A stretch of DNA of 64,000 nucleotides from Octopus sinensis (GCF_006345805.1 NC_042999.1:15314001-15378000); one strand, 5' to 3'. Counted from the stretch's first letter, positions 1 through 64,000 are shown. The notes: generated from the sequence alone by a model not told the origin. Translations and numbers: made by a program.

Positions 1-370
1 CTACCACTACTGGGAAGGGGTAATTTGATTATATTGAACACAGTACTCAACAGGTACTTATTTTATTGACCTCAAAAGAATGAAAAGCACAGTTGACCTC
101 AGCAGAATTTGAACTCAGAACACAGTGACAGGTGAAATACCTATTTCTTTACTACTCACAAGGGGCTAAACACAGAGAGAACAAACAAGGACAAATGGAT
201 TAAGTTGATTATATCAACCCCAGTGCATAACTGGTACTTATTTAATCGACCCTGAAAGGATGAAAGGCAAAGTCGACCTCGTCAGAATTTGAACTCAGAA
301 CGTATCGGCAGACGAAATACCGCGAAGCATTTCGCCCGGCGTGCTAACGATTCTGCCAGCTCACTGCCTT
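1..370 (-). mobile_element. SINE family A, composite copy
   Basis: Two cores followed by the head gcatttcgcccggcgtgctaacgattctgccagctcactgcctt. Confidence 0.85.
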
Positions 371-1714
371 AATAATAATAATAAGAGGCAAGATGTGGTA
401 TGAGCACAGACCACAGGGAGTGGTGGAGTCAGAGACTTGCAAAATCATTTGGGATTTCCCAATCTGAACAGATCAGGTGCTAGAGCATAACAGACCGGAT
501 CTGGTGGTGGTGGACAAGATGTGCAACCACCGCCTTCACTGCTACTGCTGCTGCCACCACCACTGTTGCCACCGCTGCCATTGCTGCCTCTGCCACCTCC
601 ACCACCACCACCACCACCATCATAATATTTCTCCTCATTGAAAATCCATTTTGCATGTTGGCTGCGACTGAACGGTCTAATAGGCTTCACTGAGTCGGAG
701 GATTGCATTGTTCCCCAGAGTCTATTCCAACATGCTTTCTATGGCTCAAAGCCTTTTCTGATGCCAAACACCTTCCTATTATGTGCATTGAATATTTTGC
801 ATCTTTTTATGGCACCAGCACTCGTGAGATTGCCATGTGCCTTACAAAACTAAAAAGCCCACTGGAGTGAGTAGGAACATAGAAGAGGGGGAGGGGTTTT
901 ATATTTGGTAGAGAGGGGCGAAAATAGGAAAGAGGTAACAACAGGTGAAACAACAAAACAACTGTCTGCTATGATTTTCATAGCTGGTTGCCTTTCCTAA
1001 TGCCCACCACTTCCAGTGTGTACTGGGTGTAAAGTGATGAATGTTAAACTCAATGCTATAACACAAATGATGTAACACTAAATTAATACCAGTAATAATA
1101 GTTTCAAATCTTGGCACAGAGCCAGTAATTTTTGAGGGGAAAGGAAAGTTGATTACATTAACATTAGTACTCAGCTGGTAATTTTTTTATCGATCCTGAA
1201 AGGATATTTTTTAGAATGCAGAATTGCAGTTAGAATAGCAGAAATACTGGGTAATATACTCTTACAAGGCAGAAAAATTTCTCAACAACCAGCCATATCA
1301 CTCAAAGATTCTGGCTAAGTGCTTTACCATCAAGCTAAACTGCCTGCCAATGAATTCATCTGTTGAATTAGATGCTAAAATAGCGTAGCTTTATAGAACA
1401 ACCATGTGTCTCTAAATGTAAACAAACAAATATTTATTTATTTTTATTAGAAGTGTTGAAATGTGTTTTGTACAATACAAACATTTGTTTCTTTACATTT
1501 TATATACACATGATTGGTCTATAGAGCTAAACTATTTAGCATCTAATTCAGTGGATAAATTTGTCAAGCGGAGTCTTTGAGGGATATAGGTTCAAATTTC
1601 ATGGCAGGTTGTTGAATTTTTCTACCTTGTAAGGGTAAATTACCAAGTATTTCTCATGTCCTAATGGCAAATCTGCATTTACAAAAATATCAAATATCAT
1701 CTTATTTGTATCAT

Positions 1715-1762
<48 letters not shown>

Positions 1763-1774
1763 CACACACATACA

Positions 1775-1962
1775 TCCAGTATATATATAATACACATTCA
1801 GTATATATATACACACATACACACATCAAGTATGTATATAATACACACACATCAAGTATGTATATAATACACACACATCAAGTATGTATATAATACACAC
1901 ACATCAAGCATGTATATAATACACACACATCAAGTATGTATATAATACACATACATCAAGTA
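1775..1962. repeat. 26-bp minisatellite derived from a microsatellite
   Basis: Unit tatataatacacacacatcaagtatg, about 5 clean copies plus degenerate ones. Confidence 0.85.
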
Positions 1963-1963
1963 A

Positions 1964-3167
1964 TGTATATATATATGTGCATATATTTCTATATATCTAT
2001 ATATATGTTTATATATGCATATGTATGTATATATTAATGTGTATGCATGTGTATGTTTTTGTGTTTGTCCTCCACCACTGCTTGACAACCGGTGCTGGTT
2101 TGTTTACATCCCTTAATGGTTTGGCAAAAGAGACTGTTGGAATAAGTGCCAGAACTAAAGTGTAAGTGCTGGAGGCGATTTGTTCAACTAAATGCTTCAA
2201 GGCAGTGCTCCATCATGGCCACAGTCCAGCGACTGAAACAGCTAAATAATAAAATACATGAAATGAAACCTAGTATCTGAAGTTAGTATCTGAAGTTAGT
2301 ATCATGCTGTCATGGGTTGGATGGTTTGAAAAGAGCTGGCCCGCTGGGAAGCTGACCAGACCCCTATTGTCTGTTTTGGCATGGTACCTACAGCTGGATG
2401 CCCTTCCTAATGCCAACAGGGTTTACAGAGGGTGCTGGGTGCTCTCTATGTGCCACCGGTACCGGTGCATTTATGTAGCACTAGCTCAACTGCATTTTAC
2501 ATGTCACAGCACTTGTAAAAGACAAGCCTGTATGTATGGAACACTGCGATTTTACTTATCTTAATGTATGGAACACTGCGATTTTACTTATCTTAATGTA
2601 TGGAACACTGCAATTTTACTTATCTTAATGTATGGAACACTGTGATTTTACTTATCTTAATGTATGGAACACTGTGATTTTACTTATCTTAATGTATGGA
2701 AGACTACGATTTTACTTATCTTAATGTATGGAAGACTGCGATTTTACTTATCTTAAAGTGTTGTCTTAAGTACAGAAAATCACACCTCACAACCACTTGT
2801 CATTACTTCAGTGGGGCCCAGTGAAGATCCTTTTACATCACTTCATCTCATGTCTTCCTAGGTCAACCCCTTCTACTGGCTCCCTCCACAATCAGAGCTC
2901 ATGGCCACAGAAGGATTCGAACTGAGAACATTAAGGTGTTAAACTAAAAAACTAGACGCCAGTTAATCTACAACTTCACAGTCTGAAATACTGCACTAGT
3001 AACCCTGTCTGCAATAGGTTGGAGGATGAGGTTAGGCAATTACATCAACTCTAGTGCTCAATTGGTACTTATTTCATTGACCCCCACTCCCCAAAGGATG
3101 AAAGACAAAGTCGACCTCGTTGGCATTTGCACACAGAATTTAAAGAGCCAGAAGAAATGAAATACGA

Positions 3168-3200
<33 letters not shown>

Positions 3201-4646
3201 AAATAATAAGAATAATAATAATGAATTTCTTGGTGTCTATTTACTTAATGTAGAGATTCAGTTTTGCACTCAACTCTGGAAAGAAATATAGTTTTATTAG
3301 CATCAAGTTGTTATTCAGTGGAAAACTTCTCCTACAGTGCATTCTCATATTTCAGACAATTAATTCAGGATAACAAAATAAAACAGGCTATATATATATA
3401 TATATATACATACATGCATGTATATACATATATATCTATACATTCATATACACATTTACATTCATATATGTGTGTATGTATATATATATGTGCATATATT
3501 CTATATATCTATATATATGTTTATATATGCATATGTATGTATATATTAATGTGTATGCATGTGTATGTTTTTGTGTTTGTCCTCCACCACTGCTTGACAA
3601 CCGATGCTGGTTTGTTTACATCCCTTAATGGTTTGGCAAAAGAGACTGTTGGAATAAGTGTCAGAACTAAAGTGTAAGTGCTGGAGGCGATTTGTTCAAC
3701 TAAATGCTTCAAGGCAGTGCTCCATCATGGCCACAGTCCAGCGACTGAAACAGCTAAATAATAAAATACATGAAATGAAACCTAGTATCTGAAGTTAGTA
3801 TCTGAAGTTAGTATCATGCTGTCATGGGTTGGATGGTTTGAAAGGAGCTGGCCCGCTGGGAAGCTGACCAGACCCCTATTGTCTGTTTTGGCATGGTACC
3901 TACAGCTGGATGCCCTTCCTAATGCCAACAGGGTTTACAGAGGGTGCTGGGTGCTCTCTATGTGCCACCGGTACCGGTGCATTTATGTAGCACTAGCCCA
4001 ACTGCATTTTACATGTCACAGCACTTGTAAAAGACAAGCCTGTATGTATGGAACACTGCGATTTTACTTATCTTAATGTATGGAACACTGCGATTTTACT
4101 TATCTTAATGTATGGAACACTGCAATTTTACTTATCTTAATGTATGGAACACTGTGATTTTACTTATCTTAATGTATGGAAGACTACGATTTTACTTATC
4201 TTAATGTATGGAAGACTGCGATTTTACTTATCTTAAAGTGTTGTCTTAAGTACAGAAAATCACACCTCACAACCACTTGTCATTACTTCAGTGGGGCCCA
4301 GTGAAGATCCTTTTACATCACTTCATCTCATGTCTTCCTAGGTCAACCCCTTCTACTGGCTCCCTCCACAATCAGAGCTCATGGCCACAGAAGGATTCGA
4401 ACTGAGAACATTAAGGTGTTAAACTAAAAAACTAGACGCCAGTTAATCTACAACTTCACAGTCTGAAATACTGCACTAGTAACCCTGTCTGCAATAGGTT
4501 GGAGGATGAGGTTAGGCAATTACATCAACTCTAGTGCTCAATTGGTACTTATTTCATTGACCCCCACTCCCCAAGGATGAAAGACAAAGTCGACCTCGTT
4601 GGCATTTGCACACAGAATTTAAAGAGCCAGAAGAAATGAAATACGA

Positions 4647-4679
<33 letters not shown>

Positions 4680-4955
4680 AAATAATAAGAATAATAATAA
4701 TGAATTTCTTGGTGTCTATTTACTTAATGTAGAGATTCAGTTTTGCACTCAACTCTGGAAAGAAATATAGTTTTATTAGCATCAAGTTGTTATTCAGTGG
4801 AAAACTTCTCCTACAGTGCATTCTCATATTTCAGACAATTAATTCAGGATAACAAAATAAAACAGGCTATATATATATATATATATACATACATGCATGT
4901 ATATACATATATATCTATACATTCATATACACATTTACATTCATATATGTGTGTG
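1964..4955. repeat. Tandem duplication of about 1.5 kb
   Basis: 1964-3475 is near-identical to 3476-4955. The offset is 1512 before the minisatellite and 1480 after it. Paired ORFs in the track (2304/3816, 3264/4743) confirm this. Confidence 0.95.
2533..2756. repeat. 32-bp minisatellite, 7 units (6 units in the duplicate at 4045-4236)
   Basis: Unit tgtatggaacactgcgattttacttatcttaa. Confidence 0.95.
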
Positions 4956-5186
4956 TATGTATATATATTATATATATATATATATATGTGTATATACACA
5001 CATACATGATTGCTGATTATTGAATGAATGAAAAAGGAGTGCTCAATACATGTTGTAGAGGTTATAGTGTTTTGTATTGAGACCGAAGCTGAGAATTCGT
5101 TTCATAGTGTACTGGGTGAATCTGGAGTAACGAAACAAACTCTTGGCTTCAGTATCAATAAAGAAGCTATTATATATATATACATT

Positions 5187-5223
<37 letters not shown>

Positions 5224-5382
5224 AGGTGTGTGTGTGAGTATGCATGGAGATATATATATATATACATACATGTGTGTGTGTGTATGTGTATAGACATATA
5301 TATATACATACATGTGTGTGGGTATATATATAGACACACACACATATATATATATATATATAACACACAACACATATATATA

Positions 5383-5414
<32 letters not shown>

Positions 5415-5417
<3 letters not shown>

Positions 5418-6560
5418 TCATCATCATCATCGTCGTTTAACGTCCGTTCTCCATGCTAGCATGGGTTGGACGGTTCGACCGGGGTTCTGGGAAGCCAGAA
5501 GGCTGCACCAGGCTCCAGTCTAATTTGGCAATGTTCTACAGCTGGATGCCCTTCCTAACGCCAACCACTCCGTGAGTGTAGTGGGTGCTTTTTACGTGCC
5601 ACCTGCACAGGTGCCAGGCGGGGCTGGCAACGGCCACGGTCAGATTGGTGTATTTTATGTGCCACCGGCACGGAAGCCAGTCGAGGCGGTGCTGGCATCG
5701 GCCACGAGTCGGATAGTGCTTTTTACGTACCACCAGACCAGGGATCCTGGCTGGTTCATTCGATTTCGATTTCGCTTGCCCCAACATGTCTTCACAAGCA
5801 AAGGGGGTTGGCAAGGGTGCCTGTCGTACGGTCGCATTGGAGTATTCTACGTGCCACGGCCACGAGTCGGATAGTGCTTTACGTACCACCAGACCAGGGA
5901 TCCTGGCTGGTTCAATTCGATTTCGATTTCGCTTGCCCCAACATGTCTTCACAAGCAAAGGGGGTTGGCTTGGGTGCCTGTCGTACGGTCGCATTGGAGT
6001 ATTTTACGTGCCACGGCCCCGAGTCGGATAGTGCTTTTTACGTACCACCAGGCCAGGGATCCTGGCTGGTTCAATTCGGTTTCGATTTCGCTTGCCCCAA
6101 CATGTCTTCGCAGGCATGGGGAGTTGGGATGGGTGTCTGTCGTCGGATGAGGTTCTATATCGACTTCGCTTGCCTCAACCGGTCTTTGTGTCCAAGGAGG
6201 AAAGGCATTCATAAGTGGGCTGGGCTCACTTGTCCTGCCTGGTCTTCTCACGTACAGAATATTTCCAAAGGTCTCGGTCTCTGGTCATTTCCTCAGTGAG
6301 GCCTAAAGTTCGAAGGTCGTGCTTCACACCACCTCGTCCCAGGTTTTCCTGGGTCTACCTCTTCCACGGTTCCTTCAACTGCTAGGGATTGGCACTTTCT
6401 CACACACCTATCTTCATCCATTCTCGCCACATGACCATACCAGCGCAATCGTCTCTCTTGCACACCACAACTGTGCTTCTTAGGTACAACATTTCTCTCA
6501 AGGTGCTAACGCTCTGTCGAGTATGTACACTGACATTACACATCCATCGGAGCATACTTC
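5415..6560 (-). mobile_element. 5'-truncated RTE-clade LINE: ORF C-terminus, modular 3' UTR and (GAT)n tail
   Basis: Minus strand 6270-6470 encodes, with frameshifts, VQERRLRWYGHVARMDEDRCVRKC...GRGRPRKTWDEV. The tail appears as (cat)n cgtttaacgtcc at 5415-5445. There are internal ~157-nt repeats at 5700-6110. Confidence 0.85.
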
Positions 6561-6561
6561 A

Positions 6562-6597
<36 letters not shown>

Positions 6598-6599
6598 TT

Positions 6600-6977
6600 A
6601 CCAGTGCTGGTGGCATGTAAGAGAACCATCCGTTCATGACCGTTGCCAGCGCCGCCCCGACTGGCCTCGTGCAGGTGGCACGTAAAAAGCACCATCCGTT
6701 CGTGTCCATTGCCAGCCTCGCCTGGCTCCCGTGCCGGTGGCACATAAAAAGCACCATCCATTCGTGGCTGTCTGCCAGCTCTGTCTGGCACCTGTGCGGG
6801 TGGCATGTAAAAAGCACCCACTACACTCACGGAGTGGTTGGCGTTAGGAAGGGCATCCAGCCGTAGAAACACTGCCAGATCTGACTGGGCCTGATGAAGC
6901 CTTCCGGCTTCCCAGACCCCAGTTGAACCGTCCAACCCATGCTAGCATGGAAAACGGACGCTAAATGATGATGATGA
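6600..6977 (+). mobile_element. RTE 3'-end copy (SINE-like), opposite orientation to its neighbour
   Basis: Contains ggttggcgttaggaagggcatccagc...caacccatgctagcatggaaaacggacgctaaatgatgatgat. Confidence 0.85.
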
Positions 6978-7729
6978 TATATATATATATACATACACAC
7001 ACATATGAAAATACACTTTTGAGAAGAAAAGTTTCTTATACTTTTTATTTGTGACAAGCTTTTTCTGTCAGACTTTCAATTAATAGTTAGCAGACGTATA
7101 ACAATTATTATTATTTTTTTTCTTTGTAACTCCCTCAGTTTTCACAATAAGCAGTTCAATAAATAAAAATCAGTACCTCCTCCCTTGCCAACCACAAACA
7201 CACACAAACACACACAAACACACATACACAAACACACCTATATATAATAATATATTAATGAAGAAGTAAACTAGCTTTCCTGGAGCTATTAACAAAACTT
7301 TGTTCCCAGACTTGAATCAACAGTCTGAAATTATATTTTATTTTATTTCTTTTTTCCACTCTATATTTGTTGCTGTGTATGAGATGACATTTCAAAAACA
7401 AGAGTTTTTGAAAAGTGAATTAATAGTCTACGATGTTTTATTAATTGATTTCTCATAACATTTCAGATTTGGTGGTTGGTGTGGGTGACTGGGGGGGGGT
7501 ATGTGTCTTCGTGTACCCAGCTACCTTCTCCATAAGGTGTGATGTAAATATATAAACGCAGTAGGTGGCAAATTGGCAGTCTCGTTGGAAATGGTGGATA
7601 CAATAATAATAATAATAATAATGACGATAATAATGCCTTGCGGTATTTATTCTGGATTTCTCTGTGTTCTGTGTTCAAATCCTGCTGAGGTTAATTATTT
7701 TGTAAACTAAGTGATTAAGTATGGTGTAT

Positions 7730-7945
7730 ACTACTTCAGTAACTACTACTATTACTACCACAACTACTACTACCACCACTACCACAACTACTACTACCAC
7801 CACCACCACCACTACAACTACTACTACCACCACCACCACTACTACCACCACCACCACAACTACTACTACCACCACCACCACCACTACTACCACCACCACC
7901 ACCACCATCACTACTACTACCTCTACTACCACTACTACTACTACT
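7730..7945. repeat. (TAC/CAC)n trinucleotide microsatellite
   Basis: Directly visible. It explains the poly-T/V/G/H ORFs. Confidence 0.95.
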
Positions 7946-8099
7946 TGCTTGCTTTCTCCCTAGAATTTCACTGTTGTTACACTCAAGGAGTGATGGTCTC
8001 TGTTGGGTTGAAACTGCCCAAGACATGCCATACCTTATAACACTACCTTATAAATATCAAGAGTTGTCAGCCATATTATGATAAGATATATAATATTAA

Positions 8100-8910
8100 T
8101 TTCAAATTTTGGTACAAGGCCAGCAATTTTTGGGGTGGGATTATGTCAGTTGCATCGGCCCCAGTACTCAACTTGTAATTATTTTATCAGCCTCCAAAAG
8201 GATGAAAGGCAAAGTCAACCATGGCAGAATTTGAACTTAGAACGTGAAGACAGACAAAATGCTTAGCATGTTAACGATTCTGTCAGCTTGTGCCTCTAGT
8301 CTAGGCACAAGGCCCGAAATTTTTGGGGAGGGTGGGCGTTGGCATTCGATAAGATTGACCCCAGTATGCAACTGATACTCAATTTATCGACCCCGAAAAG
8401 ATGAAAGTCAAAGTCGACTTTGGTGGAATTTGAACTCAGAACGTAAAGACAGATGAAATACCGCTAAGCATTTCGCCCGGCGTACTAACATTTCTGCCTG
8501 AAAATGCTATATTCTTTTCTATTCTAGGCACAAGGCCCAAAATTTTTGGGGAGGGGGCCAGTCAATTAGATCAACCCCAGTATGCAACTGGTACTTTATC
8601 GACCCCAAAAGAATGAAAGGCAAAGTCAACCTTAGTGGAGTTTGAACTCAGAACATAAAGACAGACGAAATACCTATTTCTTTACTACCCACAAGGGGCT
8701 AAACACAGAGAAGACAAACAAGGACAGACAAACGGATTAAGTCGATTATATCGACTCCAGTGCGTAACTGGTACGTATTTAATCAACCCCGAAAGGATGA
8801 AAGGCAAAGTTGACCTCGACGGAATTTGAACTCAGAACATTAAAGACAGACGAAATACCACTAAGCATTTCACCTGGCATGTTAACGTTACTGCCAGCTC
8901 ACTGCCTTTA
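8100..8910 (-). mobile_element. Cluster of SINE family A copies
   Basis: Four repeats of the gatgaaaggcaaagtc.acc...gaatttgaactcagaac core in 800 nt. Confidence 0.85.
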
Positions 8911-9434
8911 AGGAAGCATAATGTTAAGGTGATTCTCTGCTTATTTATATTTTTCCAAATTGTGACCCAAGGCCAGCAAATTATTTTGTTGGGGCAGTGG
9001 TAAGTCATATCACCCCAACCCCAATGCGTAACAGGTACTTTGTTTTATTGACCTTGAGAGAATGAAATGCAAAATCAATCTCAACAGGATTTGAACTCTG
9101 AACATCAAGAGAGCTGGAAGAAATGCCTCTAAGGATTTCTTCTGATGTGCCAAAAAATTCTGCTAGCTCCCTGTCTTAACCTTTTGGCATTCAGGTTAAT
9201 TTGTTAAATGTAAGGCTTGTTTATTCACATGGTTTTTAATCAATCATGCATTATCTCACAACTTCAAGATTTTGATGATGAGTTTGTTTAAATTTAGAAT
9301 GACATTATAGGTTATGTGTGAGAGGTCAAATCTGGCTGGTTTGATTATAAAACAGGTAGAATATTAGGGCTGGATATGGCTGATTTAACTGCTAAAGGGT
9401 TAAAGAATAAAAAATAATTCAAGGTACCTATATA

Positions 9435-10841
9435 TTGGGTCATCACATAATGCTTTATACTTTTATTTTTCAAAATTAAGATAAACAAAGTTCTTTTTTA
9501 ATCTAAAAAATACACTCTCCTTCATTTTCTACAATGTTCTTCCATCTATTTGGCAGACATGCAAGGCCCATCTTCCAAAATTCATTTGTCTGTGATGAAA
9601 AATAACTTTTCCAGTACTGTTCTGACCTTGTCTACAGAATTCATATTTTTTCCGTTCAATTGATTTTGAAGAATGATAATCAGATGGGGCAATGTTCGGC
9701 GAATATTGTGGCTGGGGAATTGTTTTTCATTCATTGAAACCAGAGCTGGTCATGTTCTGATGGCATGCAGGTATCAATGAATGGTTGGATGACCAACTCC
9801 AAGCTTCTCTGCTAGTTACAATGGGATTTTGTTCCGCCAGGATTTGCAGGATATCCTTGTTGAGCTCTACAGATTTTCCAAGAAGTGGTATGTCTTCTAA
9901 GCTGTAGTTTCCGGCACAGAATTTCTGGAACCACCATTGACATTGGCTTACACTTAATGTCTGATCCCTATGTACTACATTAATATTCCTTGCATTTTCT
10001 ATTGCATTGTTATCTTAGCAAAATATGCCAAACATGCTCCTTTGTCACTTCTATTATAACTTTGAAAAAAAATAACTTATGATTGAACTGCACTCTTCAA
10101 AACTTGCATTAAAATAATAATAATGAAATTATTGTATACAGTGCTCAGGTGCACCACAACTTGTCAGAAAGTGTGTATAAAGTATATGCAGTAATGTACA
10201 AATGTCTGGAAAGTGAACAATGTACGAGTCAGATACATGCTTGTGTGTGTATGGAGGGGAGAAAATCAGGTGTAGTGTTGGCGAGTCTCAGGAAGCATGG
10301 AAGTTTTGAAGGATGCAGTGATCCGACACCGGCAGTTTGTTCCATGCTTCAGCAACTCTCAGCGTGAAAAAAATGTTTCCTAAAGTCATGGGAGCTGTGC
10401 TGTTTTCTGACTTTGTAAATATGTCCATGGGTGTTAGACACGATGGTGTTTGAAAAGGTGCTCAGAGTTATTGTTTGTAAGATGGTTAATAATTTTATGG
10501 GTGTCTGCCAAGTCAGCTGCCAGACGTCGGAGTTTCAATGTGTCCATGCCCAGGGAAGTAAGGCATTCAGAATATGGCAAATGCCTGATGGAGAGTATTC
10601 TTTTGGTTGCACGTCGCTGAACGGCTTCCAGACGATTAATATCCTGGGCAAGATAGGGGTTCCAGACCGGTGATGCAAATTCCAGGTGAGGTCTTACCAT
10701 AGCTATATAAAGCCTTACGAGTAAGGACAAAGTAAAATTACTACCTGCTTTTATAGCAAGTTGATGCAGGTAGTTTATCCCATCCCCCTCGTGCTTTTAA
10801 TTCATGCAATTGAAGAAAACCACATTTATAGGATGACCCAA
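9435..10841 (-). mobile_element. Decayed mariner-type DNA transposon interrupted by a CR1 fragment
   Basis: TA-ttgggtcatcacataa ... ttataggatgacccaa-TA termini. The minus strand near 9675-9720 encodes PQYSPNIAPSDYH, matching the mariner YSPDLAPSDY motif. Confidence 0.75.
10113..10730 (-). mobile_element. 5'-truncated CR1-clade LINE
   Basis: ORF 10434-10730 encodes LYIAMVRPHLEFASPVWNPY...INRLEAVQRRATKRI...LPYSECLTSLGMDTLKLRRLAADL, typical of the CR1 ORF2 C-terminus. There is an (ATT)n tail at about 10113. Confidence 0.9.
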
Positions 10842-11601
10842 TATTATTTAAGTAAACAACAATTTTCAGCTAGTTGACAACTACTTCTTCAGAACCCTTT
10901 CAGCATTCCACAGAGTTTACTTTACTAGTACACCGAGAGCTCATTACTTCCATACACCTACCACAGGCAAATTATCTTTTCACAGTCAGTCTATGTTTGG
11001 TTCCACTACACTTATACACTCATAGATGAAACTAGACAACTGACTAAATATATTGACTGGGAAAAATATTCTGGCTGTCTCAAGGTATTTCTCTGATGTC
11101 AGATTTTTCCAACTGTTGCAACGTTGAATGGTGAACACTAGAAGGGATATAAGCAGTAAAATAAAAATTAATCTTACCAATAAACCAATGTTCTTTCTAC
11201 TGAAGCCAACTTATTAAAAGAAGAATGAAAACAATACAGCTTCAAATTATATACATATATATATATATGGTCAGACATCAAAGAGGCTGGCTTTGGCCGA
11301 TGCTCTTTTTATTGTTTTTACTTTATATATGTATATGGCATATATATATATATATATATATATAATGGCAAATATATATGCATATATCTATACATACATG
11401 CATACATACATACACATATGTATATCTATATATACATACATATATCTACATATATGTATATCTATGTATACATATATACATCTATATATACAAACATATA
11501 TCTATCTATCTATATATATATATATATATATATATATTGGCTAAACTGGCAAAATGACCATTCCTAAATACAATACACACACACACACACTCACTCACTG
11601 T

Positions 11602-11643
<42 letters not shown>

Positions 11644-12904
11644 CGGGGTGCAGTGAATGAATTGTCATCTAAATTATACAAAAATGAAAATAACATTGAC
11701 ATCTCATTTTCACAGATATATTTACCAAAATTACATAAAAATATCTTGAAATACTAAAGAGTAAATTTATTCAATAAAATCGCCATTAGCTTCAACAATG
11801 GCCGCCAGACAACTTTGGAATCTCCTGCAACTCTTCTGGATGGTCTTCTTGTTTAAGTTGGCTAATGCTGCCATAATCCTTGCCTTCAGTTCATCTTTGG
11901 TGTTTCAAGGTATTTTGTTGGTCTTTCAATCAACTGCACCCCACATATAATAATCAAAGGGGTTGCAGTCTGGGGATTTAGAGGTGAAGTAGTCACAGAA
12001 ATTGTCTGACGGCCAAGATTGAGTTCTCCTGCTTGTGTGGCATGGTACAGAGTCCTGTTGCCATACATAGGGTCTTCCAGCAGCCGCCCTCTTGACCCAG
12101 GGCAGCACTACCTCCTTCAGGCACTTGATTTAGGCCTCTGTGTTGAGTCTCAGATTGTGTAGGAAGATGAGTGGAGGCATATCATCATCATCACTAGTGA
12201 TCACTCCCAACTCCATGATGTTGACTGGATGTTTGATTTTTATCACTCTCAGTACATGTTTTGGGGACATGGAAAGCCAATGTTCTGTGTGTTCACCATC
12301 TTATCCTGGCAGAAATTTTTGTTGTCTGAGAAAAACCAAAGCATGTTCAGTTGGAGGGGATGCTTGAGTTTGTTCAAATGCTTCGTAGTGTGGTCTTTCC
12401 TCTTGTCCTTGATGGCTTGGGATAAAAATTGGCCCTTTCTTATCTTGTATGAGGAATACCAAATGTCTTCATCCACTACCTGCTTGATATAAGAAACTCA
12501 GACACTCCCATGTCACTGGTGATAGACCTCATTGACATGGAGGGATCATTGTCAATCATGGCTTGGATCTCACCAACAAATTCAGGAGTACTTTTCTTAT
12601 CAGAATGATCAGAGTCAGTTTTCCAAGCTGCCATACCTTTGTAATTACCATTTCTGAATCCTTTGCATTGTGCAACTCTTTCCGAATTCTACTCTTTCCA
12701 AATCCTCAGCACTATCCTCAGATTGACACCCAAACACTCTGAAATTTTTCCAAATTTCTAACAAAGTGAATTACATCATGGTGCTGTTTTTATTATGGAC
12801 AATGCTCAACTGACTCTACTATACAGTGTAGGTGACAAAATCAAAACCAAGCAATGCACGAAATTAAAAATATAAAATGGTAACAATTTACCCATTGCAC
12901 TCTG
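11644..12904 (-). mobile_element. Decayed Tc1/mariner transposon (DD37D/maT-like), frameshifted transposase
   Basis: TA-flanked imperfect TIRs cggggtgcagtgaatgaattgtca / taacaatttacccattgcactctg. Fragments encode WFFSDNKNF, YVWQQDSVPCHTS and SPDCNPFDYYMWGAV. Confidence 0.85.
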
Positions 12905-13478
12905 TATATTTGTGCATGTATATATGTATATATACTGGGAAAAGGTGGTGAGTATTCAGGGAATCCAGATAAACACCTGAGTTAGCACTCTATATGAAAT
13001 CTAGGTTAACAGATAAAGAGAGGAAACAAAAAAAACATCTAGTGGATCCAAAATATTCCACAAAAACTCCAGAAAGCATTTATCTGTTGTAGTGTATAAA
13101 ATAAAACAAACAAAAGATTAAAGATATAGGCATTGCATTTATTAATCATTTATGATTGTTTCAATAACCAGTGGGATTATTATATCAATCATCATGATAG
13201 ATCATATAAAGTACATCTGGATTATCTAAGTTATGATATAATGGATCGGGATTTTCTTTTGATATTACATAGATTTAAGGCAATGAGCTGGACAAAATGC
13301 TTTGTGGCATTTTGCCCATCTTTATGTTCTGAATTTAATTTCCACGAAAGTTGCCTTTGTTTCTATCTTTTTGGGGTTGATAAAATAAGTTCCAGTTGAA
13401 GACTAGGGTCAATGTAATCCCTGAAATTGCTGGTGCTGTTCCAAAATGTGAAACTAACATTACATGGACACATATAAA

Positions 13479-13518
<40 letters not shown>

Positions 13519-13769
13519 TTAACATGTATGAGGAACCCGTTTTTGTGAAAAATTAGGTTAAAGAAATATGGGAGTTTCTTACACATGGATAGTATTATAA
13601 TCCCTTACAAAACCTTTTTTTTCCAAATTTTAAGCCCCCAAAATTAGGAGGTTCCTTATACACAATAGTTCCTTATACACATTAAAATACAGTATATATA
13701 TATGATCCAGCATGTTGATATAACAATCCCACTAGTTTTGATTTATTATATTTTATATATATATAATCA

Positions 13770-14450
13770 TCATCATCAATTTTATGTCCTTCTGTCCATG
13801 CCTGCATAGGTTTGATGAGTTGCAAAACACATCATCCCACTACATGTAGAGCTCCTTTGCTATCTCTTGAGTGAAGTTCAGCTTCCTGAGATCAGCCTTC
13901 ACCTCCTCTGCCTGTATCTACCTTAGTCTTCCTCTTCATTGGTTCCTTCTACATGAATCTCCTTGCACATCTTCACCTGCTGCCTGTCATCTTCTACTGA
14001 TTTACATGTCCATACGACTTAGGTTTCACTCCTGCGTATTACCCCTTAATCATCTTCTACCCATTTTCCCCTCCCAGCCAATCTATACCTTATCAGTCAT
14101 ACAGTCACACTGCATGTCTAGGGGATCATGCTTGGTTTGTGTTTTTCCACATCTTTGTACATCTCCTGCCTCCAGTACCCACATATCACTACCATGCCAT
14201 ACTGAAGTTCATACACACACCTCATACAATCTACCCTTGTTGTATGAGGTATGTCTATGAATATCCCCTAATTTTCAACAGAGGAAATCTCTGAACTCTT
14301 CCCATTCTATTCTAATTTTTGCCACAATACTTTCAATACAATCTCCACCACATCTGATTGGGTCACCTAGGTAACAGAAGCTCTAAATTACTTCCATAGA
14401 GCCCTGAGCCCTCTGAGCCCCATAAGGGTACATTTACTGGTGTACTGTAG
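13770..14450 (-). mobile_element. Old RTE-like LINE remnant
   Basis: (cat)n tail with a degenerate tccatgcctgcataggtt signature. Minus-strand remnants resemble F.YLGD.I (14350-14390) and the RLRW/GRPR region. Confidence 0.45.
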
Positions 14451-15029
14451 GCTCATTACTCTAGTACAGGGAAATCCTCTCTCCACAGTCAACCTACCTT
14501 TCATTTCATTTCACTTCTGTGCACGCATACATCACATAAGGTACTCTGTATGGAATTTCTACTGTACACCTTTTCTCATATTGCATATAGCCATTCTCCT
14601 ATACACACACCTATCCCTCTATGTGTCTATCTAGCTATTCCTCTGTCTGTTCGTCTAAGTATGAGGGTTTTCTTTCAGTTTCTGCCTGCTGAATCCACCC
14701 ACAAGGCTTTGGCTAGCACAGGAATATAGTTGAGAACATTTGCACAAGATGCCATGTAGAAACTGAACTTGAAAGCATGTGGTTGGGAAGGAAGCTTCTT
14801 CAACACACAACAATGTTTACATACATACACAGCCTTACACACACACATACATACACAGCCATACATACATACACAGCCATACATACATCAGCCATAAATG
14901 CATACATACATACATGCACACACAGCCATACATGCATACACACAGCCACACATACATACATACATACATACATAAACAGCCACACATACATACATACAGA
15001 GCCACACATACATACATACATAGCCACTC

Positions 15030-15655
15030 ATAATAAAAAGGAGTACTGATGGAATGTCCCAGTGAGAATCTCAATAAAATGCAAGCACAAAATACCTGAT
15101 ATAATGATTTGGGATAGAGAAGAGAAACTGTGTACAGATGTGGAAATCAGCTGCCCAGTGGATGTTAACATAAAGCTGAAGATCAGTGGAAATGAGAATA
15201 CCTACGCTGAGCTATTGAGAAATCTGCAGTTACTCTATCCAGATTACGAATTCAGGTTTATACCTGTAATTAATGGGGCCCTGAGATATATAATACACTG
15301 CCTAAATATCAATTCTGAGAAATTAGGCTTCTTAAAACCAGAAAGGAGAAAGCTAATTCGAAGGCTACAGATCCAATCCATCGTTGGAACTGTAAAAATC
15401 TGTAAAACTTACCGAAGTTTATCATTTAAATATATATGAGCATGTCTAGATATGCAACTATATGCATGAGAATATATACATAAAACATAGAAATATGCAC
15501 ATATACATGCATAGATACATATGTACATACATACAAACAAAAATACCCTGTTGTTGATGTTGAAATTTCAATGAAGGAGCCTTGGATGTTGGTTAGAAAT
15601 TGGCTCTTTCTCTATCGGCAAGAAATCTTGAAATAAAACTGAATAATGACATAAA
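15030..15655 (+). mobile_element. 5'-truncated non-LTR retrotransposon with restriction-like endonuclease (R4/Dong-like)
   Basis: ORF 15062-15439: KHKIPDIMIWDREEKLCTDVEISCPVDVNIKLK...YAELLRNLQLLYPDYEFRFIPVINGAL, a PD..(D/E) RLE signature. It abuts a (CATA)n tract. Confidence 0.8.
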
Positions 15656-15885
15656 TACATGATCCAAGGATAAAGGTGTAGAATGTTAGTGAGCTTCAAG
15701 CAATCTATAGATATAAAAAACATCTTTCAAGAACAATAGTTTTTTATTGGCATACAAGGTTGCAAATTTTTCCTGTATTGAAGTACAATAAACTGAAAAA
15801 AAATTAATTTTATGGTTCACAGCTAGCAACAGGGGTTGTTTTAGATGTGAATAAACATTAAAAATTAAGGAAATGGAGTTGATAA

Positions 15886-15981
15886 ATCCAGGCTACATGT
15901 GTTTCATAGCTAACAGAACCCCAGAATTAGTAAATTATCCAGACGAGGGGTTGACCGCAAGGTACTCTTCAGGCCAAGGAT
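15886..15981 (-). ncRNA. Type I hammerhead ribozyme motif with extended stem II, second family
   Basis: Reverse complement: atccttggc-CTGAAGA-gta ccttgcggtcaacccc...ggggttctgttagc tat-GAAA-cacatg-TA-gcctggat. Stem I is atcc/ggat plus ggc/gcc, stem II is 60 nt with aacccc/ggggtt, and the triplet is GUA. Confidence 0.68.
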
Positions 15982-16179
15982 ACCTTCATTATATAAAACT
16001 TACATTGTCGTTGGAAGATTCCATGTTAACCCGTTGGAGATCTAATTGAATCGAATTGGGATTTGATTGAATCAGATTTCCACTGGCTTGAGGAAAGGCC
16101 CTCATTAGGGACTTTGAAATTTTAAGTAATACAGAAATCCTAATCAAACTGTTTTGAACTATATATATATATATATATA

Positions 16180-16680
16180 TCATCATCATCGTTTAACGTC
16201 TGCTTTCCATGCTAGCATGGGTTGGACGATTTGACTGAGGACTGGTGAACCAGATGGCTGCACCAGGCTCCAATCTTGATCTAGCAGTTTCTAAAGCTGG
16301 ATACCCTTCCTAATGTCAACCACTCCAAGAGTGTACTGGGTGCTTTTACATTTCACTGGCACGAGGGCCAGTCAGGCGGTACTGACAATGGTCATAGAAA
16401 ATCGTGTTTTAATTCAATGTCACCGGCACGAGTGCCAGTAAGGCGATGCTGGTAATGATCGTGCTTGAATGGTGCTTTTTATGTGCCACCGGCACGAACG
16501 CTAGTTAGCCGCTCTGGCAGTGATCATGCTCAGATGGTGCTCTTAGTGCTCCACTAGCATGGATGCCAGTCATCAAATTTGATTTCAATTCTGATTTCAC
16601 TTGCCTCAACAGGTCTTCGCAAGCAGTGTCCAATGAAAGGAAGGTACGCATAAGTGGGCTGGTTACACCCCTGGCTTAGG
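16180..16680 (-). mobile_element. RTE 3'-end copy
   Basis: (cat)n cgtttaacgtc...gctagcatgggttggac family signature with repeated tgtgccaccggcac modules. Confidence 0.8.
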
Positions 16681-18824
16681 CATATATATATTATCATCAT
16701 TCTCATCATCATGTCTACTTTTCCATGCTCACATGATGGGCCAAATGAAATCTGTTGAGGCCAATTTCCTATGGCTGGATACTCTTCCTGTTGCCAACAC
16801 TCACCTTTTTCTAAGTCATATTTTTCCATGACAAAACATATTTTCATGGAAAAGTGGAAACAAAGGACACAGCTTGCATGATGATGACACGTGCTTACAA
16901 CTATCATGCCTGAGGCTTGAGCAGAAGACACTTGCCCAAGGTGCCACGCAGTGGGACTGAACCTAGAACCATATGGTAGGGAAGAAAGCTTCTTAGCACA
17001 CAGCCATGCCTGCACCTGTATGCATATAGTAACATGCATACATGCACACACATACATTAATGTACATATGTCCCACCACACGCCTATATAATGAGCATCT
17101 TTCAGTTTCCATCTGCCAAATGCACTCAGAGCTTTGGTTGACTTGGGGCTGTAGCAGGTGACACTTCTCCAAAGTGTCATGCAATGAGACTCACCTCAAA
17201 ACTATATAGTTGTAAGGAATTAAAATTGTTAGTTTTCTAGTGATTTAAATCACTATTTCTCACAGTAACTGAAAGACAAAGGGTGCATTTTTTTCCAGTG
17301 GAAAAACAGTCATCTCTAAAACTCAATTATTTTCCTGTTTACTGAAGAAAACAATAAAATATTTTCACATCTGCTACCCTGACAACAAAAGGCTTTCAAA
17401 TAAGAAAAAAAACAATAGATTTATCCGCATGTAATCACGTTTGAAAGAAAAAAAGATTTCCTGAAATTAAAAATTAGCAATTAAAAAAGATAAAATACCC
17501 TTTACAAGAAACTGATTAACACAGATCTGGAAGGAAAGATTTTCTGTAAGCACTGCCATTGTTTTTCAGCTCTTCAAACATGTTTACTCTTACTCTTTAC
17601 TTGTTTCAGTCATTTGACTGTGGCCATGCTGGAGCACCCGCTTCAGTCAAACAAATCGACCTCCAAGACTTATACTTTGTAAGCCTAGTGCTTATTCTAT
17701 TGGTTCTTTTTGCCGAACCTCTAAGTTACAGGGACGTAAACACACCAGCATCGGTTGTCAAGCGATGTTGGGGGGGACCAACACAGACACACAAACATAT
17801 ACACACACATACACATATATACAGTATATACATATATATGATGAGCTTCTTTCAGTTTCCATCTACCAAATCCACTCACAAGGCTTTGGTCGGCCCAAGG
17901 CTATAGCAGAAGGCACTTGCCCAAGGTGCCACACAGTGGGAATGAACCCAGAACTATATGGTTGGTAAGCAAGCTACTTACCACAGAGCCACTCCTATGC
18001 CTATGTTTACATACATTCATATGTATTTTTTATCTTTTATATTTCACTTGTTTCAGTCATTTGGCTGTGGCCATGCTGGAGCACTGTCTTGAAGAATTTT
18101 TAGTCGAATGACTCAAACCCAGTACTCATTGTCTTGTTAAGCCTTGCGCTTATTCTGTCATTCTCTTTCGCTGAACTGCTAAGTTACAGGGACATAAACA
18201 AACTAACATTAGTTGTCGAGCAGTGATGGGGAACAAGCACACACACACATATATGTATGTATATGATGGGCTTCTTTTAGTTTCCATTTACCAAATCCAC
18301 TGACAAAGCTTTGGTCGGCTGGAGGCTTTAGTAGAACACATTTGCCCAAGGTGCTATGCAGTGGGACTGAACCTGCAGCACCATGGTTGGGAAGCTAGCT
18401 TCTACTACACAGCCTAACTTGGTACATGCAAAATCATATTCATCAAAATTTAAAATTTGTTTTCCATGCTGGCAAGGGTTGGGCAGTTTGACAGGAACTG
18501 ATGAACCAGAGAGGGCTGCACTGAGCTCCAGTGTCTGTTCTTTATGGCTGGATGCCCATTCTAATGTTGACATAATGTACTAGATGCTCTGTAGTGATGG
18601 GGGCGGGTTAGACAAACACACACACACACACACGTACATACATACATACATACATATGAAGAGCTTCTTTCAGTTTCTGTCTACCAAATCTACTCAGAAA
18701 GCTTTGGTCAGCTTGGGGCTATAGTAAAGACACTTGCCCAAGGTGCCACACAGTGGGACTGAGCCCAGAATCATGTGGTTGGGAAGCTAACTTCTTACCG
18801 CACAACCACTCCTGCACCTCACCA

Positions 18825-19244
18825 TTAAGGCCCAGCTCTGGTGGGTCGGACATGTAGTCCGAATGGACGACGCGCATCTACCGAAGATGATCTTCTTCTC
18901 TGAGCTGGCTTCTGGAGCAAGAAACCCAGGAAGGCCACTGATGCGATACTAGGATAGCCTGAAGACCTCCCTTGATGCCTGTGGCATTTCAGCTCATGGC
19001 TGGGAATCACTTGCCTCTGCCTGCGGCGCCTGGTATCCAGCTGTCCAAAAGGATGTTAGGTTGTTCAAGGAAAAGTGCCTCAAGAGCCTGGACCAGAAGC
19101 GACAAGCCCGAAAAGAGAGGATCCCCAACCTTACTTCTGCTGTTACATGCCCAACATGTGGCCGCGTCTGCATATCTGCCTTTGGGTTACGCTCACACCT
19201 CCGGTGTCACTGACTTCATCGTTGAACCCCAACAGACTTCCATT

Positions 19245-19245
<1 letters not shown>
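18825..19245 (+). mobile_element. 5'-truncated RTE-type LINE of a different family, with a C-terminal zinc finger
   Basis: Frameshifted KAQLWWVGHVVRMDD...LDQKRQARKERIPNLTSAVTCPTCGRVCISAFGLRSHLRCH*. Confidence 0.8.
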
Positions 19246-19281
<36 letters not shown>

Positions 19282-19503
19282 ATATAAAGTGTGTGTATGT
19301 GTTGTCCATCATGTGTATGTGTGTATTTAAATTTATTTGTTCAAAGCTACTTTGCTACTTTTACTCCAAATATACCAATATGTACTCTATTTATATTATT
19401 AGAGATTTTACACATCAAGGAACTGAGTCATGAAATAAAAGTTTTTACTTTGAACTATATAGTACATAAACTGTAGTCTTTTAATGTTATTTGTACATCA
19501 AAG

Positions 19504-19529
<26 letters not shown>

Positions 19530-19550
<21 letters not shown>

Positions 19551-19965
19551 GGGATAGAAAAGAAAAGTCAGCTACAGTGATAGAGGTTAGCTGCCCTGCA
19601 GACATGTACACCTCCTTTAAAATCAGAAACAAAATTTATGGACAACTGCTTTGAAACCTGCAGTTTGTTTACTCTGATCATAAATTCATGTTTATACTAA
19701 TAATTATAAGTACACTTGTTCATGTTAGTAAATAACTAAGTGACAATCAGAAAAGGCTAGGATTTTCAAGCAAAATAAGAGACTAGCTAACACATAGTTT
19801 ACTGATGTAGCCAGTAAGTGGAATAATAAATGTGCAATACTTGCCTATGGTTCAATATGAAACAATTGCTATTATTGTTATCCAAATTAGTGATGATGGA
19901 GTTTCTGTTTCTTAGTTAGAAAATAGTTCCTTCTTTTTAGGAGTAATTCTCATAAATGAAAGAAT

Positions 19966-20001
<36 letters not shown>

Positions 20002-20545
20002 CACACACACACACACATATATATATCTCTTTCCTGAGCGCCTAATAATAATACTTTAATTGTTCCACGTGTTGTTGTTTTTTCTGTTTTCCCGTTTGGA
20101 TTAACCTTATATATATATATATATATATATGGGATAGAAAAGAAAAGTCAGCTACAGTGATAGAGGTTAGCTGCCCTGCAGACATGTACACCTCCTTTAA
20201 AATCAGAAACAAAATTTATGGACAACTGCTTTGAAACCTGCAGTTTGTTTACTCTGATCATAAATTCATGTTTATACTAATAATTATAAGTACACTTGTT
20301 CATGTTAGTAAATAACTAAGTGACAATCAGAAAAGGCTAGGATTTTCAAGCAAAATAAGAGACTAGCTAACACATAGTTTACTGATGTAGCCAGTAAGTG
20401 GAATAATAAATGTGCAATACTTGCCTATGGTTCAATATGAAACAATTGCTATTATTGTTATCCAAATTAGTGATGATGGAGTTTCTGTTTCTTAGTTAGA
20501 AAATAGTTCCTTCTTTTTAGGAGTAATTCTCATAAATGAAAGAAT

Positions 20546-20605
<60 letters not shown>

Positions 20606-20700
20606 CTCTTTCCTGAGCGCCTAATAATAATACTTTAATTGTTCCACGTGTTGTTGTTTTTTCTGTTTTCCCGTTTGGATTAACCTTATATATATATATA
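19530..20700. repeat. Tandem duplication of 580 bp
   Basis: gggatagaaaagaaaagtcagc at 19551 and 20131. The copies are essentially identical apart from (CA)n length. Confidence 0.95.
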
Positions 20701-20711
20701 TATATATATAC

Positions 20712-21096
20712 AGGTGCAGGAGTGGCTGTGTGGTAAGTAGCTTGCTTACAAATCACATGGTTCTGGGTTCAGTCCCACTGCGTGGCACTTTGGGCAAATG
20801 TCTTCTATTATAGCCTCAGGCCGACCAAAGCCTTGTGAGTGGATTTGGTAGATGGAAACTGAAAGAAGCCTGTTGTATATACGTATGTTTGTGTGTCTGT
20901 GTTTGTCCCCCTAGCATCGCTTGACAACCGATGATGGTGTCTTTACATCCCCGTAACTTAGCAGTTCGACAAAAGAGACTGATAGAATAAGTACTAGGCT
21001 TACAAAGAATAAGTCCAGGGGTCGATTTGCTTGACTAAAGGCAGTGCTCCAGCATGGCCACAGCCAAATGACTGAAACGCGTAAAAGAGTAAAGAG
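20712..21096 (+). mobile_element. SINE family B, full length (tRNA-type head, internal microsatellite, aaagagt tail)
   Basis: ggtgcaggagtggctgtgtggtaag...gggttcagtcccactgcgtggcac.ttgggcaa...gcatggccacag..aaatgactgaaac. Minus-strand copies at 17586-18000, 18045-18420, 21587-22205, 30712-31500, 35263-36645, 37990-38405, 50957-51352 and 57968-58332. Confidence 0.88.
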
Positions 21097-21816
21097 TATC
21101 ATAGAATCTCATGTGATTTCAGGCTGGTTGACATCAAAAGGATTAACTCTTTTGTTATCATATTTCTGTTGAAATACAGAATTTTGTTTCAATCAATTTA
21201 GAAAATACTGAAGGATTTAGTAAAATAACTGTTATTAAGCTGGTGTTTAGAGCATAAATTTGTTTCAAATTTTAGCACAAGGCCAGCAAGTTTAGGGGTG
21301 AAGTGTAAATTGATCACATCAATCCCAGTGTGCGACTGGTGCTTATTTTATCAACTCCAAAAGGATGAAAGTCAAAGTCAACCTCAGCAGAATTTAAACA
21401 CAGAATGCAAAGACAGATGAAATGCTGCTAAACATTTTATCCAGCGTGTTATTTGATTCTGCCCACTTGCTGCCTTTATTTGTTTGGAACATAAAATTAC
21501 TATAGAATTTTGATGCATCATTTTAAAGAGACAAGTTTGTATCAAAGAATCTGGGATGATCTCAGCCAGGTTGCTATCAAAAGGGTTACTCTTTTACTCT
21601 TGTTTCAGTCATTTCACTGTGGCCATGCTGGAGCACCACCTTTAGTTGAGCAAATTGACCCCCAAGACTTATTCTTTGTAAGCCTAGTACTTATTCTAGT
21701 GGTCACTTTTGCTGAACTGCTAAGTTACGAGGACATAAACTCACCAGCATCGGTTGTCAAGTGATGTTGGGTGGGGTGGGGAACAAACAAACACACACAC
21801 ATATATATATATATAT

Positions 21817-22012
21817 CATGGCAGTCGCCATGATTGATCGTTAGCCACTACACACATTTTTTTCTCTCCTTGTTTTTTCTGTGTCCCTTTCTGTAGAAGA
21901 GCGTAGACTCGAAACGTAAAAGACTTTTTCTATTCCTAAGCGTTATACTAATACATCTGTTTGTTTTGTACACCACCTGTCTTCGTCTTTTGTTTTTTTT
22001 CGTAAACTCTCC
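21817..22012 (+). mobile_element. Short (TA)n-embedded Penelope-like fragment with a minimal hammerhead variant
   Basis: cttt-CTGTAGA-agagcgtagactc-GAAACGTA-aaag at 21887-21922. It is flanked by (TA)n inside a SINE. Confidence 0.5.
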
Positions 22013-23115
22013 CTATATATATATATATACACATCGATATATATGATGGGCTTCTTTCAGTTTCCGTCTACCAAATCCAATCACAAGGCTTTGATCGGCT
22101 CGAGGCTATAGTAGAAAACACTTGCCCAAGGTGCTACGCAATGGGACTGAACCTGGAACCATATAGTTCGTAAGCAAGCTACTTACCACACAGCCACTCC
22201 TACACCTATAAATATGTTTTACTTAAAAGCAAAGGTTCTCAGTGATTAGTTGCAAAGACATTTTTGGTGCCCGTCCATAATTAACTCTTGATAAATCCAG
22301 CTAATTAAAGAGTATAATAAGCCAAAGGAAATTTTGTATAGTACTTGAAAGTGGGGGGGTTCACGCCTCCTCCTCCTCTTGCTTTTCTCCTGCTGATATA
22401 AGTTGTTTTGTAAACTTATTTAACTAACTGAAATAAGTGTCTGATGAATGCCGCTTCGCATTATTATTATTATTATTGAATATGATCGACATCAGTTCTG
22501 TTTGCGTTTATAGCTCGCCTAATTTTTATACCTTGTGGTGAGTAGATAGGTCAGCTTATGTGGCTAGCATAGGTCTCGGTCTGATTTTTAAGCCAAACAT
22601 TTTTGTGGTCATTTATCTGCCAGACTGAATAATATACTGGAATTTATGGCAGCCGGTATAGCCAAAAGTAAACATTGTTAGCAGAGATGAAGTAAATGAT
22701 GTTTTGTCTGATGAGAAGGCAAGTAACAATTTAACATAAAGTAATGAACAGCTTCAAAGCAATCATCAATCAGTTTGTTTTAAGAGCAATCAAATAAATT
22801 CACCATCAACAATTTATCAAATGTTCCAAAATATATAAAAGAGAAGAGAAGACAGAAAAACGAAATATCATTTTATTTGTTTCATTTCATTTCCCCCACA
22901 CTCCTTTTCACAGAAATTTCAAAGGTGTGTTCACATCATCATCATCGTCGTCGTCGTCATCATAGTCATCATCATCATCATCATCATCATCATTGACATT
23001 TGCTCTTTATTAAGAAAAACATTAAACTTTCAAAGCTGCAGGGAGATGAGACAATCCCCCTCGTAGCTGCTAGTTTGTACATTTGTAATGATCTCTGAAA
23101 GATCAAATTTCCATC

Positions 23116-23148
<33 letters not shown>

Positions 23149-23892
23149 TAACACACGAATGCACACACTCACACACACGTACATATATACATACATACAT
23201 ACATATATATATCTATATATACATATATATGTGTGTGTATAAATACATATATATATATTATATATATATATATACACACACAGATACATGGTATGTATGT
23301 GTACATATGTATACAAACATATACACATACATATGTATATACATTTATAGATATGCATACACACATATATTTATATGCATATACTTACATATATATATAA
23401 ATGCAAATATATGTGTGTGAGTGTGTGTATATGTGTGTATGTATGTATGTATATATATGTATGTATGTACATATATGTATGTATATTTTTAGGTAGATTT
23501 ATTCATTGGTGTGCAAGGATTTGAGTTTGATATTAAAAATGATGTTGATAATTGCAAGATTGTTTTTCTTTTTTTTTTTTTCATTGAATTAGAACTCTTG
23601 TGAATATATACTGACTGTAATAACAAGAAAAAATACAAAACTCAACAGAAATGCAATATTCAAAGACATTGTAATCCTTTCCAGAATGTTCTTTGTTATT
23701 ATCATTTTTAATTTTTTTTTTTTAGCAAAATGGAATTATATGATCATTGATTTGGTGAGTTTAAATTAAAGGATAAAAAATTGAAAATTGCTTGTATTTG
23801 TATGTTGTAAAATAAAACAGAGATAAAAGATAAATGAAAGTAGAAACCCTTTGGTGTGTATGTGTACACACACAATCATACACACACACACT

Positions 23893-23899
23893 CATAATG

Positions 23900-23930
<31 letters not shown>

Positions 23931-24660
23931 AAACATATTTATATACATATTTATATATTTATATATATATAAACATGTATATATATTTATATATATAAAC
24001 ATGTATATATATTTATATATATAAACATGTATATATATGTATATATATATATATTTATATAAACATGTTATATAATATTTATATATATATATATTTATAT
24101 AAACATGTATATACATATTTATATAAACATGTATATACATATTTATATAAACATGTATATACATATTTATATAAACATGTATATATATATTTATATAAAC
24201 ATGTATATATATATATTTATATATATAAACAGGTATATATATTTATATGAACAGGTATACATATTTATATGTAAACAGGTATACATATTTATATGTAAAC
24301 AGGTATATATATTTATATATAAACATGTATATATGTTTATATATAAACATACATATATATTTATATATAAACATACATATATATATATAAATATATATAC
24401 ATACATATATATATATATAAATATATATATATACAAACATAATAATATATATATAATATATATACACATATATATATATATATAAATATATACATATAAT
24501 ATATATATATAAATATATATAAATACATATATATATAAAATATAAATACATATATATATATATAAATATATATAAATATATATACATATATACATACATA
24601 TATATATGCATATATACATATATATACATACATATAAAAACTTACATATACACACATATA
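23893..24660. repeat. (TA)n-rich compound microsatellite with a 24-bp higher-order unit
   Basis: Repeats of tatttatataaacatgtatataca within TA tracts. Confidence 0.9.
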
Positions 24661-24699
24661 TTGCAGAAAAATAAAAGAAATACAACATATGCATATGTA

Positions 24700-27600
24700 T
24701 ACTAATTTTTGAGTTGGTAATATTTCTTACTGATTAAACAGGGGGTGGAAAAAAAGGTAATCTTTGATGAAATTGGCCGATTCGTTAATGAACATGCCAA
24801 CGGGAGGAAACTAAACACTTTCTTTTTTTTTTTTTAAGTGAAATAAACAAAAACTCCTGCCCCAAAAATATATAAAAACAAATTAAGTAACCTTCCCTGA
24901 TTCAACATAGTTTACTTAGTAACAGTCTGAAATATTCGGATACAAACAGTCAGGTTTTTTTTTGTAAATTTTAGTTTAATGTTTAAATTGATTAACAAAT
25001 GTGGAGGCATACATCTTTCCATTAGTGCTAACCCCCGTAGTTTTTGGTTTAATGAACAAAATCTGTAATGAGTTCTGTTTCAGATCAGCTCACTCAAAGC
25101 ACAATTCTCCACTACACACCTGAGTTGTGCTTTACCAGGTACGAAGGGTGCTAAATGGATTTTGTATCCATCATCATCATCTTGTGTATCTTTAAAGATC
25201 TCTGAGCTGTATTGAACCATTGATTGGCTCATTGGATTTATTTGGGAGGAATCATGTAGCTGATGGGATTATTTATTCACAATAGCTTTTAAATTAACAA
25301 AAAAAAATAGGAATGATAGAAAGGAAATTTCCACATATGAGGTTTGCCACAAATCACTGGAATTGGAATAAATTGGTAAACTTAAGCTAAAACTGATTAA
25401 AAATATCTAAACTTTAATATGAAATAATAATTAAAAAAAACAACAACCTATCCAGTTATGCTTAAGTGTAAAATAAAATATGTTGGAGTAATAACATATT
25501 TATTATTAAAACACTTTGATCTTAAAAAAAAAATCCTTAGAGTTAAGGGTCCTTCCAGCTCTTAAGACTTCATTTTCATGATTATGTATATATGAACATA
25601 CATTAGGGCAGTTTGAATCAAAAAATATACTAGATTTCATATGTGAAATTTGTAGGTGATAAAAGGGAGCAATCAATATAATTCCTTACCACATGTAATA
25701 ACTGCTGATTCATTCAGCATGCTAATAATCCTTTGATTTGGTTCCAGTTGCCTTTTTTTTTTTTTAATCGTTTCAAGTTTATTGAAATCAAATTGTATAA
25801 TATAGTTTTCCTCTTCCATTTTCAATAAGGTCACAGTCAAAACCAAGTTCTTAGGAATTTTATGATTAGTTTTACATAAAGTGCGATTGATCCATTGGCT
25901 TTCCATACATATCTTTTTTCTTCTTTTTTTTTGTTTCTGACAGTCTTCTCTTCACCACTGCTAAGGATATTATGCAGAGACATATTATCCATATCTATCT
26001 GTCTATATGTATCTTCATACATATATATTTTGTGAAACAGTAGCATCTGAGGAAGTTAGTGATGGTCTGCGCTGGCAAATAGCCATACAAAATGTCTAAG
26101 CAGTGGAATAAATTTAATGCTGTGAGGAACAGTAAATAACACATTTGTCTCACTCAGATGAAGGGTTTTTGCCCAAAATGTTAGAAAACTTCTTTTCTTT
26201 CTCACTGCATAAAATTTATTCCACAGTTTGAACATTTTTATATAGGTATATGTTTATTCAACAAACATATCTGTACTTGGTATAGCATAAATCTAAAAGA
26301 TAATCTTAGAAATTCTTGTTTATTTTTTTTTTAGTTAATAAGATTTTCATATTCGAATTCAAGAATTTGATCCTATAGAATTGAAATTTTGTTTGTTTAT
26401 TAAGAAATGGAAACCATTTCTACCTGTCTCGGAAATAAACTTAGTTACTTACTTTTTATAATGATATTCATTTATTTTCATAATGCAATGAAAAATGTCC
26501 CTAGATTATTATTATTATTATCATCATTTGTTTTGTTTTCATTCATTTCTTATTTCTTTGTTCATATTCCCTGTGGTGAGTTTTACCATTTATGGAGAAC
26601 CACCATGGTTAGACATTGCTTTTGAAGAATGATTTCCTCTTCAAAGAGTTTTGCATACAATACACGGAGTTCTGATTTTGTTTAGGAATTTTGAATTATT
26701 TTCCAAATACTATTTTATTTTAAATGTTATCTCAGACATTTCTTAAAGAAAGAAATATCAGATAAATGTTAAATTAACAAGAGAAAAACGAAATATTCTT
26801 TTCATATTCTTTAAACTGAGTTATAATAAAAATGGTAAAGTTATTATTTTTATTTGTTTATTGTTTCATTACTGAGATATAGGCTCCAGCTTGAAGTTAT
26901 TTTCTTTATTTTCAAGACAATGACACCCAACCTTTTTTAAAGAAATTATTGGCAATATTTCCAAACATCTCCTCAGCAGATAAAATATCATTAATTTTGT
27001 GGGAAATAAAGAGTCTGTTTGGTTATGGCAAGAAATTTCAATGAAAGAAAAAAAAAAAAAGGGAAAAAATTTAAGCCTTTTTGAAATATTTTTCTTGTGG
27101 AAAGTTATGTACGATGGGAGTTTATGTATTACACATTTAATAGAAATTCCTGGTAAAAGATTTATATTTATAAACACAAACATATTTACATACTGAGTTT
27201 TTCTTATACACATGTACAAAAATACACAGACTAGTACATATAGTTTGAAAATATCTTTCTATCTTAACAGTATAATAGAGAGATACTCAAGTTAATTCTG
27301 TAATACCATAAAAGCTATTTTCCTATTTAAATGTTTAATAAATAAATCTAAAATAAGTTTCTATAAGAAGTATGTCAGCTTTGTATCTGTTTGGTATTAA
27401 GTATATTTGAAATCCAATGTAAAGATAACTAGACAGTAAACAAGGGAATTAGGAAGGACTCTGAAATTCTTTATATGGGATTTCAATTATTATTAAAGGA
27501 CCTCAAGATTGACACTAATTTACAGAAGTATTTCAAAGATACTATTTCATAGATACTCCGTGAGAGATGAATTTTCATTTTTTTTGTTTTTTAAGAATTT

Positions 27601-28068
27601 AATGTTTGGTAAATTACAACCTTAAAATCAAGGTCTGTAATAACATCATGATTAAAAACAAAAACGAAACCTTTGAGAAAAATGAATACAGAATTGTGTA
27701 TAAAGTTTGATATGATCAATGAAAGTATAATGGAAGTTCTAATTCTTATTGTCATTGAAAGAATTACCAGATAAAGACTTTGGGTTTTGATAGAGTTGAA
27801 ACATAACATCGGGTAGTTGCAATCTGCATTGGTAGATTCAGGAATCAACTCAGTTCCAGTGGCCATGTATGTTTTCATTGAGGGAAGACAGGCTGTGAGC
27901 AGACCAACTGATACACTTTGAACAATGAAAGAAAACTTCACATGGAATGTCAATATCTGAAAATTATTGATTTTTTCAGTTTTGCTCATTATCTCTTTGA
28001 TTGAGAAGACTTACCTTCTGTTCTTTCTCATTTGGACAATAAAATATATCTACATGATCAACTAACTT
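24700..28068 (-). other. Probable long 3' UTR of the kinase gene (end undefined)
   Basis: About 3.4 kb of AT-rich unique sequence directly after the stop codon, lacking the SINEs that are dense elsewhere. There are several minus-strand AATAAA candidates. The boundary is not determinable. Confidence 0.4.
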
Positions 28069-28600
28069 TCATACTGATGTTACAGTCTGACATAATTCAC
28101 GTGACACTTCACTAACTTGGTCAGAAACATTACTGCTCTCAACCTTATTGTCTATAGGTACAGAAGAAGGTGCTTGCATTCGAATCTGTGGTGAGCTCAT
28201 ATGAAAATTTTGTACTGTCATCACAACAGACCCTCGAGAGTTATTAAATGGAGCAATTGAACTGTTACTGCGTGGCCGGCCAAATAAGTGGCCGCCTGAT
28301 TTGTGAGCTTTAGCAGATAGTTTTCCCCCAGGGCTATTTTTCCGTAACATTGTGCTGACTTCTGAGGTAGCCCCTGGGGACGTCTGGAGTAAAGTGTGTG
28401 AGGTGTTATGACTTAGGGATGTTTGACCAGATTGTTGTGCAATCTCAATTGAATAAGTTCCTTCTAAAGCAACACTAGACGAAGGAACATCTAAACAAGG
28501 CTGTAAATATTCAGTGTTTTCTGAAAATGCTTGTAAAATGTCATCCAATTTTATGCGTTCTGATGGATTGAAAGCCATACAAGAATAAATCAGTGTTCGT
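28069..28600 (-). CDS. VKR: Receptor tyrosine kinase (VKR-like), last coding exon: subdomain XI and Ser-rich C-terminal tail to stop
   Basis: ttcttttctatttcag|A CGA ACA CTG... translates (V)RTLIYSCMAFNPSERIKLDDILQAFSENTEYLQPCLDVPSSSV...QTVTSV*. The post-kinase PCLDVP motif is, from my recollection of the family, characteristic of VKRs. The extracellular Venus flytrap domain is not in the window, so the family call rests on kinase motifs only. Confidence 0.9.
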
Positions 28601-31565
28601 CTGAAATAGAAAAGAAAGTGCTTTAGTATTCACAATAACCAGAATAAAGAATTTTATTTCGGAATATTCAAAATATGGTTTTCGATTGAAGTAACAAATT
28701 AAATAGGCTAAATTTTTTCCATTTTGTGCTTGAATTGAAAATATTTATGAAATTGCTATGAAATCTGAAATGTGAGAAATTTGAATTGTCAATTTGACAG
28801 CCACGAAGGCTGTAATCAAAAACCGAACTGCCTTTCATTTTAAATACAACAGCAGATAATAGAATTGTCATTTTCTGTCAGTGGTAAAGATGTCAGGACT
28901 TGAAAGATTACACTTTGAAAATACATTAAAATAGTCATTTCTAATATAATAAGTGACTTTAAGAAATCATAATATTTACCATTACAAAAGGAAGTTGATC
29001 TTCCTGCTTGTCAAATGTAATAGAGGTTTTTATAAGATTTTCATCTTTTTAGAAGGAATTTGAAAAATGCTTGATGTACACTTGAGTGCATATATTCTAG
29101 ATACATCCATAAACGCAATACACACATATATGCGTACACACACACTCTTTCAAATACACTTAATTTTGTATGCTTAGATAAAAATCTGTATCATAAATAA
29201 TAGTTTTAGGTTAGATATTCCAAATGGAAAAGTGATTTGTAATTGGAAACCTCAACTTAAAATATAGTTTTCTATAAATATATAAATAATACATGACTAA
29301 ATAAATATTTGAACACAAGAAAGCAGAAGATTTTTACTTTATGTATATTAGACATATTATTATAAAAACAGAGACATGTGAGCTGCAAATAGAAAGAAAA
29401 ACAACAAAACAGTTTGAAATACAAGAATTATCAAAGATATGAATATATTTATTTCAAGGAATATCTTGAATATTTCATGCTTCATTTCATGCATCTAGCA
29501 ATTTCTATTGAATAGAAATTATACTTTTGGATAACTGGATAATATTAAAAGGACTGTTTTCGTTTTGTTTTTGCATCTTACTTTATTGTAATGCTTGCAA
29601 AAAGTTCTTAGTTGTTTTAAATTTTGAAATTATTTTCTTTTATGTTTAAATACTTTTTTAAAAGTTTTCAAACAGATAATCTGTTATTTGCTGTATTTAG
29701 AATTTTATCTTTCTTATATATATATAGAGTTGTTGCAGAAAATCATGACGTAGTTGTACATTTTATTTCGATAAGTTGCACAGCAAAATAAACAGCAAGT
29801 TTATTAGTTTAAAATAGGAACTATATGCTTCTGTAAATTCCTGTCAATATGTAACAAGACATTTTAATTCTTCTTAATGTATTTCTAAAGTCCTTGAAGT
29901 TGTTTGAACTTGCTATTTTTTTTCCTTTTCAATTTCAAAGGATGTAAAACTGTTAAAAAAATAATAAGGGATATATCTGGTGACTAAGATGAATGAGGAA
30001 GAAAAACTCAAACAATTCACTGAACAAATGGAAAAATCAGCTTTTTTTTTTTTTGCGATAAGTAATTGACAATACTTGAAAGCATGTTTCATAAAGTTGG
30101 CTTTCCTGAATATTAAACAAAACTACTACTTATATTTCTGATTGAAATGTTTTGAAGATGTAACATTGTGTACACAGAGAGTGGGCTGCAACTTACTGTA
30201 AGAGTAGTGCTTCTGTAAATGTAAAAACCCATGACATACAGAGGAGAGTGTTTTCATGTAGAATAAGAAGCACCAGACTTGTAGAACGAGAGGGACATTA
30301 TGTGTTGAGTAGAACATCTTGGAAGAAAAAAAGTGCCTTACATGCTGAATAATGTGCTTTACATTTCAAGCTCTTTATATTTGTGTAGTAAGTTGGAGGA
30401 CTGACAGTATCATTAACATGTCAGATAAAATGCTTAGCAACATTTCTTCCACCTTATGTTCTGAATTCAAATCTTAGTGAGGTCAAATTTGCCTTTAATC
30501 ACAGTGTGTGTGTGTGAGGGCGGGGGGGGGGCATAAAATAAAGTACCAGTCAATAAAGTACTGTGGCCATGCTGGGGCCCTGCCTTGAAGAGTATTAATT
30601 GAAGAAATTGAACCCAATACTCGATTTTTTTTGCCACACTGCTAAGGTACAAGGATATAAACAAACCAACACCAGTTGTTGAGCAGTGGTGGACAAACAC
30701 AAACACACACTCTTTTATTCTTTTATTTGTTCCAGTCATTTGACTGTGGCCATGCTGGAGCACCACCTTTAGTCAAACAAATCGACACCAGGACTTATTT
30801 TTTGTAAGCCTAGTACTTATTCTATCGATATCTTTTGTCAAGCTGCTAAGTTACGGGTATGTAAACACACCAATATCGATTGTCAAGCAATGGTAGGGGA
30901 GCAAACACAGACATACAAACATATACATATATATTTTTTTAAATGTGTAGAGGTAACACATTTAATGTTAATTTAATTTTATTAATAGCTCTTTTCTTTC
31001 TACATATTCGATTTTAGTAAATATTTTTGAAAAGGTTTTTCCAAAACTGAAACATGTAAAACAAAACCAAAACATTCTTCTTTTAATGTATTTATATAAA
31101 GGAAAATTAAAATTTACCCAATTTTAAGAAAGTAGCATTTTCATTCTTCTTTTTCATAAATATATATATATATACAATGGGCTTCTTTCAGTTTCTGTCA
31201 ACCAAATCCACTCACAAGGCTTTGGTCAGCCCCATGCTGTAGTAGAAGATACTTGCCCAATATGCCACGCAGTGGGACTGAACCCAGAACCATGTGGTTG
31301 GGAAGCAAGCTTCTTACCACACAGCCATGCCTGTGCCTACATAAATTCACAGCAGCTTCTTTCAGTTTCCATCTATTAAATCCACTCACAAGGTTTTGGT
31401 TGGCCCTTGGCTATAGTAGAAAATACTTACCCAAGGTGCCACACAATGGGACTGAACCTGGAACCATGTGGTTGGGAAGCAAGCTTCTTATCACACAGCC
31501 TATAGCAATCAGTTTTATCAATTTACTAAGACTGTCATAAAATGTATTAACTTGAAATAACTTAC

Positions 31566-31773
31566 ACTTCAATTGAACATGAATCTGGTAATGTGATACG
31601 ACTCCCACTTCGGATATATTCCAGAACTTGGTTATTTGAGAGGCCTTGGTAAGGAAAACTACCAAATGTTACTATTTCATACAAAAGTACACCGAAACTC
31701 CAAATATCTGACAATGCTGTGAAAATTCCATCCCATATACTTTCTGGGGACATCCATCGAACTGGAAGCATCC
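31566..31773 (-). CDS. VKR: Receptor tyrosine kinase (VKR-like), exon with subdomains VIII-X
   Basis: ttttcattgcag|GG ATG CTT CCA...ATT GAA GT|gtaagt, 208 nt. Translates (G)[68 protein letters not shown](V). In frame with the previous exon across a 21.4 kb intron. Confidence 0.95.
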
Positions 31774-31977
31774 CTGCAATGAAAAGTAGACAACAGTAAA
31801 TATTATATTATCATCATCATCATTTAACGTCTCTCTTTTTCTCCATACATATATACACACACATATATATATATGTGTGTGTGTATATATATTTGTGTAT
31901 ATATATATGTATATATAAATATATTTGTGTATATGTATGTGTATATATGCATGTATATATGTGTGTATATATGTGTC

Positions 31978-32008
<31 letters not shown>

Positions 32009-32009
<1 letters not shown>

Positions 32010-32739
32010 CATGATGTGAATTCCAAAAGTTTTGAGATGTTTCTTTAGGAGAGGCAGTTATAATTGTTCCATATTCTTTTCTGCTCTAGGAGCAAGGCCT
32101 GAAATTTTGCGGGAAGGGGCCAGTTGATTAGATCGCTCCCAGTGCACAACTGGTACTTAATTTATTGACCCCAAAAGGATGAAAGGCAAAGTTGACCTTG
32201 GCGAAATCTGAACTCAGAATGTAAAGACAGATGAAATACTGCTTAGCATTTTGCTTGGCGTACTAACATTTCTGCTAGCTCACCATTTTATAACTGTTCT
32301 ATATTGTAATTTTAGTTTCTCATTGTTAGACATCTAATAAACTGACCTGCCAACTATTCATTCCAGATTGAAGATGACTGTAACAACACTTTGAACACAC
32401 CATGCCAAGTGCTGTTTGTCACAGCTGACTAGTTTACAGAATGCAGTTGCCCCTCACCCTCCCTACTACCCACACCTTAATCTCTTGACATTTGATTGTT
32501 CCTCAAGCTGTAGGAGGATCTCAAGAGCAGTTGTTTTGAAGTTACTGAGATGAAGGAGGATGTGACAAAGGTCCTGCACATCTTCCCTTCAACAGGGCCT
32601 TCACAAAGTGGCTGGAGCACTACAAAAAGTGCAATGAAGTCAGAGGATCCTACTTAGGAGATTAGAGTTTTGTTCTGCTTTGAAATTAATAAGTGTCTCT
32701 TCTGAAAGAGTCTCAAACATTCTAGAAGTACCTGGTGTG
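32009..32739 (+). mobile_element. Mariner relic with an inserted SINE
   Basis: caccctccctactacccacacctt...ttgttcctcaagctg (HPPY.P.L...LFPKL-like) at about 32455-32510. Imperfect terminal inverted match aaaagttttgaga / tctcaaacattct. Confidence 0.5.
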
Positions 32740-32744
32740 TATGT

Positions 32745-32776
<32 letters not shown>

Positions 32777-32996
32777 TATGACGTATAGATACATGCATAT
32801 ATATATATATATTCTGAGTTCAAATTTTGCCGAGGTCAACTTTGCCTTTCATCCTTTCGGGCTCAATAAATTAAGTACCAGCTGTGCACTGGGGTCAATC
32901 TAATCAACTGGCCCCTCACACAAAATTTCAGGCCTTGCACCTAGAGTAGAAAAAAATATTGAACAATTCTTTTTCATAGCATTTTTCCAATGGCCA

Positions 32997-33058
32997 GGTA
33001 ACTGAAGAGATGGCGGCGTTGATTTTCCACCTCAGCATCCGAAACCCAGAGTTTTATC
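32997..33058 (+). ncRNA. Degenerate type I hammerhead-like motif
   Basis: ggtaa-CTGAAGA-gatg...catcc-GAAA-cccagagtt-ttatc. Stem I is ggtaa/ttatc, stem II is gatg/catc, and stem III is imperfect. It lies about 100 nt before a (TA)n tract. Confidence 0.45.
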
Positions 33059-33162
33059 ATGGCTACTGAATAATTGTCACATATTACATTTACAGATAAA
33101 TTCCTTTATTTACATTATATCGAGATCTCTTTCTTTCCTTTGTTGTCTTACCATTTTTATCA

Positions 33163-33163
<1 letters not shown>

Positions 33164-33198
<35 letters not shown>

Positions 33199-33783
33199 GT
33201 ATATATATATATGTATATATATATATGTATATATATAATGTATATATATATATGTATAATATATATGTATATATATATATGTATATATATATGTATATAT
33301 AATATGTATATATATATATGTATATATATATAGTATATATATATATGTATATATATATATGTATATATATATATGTATATATATATTATATATATATATG
33401 TATATATATATATGTATATTATATATGTATATATATATATGTATATATATATATGTTATATATATATGTGTGTAATATATGTGTGTATATATATGTGTAT
33501 ATATATGGTGTATATATATGTGTATATATATGGTGTATATATATGTGTGTATATATATGTGTGTATATATATGTGTGTATATATATGTGTGTATATATAT
33601 GTGTGTATATATATGTGTATATATATGTGTGTATATATATGTGTGTATATATGTGTGTATATATATGTGTGTATATATATATGTGTATATATATATATGT
33701 GTATATATATATATGTGTATATATATGTGTGTATATATATATATATATGTGTATATATGTGTGTATATATGTGTGTGTATATA

Positions 33784-33826
<43 letters not shown>

Positions 33827-33830
33827 AATC
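33164..33830. repeat. (TA)n/(TG)n compound microsatellite
   Basis: Directly visible. Confidence 0.95.
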
Positions 33831-34484
33831 ATATAAATACACACACAGACATACATAAGTACATAGTCATATGCAGACATGTATGAATGTGTATGCTTAT
33901 GAATAACGGGAAATAATAACCATGTTAAGTTCACTCATAAACTGTGTCTCTTTTGTAGAAACAGTCAAGAGTTCATGTATGTCTACAAATTAGCTAATAA
34001 AAGAAACAATCTCTTCGTTAAATTTCATTTCAATGTTGCAGCAATCTGTTTGAAGGTCAAGAAACCATTCTCATCCAGTCTTTCGTGATGTTATAAAGAA
34101 TCATATAGAAATACTGATCAATTAATATTAAAAAGATAAAAAAGAAATGTCTAGTTATATTTTTCACATATCGAAGACATCACTTTCAATGACCGGTTAA
34201 AAACAATTTCTTTTATTTGGTAGACAGATGGAAGTGAAGTTTACTTTCTACTGAGGTCAATCTGAATTGGTTGTGGCAAAGACTGAATCCATATACATGC
34301 ATATGGTAGGATAGTATAGCTGCAGGGAGAATATTTTGAAATACCTACTCTTAGATCATAATTCAAAATCTGCTGTAATTGCTTAACCTTTATATTACCA
34401 TCTATTGAAACACGTTACCTTTATTTCAATTAATTTTGAAATTAACAAAGAGTTTAGTAAAATAACTTTGTCATTCAGCTGGTA

Positions 34485-34960
34485 TCAAGGTGGTGAGCTG
34501 GTAGAATCATTAGCATATCAGACAAAATGCTTAGCGGTATCTCATCTGTCTTTTAAGGCGGCGAGCTGGCAGAATTGTTAGCACGCTGGGCGAAATGCGT
34601 AGCTGTATTTCGTCTGCCGTTACGTTCTGAGTTCAAATTCCGCCGAGGTCAACTTTGCCTTTCATCCTTTCGGGGTCAATAAATTAAGTACCAGTTATGC
34701 ACTGGGGGTCGATGTAATCGACTTAATCCATTTGTCTGTCCTTGTTTGTCCTCTCTGTATTTAGCCCCTTGTGGGTAGTAAAGAAATAGGTATCTCATCT
34801 GTCTTTATGTTCTGAGTTCAAATGCCACCAAGATTGACCCTGCTTTCATCCTTTTGGGGGTCAATTAAATAAGTACCAGTTGAAGGCTGGGGTCAATGTA
34901 ATCAACTAACCCTCTCCACTGAACGTCTTGGCCTTATGCCAAAATTTAAAACCATTATTA
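34485..34960 (+). mobile_element. SINE family A (tRNA-type head plus gaggtcgactttgcctttcatcctttcggggtcgataaa core), one copy nested in another
   Basis: aaggcggcgagctggcagaa...gttctgagttcaaattccgccgaggtc...aagtaccag. Further copies at 1-370(-), 8100-8910(-, several), 21270-21480(-), 32075-32290(-), 32812-32950(+), 41135-41560(+) and 61999-62110(+). Confidence 0.85.
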
Positions 34961-35029
34961 ATCTTGTATTTGAAATATTCACTTTAAAACAGAAAACTTG
35001 TATCAGATTTCTTGTGATGTAGGTTCATC

Positions 35030-35260
35030 TGGGACCTTGGGCAGTTAGAGGTCAAGTTGTTTCTTGAAAACATCTACCCCTACTCCATGTAGATCTCTCA
35101 GATGTTTTGGCAAGTATTAAATAGTCATGGGCCCCTGAATCCCAAACTATTGCAGTACATAGTCCTCACTCTAGATGGGATGGTTGGGACTTTTGGAACA
35201 GTGCAGTGACGTCCAGTCTGGGGGCTGGTATAGCTCTCGAAGCCAAAGTTTGGAGCTGAC
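35030..35260 (-). mobile_element. CR1-like LINE 3' fragment
   Basis: Minus strand encodes IWKILEGSAPNFG...TGRHCTVP...NSLGFRGP.LFN, resembling a CR1 ORF2 end. Confidence 0.6.
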
Positions 35261-35474
35261 CCCTCCAGGATCTTCCATATACTCTTTACTCCTTTACTTG
35301 TTTCAGTCATTTGACTGTGGCCATGCTGGAGCACCACCTTTAATCGAGCAAATCAAGCCCAGGACTTATTATTTGTAAGCCTAGTACTTATTCTATTGGT
35401 CTCTTTTACCGAACTGCTAAGTTACGGGGATGTAAGCACACCAGCATCGGTTGTCAACTGATGTTGCAGGGACA

Positions 35475-35509
<35 letters not shown>

Positions 35510-35795
35510 AATAATGAAGGGTGAAATTAATTAATTTGGAATAATTATCAATTACACCAAGTAGTCTTCGGCATGTAAAAGCCTCATTCGAGGAAAATTT
35601 AAGTAATACTAAGCAATAAAGGGTTTAGCAACGAATTGCCTTACCACATACCGAATTTAGAAATAGCAGTCAAAGAGTTATAGCTATTTCTTCTACTAAA
35701 AAGGGGAGATCTCAGTAAAAACAGCAATTGGAAGGCAGACACAGACAGGTAAGAGAGAATGAATTGACGGCAATCTATCATACAATTTTAAGTTA

Positions 35796-35897
35796 TCTAC
35801 GGACGCACGTTTCGAAATCAAGCCCTTAGGAAAGCATAAGAATTACATATTAAATAATTCTACCTTACCAAAAAACTTCTTTTCTCTTCAGCGTAGA
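35796..35897 (-). ncRNA. Type I hammerhead ribozyme motif with extended stem II (inverted copy, sense to the kinase pre-mRNA)
   Basis: Reverse complement reads tctacg-CTGAAGA-gaaaagaag...gggcttgatttc-GAAA-cgtgcg-TC-cgtaga. Stem I is fully Watson-Crick. Confidence 0.75.
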
Positions 35898-36179
35898 ATA
35901 CTATAATCATAAATGATTATATATTGAATTTTGAGATACTAGAAGGCACCAACTCAACTCAGTATCAGAGCGAGCTAGAATCCGCAACTAGTATCACCAA
36001 ATTCAATGTGTGAATGAAAAGATTGTGTCACCAGCCCCTTCCCACCCGCGTGTAGCCAAAACATTCATTCACACATTGAATTTGGTGATACTAGTTGCGG
36101 ATTCTAGCTCGCTCTGATACTGAGTTGGTGCCTTCTAGTATCTCAAAATTCAATATATAATCATTTATGATTATAGTAT

Positions 36180-36281
36180 TCTACGCTGAAGAGAAAAGAA
36201 GTTTTTTGGTAAGGTAGAATTATTTAATATGTAATTCTTATGCTTTCCTAAGGGCTTGATTTCGAAACGTGCGTCTGTAGA
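36180..36281 (+). ncRNA. Type I hammerhead ribozyme motif with extended stem II
   Basis: Layout: tctacg, CTGAAGA (36186-92), gaaa[long hairpin]tttc, GAAA (36264-67), cgtgcg, TC, tgtaga. Stem I is 6 bp, the core is intact, the cleavage triplet is GUC, and stem III is minimal and near-palindromic (ACGTGCGT). Confidence 0.75.
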
Positions 36282-38203
36282 TAACTTAAAATTGTATGAT
36301 AGATTGCCGTCAATTCATTCTCTCTTACCTGTTTGTGTCTGCCTTCCAATTGCTGTTTTTACTGAGATCTCCCTTTTTAGTAGAAGAAATAGCTATAACT
36401 CTTTGACTGCTATTTCTAAATTCGGTATGTGGTAAGGCAATTCGTTGCTAAACCCTTTATTGCTTAGTATATATATATATATATATATATGATGGGCTTC
36501 TTTCAGTTTCTGTCTACCAAATCCACTCACAAGGCATTGGTCGGCCCAAGGCTATAGTAAAAGACACTTGCCCAAGATGCCACACAGTGGGACTGAACCC
36601 AGAACCATGTGGTTCATAAGCAAGTGACTTACCACACAGCCACTTTTACTCCTATGTATAAAACTACATATCGCTCCCATCTTCACTCCAGGGAATAGAG
36701 CTGTAACTCTTTCAGTCCCTCCTATCAAGAATGCTGACGTATTCCATTATATAATAAATGCTTTATTCATAACCATACCATATTTATAGCAGAACATGTG
36801 ATTCTAAGATTTAAAATTTTCAGATATAATTTTACGACTAAAAAGATGGAATTTGCTGTGGAAGTTTGTTTGGTACACTGAGCAGGTCACATAACTATGT
36901 AAAAGATTCTTTAATGGCTCAGCCTAGTTATTTATTGATTTTTGTTTTTCTTTTTATGTTTTCGTTTTTTTTTTTACATTTTATGCAATAGAAGCAATGA
37001 AATTGTCTCAGCTATTATATGTTGTGGATGAAAAGATGTAAAGTATCTTTAGTTTGATCTAAAACAATAAGAATATCTCCAAAGTTGAGGAGTCATGTGT
37101 GGTAACAGTGCGTTTACATTGAACAAACATATAGCAATCAAACAGATGGAAAAGGCTTTGATGGTATTGACGTAATGAGGGTGATGATAAAATTATGTTC
37201 TTGCTAAATACTAAGAACTGCCAATAGATTTGGGACCGAGATAACGAGGACTTCGGAATGGCATCCATGCTAACTGCAGATGAACAAATACAGTTGTCTA
37301 TTAGTTGTAGACATTAATATTAATATCTCACATTAATGCAAAGTCGCCATGTATTTCTTACATGGATATGTGGCTTTGGGCATTGGCACAGTGCCATATA
37401 TTTAAAGAGGATGGGAAATAAAATTATGTGCGAGTCATGCTTTATTCAAAAGTCGAATGAAGCAGAGCTGCAACCAGGAATACAACTGGATCACAGATGA
37501 AGCTCATCAAGAGCTTTCTCCCGCTCTACTTGTCGTAAATAACATTAACTATTAACATTATCTAGAACATCATTCAATATTACTAAACAGTTTAGTAGGT
37601 GGAAGTATATTTAATGCTGATCGTATAGCTTCATGTCAGAAGAATACAGCTGATGCTGTAGTAATCCCAAACAGCTGAAGAAAGTTGATGTATTACACAC
37701 ACACACACACACACATAATACATGGCTTGCAAAAGATAGGATAGAGCTACAATTAATAAATGAACCATAATGCAGGGACGGGGGGTGAAGGTGTCTGGCC
37801 AAGTGGTTAGCATGCTGAACTCACAATCATGTGGTCATGGGTTCGATTCTGGAACTAGGAGATATGCTGTTTCCTTGAGTAAGGCCATTTAACATTACTC
37901 CAGTGAATGAGTACCATTTCAGTGCAGGTGCTTCTTTTCTGATATATATTTTATTGACTATCATATATATATATATATACATACATACACTCTTACTCTT
38001 TTACTTGTTTCAGTAATTTGACTGCGGCCATGCTGGAGCACCGCCTTTAGTCATGCAAATCGACCCCAGGACTTATTCTTTTGTAAGCCTAGTACATATT
38101 CTATCAGTCTCTTTTGCCGAACTGCTAAGTTACGGGAACGTAAACACACCACCATCAGTTGTCAAGCAATGTTGCAGGGACAAACACAGACACACAAACA
38201 TAT

Positions 38204-38234
<31 letters not shown>

Positions 38235-38936
38235 CATATATACGACAGGCTTCTTTCAGTTTCCATTTACCAAATCCACTCACAAGGCTTTGGTTGGCCC
38301 AAGGCTAGAGTAGAAGATACTTGCCCAAGGTGCCATGCAGTGGGACTGAACCTGGAACCATGTGGTTGATAAGCAAGCTACTTACCACACAGCTACTCAT
38401 GCGCCTATATATATATATATATATATAGATATGATGGGCTTCCTTCAGTTTCCATCTACCAAATCCACACACAAGGTTTTGGCTGGCCCAAGTCTACGGT
38501 AGAAGACACTTGCCGAAGGTGCCAAGCATTGAGACTGAACTTGGAACCTTGTGGTTGGGAAGAAGGTTCAAAAATGTTGTTAAGATTAATAAACAAATTA
38601 TTACCAATTAAATTTATTTCAAGCTGTGACTCATAACTATTTTTATTCAACGATGGGTAAGGGCAAACTGTGGCACATAGGATTTTCTGAATGGCATGCC
38701 TTACAAAATATTATCTTGAATTTTTTTTTAGAAGTCTGGCCCACCAGATAATTAGCCATGCTTCATGTTACCTCATCCTCCTCAGCATTTAACATCCGTT
38801 CTCCTTGCTGGCATGGCTTGGATGGTTTCACAGAAGCTAGCAAACCAGCGAGCTGCACCAGGCTCTGATTGTCTGTTTTAGCATGGATTTTAAAGCTGGA
38901 TGCCATTCCTAATGCCAGTAAATTTATAGTCTACTG

Positions 38937-40283
38937 GATGCTTTTTACGTGGCACCAGAATGGGTACCTTTAACACGGCACCATCAAGGGTTCTTTTTTA
39001 CATGGCACCAGCATGAGTGCTTTTTGTGTGGCACCAGCATGAGTGCTTTTTACGTGGTACAAGCATGAGTGCTTTTTACGTGGCACCAGCATGAGTGCTT
39101 TTTACGTGGCACCAGCATGAGTGCTTTTTACGTGGCACCAGCATGAGTGCTTTTTACGTGGCACCAGCATGAGTGCTTTTTACGTGACACCAGCATGAGT
39201 GCTTTTTACGTGGCACCAGCAAGAGTGCTTTTTACGTGGCACCAGCAAGAGTGCTTTTTACGCGGCACCAGCAAGAGTGCTTTTACGCGGGACCAGCATG
39301 AGTGCTTTTTACGTGACACCAGCATGAATGCTTTTTATGTGGCACCAGCATGAGTGCTTTTTACGTTGCACCAGCATGAGTGCTTTTTACGCGGCACCAG
39401 CACGAGTGATTTTTACGTGGCACCAGCACGAGTGATTTTTACGTGGCACCAGCATGAATGCTTTTTACGTGGCACCAGCATGAATGCTTTTTACGTGGCA
39501 CCAGCATGAGTGCTTTTTACGTGGCACCAGCATGAGTGCTTTTTACGTGGCACCAGCATGAGTGCTTTTTACGTGGCACCAGCATGAGTGCTTTTTACGT
39601 GGCACCAGCATGAGTGCTTTTTACGCGGCACCAGCATGAGTGCTTTTTACGTGGCACCAGCATGAGTGCTTTTTACGTGGCACCAGCATGAGTGCTTTTT
39701 ACGTGGCACCAGCATGAGTGCTTTTTACGTGGCACCAGCATGAGTGCTTTTTACGTGGCACCAGCATGAGTGCTTTTTACGTGGCACCAGCATGAGTGCT
39801 TTTTACGCGGCACCAGCATGAGTGCTTTTTACGCGGCACCAGCAAGAGTGCTTTTTACGCGGCACCAGCATGAGTGCTTTTTACGCGGCACCAGCAAGAG
39901 TGCTTTTTACGCGGCACCAGCATGAGTGCTTTTTACGCAGCACCAGCATGAATGCTTTTTACGTGACACCAGCATGAATGCTTTTTACGCGACACCAGCA
40001 TGAATGCTTTTTACACAGCACCAGCATGAATGCTTTTTACGTGGCACCAGCATGAGTGCTTTTTACGCAGCACCAGCATGAATGCTTTTTACGTGACACC
40101 AGCATGAATGCTTTTTATGTGGCACCAGCATGAATGCTTACGTTGCACCAGCATGAGTGCTTTTTACGCGGCACCAGCACGAGTGATTTTTACGTGGCAC
40201 CAGCACGAGTGATTTTTACGTGGCACCAGCACGAGTGATTTTTATGTGGCACCAGCACGAGTGCTTTTTACGTGGCACCAGCA
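38937..40283. repeat. 26-bp minisatellite array (about 50 copies) expanded inside an RTE 3'-end copy
   Basis: Unit gtgctttttacgtggcaccagcatga, period 26, head-to-tail with no spacers. It is preceded by the RTE family signature at 38775-38935. Confidence 0.95.
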
Positions 40284-41842
40284 CAGCCTACATCATGAAA
40301 ATGGTAGTTCATTCCTTTTCTTCATTAAAACCGAAATACACTTGAAGGGTAAAAAAATATTTTATAAAAAATACATCTGACTTCATTGTTATCTGTTTCT
40401 CACTTCATGTAGTACAAACAAACTAAAAAAATTAAAAACTGAAATCTCAAACTTAAAGGGACGATGATGATGATGATGGTGGTATGGCAGTGGTGATATT
40501 GGTGGTGGTGGTGTTGACAATAACGAAGGCTTTTCATTTAAAAGTCTGCAACTCATTCCATCTATCATTATGATCGTGATCATCAAACCTTATTTAGAAC
40601 AGCATATAATTAATCTATTAATAATTGCACGCTTTAATGAGTTATTCTATTGTGAATTGCATAGCAATGCAAGGTGGCATATTAGTTTCAAGTGAGATGT
40701 GTTCAAGTGTTAGTTGCTTTCCTGCTAATTAATCTTCTACAGTTTCATTAGCACTTCTGTGCAGTTGTATATTGTTGGAAGAGTTTTAGATACGTTTTCG
40801 ACAAACGGCAAGGAGAAAATGATGACAGCACATTGTGGAAATGAGAAAGATATTTATAAATGTTATTTGAAAACTAGTGATATATAAAATGAATATTATA
40901 GACAGCCCCCTTAATTAGGATAATAATTAGTAAAAAATAGCTTACTATTTATAAGCAACTTTCTGTTTGTTTAATATTCATATACATGATCATAATTATT
41001 ATTATTATTATTATCATCATTATTATCATTATCATCATCATTATTATTATCATTATCATCATCATCATTATTATTATTATTATCATCATCATTATTATTA
41101 TTATCATTATCATCATCATTATTATTATTATTACTAAGGTGGCGAGCTGGCAGAATTGTTAGTGTGTTGGGTGATATGCTTAATGGTATTTCACCCGTTG
41201 TTACATTCTGAGTTCAAATTCTGCTGAGGTTGATTTTTGCCTTTCATCCTTTCAGGGTCATATAAGTACCAGTTGCACGCTGGGGTCAATGGAATTGACT
41301 TAATCCCCTCCCACAAGCTGCCCTTGTGGAAAAAATTTAAAATCATCATCATTATTATTATTATTATCAAGGCAATGAGCTGGCAGAATCCTTGGCATGC
41401 CTGGCAAAATGCTTAGCAGTATTCCATCTGCTTCTACATTCTGAGTTCAAATTCCACTGAAGTCAGCTTTGCCTCTCATCTTTATGGGGTCGATAAAATA
41501 AGTACCAGTTGAAGACTGGGGTCAATGTAATCAGCTTAACCCCTCCCTCAAAACACTGCTAGGGTCACCTTTGCCTTAATTTTGTGTCTAAGGTTTGGTG
41601 GGAGATTTTAATTCAGTACTTATGAAAACAAGACATTTGTACTACAGAGCCAGCGGTGGTTTCAGCCAGGTTGGTATTGAAAGGGTTAATGCAGTGAGCT
41701 GACAGTCGTTGCACATCAGACGAAATGGTTAGCAGTATTTCTTCCAGCCCTTTATGTTCTCAGTTCAAATTTCACTGAGCCAACTTCATTTTACATCTTT
41801 ACAGGTGCAATAAACTGTATACTTGTTGAACACTCGCGTCAA

Positions 41843-42120
41843 TCATCATCATTTAATGTTTGTTTTCCATGCTAGAATGGGTTGGATGGTTCGACCGGGG
41901 TTTGGGAAGCCAGGAGGTTGCACCAGGCTCCAATCCGATCTGGCAGTGTTTCTACAGCTGGATGCCCTTCCTAACACCAGCCACTCCATGAGTGTAGTGG
42001 GTGCTTTTTACGTGCCACCGGCACAGGTGCCAGGAGAGGCTGGCAACAGCCACGATTGGTTGGTGCTTTTTATGTGCCACCGGCATGGAAGCCAGTCAAG
42101 GTGGTCCTGGCATTGGCCAA
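41843..42120 (-). mobile_element. RTE 3'-end copy
   Basis: Same family signature (ggatgcccttcctaac..ccactcc..gagtgtagtgggtgctttttacgtgccaccggcac). Confidence 0.8.
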
Positions 42121-44641
42121 ATACAGATGGTAATCATATAATCACATCCTACTCTATTTTGCTGACCGTATGCCAAAATTTGAAACTGTTATTAATATTA
42201 TTATGATAATAAAAGTCCCTGTAACAAAAATAGTAGAGCACCAGCCAGTACTTGGTTTTTCTTTCATCCTGAATGCTTTGACTGCATTATACTTTTTGTC
42301 CTTTGAGAGACCAGCAATGTACTGTTTACATCATTTGGTAACACCTCGTCTCTGAAAGTTGTCACCTTATAGCAATATAAAAAGAAAACGCTTATTATTA
42401 AGATATAATATTCTATGCTCTGCTGTACCACAAAGTTCAGTATTGTATTTTAAATTCTATATAGTATTGTTCATAATTTGTACGTGATGCTTTCATTTGG
42501 TATCTGAGAAAATTTATTTCATCTATGTGTTTAATAGATGTGCAAAATACCTAACAAAGCTGATTTTTATATGCTGTGTTGATGAAGCAATTTATATTTC
42601 TGTGTCTTCTGTCGCTTTTCCCAGTGAAACTGCTATTATTTATATTTCTGTGACTACATATTAAAATAAATAAATATAAAAAATTTCCCATTGATTGAAG
42701 AAGGTATTTTTACCTCACAAGATTGAAAGCCTATGAAGCAAGTGCTTTTTGTGTCTTTGATTTTAAACAATGATGTCTGAGTGGTTTAGTTCTCTTTCAG
42801 GATATACCAGAATGTTCTTCTCTATCATTACAACAACATCATTTTTCAGAGACTTATGTAAGACATATAATATCTATTTGTCACAGTTACCATCATCATT
42901 ATTTTCGTGTCTGCTTTTCCATACTTGCATGGGTTAGACAGGATTTGAGCCAGGTTTTCTATGGCAGGGTGCCCTCTCTGCTACCAACCCTCACCTGTTT
43001 ACAAGCAAGATGATTTTCCCCTTTGGCTGGATATGTTTTCAATGCAGAATAGAGATGAAGATCACTGTTTGCAAAAATATGATGCTCATTTATCATCACC
43101 ATGTAATGTCAGGGCAAGGAGACACAAACACCCCACCTCACCAACCATCAATCATATATATATATCCACTCACAAGACTATGGTCAACTCATGATTATAG
43201 CAGAAAACACTTTTTAAAGATATCATGTATTAGGGTTGAACTCAAAACCATATGGTTAGGAAGCTAACTTTTTATTTCTTTATTGCCCACAAGGGGCCAA
43301 ACATACAGAGGACAGACAACTGACTGATTTATAAACCAAATGATTAATCAAACATTATATTAGTTATTTAAATGATTGTTTAACTGGCAGAAGTGAAAGT
43401 GAATTAGGGTGTATGTTTATTGGTATACTGACCCTCCCAAGATACAACAAAATATTATAAAGATGCAGAAAATATTGGTCTTGTTTACTTAGCCTGAATT
43501 CAGTTGACACTGAATGTAGACTAAGAACCATTATCGTTCCATTATTATAACCTTTGCCAGTCTATAATTTGCTATTAGAGATTTATAAGAATAATGACCA
43601 ATAATTTTCCCAATAAAGATTCTTCTTTTACTCCTCACATTCTTCTATTTCCAACCACTTTATTGTCGATGGCAACCTCTCTGAAATGCTATTTTTCTGT
43701 TTTTAATTTTCTATAATTATTTGCATTAATTTCTGGCTTTTACTGCCACTTATTCCTACGAAACTTCAGTAGTGATATTATAAATTTTCTAATTGCATTA
43801 GCTGAACTCTGTATTTTGCTCAAGGTGAATATAAATATGCTATGATTTTATAAAATTTATTGAAAACAAATTTGTTGTAGTTATATTCGAATAGGAGAGA
43901 CAAATAGATAAGGAAAAAAAAAAAAAAACCATTTAATAGTGAATATTTTATCTCTTAAATATTTCAGAGAAAGCATTTTTTCAGTAGATTTAATATCATT
44001 ATTAACTGAAAAGGTGTAACAAAGCCTTTGTTGTCTGTTTGCCCTTATATATTAAATCATTTATTTTGTCTCATCTATTTTGCAACAGGTTGCATGCAAC
44101 ACACCAATATATCATTAAATATACTGTTTTCTTTCTATCTCATTTAATTCCCTTATTTTTTTCCAGTTTATCACATCTAAAGGAATGCTTGTAATTGTAA
44201 ATGTATTATTATTGCTTTTAATTTGTTCTGAGTATTTTTGTATCTTATTTTTCTGTCATAACAACACTTTAAATGGATCAAATACTTTTGTTTGATAACA
44301 TTTTGCTTTCGGATGAAGTATATTTTATCCATTTATTCATGAATGCTTGTCATAATTTTTTTAATTTCTATCTTTTTATTTAACTATACATCTTTTGAAA
44401 CCACTGATTTCAAAACAGACTTCGCATGTTTATTCACTTCAAAATTTATATATGCACACACGCATGTTATGAAGCTTGCTTCCCATCCAGATGGTTTAAG
44501 GTTGATTCCCACAGAATAGCATCTTGGACAACTGTCTTCTACTATAGGCCTGAATGATCAAAGGCATGTGAGTGTATTAACAGAAGCCCATCGTGTATAT
44601 ATATATATATATGTGTATATCTATATGTATAGATATATATA

Positions 44642-44860
44642 CATTCAAAATGTGACTGCGTGTGTACTGTTGGCGATTTTTTTTTTTTTTTTTTTTTTTT
44701 TTTCCCTTCGTCTTCTCTTCCTATGTTTCTGACGAAGAGCTCCACTCTAAACGTTAAATCCTCCTTCTTTCTTTCCTTTCCTGAGCGTTCAATAACACTA
44801 TACTTGCTCCACGTCCTCACGTTGTTGTGTTTTCTATTTGTGTTTTCATGTTTGGATTAA

Positions 44861-44862
<2 letters not shown>
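44642..44862 (+). mobile_element. Short (TA)n-embedded Penelope-like fragment with a decayed minimal hammerhead
   Basis: ttt-CTGACGA(44729-35)-agagctccactc-TAAACGTT-aaa. Its 3' part (tttcctgagcg...ccacgt...gttgttg...gtttggattaac) recurs at 20027-20107 and 20606-20686, always ending at (TA)n. Confidence 0.5.
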
Positions 44863-44899
<37 letters not shown>

Positions 44900-44901
<2 letters not shown>

Positions 44902-45137
44902 CATTGAAAAAGCACTAACCGATCGTGGCTGTTGCCAGCCTCCTCTGACCCCTGTACCGGTGGTGCATAAAAAGCACCCACTACACATGGAGTGGTTGGC
45001 GTTAGGAAGGGCATCCAGCTGTAGAAACACTGCCAGATCAGACTGGAGCCTGGTGCAGCCTCCTGGCTTCCCAGACCCTGGTCGAATCGTCCAACCCATG
45101 CTAGCATGGAAAACAGACGTTAAACAGTGATGATGAT
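44900..45137 (+). mobile_element. RTE 3'-end copy
   Basis: Family signature in + orientation ending cgttaaacagtgatgatgat. Confidence 0.8.
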
Positions 45138-45675
45138 GTGTGTGTGTATTCTTGTCTTGACATCATGTGATGGCTATAAATAAGCATCACTGTCATATAA
45201 GCAATAGTATTTATTTCCAGTTTTCCATGGAAAACATGTCTGGCCATGGGAAAATATCACTTTGTTTGGAAACAAGTGAGAGTTGGTGACAGGAAGGATA
45301 TCTAGCCATAGGAAATCTGCGTCAATGAATTCTGTCTGATTCTTGCAAGCATAGAAAAGTGGATATTAAAACAATGTTGATAACACACACACGCATGCAC
45401 ACATCCTGTTAATCTACTGTTCACAATATTATCAGTTGCTGTATATAACTTATTAACTTTAACTCCTGCTATATTTAACTTTAATTCATTCAATAGAAAC
45501 TTGAACCTGTTTTATTCCCAGGTCTACTGAGCCAGACCCATATTTTGTTGTAAAAGGTACCACGTTTGGAGGGGAGGGGTATAAAAATCTCTGGGCGTCT
45601 CTTTGATATATCTGTGAATTGTAATTATGGTTGTTGTTGGCACTGATACAATTATAGTCGCTAATATTTTTAATA

Positions 45676-46280
45676 ATCATCATCATCATCGTTTAACGTC
45701 CACCTTCCATGCTAGCATGGGTTGGACGATTTTGACTGAGGGCTGGCAAACCAGATGGCCACACCAGGCTCCAATCTTGATCTGGCAGAGTTTCTGAAGC
45801 TGGATGCCCTTCCTAATGCCAACCACTCCGAGAGTGTAGTGGGTGCTTTTTACATGCCACCAGCATGGGGCCAGTCAGGTGGTACTGGCAATGACCTCGC
45901 TCGAATCTTTTTACACATGCCTCCGGCACAGGTGCCAGTAAGGCGACGTTGGTAACGATCACGCTCGAATGGTGCCTTTTTACGTGCCGCCGGCACTATT
46001 AGTTGGCTGCTCTGGCAACGATCAATAATAATTGCCGGTGGCACATAAAAAAACACCATCCGGGCGTGGCCGTTTGCCAGCCTCGTCTGGCACCTGTGTC
46101 GGTGGCACATAAAAAGCACCCACTACACTCATGGAGTGGTTGGCGTTAGGAAGGGCATCCAGCTGTAGAAACACTGCCAGATCTGACTGGCCTGGTGCAG
46201 CCTTCGGGCTTCCCAGACCCCAGTTGAACTGTCCAACCCATGCTAGCATGGAAAGCGGACGTTAAACGATGATGATGATG
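45676..46280. mobile_element. Two abutting RTE 3'-end copies in inverted (tails-out) orientation
   Basis: 45676-46025 starts (cat)n cgtttaacgtcc. 46030-46280 ends ggacgttaaacgatgatgatgat. Confidence 0.85.
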
Positions 46281-47029
46281 AATGATTTTTTTTTTTCATA
46301 GCCATAAGGTCAGAAATTGTGTTTCTCCCAATTCTGCTATACATAATAAATAATGATAATTGGGGTGGGAAAAGTTGATTACATTGACCCCGATACTCAA
46401 TTGGTATTTTAATTTATTGGCTTTAGAACAAAGAACGGCAAAGTTGACCTTGTCAAGAGATGAACTCAAACTCAGAATTTAGAGCCATAGCATTTTGCTT
46501 GACTTTCTAATTATTCGGCCCTGATAAATAATAATAATTATCATGATTAGCAACTTAGTCTGAAAACAAGATTAAATTCACCATTCTCTTGGATTGCCAG
46601 TACCTTTGAGCATTAACATATTAACTGTTTAGTTTATCCCATTCTAATCCTTAAAAATTCTTCAATTACAATTTATTTTTAATTGGGATTAAGAATGTCT
46701 CAAGGTAATCTTTAAATGCTTCACACATATATATTCTGTATTGATGTGATGTGTGTGTGTACATTATTTTTATTACAAATGAAAGCGAGATTACTTGATA
46801 ATTGTAGAAGACTTTATATTTGTTAGAAAACAATTAATGATTCATTCTGTTGATACTCAGTTTTTTCAACACTTGTCAGTCAAGTAACATTGTGCTATGA
46901 AATATTAAATAAGCAAAAGCAACTGTAAAGTCTGAGCTCCAAGATGCAACTGAAAATGTAGATTGTCATATTCTGTGGAAGACATCACACGTGATTGGTA
47001 GCTGCTCCAAAATTCCATCAAGGTAATGC

Positions 47030-47807
47030 TTTCCTATGTGACATGATGTCACAAAAACAATGTACAATGACGAGAAACCGAGACCTCTGGATACATGCTG
47101 TGACTCTGAAGACCCGATAAAGGAAGTGAGTTCATGGCTTGCAGGACGGTCTGCTGTGCTAACCTTGGATCATAGGGTGACCTGCTGTGCTTGAGGAGAC
47201 CTACTGAGTCAAGTACATCAAAATAAAAATCAAATGGATATTATAGTTGTGATACCCATACCGGTGGCCGTTGGGCCTCGCAGAGGAAATGACAAAAGAC
47301 TGAGACCTCTGAGATATGCCGTGACTGTGAAGACCCGACAAATGAACTGAGTTCATGGCTCACAGGATGGCCTGCTGTCCTAACCTTGGATCGTAGAGTG
47401 ACTCACTGTGCTTGAGGAGACCTATTGAGTCAAGTACGCCAACACCAACATCAAAATAAAAATCAAATGGAAATTGTAGTTATGATAACCATGCTGGTGG
47501 CATGTAAAAAGCACCATTCGAACGTGGCTGATGTCAGCGCCGCCTGACTGGTGTCTGTGTTGGTGACATGTAATAAGCACCAACCAATCATGGCCATTTG
47601 CCAGCCTCCTCTGGTCTCTGTGCTGGTGGCAGGTAAAAAGCACCCACTACAATCATGGAGTGGTTGGCGTTAGGAAGGGCATCCAGCTGTAGAAACACTG
47701 CCAGATCAGACTGGAGGTTGGCGCAGCCTCATGGCTTCCCAGACCCCAGTCAAACAGTCCAACCCATGCTAGCATGGAAAGCGGACGTTAAACGATGATG
47801 ATGATGA
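47030..47807 (+). mobile_element. RTE 3' region with an internal ~220-nt tandem duplication
   Basis: The gagacctctg...gaagacccga...ctaaccttggatc...cttgaggagaccta..gagtcaagtac block occurs at about 47080-47240 and 47303-47472. There is a (gat)n tail at 47793-47807. Confidence 0.75.
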
Positions 47808-48360
47808 TTCACAAAAAAGACTGTCCTAGAATAAATATAGAAAATTCTCCTGATATTGAATACATACACAAACATCAATACAAGGGATACTGGTGGAACA
47901 TTCCCGTGTGTAAACATAACAGACCAGATACTGTTGTTTGGGACAGACAAGAAAAAGTATGGTCTGTCATAGAGGTCAGATATCCTGCTGATGTGAATAT
48001 TTCTTTGAAAAATGAAAGCGGAAAAGGATACCTATGGATGACTACTTTGAAAACCCCAGCCTCTATATACAGATTATAAATTCACATTTATACCAATAAA
48101 AATTGGTGCATTTGGTTTTGTGAGTAAATGTGTAAGTGAACAATATGAATAAGCTAGGGTTTTCAGAAAATGAAATCAGTCAGCCAACTCACACAGTACA
48201 AATACCATCTGTAAGTGGAACAGTAAAAATATGTAAGACTTTCCACAAGTTTAAAATGTGACATTCGTTTTGTTATCTACATTCCAAAGATGAAGCTTTA
48301 TAGCTTTGTTATAAACCATCTTCTTTCTCAGAGGAAGAATTTAAATAATTCAAAAAAGAA
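47808..48360 (+). mobile_element. R4/Dong-like RLE fragment, decayed
   Basis: YWWNIPV-CKHNRPDTVVWDRQEKVWSVIEVRYPADVNISLK, then frameshifted. A related piece (WDRKEKSATVIEVSCPAD) occurs at 19550 and 20130. Confidence 0.75.
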
Positions 48361-48403
48361 GAGAACATACATTTCTATATTTAAGAGATGAGGAATTATA
48401 TAT

Positions 48404-48913
48404 ATTATTTACATTTGATGGATATTTGTCCTCATCTTATTTGTTGTTAACATGTTTTGGCTGATATATCCTCCAGCCTTCATCAGGTGTCTTGGGGAAA
48501 ATTTGAACCTGGGTTCTCATTCCCTGTGGGATGAAGTTAAAATAATAGACAGAGAACACCGCTGGAAAATATGAAAACTAAAAGAAGCAGCACATATGCT
48601 AAGATACAACCTCCTAAGCAGACTGAGTGCAGATATGAATTGCATATGGGAACTGGTATTAGGGAAAGATAGAAAAATATTAGATTTATATGCCCGAAAA
48701 TTCACTCCATAATTGCCCATGGGCATATGGCGTAGTGGTTAAGAGTGTGGGCTACTAACCCTAAGATTCCGAGTAATAATAATGTCATAAAATACCTTAG
48801 GAATGAGAACCCAGGTTTGAAATTTTCCCAAGACACCTGATGAAGCCTGGAGGGCATATCAGCTGAAATATGTTAACAATAAAGATGACAAATATCCGTC
48901 AAATGTAAATAAT
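48404..48913. mobile_element. Older inverted-repeat element with decayed hammerhead motifs (Penelope-like) and a tRNA-like SINE head in the spacer
   Basis: Arms at about 48404-48523 and 48800-48913. The + copy reads acac-CTGATGA(48837-43)-agcctg...cagct-GAAA and the minus copy reads CTGATGAaggctg...cagccAAAA. The spacer at 48721-48775 has TGGCGTAGTGG (A-box-like). Confidence 0.6.
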
Positions 48914-49354
48914 GTTAACATACATATATATTAGGCACTGGTTAGATCTATTCTGCTTGACCGAAGGTGGAAAAGTGGTCAGGTAAAATTTTGAACCATT
49001 TCTGAGTGGGTACTGAGACTAACAGGTAGCTCTAATGTTTAGAAGAAGTTTGAAAAATTGGGGAATTTTCTGGAAGCAAAGTTTTATGTGAAGACAGAAG
49101 AATATTGGTGGTTACAGCAGGATTTGGAATATTTGCAATTTTACCAAGAATAAATAACTTGTTAGACAAATTTCAGATTTTTATCCCATGTGACTTTTGT
49201 GTAATAACCTATTTAGAAATTTTTATTCTATTATCTCCACTACTCTATGATTAACTATTGAAAATATCTATTTGTAAAAAAATAATTAGCATTACCCCGC
49301 TCTCTCCCTCTTTCATCCAGACTCACATGTGTACAGATACAGGCATACGTATCT

Positions 49355-49475
49355 GTATATATATATGTGTGTGTGTGTATATATATGTGTGTGTGTGTGT
49401 GTATATATATGTGTGTATGTATGTGTGTGTATGTATGTGTATGTATGTGTGTGTGTATATGTGTGTGTGTGTATA

Positions 49476-49506
<31 letters not shown>

Positions 49507-49720
49507 ATATATATGTGTGTGTGTGTATATATATGTGTGCGTGTGTATATATGTGTGTGTGTATATATATGTGTGTGTGTGTATATATATGTGTGTGTGT
49601 GTATATATATGTGTGTGTGTGTATATATATATGTGCGTGTGTGTGTATATGTGTGTGGGTGTATATATGTGTGTGTATATATATGTGTGTATGTGTGTAT
49701 ATATATGTGTGTGTGTGTGT
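49355..49720. repeat. (TG)n/(TA)n compound microsatellite
   Basis: Directly visible. Confidence 0.95.
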
Positions 49721-50121
49721 TTATATTCATACATGTATATATGACATGTATACATGAACATGTGTACCAGCAGTGGGGGAGAGAGAGGGATTGAGAGATA
49801 CACATACACAGACAGATTGAGAGAATCTATAAGTGTTAACTTCTACTGTTTACACTGAAATAAAGTGAAACTTGTAGCCATAACAATTGTATAAAAGGGG
49901 ATAAAAACCACTCCCTTCAGGTGCTCATATTTTAATCCTTTCTATAAATATTCCTTATATCTGCTTATTTCAATGTGTTCAAAAGAAACATGTTTTTGCT
50001 ACTGAATGCAAAGTTAGTTATTAATACATTCATTTTACTGTCATTTTTTTGTTAATATTTTACTTAATGTAAACAAGTGGGGTCTAGTTGGTTGTGTTCT
50101 CATATAAATATATGAGCTTAG

Positions 50122-50508
50122 GTGTGGAGGCGCAATGGCCCAGTGGTTAGGGCAGCGGACTCGCGGTCGTAGGATTGCGGTTTCGATTCCCAGACCGGGC
50201 GTTGTGAGTGTTTATTGAGCGAAAACACCTAAAGCTCCACGAGGCTCCGGCAGGGGATGGTGGTGATCCCTGATGTACTCTTTCACCACAACTTTCTCTC
50301 AATCTTACTTCCTGTTTCTGTTGTACCTGTATTTCAAGGGGCCGGCCTTGTCACTCTCTGTGTCACGCTGAATATCCTCGAGAACTACGTTAAGGGTACA
50401 CGTGTCTGTGGAGTGCTCAGCCACTTACACGTTAATTTCACGAGCAGGCTGTTCCGTTGATCGGATCAACTGGAACCCTCGTCGTCGTAACCGACGGAGT
50501 GCTTCTAC
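50122..50508 (+). mobile_element. Young full-length tRNA-derived SINE with a 13-bp target-site duplication
   Basis: A-box tggcccagtgg and B-box ggtttcgattcc, CpG-rich body. Exact TSD tatatgagcttag at 50109-50121 and 50509-50521. Confidence 0.9.
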
Positions 50509-51881
50509 TATATGAGCTTAGAGAGTGTTTTAAAATATATACTCATTTTCAAGTTATTGTAGCAAAAATAGATTATAATTTTTATCAACAATCTGGCAAA
50601 GGCAAGCAAACCGAAACTTCAAAATAACTGTTGACATTTTCCTTGTAAAAGTTTAATAAACCAGTTCTCTACTAAAAAGTATTGCATAATCCTTTAGTTT
50701 AATGTGAAATTGTTCTTTTTTTAAATTATTTATCATGACATAAAAACAAACATTAATATATCTTTTATAATCATCAATCTCTAGTCTATGGCTTAATTAT
50801 TTACTCTGTCTGTCTGTCTGTCTACCTGTCACTCTTTCCTTCTCCTAGTCTTATCTTCTATGACTATAATGGCATTTGATTCTTTAATAACATACCCTCC
50901 ACCATCTGGTATAAACATCTTTCCTTCTCTGGTCATCCCTTACTGTACTACTCTCTTTTACTCTTTACTCTTTTACTTGTTTCAGTCATCTGACTGTGGC
51001 CATGCTGGGGCACCATCTTTAGTCAAACAAATCACCCCCAGGACTTATTCTTTGCAAGCCTAGTACTTATTCTATTGGTCTTTTTTGCTGAACTGCTAAG
51101 TTACGGGGACCTAAGCACACCAGCATCTGTTGTCAAGCGATGTTGGGGGAGACAAACACAGACACACACACATACATATATACATATATACGACAGGCTT
51201 CTTTCAGTTTACGTCTACCAAATCCACTCACAAGGCCTTGGTCGGCCCGAGGTTATTGAAGAAAACACTTGCCCAAGGTGCCACACAGTGGGACTGAACC
51301 CAGAACCATGTGGTTCATAAGCAAGCTACTTACCACAGGGCCACTCCTACACCTACATCTACATTTTGCACGAACCCTTTTAACATGATCCCTCCCTCCT
51401 TAGCTCTGCAATCCTATAGAATTTTTTCCCTGACCGAATTTTAAAAATAAAACTTTAATAATGTTCCTCTCACCAATTTCAGAAGCTTCTGCAAAAAATT
51501 AATGAGGTGTGCCTCATTTTCCTTCATTAGCTTAAAAAAAAGAATTATTACAAAATAAATTTTAGGACCATGCAAACCTTGGATAATTTTTTCATATCAC
51601 TTGTATACATTTGCGTTGAGAGACGGCATTCTGTTTTCTACGAGGCTGATAGAAATAAGTGATAGGAGAATGGTAGTGGTTGTACTTGTGATCTTTAGAT
51701 CAGTAGTGTTACATTATACGAGCAGAGAGTAACTCAGTCATCACTGTGTAAATTTTCATTATCTTTTTATTACAAACAGTGGAGTGACATTAAATTTTTC
51801 AACTGATGAAATAAAGTAGAATCGAAAAACAGGAAAGTAAAACACAATAACACAATATTGTTTTATGAAAATTAAAACCAT

Positions 51882-52139
51882 TATATATATATATATATAT
51901 ATACATACATATATATACATACACATACATGTATGTGTATATATGTATATACGTATGTATTTGTATATATGTATGTATATATGTATGTGTATGTATGTAT
52001 ATATGTATGTATGTATATGTGTATGTATGTATATATGTATGTGTATATATGTATGTATGTATATATGTATGTGTATATATGTGTGTATGTGTATATATAT
52101 GTGTGTATATGTATATATATATGTGTGTATACATATATG

Positions 52140-52180
<41 letters not shown>

Positions 52181-52223
52181 ATATATATACACACATACAT
52201 ATATATACATACATATATGTATG

Positions 52224-52269
<46 letters not shown>

Positions 52270-52486
52270 ATATATATACACACATACATATATGTATGTA
52301 TATATATATATATATATATGTATGTGTATGTATATATATGTATGTGTATGTATGTATGTATATATGTATGTGTATGTATGTATATATGTATGTGTATGTA
52401 TATATGTATGTGTATGTATGTATATATGTATGTGTATGTATATATGTATGTGTATGTATATATATGTGTGTATACATATATGTATG

Positions 52487-52517
<31 letters not shown>

Positions 52518-52754
52518 GTGTGTTATATATATATGTGTGTATACATATATATGTGTGTGTATACATATATGTATGTATATATGTGTATGTATATTGTATG
52601 TATATATGTATGTATGTATATATAATTGTGTATAAATATATGTATGTATATATGTGTATACATATATGTATGTGTATGTATGTATATATATATTTGTATA
52701 TATGTGTGTGTATATATATTTACATTTGTGTATGTATATATGTGTATATACATT

Positions 52755-52795
<41 letters not shown>

Positions 52796-52920
52796 ATACA
52801 TGTATGAAAGTATGTATGCATGTATATAAAATATGTATGAAAGTAATTATGCATATCTGTGTGTATGTATATATCGATGAGTGTATGTGTGTGTGTGTAT
52901 GTATATATATATATATATGT
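51882..52920. repeat. About 1 kb (TA)n/(TATG)n compound microsatellite
   Basis: Directly visible. It is the source of the 395-aa and 292-aa pseudo-ORFs. Confidence 0.95.
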
Positions 52921-53184
52921 ACACACACTTGCACACACAAACACAAATACGTAGAGAGGGGACGGAGAGAGAAAGTGAATTTGCAGAATATTTCATGTTC
53001 TATCTATTTGTGTTATGTTTCATTTAAGATAAAAATATTTCTTTTTTCACCTGAATTCTTAACATCTGATTTGAAAAATAAAATTTGTTTTTTTACTTTG
53101 ATGCTGCAAAAAAAAAAAAAAAAAAATTGTTTTTCAGCATTAAAGTAAAAAGAAAAAATATTTTCATCAAAAACTATTACTCAC

Positions 53185-53297
53185 CTTTTTTAGAGAATTT
53201 GTAAAAATCTGATTCATATAGTGATCGCGTCATTCCAAAATCACCTATTTTCACTGTTTTATTTGAATGTACCAAACAGTTACGACAAGCTAAGTCT
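53185..53297 (-). CDS. VKR: Receptor tyrosine kinase (VKR-like), exon with catalytic loop, DFG and activation loop
   Basis: tttaaaattccag|A GAC TTA GCT TGT CGT AAC...AAA AAA G|gtgagt, 113 nt. Translates (R)[37 protein letters not shown](G). Confidence 0.95.
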
Positions 53298-54111
53298 CTG
53301 GAATTTTAAAATATAAATCATCATTATCATAATAACCATTATCATTTTCAATATCAACATGACCAACACTTTGTCACCATAATATCACTTGTGATGCTTT
53401 CCAGGATAAACATTTACAATATCCCAGAGGAAAAACTTTCAAAGTTCCTCATATTTTAATTAGTATGCATCACTGTTTAGAAATGTGTGTATTAAGACAC
53501 TTACGGAAATTTGGTGAAGCCTGTTGAGACAAAAAACATGTGTTAACAGCATCTCTGTCTCAGACAATCAGATTATCAGATGCTTCCCAATGATGAAGTC
53601 CAGTTGGCCAGAATCACGTGATATGGGGATTCTGGCACCCTTGGTCATCTACTATGATCAATGTGTGTGCCAGATATGTCTTTTACAAAGGAGTGGAAAC
53701 GAACGACTTTGCTTGTATCACCAGGATACCTCTTTACAACCACCACATGATGTCAAGACAAGCAACACACACACACACACACACACTTAAGGCTTCTTTC
53801 AGTTCCTGTCTACCAAATCCACTCATAAGGCTTTGGTTGGCCCAGAGTTATAGTAGAAGACACTTGCCCAAGCTACCATGCAATGGGCTTGAACTTGAGA
53901 TCTCATGGTTGGGAAGGCAGCTTCTCAATCACACAGCCACATCTATGGTTGTAAGAATGTAGATCCAAGAAGTATTATGAGAATGCAAAAACGAATTTAT
54001 TTTAGATTACTGTGAACAGTTGTACCGTTTGCAAATGAAGCAGAATGAAATGTTAAAGGAAATTCAAAACCTAAGGTTGACATATGGGAAATATTGAAGT
54101 TGTGTACTTAC

Positions 54112-54262
54112 CTGTGTACATATTTAAGACTGTGGAGGTAGTTTAGTCCATTGGCAACATCAGTAGCCATTTGGGTTAGCTTAAAGGGAGCAACGTCTTC
54201 GGCCTCAATAGTTTCTCGATCAACAAGACTCCGTCGAGACAATAAGTAAGTTTTTAGGTCAC
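54112..54262 (-). CDS. VKR: Receptor tyrosine kinase (Venus kinase receptor-like), internal exon, kinase subdomains V-VIb
   Basis: Minus strand: ttttgtaacag|GT GAC CTA...GTA CAC AG|gtaagt, 151 nt. Translates (G)DLKTYLLSRRSLVDRETIEAEDVAPFKLTQMATDVANGLNYLHSLKYVH(R). GDLKTYLLxRRxLV is VKR-like. Its phase matches the next exon. Confidence 0.93.
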
Positions 54263-54608
54263 CTGTTACAAAAACAAACACATGTAAGCACTTTATATAA
54301 TCATCATCTTTTAATTTCCATTTTCCAAGCTAGCATGGGTTGCACAGTTTGACAAGATCTGGCAAGTCACAGGGTGGCACTCAGCTCCACTGTCTTCTTT
54401 GGCACAGTTTTGTTTTTATGACTGGATGCCCTTCCTAACATCAACCACTCTACAGTACCTAAAGTAATTTCTTCACACTACTGGCACTAGTACCACAAAG
54501 ATTATATATATAAATTGCTAATATAGGATGAAGTTTTTTTACAGGAAAAAAAAATTTCATCAAAAAAGTGGCAGCATATTAAATTACCTTTAAAGGTTAA
54601 AATTATAA

Positions 54609-54835
54609 ACAACTTATAAACAAGGGCAAAAGAAAAAAATTCTAATGCCAATATGCTGATAACAGACTTTTAAATTGTCAATTTCCACATATTATTATAC
54701 CCACTACAGAAATACGTTGTGCTGTAGTATTTCTGTAGTGGGTATATAATAATATGTGGAAATTGACGATTTAAAAGTCTGTTATCAGCATATTGGCATA
54801 GAAATAATTTTCTTTTGCCCTTGTTTATAAGTTGT
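54609..54835. repeat. Fold-back inverted repeat, about 107-bp arms and 11-nt loop
   Basis: 54609-54715 (acaacttataaacaagggc...cccactacagaaatac) pairs with 54727-54835 (gtatttctgtagtggg...gcccttgtttataagttgt). Confidence 0.9.
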
Positions 54836-54966
54836 ATATATATAATTATAAAGAAACTTTTTGTATAAGTTTTTACCGATAATGGATTTTTCCATACCGA
54901 AGCTACTTGGTAAAATTTATTAATTATTAAATTAATAATTCTTTACCCTATATCTATAATGATAAA

Positions 54967-56785
54967 TATATATATATATGTATAACTCTCCCTATGTATA
55001 TATAGTGTATTGTTCTATGATGGTAAAATCAACAAAAAAAGTACTCCATCCGGTGAGAGATAAATATTATTTAATAAACCCAACATGCTTTTATGTGCTA
55101 ATATTAGTTTCATGTGCTGAGAGCATGCCAGACAATATTTTTAAACATGTCTGGTGTCCTAGCACATTCATCAGTATGCAGCTGCTTGCTATGCTAGAAA
55201 TAGCAGTGTTTAAATATCTCATTTTTTAACTTGTAAAGGGGTTTGTACAGTGATATATTTAGGTTGAGGTTTCAAGCCTTATTACATATTTTCAGTTTTT
55301 ATTTTATTTTTATCTAAATATTGGTTTTAAAAATATCTGAACATTTTTTGCTCAGATCTCATAGTGCAAGCTCTGGTAGGATTGAACCTTGAATGTGTAG
55401 CCCCGTGAAGGACTGACATCCCATTGTGATCTTGTTTACTTATATGCCATAGAAACTGGATAACCAGCCCTATGAGCTTGAGGACTTGAAACCGGGTTTA
55501 CTTACTATTACATCATATATTGAAGTTCTGTCAAGCTATGTGTATGAAAACAAGCCAACAGCAGTGTGAATATGAAGTTTGTTTTGTAACTAAAGTGGCT
55601 GTGAGTTTCATTTCACTGCATGGAACCTTGGGTTCTCCTGCAGCAGACTGCTTAAAATACTCTACCACAAGTGTAACAAGAAAGAGATCATATATATATA
55701 TATTGATGGCTATGGATTGGTTTCTAGTATATTTATTTAATTTTGAGAAGCATAGGCCACTTGAGGCTTTTCTCTGCTGAGAAATCTAATTATTATCAAG
55801 AATGTAGTCTCTACAATATTGTCCAGAAGCTTATTCTAGGAGAGTATTTGTATACACACACACAAATATATATATATATGTATAACTCTCCCTATGTATA
55901 TATAGTGTATTGTTCTATGATGGTAAAATCAACAAAAAAAGTACTCCATCCGGTGAGAGATAAATATTATTTAATAAACCCAACATGCTTTTATGTGCTA
56001 ATATTAGTTTCATGTGCTGAGAGCATGCCAGACAATATTTTTAAACATGTCTGGTGTCCTAGCACATTCATCAGTATGCAGCTGCTTGCTATGCTAGAAA
56101 TAGCAGTGTTTAAATATCTCATTTTTTTAACTTGTAAAGGGGTTTGTACAGTGATATATTTAGGTTGAGGTTTCAAGCCTTATTACATATTTTCAGTTTT
56201 TATTTTTATCTAAATATTGGTTTTAAAAATATCTGAACATTTTTTGCTCAGATCTCATAGTGCAAGCTCTGGGTAGGATTGAACCTTGAATGTGTAGCCC
56301 CGTGAAGGACTGACATCCCATTGTGATCTTGTTTACTTATACGCCATAGAAACTGGATAACCAGCCCTATGAGCTTGAGGACTTGAAACCGGGTTTACTT
56401 ACTATTACATCATATATTGAAGTTCTGTCAAGCTATGTGTATGAAAACAAGCCAACAGCAGTGTGAATATGAAGTTTGTTTTGTAACTAAAGTGGCTGTG
56501 AGTTTCATTTCACTGCATGGAACCTTGGGTTCTCCTGCAGCAGACTGCTTAAAATACTCTACCACAAGTGTAACAAGAAAGAGATCATATATATATATAT
56601 ATTGATGGCTATGGATTGGTTTCTAGTATATTTATTTAATTTTGAGAAGCATAGAACAACACAGGCCACTTGAGGCTTTTCTCTGCTGAGAAATCTAATT
56701 ATTATCAAGAATGTAGTCTCTACAATATTGTCCAGAAGCTTATTCTAGGAGAGTATTTGTATACACACACACAAATATATATATA
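54967..56785. repeat. Tandem duplication of about 900 bp
   Basis: tgtataactctccctatg at 54979 and 55879. The copies differ by a few small indels, including a 10-nt insertion near 56655. Confidence 0.95.
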
Positions 56786-57860
56786 TCATCATCATCATCG
56801 TTTAACGTCTGTTTTCCGTGCTAGCATGGGTTGGACGGTTTGACCGGGGTCTGGGAAGCCAGGAGGCTGCACCAGGCTCCAGTCTGATATGGCAGTGTTT
56901 CTACAGCTGGATGCCCTTCCTAACGCCAACCACTCCGTGAGTGTAGTGGGTGCTTTTTATGTGCCACCAGCACAGGTGCCAGGGGAGGCTGGCAGCGGCC
57001 ACGATCGGTTGGTACTTTTTACGTGCCACCGGCACAGAAGCCAGTCAAGGCAGTGCTGGCATCGGCCACGTTCGGATGGTGCTTTTTACGTGCCACCAGC
57101 ACAGCAACATATATATATATTTGTGTGTGTGTGTATGTATGTATGTATCATTATCATCTTAATTTAATGTCCATTGTCTATGCTGGCATGGGCTGGATGG
57201 TTTGACCAGAGCTGGCAGTCTAGGGAGCTGCACCAGACTCCAGTCTGATTTGGCATTGTTTCTAAAGCTGGATGCCCTTCCTAGTACCAACCATTTTACA
57301 GCGTGTGCTGGGTGTTTTTATGTGGAACTGCATGGGTGCTTTTACATGGCACTATACATTTATTTTTACATGGTGCTACAGAGGCACTTTTATGTGACAC
57401 CACATGGGCTCTTTACATGGCTCCACATGAGCATTTTTACATGGCTCCACATGGACGTTTTTATGTGGCACCACCACAAGTGCTTTACACCACTGGCAGG
57501 GTCAATCGTAACACTTCTGCTGTGAGGTACGGGTCTCTCTGAGTATGGTCAGGCACCAGGTATCTCGGTCCTTTGGAGGGTTCAGCTTCCTGGGGTCATT
57601 CTTCAGTACTTCATCCCAAGTCTTCCTGGGTCTCTCACTTCCACGTGTTCCATCCACTTTGAGACACAGCACTTCTTTATGGAGCTGTTGGCATCTTTCC
57701 ATATCACATGACCAACCCAGTGCAATCTTCTCTCTTGCATGCAGCAACCAGTTCCTCTTATGCCTAAACTCTCTCAGAACACTGGCTGTCTGTCAAACAT
57801 GTTCACCTACATTACATGTCCAGCAGAGTGTACTAGCCTCATTTCTTTCTAACCTTTGAA
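56786..57860 (-). mobile_element. Two consecutive RTE 3'-end copies, the second with an ORF remnant
   Basis: Family signature at 56786-57107 and 57150-57490. ORF 57502-57747 contains LKVDGTRGSERPRKTWDEVLKND. Confidence 0.8.
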
Positions 57861-59059
57861 TATATATATATATAGTTTTCAATTAGCAATAACCACACCT
57901 TGGATTTACCTCATTGGCCATGGTACCAGCTCTCTCTCTATATATATATAGCTATTGAACGTTAACTTACTCTTTTACTCGTTTCAGTCATTTGACTGTG
58001 GCCATGCTGGAGCACCACCTTTAGTGAAACAAATTGACCCCAGGACTTATTCTTAGTAAGCCCAGTACATATTCTATTGGGCTCTTTTGCCGAACTGCTA
58101 AGTTACGGGGATGTAAACACACCAGCATCGGTTGTCAAGTGATGTCAGGGGGACAAACACACACACACATATATAAACATACGACGGGCTTCTTTCAGTT
58201 TCCGTCTACTAAATCCACCCACAAGGCCTTGGTTGACCTAAGGCTATAGTAGAAGACACTTGCCAATGGTGCCATGCAGTGGGACTGAACCTGGAACTAT
58301 GTGGTTGGTAAGCAATCAACTTACCACACAGCTATTTGTTTTCACTTTTCCAGAGAAAGAAAACATTTTTATGAACAGAGATAGCAACCTCCTAAAGCTT
58401 ACATCACAATACACAGAGGGCTTCTATTTGAACACTCACCCTTCTAGAAATAGTGGCTAAATGTCCAACAAATCCCAACTGAATCATCATAGGAAATGAT
58501 GTACTGTAAACAGATAAAGGAGGTGAAACCATCAAGGCTGACTCTGGGCTAAGCAACAAATATGTTATTCACTTTTGTTAACAGAATGATTATCTTCAGT
58601 TATTTATTTGCTCAGCCCACAATATTTAGAAAGTTTTGTTCCAGCCAGCCTCTTACACTCACATTTCTATCTTCCGTCTCTTTGTTTTGCTTCCTGAATC
58701 ATATGTACTCCTTCATTTCTAGGATCTAGGGATCTTTAGAACTATGTAACTCATTTATATAAAATGTGGTTATTTGATTAAGAAGCTTGCTTTGCAACTG
58801 CATGGTTTCAGGTTCAGTCCCACTGTGCAACATTTTGGGGCAAGTGTCTTCTACTATAGCCTAAGGCTGACCACTGCCATGTGCATCGATGTGGTAGATG
58901 GAAAACTGTAGAAACCTTCAATGTGTGTGTGTGTGTGTGTGTGTGTCTTTGTGTTTGTTTACTCCCACCATCATTTGACAACTGGTGATGGTTTCTGTCC
59001 CAGGAACTTAGAATGAGTACCAAACTGAAATATAAGTACTAAGGTCAATTTGATTGATT

Positions 59060-59282
59060 ATCATCATCATCATCATCATCGTTTAACGTCTGCTTTCCAT
59101 GCTAGCATGGGTTTGACTGAGGGCTGGCGAACCAGATGGCTGCACCAGGCTCCAGTCTTGATCTGGCAGAGTTTCTACAGCTGGATGCCCTTCCTAACGC
59201 CAACCACTCCGAGAGTGTAGTGGGTGCTTTTATGTGCCACCGGCATGGGGGCCAGTCAGGCGGTACTGGCAACGACCTCACT
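59060..59282 (-). mobile_element. RTE 3'-end copy
   Basis: (cat)n cgtttaacgtc...gctagcatggg family signature. Confidence 0.8.
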
Positions 59283-62200
59283 CAATTTTTTTTTATTATA
59301 TCCTTCAAAATTTCAAGGTAGTGCTCCAGAACAGCCCCAGTCCTGTAACTGAAACAAGTAAAAGATAAATAGTGTTTTTCTATTCTTGAACCTCTTTATT
59401 GAAAGTACCAATTTTATTTAGACTTTTGTTCTACTTCTGATAGTTCTAAACTATGACTTTCTTCCACAGATACAATGATTAGTAAAACAAAAGTCATCCA
59501 AAGAGTAACATCCAATCTCATTTTTGTTCAAAGTGTTTTTCGTTTTGGGTACACAAAACATTACAACAGTTTATTAATTTTTTTTGTTGTTTGATTTACC
59601 ACTAAACTGATTTTCACCAATATTAAATTGAATAGATGAATTGACATTGGTATCAAATATGACTTGGTACATCCAAATTGCCTCTCTTAGAATGAAATAA
59701 GATTTAATATCAGCAATACAGAAGAGATTGAGTGTATTTCATTCTCACCAATTGTAGAATGAAATCAGTGTTAATATTTCAAGTGTTAGTCATCTCATTT
59801 GATCAAAATATTATATTTGCCATAAATTTAAATAATCATGAATGCTTGAACAAGATGTCATTGGAAACTAAATTATAATATAAGATTACACTATAATTTA
59901 ATCAATCTTAACTTTATCTATAATAAAGGCCTTTCATTAAACACTTGAAGGCTGTACAATGTGTAATTAAAAGATAAAAATATCTGCTATTAAATTATTG
60001 ATTTCTAACGTTGGTTCAAGTTCACAGACTTGTGTGGGAGGGTGCAGACAATTAAATAGAACTCAATACTTAACTGGTACTTATTTTATCTACCCTGGAA
60101 GGATGAAAGACAAAAATCAATATTGGTAGGATTTGAACTTAGAATGTGTAACAATATAACTAAATACCAATTCTGAAGTCGCAGAATAAGAGCAGATAAG
60201 ATGTGACTTAATGTTGAAAGTCATACTGCTAGTGTTTGATAATAAAACTGTCTGGATTATAGAGAAGGAAATTAAAATTGCTTCGAGTCGGTGAAGATAA
60301 TTTTGACAATGTATTGAAATGCCTAGCTGCAGTTGGAAAATAAGTGGAGATGTTTGAGATGTTTGCCTGCACACTAAATTGTTTCCAGCTGAGATAATGA
60401 CAGAATCATTACACAGAGAGCATTCATACAAACATACACAATGAAAATATTAGGTATATATATTAAGTATATATATATATATTATATATAGAGATATAAA
60501 GTATATGATTTAACTTATTAAAATCATAATAATGTTTGAAGACAAATACATATATATATATATGTTGATATAGTTCAACAAATTTTACGTAAATGGGGTA
60601 GATTAGATATTAATATGGATAAGTTTTTTTTTCTTTATTCATGTAGCTATACAATTGTTTTATACAGAAAGGCAAAAAATTCATTTTGAGAATCTGAGTT
60701 GTCAAAAAGTAGTCGTCAGCAACTGAAAATTATAAAAAAGCTAAATAGACATTAGGATTACATAGGTATGGTGTTCTTACTCATTTTTATAATGTTAATG
60801 ATCTTGGAGTCATGTCTATTTAAAACAAAACTAAGGGATAACACTTGGGTGTTGATATATATATTACTATTAAGGGTAACATTCTCTCTATAGATTAGTA
60901 GAAAGGAGTTAATTTAAAACTCCCATATATGAAGTAAAAACCTGGTGGGGCTGTATATTATGGAAAAGGACTACTGAAATAAAGAAATCCAGAATTTTGA
61001 AATACTGGGGATTAAGACTTATATTTAACTGTCAATAATCAATACAACTAAGTAATTAATTAGGAAAAATGTTTAATGGTAGTTATAACATTTTTTTTTG
61101 TGCTTATGTACTTCTATATACCCATCCATGCACACTATTGCCTATAATATATATATATATGTATATGCAGTTGTTAAATGTGCATTTTTGTATATGCATA
61201 AATCTATGTGCATGTTCTGCAGCCAGATATTTTTGCATGTATGTATCAAAGTATTTTGTGTATATATAAATTATACATTAGTATCTTGTTATGCTGCCCT
61301 CTATATATACAAATATCTATTATTTTATAAATCTTATAAATTATTTTTTATATATATATTATTTGAGTAACTATATTTTATTTTTATTAAATATGTATAT
61401 AATATTTATAAACAATTTTTAAATATAATTCTTAAAATTTTTCTATGATATATGTCTTTATAATGTGCATTTGTAAACCTATATGGCCAATATACATCCA
61501 GGACTGTGTGTATATATATATATATATATATAAACATTATTTACGAACATATATCATTCAACCATGGTAGTGGTTGAATATATTCTTTGTCAATTGCAGC
61601 AGCTTCCAAGCTTCACCACTAATTCAGGTCTCAACTAAATTGCAAACTGTTAACAGTTTTAAAGAGGACACCACCTCATCTACTCTTTGGCATAAATAGT
61701 TTGAGATTTGGTTCAGTAGAAAAAAGTTACATCAAAATATCTGCGGCCTCAAGGGGGCAGTAAGGCACCTATTCACCTTAAATTAACATAAACGTTTTAA
61801 TTTTAAAGTAAAAGTATACTTTCCTTAGGCTTAAAGGATAGGAAAATGAGTGAGGAATTCAGAGTTGTTAGTCGCATTGAACAAAAATTAGTAGAAGAAA
61901 AGTTATGGGGTGAAATACCACGAAATTTCATGTAAGTAAGGGAGTAACGCTTATGAATTATATTAAAGAATATATTGCTAAAATGAATGTTTACCTTCTA
62001 AGGTGGTGAGCTGGTAGAAACATTAGCATGCTGGGCGAAATGCTTAACAGTATTTTGCCTGTTTGTTTTGAGTTCAAATTCCACCGAGGTCGACTTTGCT
62101 TTCTATCCATTTCGGATCTATTCAATTTGATGTACAGATTATTTAATTAATTTTTTAAAAGTAAACACTTTGAAACTTCCGATACTGATACAATGTGTCA

Positions 62201-62570
62201 CATACAACAGGGTTTACTCTTAACGTTTTTGACAAAATTTTGTAGTTTAGAAGTTATTTCGTCACAAGTTACAGAGCAACAATGGACAAATTAGTGTTTG
62301 ATAAGAGCCAATATACAAAACTCTTACTTTTCACTTACTATTTAACTTCTACCAATGATATATATGCATATTATACATATATGTGTAAAAAGAAATCTCA
62401 TCATACAATCAAACCAATGACAGAGCCTCTACCTGGTTGCTCGACATGCTAAAAATAGCAGCCAATGTATCCCCCTGCCCAGTATTTTATAAGGTCAAAT
62501 CCTAACTTATCAATTGACACATTATTAATTATCTTATAACAGCAATGCCTGAAATAATCATGGATTACAT

Positions 62571-63878
62571 GGAAAAATGTGAGCATGAACAGTCATCTTC
62601 TTAAGATTATAAACTTGAAAAAGTACAGTACAAGTTACTACACTTGTAAAAGTATAGGACAAGCTATTATTTCTAGTAAAGTAAAGAATAAGAAACTTTT
62701 TCTTTAAAATATTGCAGCTAAAATTAGAATTTGAATATTAAAAAATATTTTATTATAGTTTACAAATAACACTATACTTGTGTAAGTAGAATTTGGCTAA
62801 TTTACTACCTTAAATGCAGAAAAAAGTGACTAATTAGCCAAACGTAAAAATTAGCTGAACAGTTTTGTACAATAAATTTAAAAGATGAGAACTGTAAAGA
62901 GTGATAAATTAGAAGAACTGGCATTCTTTACAGCAATATTTTAAGTAAAAAGTTTTGGATCTTTTCAGTTTGAACAGCAGTTTTTAACATAATTTGTAGG
63001 TAACTAAAACATTTTAAACTTCGTATACTGGTAGAATGTGTTTATAAAACATCATTTTCTCTTGGCTTTCTTGAGAAAATTCTGTAGTTTGTAACATATT
63101 TCGTCTTTAATTTCTTGCATTTCGGCAATTTTAACCAATCAATGACCGTCTATCATTTAATTATTAATATTATTATTAAATTTAAGTAAATTCTGTGCTG
63201 TATGAATATGTCCCCCATTTAAGAAACAGATTGGGTTTATTCCCCCACCCCTAACTAACCCTAAATCTAAAATAGATTTAAATGCAATAGATCGATACTA
63301 GGGTCATAATTATGGGTGACAATTTCATATGACACCGCTAGAAAAAATGGCAGTTTTTTCTAGCGGTGTCATATGAAATTGTCACCCATAATTATGACCC
63401 TAGAATCGATCTATTGCATTTCAATCTATTTTAGATTTAGGGTTAGTTAGGGGTGGGGGAAGGGTGTCTTTTTTCTTCACAAATGTAAATAAACCCAATC
63501 TGTTTCTTAAACGAGGGACATATTCATATGGCACAGAATGTTATTTACCTCAATGGACACCAGTGATTGGTTAAAATTGCCGAAATGCAAGAAATTAAAG
63601 ACAAAATATGTTACAAACTACAGAATTTTCTCAAGAAAGCCAAGAGAAAATGATGTATTATAAACACATTCTACCAGTATACGAAGTTTAAAATTTTTTA
63701 GTTACCTACGAATTATGTTAAAAACTGCTGTTCAAACCGAAGGGATCCAAAGTTTCTTATTCTTTACTTTACTTGAAGTTAATAGTTTGTCCTATACTTT
63801 TACAGGTGTAATAACTTCTCCTGTACTTTTGCAGGTTTATAATCTTAAGAATATTACTTTCCATGCTCACATTTTTCC
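62571..63878. mobile_element. Older TIR element enclosing the palindromic MITE
   Basis: 62571-62699 (ggaaaaatgtgagcatg...gtaaagtaaagaataagaaactt) is an imperfect reverse complement of 63750-63878 (aagtttcttattctttactttac...catgctcacatttttcc). Confidence 0.7.
62957..63748. mobile_element. Fully palindromic MITE/fold-back DNA element
   Basis: Begins ggatcttttcagtttgaacagcag and ends ctgctgttcaaaccgaagggatcc. The roughly 390-nt arms meet at ctagaaaaaa-tggcag-ttttttctag (about 63350). Flanks aaagtttt / aaagtttc are a candidate 8-bp TSD (7/8 match). Confidence 0.85.
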
Positions 63879-64000
63879 TTGTAATATACATTAGTCCGAG
63901 TATTCCATATATAAGGGTATTACTATGCTATTGATGTGTATGGGGTATTAGTATATACATTATTGTATGTGCAGGTATCTGACTGTTTTTGTTTGTAATT

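Follow-up and report, generated by a model that had tools for sequence, protein, structure and literature searches.

An Inverted Insertion of a Young, Protein-Free and Likely Retrozyme Family with Long-Armed Hammerhead Motifs in a Kinase Intron of Octopus sinensis

Introduction

Non-LTR retrozymes and the hammerheads of Penelope-like elements (PLEs) are already known. The available text of one source mentions short stems for hammerheads (PMC3088659), and what is described as a long helix II comprises 6–8 bp in the accessible parts of the literature (PMC4209133; PMC13725137). According to the sections at hand, cleavage of published PLE and retrozyme motifs is often poor (PMC4209133; 10.64898/2026.07.22.740005). 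The Hydra clade of PLEs is described, in the text available, by a DKT motif, a CxCx5C linker and targeting of (TA)n (Craig et al. 2021, 10.1101/2021.04.23.441226). For an anole PLE, the end signature that we describe below for an octopus family has been traced to two internal reverse-transcription starts (Frangieh et al., PMC11167929, accessible parts).

For cephalopods, an annotation of the giant squid genome counts 235 Rfam hammerheads (PMC6962438), and the word ribozyme is absent from the available text of a 2026 octopus repeat annotation (PMC13282606). We found no literature report of a stem II of 45–105 nt in animal retroelements, for which Lunse et al. 2017 and the supplements of the papers could hold long-stem examples, nor did we find one describing retrozymes in octopuses or retrozyme copies with edits.

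In this work, we discuss an element in a stretch of 64,000 nt of Octopus sinensis DNA (NC_042999.1:15314001-15378000), hereafter the window, in which all positions are counted from the first letter. An initial annotation had described it as a young palindromic element with two head-to-head hammerheads. The window element is an inverted insertion of a young protein-free family, which we regard as likely to be a non-LTR retrozyme using the enzymes of a Hydra-clade PLE. With its multi-helix stem II of 71 nt, it is a structural variant of the known hammerheads.

Structure of the Insertion and Its Family

The inverted arms (35606–36018 and 36064–36470) align over 413 columns with 2 substitutions, one 1-nt and one 5-nt indel, and both ends of the element lie in (TA)n; arm alignment and end inspection thus agree with the near-identical ~410-bp arms embedded in (TA)n that had been annotated. 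The (TA)n tract splits an older dispersed repeat, the left part of which, with its (TA)n target, is found at 35286–35505 and the right part, together with (TA)n, at 36468–36671 (both without strand assignment); an unbroken paralogue of this host repeat is present at 37993–38424.

The ~410-bp arm had been taken as the element unit; this does not hold, the unit being a tandem monomer of 593 nt, the positions of which we number from the predicted hammerhead cut. The left copy (35506–36063, minus strand) is 5′-truncated and comprises unit positions 334–593 followed by 1–298, its 3′ end being the fixed site B. The right copy (36064–36470, plus strand), also 5′-truncated, comprises positions 379–593 followed by 1–195 and ends at the fixed site A. 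The element is asymmetric, with the left copy 100 nt longer. This one-sided “tail” (35506–35605, minus strand) extends from site A to site B and likely reflects two reverse-transcription starts, following the model in the accessible parts of PMC11167929. The unpaired 45-nt spacer at the inversion junction (36019–36063, minus strand) also belongs to the left copy as its extra 5′ part. With one fixed 3′ end of each kind, the window insertion is of the A+B type.

A search of the octopus genome with the arm returned 1,584 first-look candidates, 40 of which were scored; the 41 matches listed cover nearly the whole arm at 97–100% identity. A 29-nt motif from stem II recurs without mismatch at 1,151 places in the genome (control 0), so that the family comprises at least 1,151 copies. 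The unit, with a period of ~593 nt, a GC content of 35% and one type I hammerhead per unit, is dispersed as monomers to multimers, i.e., solo, in tandem or in arrays of up to ~20 units. Coding capacity is absent from it: the longest stop-free frame measures 56 codons in a natural dimer, and the unit is devoid of a reverse-transcriptase (RT) or GIY-YIG open reading frame (ORF). Divergence amounts to 2.4% between insertions versus 0.9% between units of one insertion, and all units of an insertion, both arms included, carry one haplotype. The circular monomer is predicted to fold at -159 kcal/mol (z -6.9; antisense -121), with the hammerhead helices in the minimum free energy structure. The copy search, the non-coding unit, the PLE-type ends and the covariation treated below support the earlier description as a non-autonomous, ribozyme-bearing PLE-type retroelement family with an enlarged stem II.

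One array of ~12 kb (L061-L062, G000:C1, 95.52 Mb) is inverted at its centre and comprises about 20 units, which share a single haplotype and show A and B ends. The family was also seen in contigs (runs X16, X18, X20, X5) of four other organism labels (B–E), some of which show two further compensatory changes in stem I. Of 24 runs listed with the family, 14 are guessed to be RNA, none being labelled so, and these consist of contigs throughout. Among the 8 runs aligned, in which contigs only were searched and the RNA nature of which is a guess, no splice or back-splice joints were listed. A conserved GGUAAG inside stem II resembles a splice donor; no joint was seen at it, and its conservation in the old subfamilies is to be read knowing that their search pattern fixed it.

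Hammerhead Motif and Stem II

The hammerhead motif of the right arm (36180–36281, plus strand; predicted cut after 36275) consists of stem I (36180–36185 with 36276–36281), which opens with a G-U pair at the core, CUGAAGA (36186–36192), stem II (36193–36263), and then GAAAC, GUGC and GUC. The same parts are present in the left arm (35796–35897, minus strand), where the motif lies in the sense of the kinase pre-mRNA, with stem II at 35814–35884 and the predicted cut after 35802. This confirms one complete type I core (CUGAAGA, GAAA, three helices) per arm: CUGANGA, GAAA and NUH are arranged around three helices and the motif is open at helix I.

The 71-nt stem II (36193–36263, plus strand) is built of a 4-bp base helix, a small internal loop, a second and a third helix and an AU-rich apex. 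Folding at -18.6 kcal/mol (z -4.4 against 60 shuffles; -6.4 for the antisense strand) bears out its description as an interrupted hairpin; for the 121-nt hammerhead region folded alone, z is -2.0. The proposed palindromic mini stem III is found as well, in the form of the GUGC loop. In the predicted fold of the monomer, stem III has a pairing probability of 0.0 and is thus not predicted to form, and for two such loops a dimer duplex of -8.8 kcal/mol is predicted. Stem I is predicted to pair in the arm alone with a probability of 0.06–0.37, lower for the core-proximal pair. By eye, no canonical loop I–loop II contact motif is recognisable, and loop II lies at least 20 bp from the core.

Comparison with the Rfam hammerhead models, which the initial annotation had proposed as a check, gave no support: between 30000 and 42000, none of the 72 matches up to E 5 belongs to a hammerhead family. 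At the gathering score, no hammerhead match was obtained for seven loci including short-stem hammerheads, and the Rfam models thus also miss ordinary PLE-type motifs. For the window family, self-cleavage after GUC is a prediction from the motif. A further hammerhead-like match in the window (15894–15972, minus strand) has a 60-nt stem II with weak pairing at its base and is probably decayed.

Private A>G Changes in Stem II

The initial annotation had treated the G-U pairs of the second helix as structure at the family level. Of the first 100 matches listed, 98 read AAAAACTT, with Watson–Crick pairing, where the window has aagggctt. The family has AAAAA where the window reads AAGGG, and among 31 G-bearing matches AAGGG is confined to the two window arms. 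The G-U pairs are, hence, due to three adjacent A>G changes (36252–36254, plus strand; mirrored at 35823–35825) that are private to this insertion and likely A-to-I edits.

Cephalopods edit their RNA heavily. On balance, the pattern of changes makes it rather probable that the G-U pairs of the window stem from occasional A-to-I editing of the template RNA, which would have been fixed by reverse transcription. Editing is named as one possible cause of circle heterogeneity in the accessible parts of the work of Cervera and de la Pena (PMC7229834). There is a considerable minority chance that the clustered A>G changes arose without ADAR, by errors of the reverse transcriptase or by selection keeping the helix, in which A-U is turned into G-U. 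Such an origin would fit the fact that G-U preserves the helix and A>C or A>T breaks it. It is also in line with the family as a whole, where an A>G excess is absent (10/78 vs 8/127, p 0.13) and T>C is equally common (A>G vs T>C, p 0.6); family-wide editing is not supported. Against an origin without ADAR stands the clustering of A>G in cis, i.e., five of five changes at L323, five of eight at L327 and three of four in the window, together with its recurrence at sites 416, 517 and 544 on different backgrounds. Likewise, the main background yielded no 570G lacking 571G; this combination is confined to a separate subfamily (33 matches; the listing gives 35, with two transversion types). In favour of editing, unit position 571 carries G in 31 matches (16 insertions) versus a single match for C or T. 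Nine of the 16 insertions with 571G belong to one sub-lineage, and the others are distributed over at least four backgrounds. Among the other changes in the 571G insertions, A>G accounts for 13/28 versus 10/78 at heritable sites (p 8e-4), in a post hoc, hand-counted tally which kept one representative of the sub-lineage and dropped the mosaic L321. Occasional editing of the template RNA therefore remains our preferred reading for this insertion.

Conservation and Spread of the Long Stem II

Older subfamilies, represented by 265 motif matches in pieces ~71–91% identical to the unit, have a stem II of 60 nt. Covariation of stem II, which had been proposed as a test, was found: in an alignment of 26 copies, both partners differ in 3 of the 20 predicted pairs, of which one belongs to stem I and two to the lower part of stem II, and these few independent, inherited events amount to about three, shared by subfamilies. 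In the 21 older copies, picked by a pattern that fixes the 5′ core and part of stem II, 98.8% of 483 cells are paired (slid controls 21–41%), 2 of 23 pairs are compensatory, and none of 500 shuffles reaches the covariation score; their third, apical helix is conserved without compensatory change. The core itself is conserved across genomic copies, as had been expected of a functional motif, with only core position 7 varying freely over subfamilies of ~71–91% identity.

In the young family, stem II measures 69–71, 76 or 83 nt, the differences being due to AT-rich duplications of 7 nt, giving a range of 60–83 nt over the subfamilies. A sister retrozyme of ~545–560 nt has only the A–B region in common with the window family (66–70%), together with the same ends. 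Its stem II measures 24–26 nt, with a base helix and an internal loop similar to those of the long form. This sister retrozyme is abundant (555–560 nt at L296-L300, L278 and L295), and in a 544-nt sister subfamily (L285, L288, L289; at least two arrays) the core reads CCGAUGA in all tandem units seen.

Genome-wide, we searched for the pattern CTGANGA-N-GAAACNNNNGTH, where N is the length class of stem II. For N of 10–40, 45–75 and 76–105, there were 20,611 (control 1,532), 39,110 (control 1,436) and 10,462 (control 1,300) matches, respectively. This corresponds to ~70,000 matches in all three classes (control ~4,300), ~70% of them with a stem II of at least 45 nt, or ~49,600 matches at 45–105 nt (control 2,700) versus ~20,600 short ones. 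The long stem II, which had been taken to mark the window family alone, is instead the commonest form of the motif in this genome, and the long forms are spread over many unalignable families. Since many copies are old and decayed, these pattern matches are not to be equated with active ribozymes. A palindromic loop III is present in 23/30 and 6/12 of position-ordered samples versus 15% expected; 14/30 and 4/12 of the same samples additionally have a basal stem II helix of 3 bp or more. In 200 kb of arbitrarily chosen sequence, three matches were found, all of them long (reversed control 0). It appears that tens of thousands of long-armed hammerhead motifs have escaped standard searches.

At L017:371-952 (plus strand), a different family forms a 491-nt tandem, in the hammerhead of which stem II measures 68 nt, stem I 8 bp and the palindromic stem III 12 nt. 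At L025:2924-3040 (minus strand), L304:2709-3830, L255 and L260, stem II measures 82–98 nt and has GC-rich base helices.

The long stem II looks like a loop II grown outward, and most likely it is a tolerated structured add-on and no new catalytic domain, because the lower helices are kept by compensation while the apex grows by AT-rich duplications. It is rather unlikely that the long stem II is instead a selected domain, e.g., a substitute for loop I–loop II docking or a site bound by the PLE protein, that evolved repeatedly in this lineage. The dominance of long stems in so many unalignable families would speak for such a domain, as would the small internal loop that follows the base helix and looks similar in both sister families, long and short, and the superfamily linked to an intact PLE (L189, see below), in 18 copies of which compensatory changes affect 5 of the 15 pairs of stem II (no shuffle of 500 reaching the score). 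However, the closest sister family is equally successful with 24–26 nt, the families share no sequence motif, and the apical helix lacks compensatory change. Furthermore, the alignment of a third group (13 copies, probably several families mixed) gave no consensus stem II. More tentatively still than the add-on, one may think of an overlooked major class, in which hammerheads with a stem II of 45–105 nt, commonest here, reside on Hydra-type PLEs and their retrozymes, the arm functions in docking or protein binding, and circular RNAs with A-to-I edits made by the host are retro-inserted; taken together, these points are less likely than not.

Insertion Route and Candidate Helper

Merging 100 loci yielded 80 regions, 2 of which were clipped by a locus edge and dropped, leaving 78 complete insertions (43 direct, 35 inverted). 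Their 3′ ends are at site A (unit 188–206) or site B (unit 286–312), ~100 nt apart, and the insertion target is (TA)n. The direct insertions end at A in 36 cases, at B in 6 and elsewhere in 1; the inverted ones comprise 29 of A+B type, 1 of A+A and 5 with one odd end. The first 30 loci are biased towards site A by the query; among loci picked by pattern, without 3′-end bias, 23 of 27 inverted insertions are A+B. The 5′ ends (n=176) are evenly spread over the unit, with no enrichment at the cut site (12/176 in the first 30 nt). The palindrome is, thus, a routine insertion product and not the special design for which it had been taken, because 35 of 78 insertions are inverted and 29 of these 35 have one fixed 3′ end on each side. 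The window element is one inverted insertion, ordinary for its family.

Two fixed internal 3′ ends, a one-sided tail, variable 5′ truncation, and inverted and tandem copies mark the family as a probable PLE-mobilised one. In the proposed route, tandem copies would be transcribed, the hammerheads would cut once per unit, with the palindromic stem III loops pairing to assist them, and the monomers would be ligated to circles. A PLE protein would presumably nick a (TA)n tract on each strand, and reverse transcription, by the same putative enzyme, would start internally at A and at B, which lie 100 nt from each other and are visible as fixed ends. Copying would then pass through the ribozyme for a variable length, as seen in the resulting solo, tandem or inverted insertions. 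A circular monomer is the simplest template, because insertion-private changes recur in all units of an insertion and in both arms.

We consider it improbable that the family moves as an uncut linear multimer, with the hammerhead a slowly decaying relic of PLE terminal repeats and the long stem II neutral. The missing pile-up of 5′ ends at the cut site and the drift of the stem II apex from 60 to 83 nt would be compatible with this. Cutting may indeed be dispensable, because the sister subfamily with the changed core has spread, the anole PLE inserts in vitro without hammerhead cleavage (PMC11167929, available parts), and 8 of 9 Xenopus retrozyme dimers were uncleaved in vitro (10.64898/2026.07.22.740005, available parts). 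Nevertheless, a relic is at odds with a core in which, over subfamilies ~71–91% identical to the young unit, only position 7 varies freely, with helices maintained by compensation across them, and with the insertion-private changes common to all units and both arms. For the route via circular monomers, we infer a Hydra-type PLE as helper of the window family.

A young, intact Hydra-type PLE with an 899-aa ORF and a period of 3.6 kb is present at L189:1410-5104 (also at L190-L193), and its repeats contain a hammerhead with a 55-nt stem II, 600 nt past the stop codon. Its protein has DKT and YRDD motifs and lies close to reverse-transcriptase clusters in a protein atlas (0.93–0.97); its endonuclease end gave 18,623 first-look candidates in the genome search. 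Pfam scans of 12 homologues, the hits being on homologues only, yielded one RVT_1 and two weak GIY-YIG matches, and 30 long homologues show DKT in 20 and CxCx4-6C in 23 cases. For the 899-aa protein itself, Pfam, PDB and a single-sequence fold (pLDDT 34) were uninformative. Hydra-clade features found at L189 are, thus, DKT, a C-terminal GIY-YIG or GIY-YIG-like domain (with weak Pfam hits) and a (TA)n target; the CxCx5C linker was not seen in L189 itself and is present in L305.

The link to RT/GIY-YIG ORFs proposed in the initial annotation stands in part: a long-stem hammerhead is found in the repeats of an intact PLE, but the 593-nt unit shows no convincing nucleotide match to the L189 repeats. 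Searches of loci L121-L203 and L254-L310 with the unit returned retrozyme relatives only, and no PLE-like ORF was among those listed from 30 loci for a motif of the A–B region (8,663 matches). Other Hydra-like endonuclease ends lie upstream of hammerheads at L305:2352-4718 (60-nt stem II) and L309:3243-4043 (76–77-nt). A link to Naiad elements was rejected, as the ORF pieces upstream of long-stem hammerheads end in the endonuclease and an N-terminal GIY-YIG was not found.

Kinase Intron and Masking of the Hammerhead

The annotated position inside a kinase intron is supported by an in-frame GT..AG splice and a PF07714 exon. The upstream exon (53185–53297, minus strand; DLACRN..DFG, HRDL-like/DFG) joins in frame to the downstream exon starting at 31773 (31566–31773, minus strand; PF07714, E 2e-22), so that the host intron of this minus-strand receptor tyrosine kinase spans 31774–53184 (21.4 kb). 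Earlier kinase exons lie beyond the window, with GAGAFG and VAVK in L196 and LLGV in L194.

Within the kinase pre-mRNA, transcription reaches the antisense arm before the hammerhead arm, and forcing the hammerhead fold would cost +148 kcal/mol relative to the arm–arm duplex. For both reasons, the ribozyme is predicted to be buried in the duplex as a side effect of the inverted insertion, and the masking suggested earlier is supported by this model. That selection retained the palindrome as a shield of the kinase pre-mRNA from self-cleavage is very unlikely: arm order and the lead of the duplex would suit it, but the inverted form is routine (35/78), the insertion is very young (arms 98% alike) and there is no sign of selection.

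Comparison with Known Systems

Should the long-armed hammerheads be active, a cephalopod-type genome would hold tens of thousands of ribozymes, and claims that an element lacks a hammerhead would have to be re-examined with descriptors that allow for long stems. That a non-coding retrozyme bears the mark of PLE two-site initiation directly supports the proposal that retrozymes ride on PLE enzymes. Furthermore, both the role of the PLE hammerhead and the retro-insertion of edited RNA become testable in a young family that has a long and a short sister form.

The comparisons below refer to the accessible parts of the cited papers. Like animal non-LTR retrozymes (PMC7229834; 10.64898/2026.07.22.740005), the window family is a non-coding tandem of low GC content (35%) with one type I hammerhead per unit and a highly self-paired monomer, dispersed as monomers to multimers and coexisting with autonomous PLEs. 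In contrast to their canonical 4-bp helix, its stem II measures 60–83 nt. The monomer of 593 nt exceeds the 170–400 nt given by Cervera and de la Pena 2020 (PMC7229834) and lies within the retrozyme range of 51–972 nt of Li et al. 2026 (10.64898/2026.07.22.740005). Also setting it apart from animal non-LTR retrozymes, the PLE two-site tail is documented here on 78 insertions, and circular RNA of the window family is putative.

With the hammerheads of PLE pseudo-LTRs (Cervera and De la Pena 2014, PMC4209133), the window family shares the type I core, the palindromic loop III, the G10.1-C11.1 pair and copies close together on opposite strands. While a helix II “larger than usual” comprises 6–8 bp there, the arm here is multi-helix and 45–105 nt long, and the window family is without the extra unpaired base before helix II.

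Hydra-clade PLEs (10.1101/2021.04.23.441226) resemble the window element in (TA)n insertion, tandem and inverted copies and a one-sided tail; unlike them, it is protein-free and its tail measures ~100 nt versus 30–40 nt. L189 agrees with the clade in DKT, a C-terminal GIY-YIG-like domain and hammerheads in the repeats, and deviates from the published description in the CxCx5C linker, which was not seen in it, and in its size of 3.6 kb.

Finally, the anole Poseidon element PAc (PMC11167929) shares with the window family two internal reverse-transcription starts that give rise to a tail, an AT-rich target and an uncleaved hammerhead in the copies. In contrast to the window family, PAc is autonomous, belongs to another PLE clade, and has a short stem II and start sites within its ORF.
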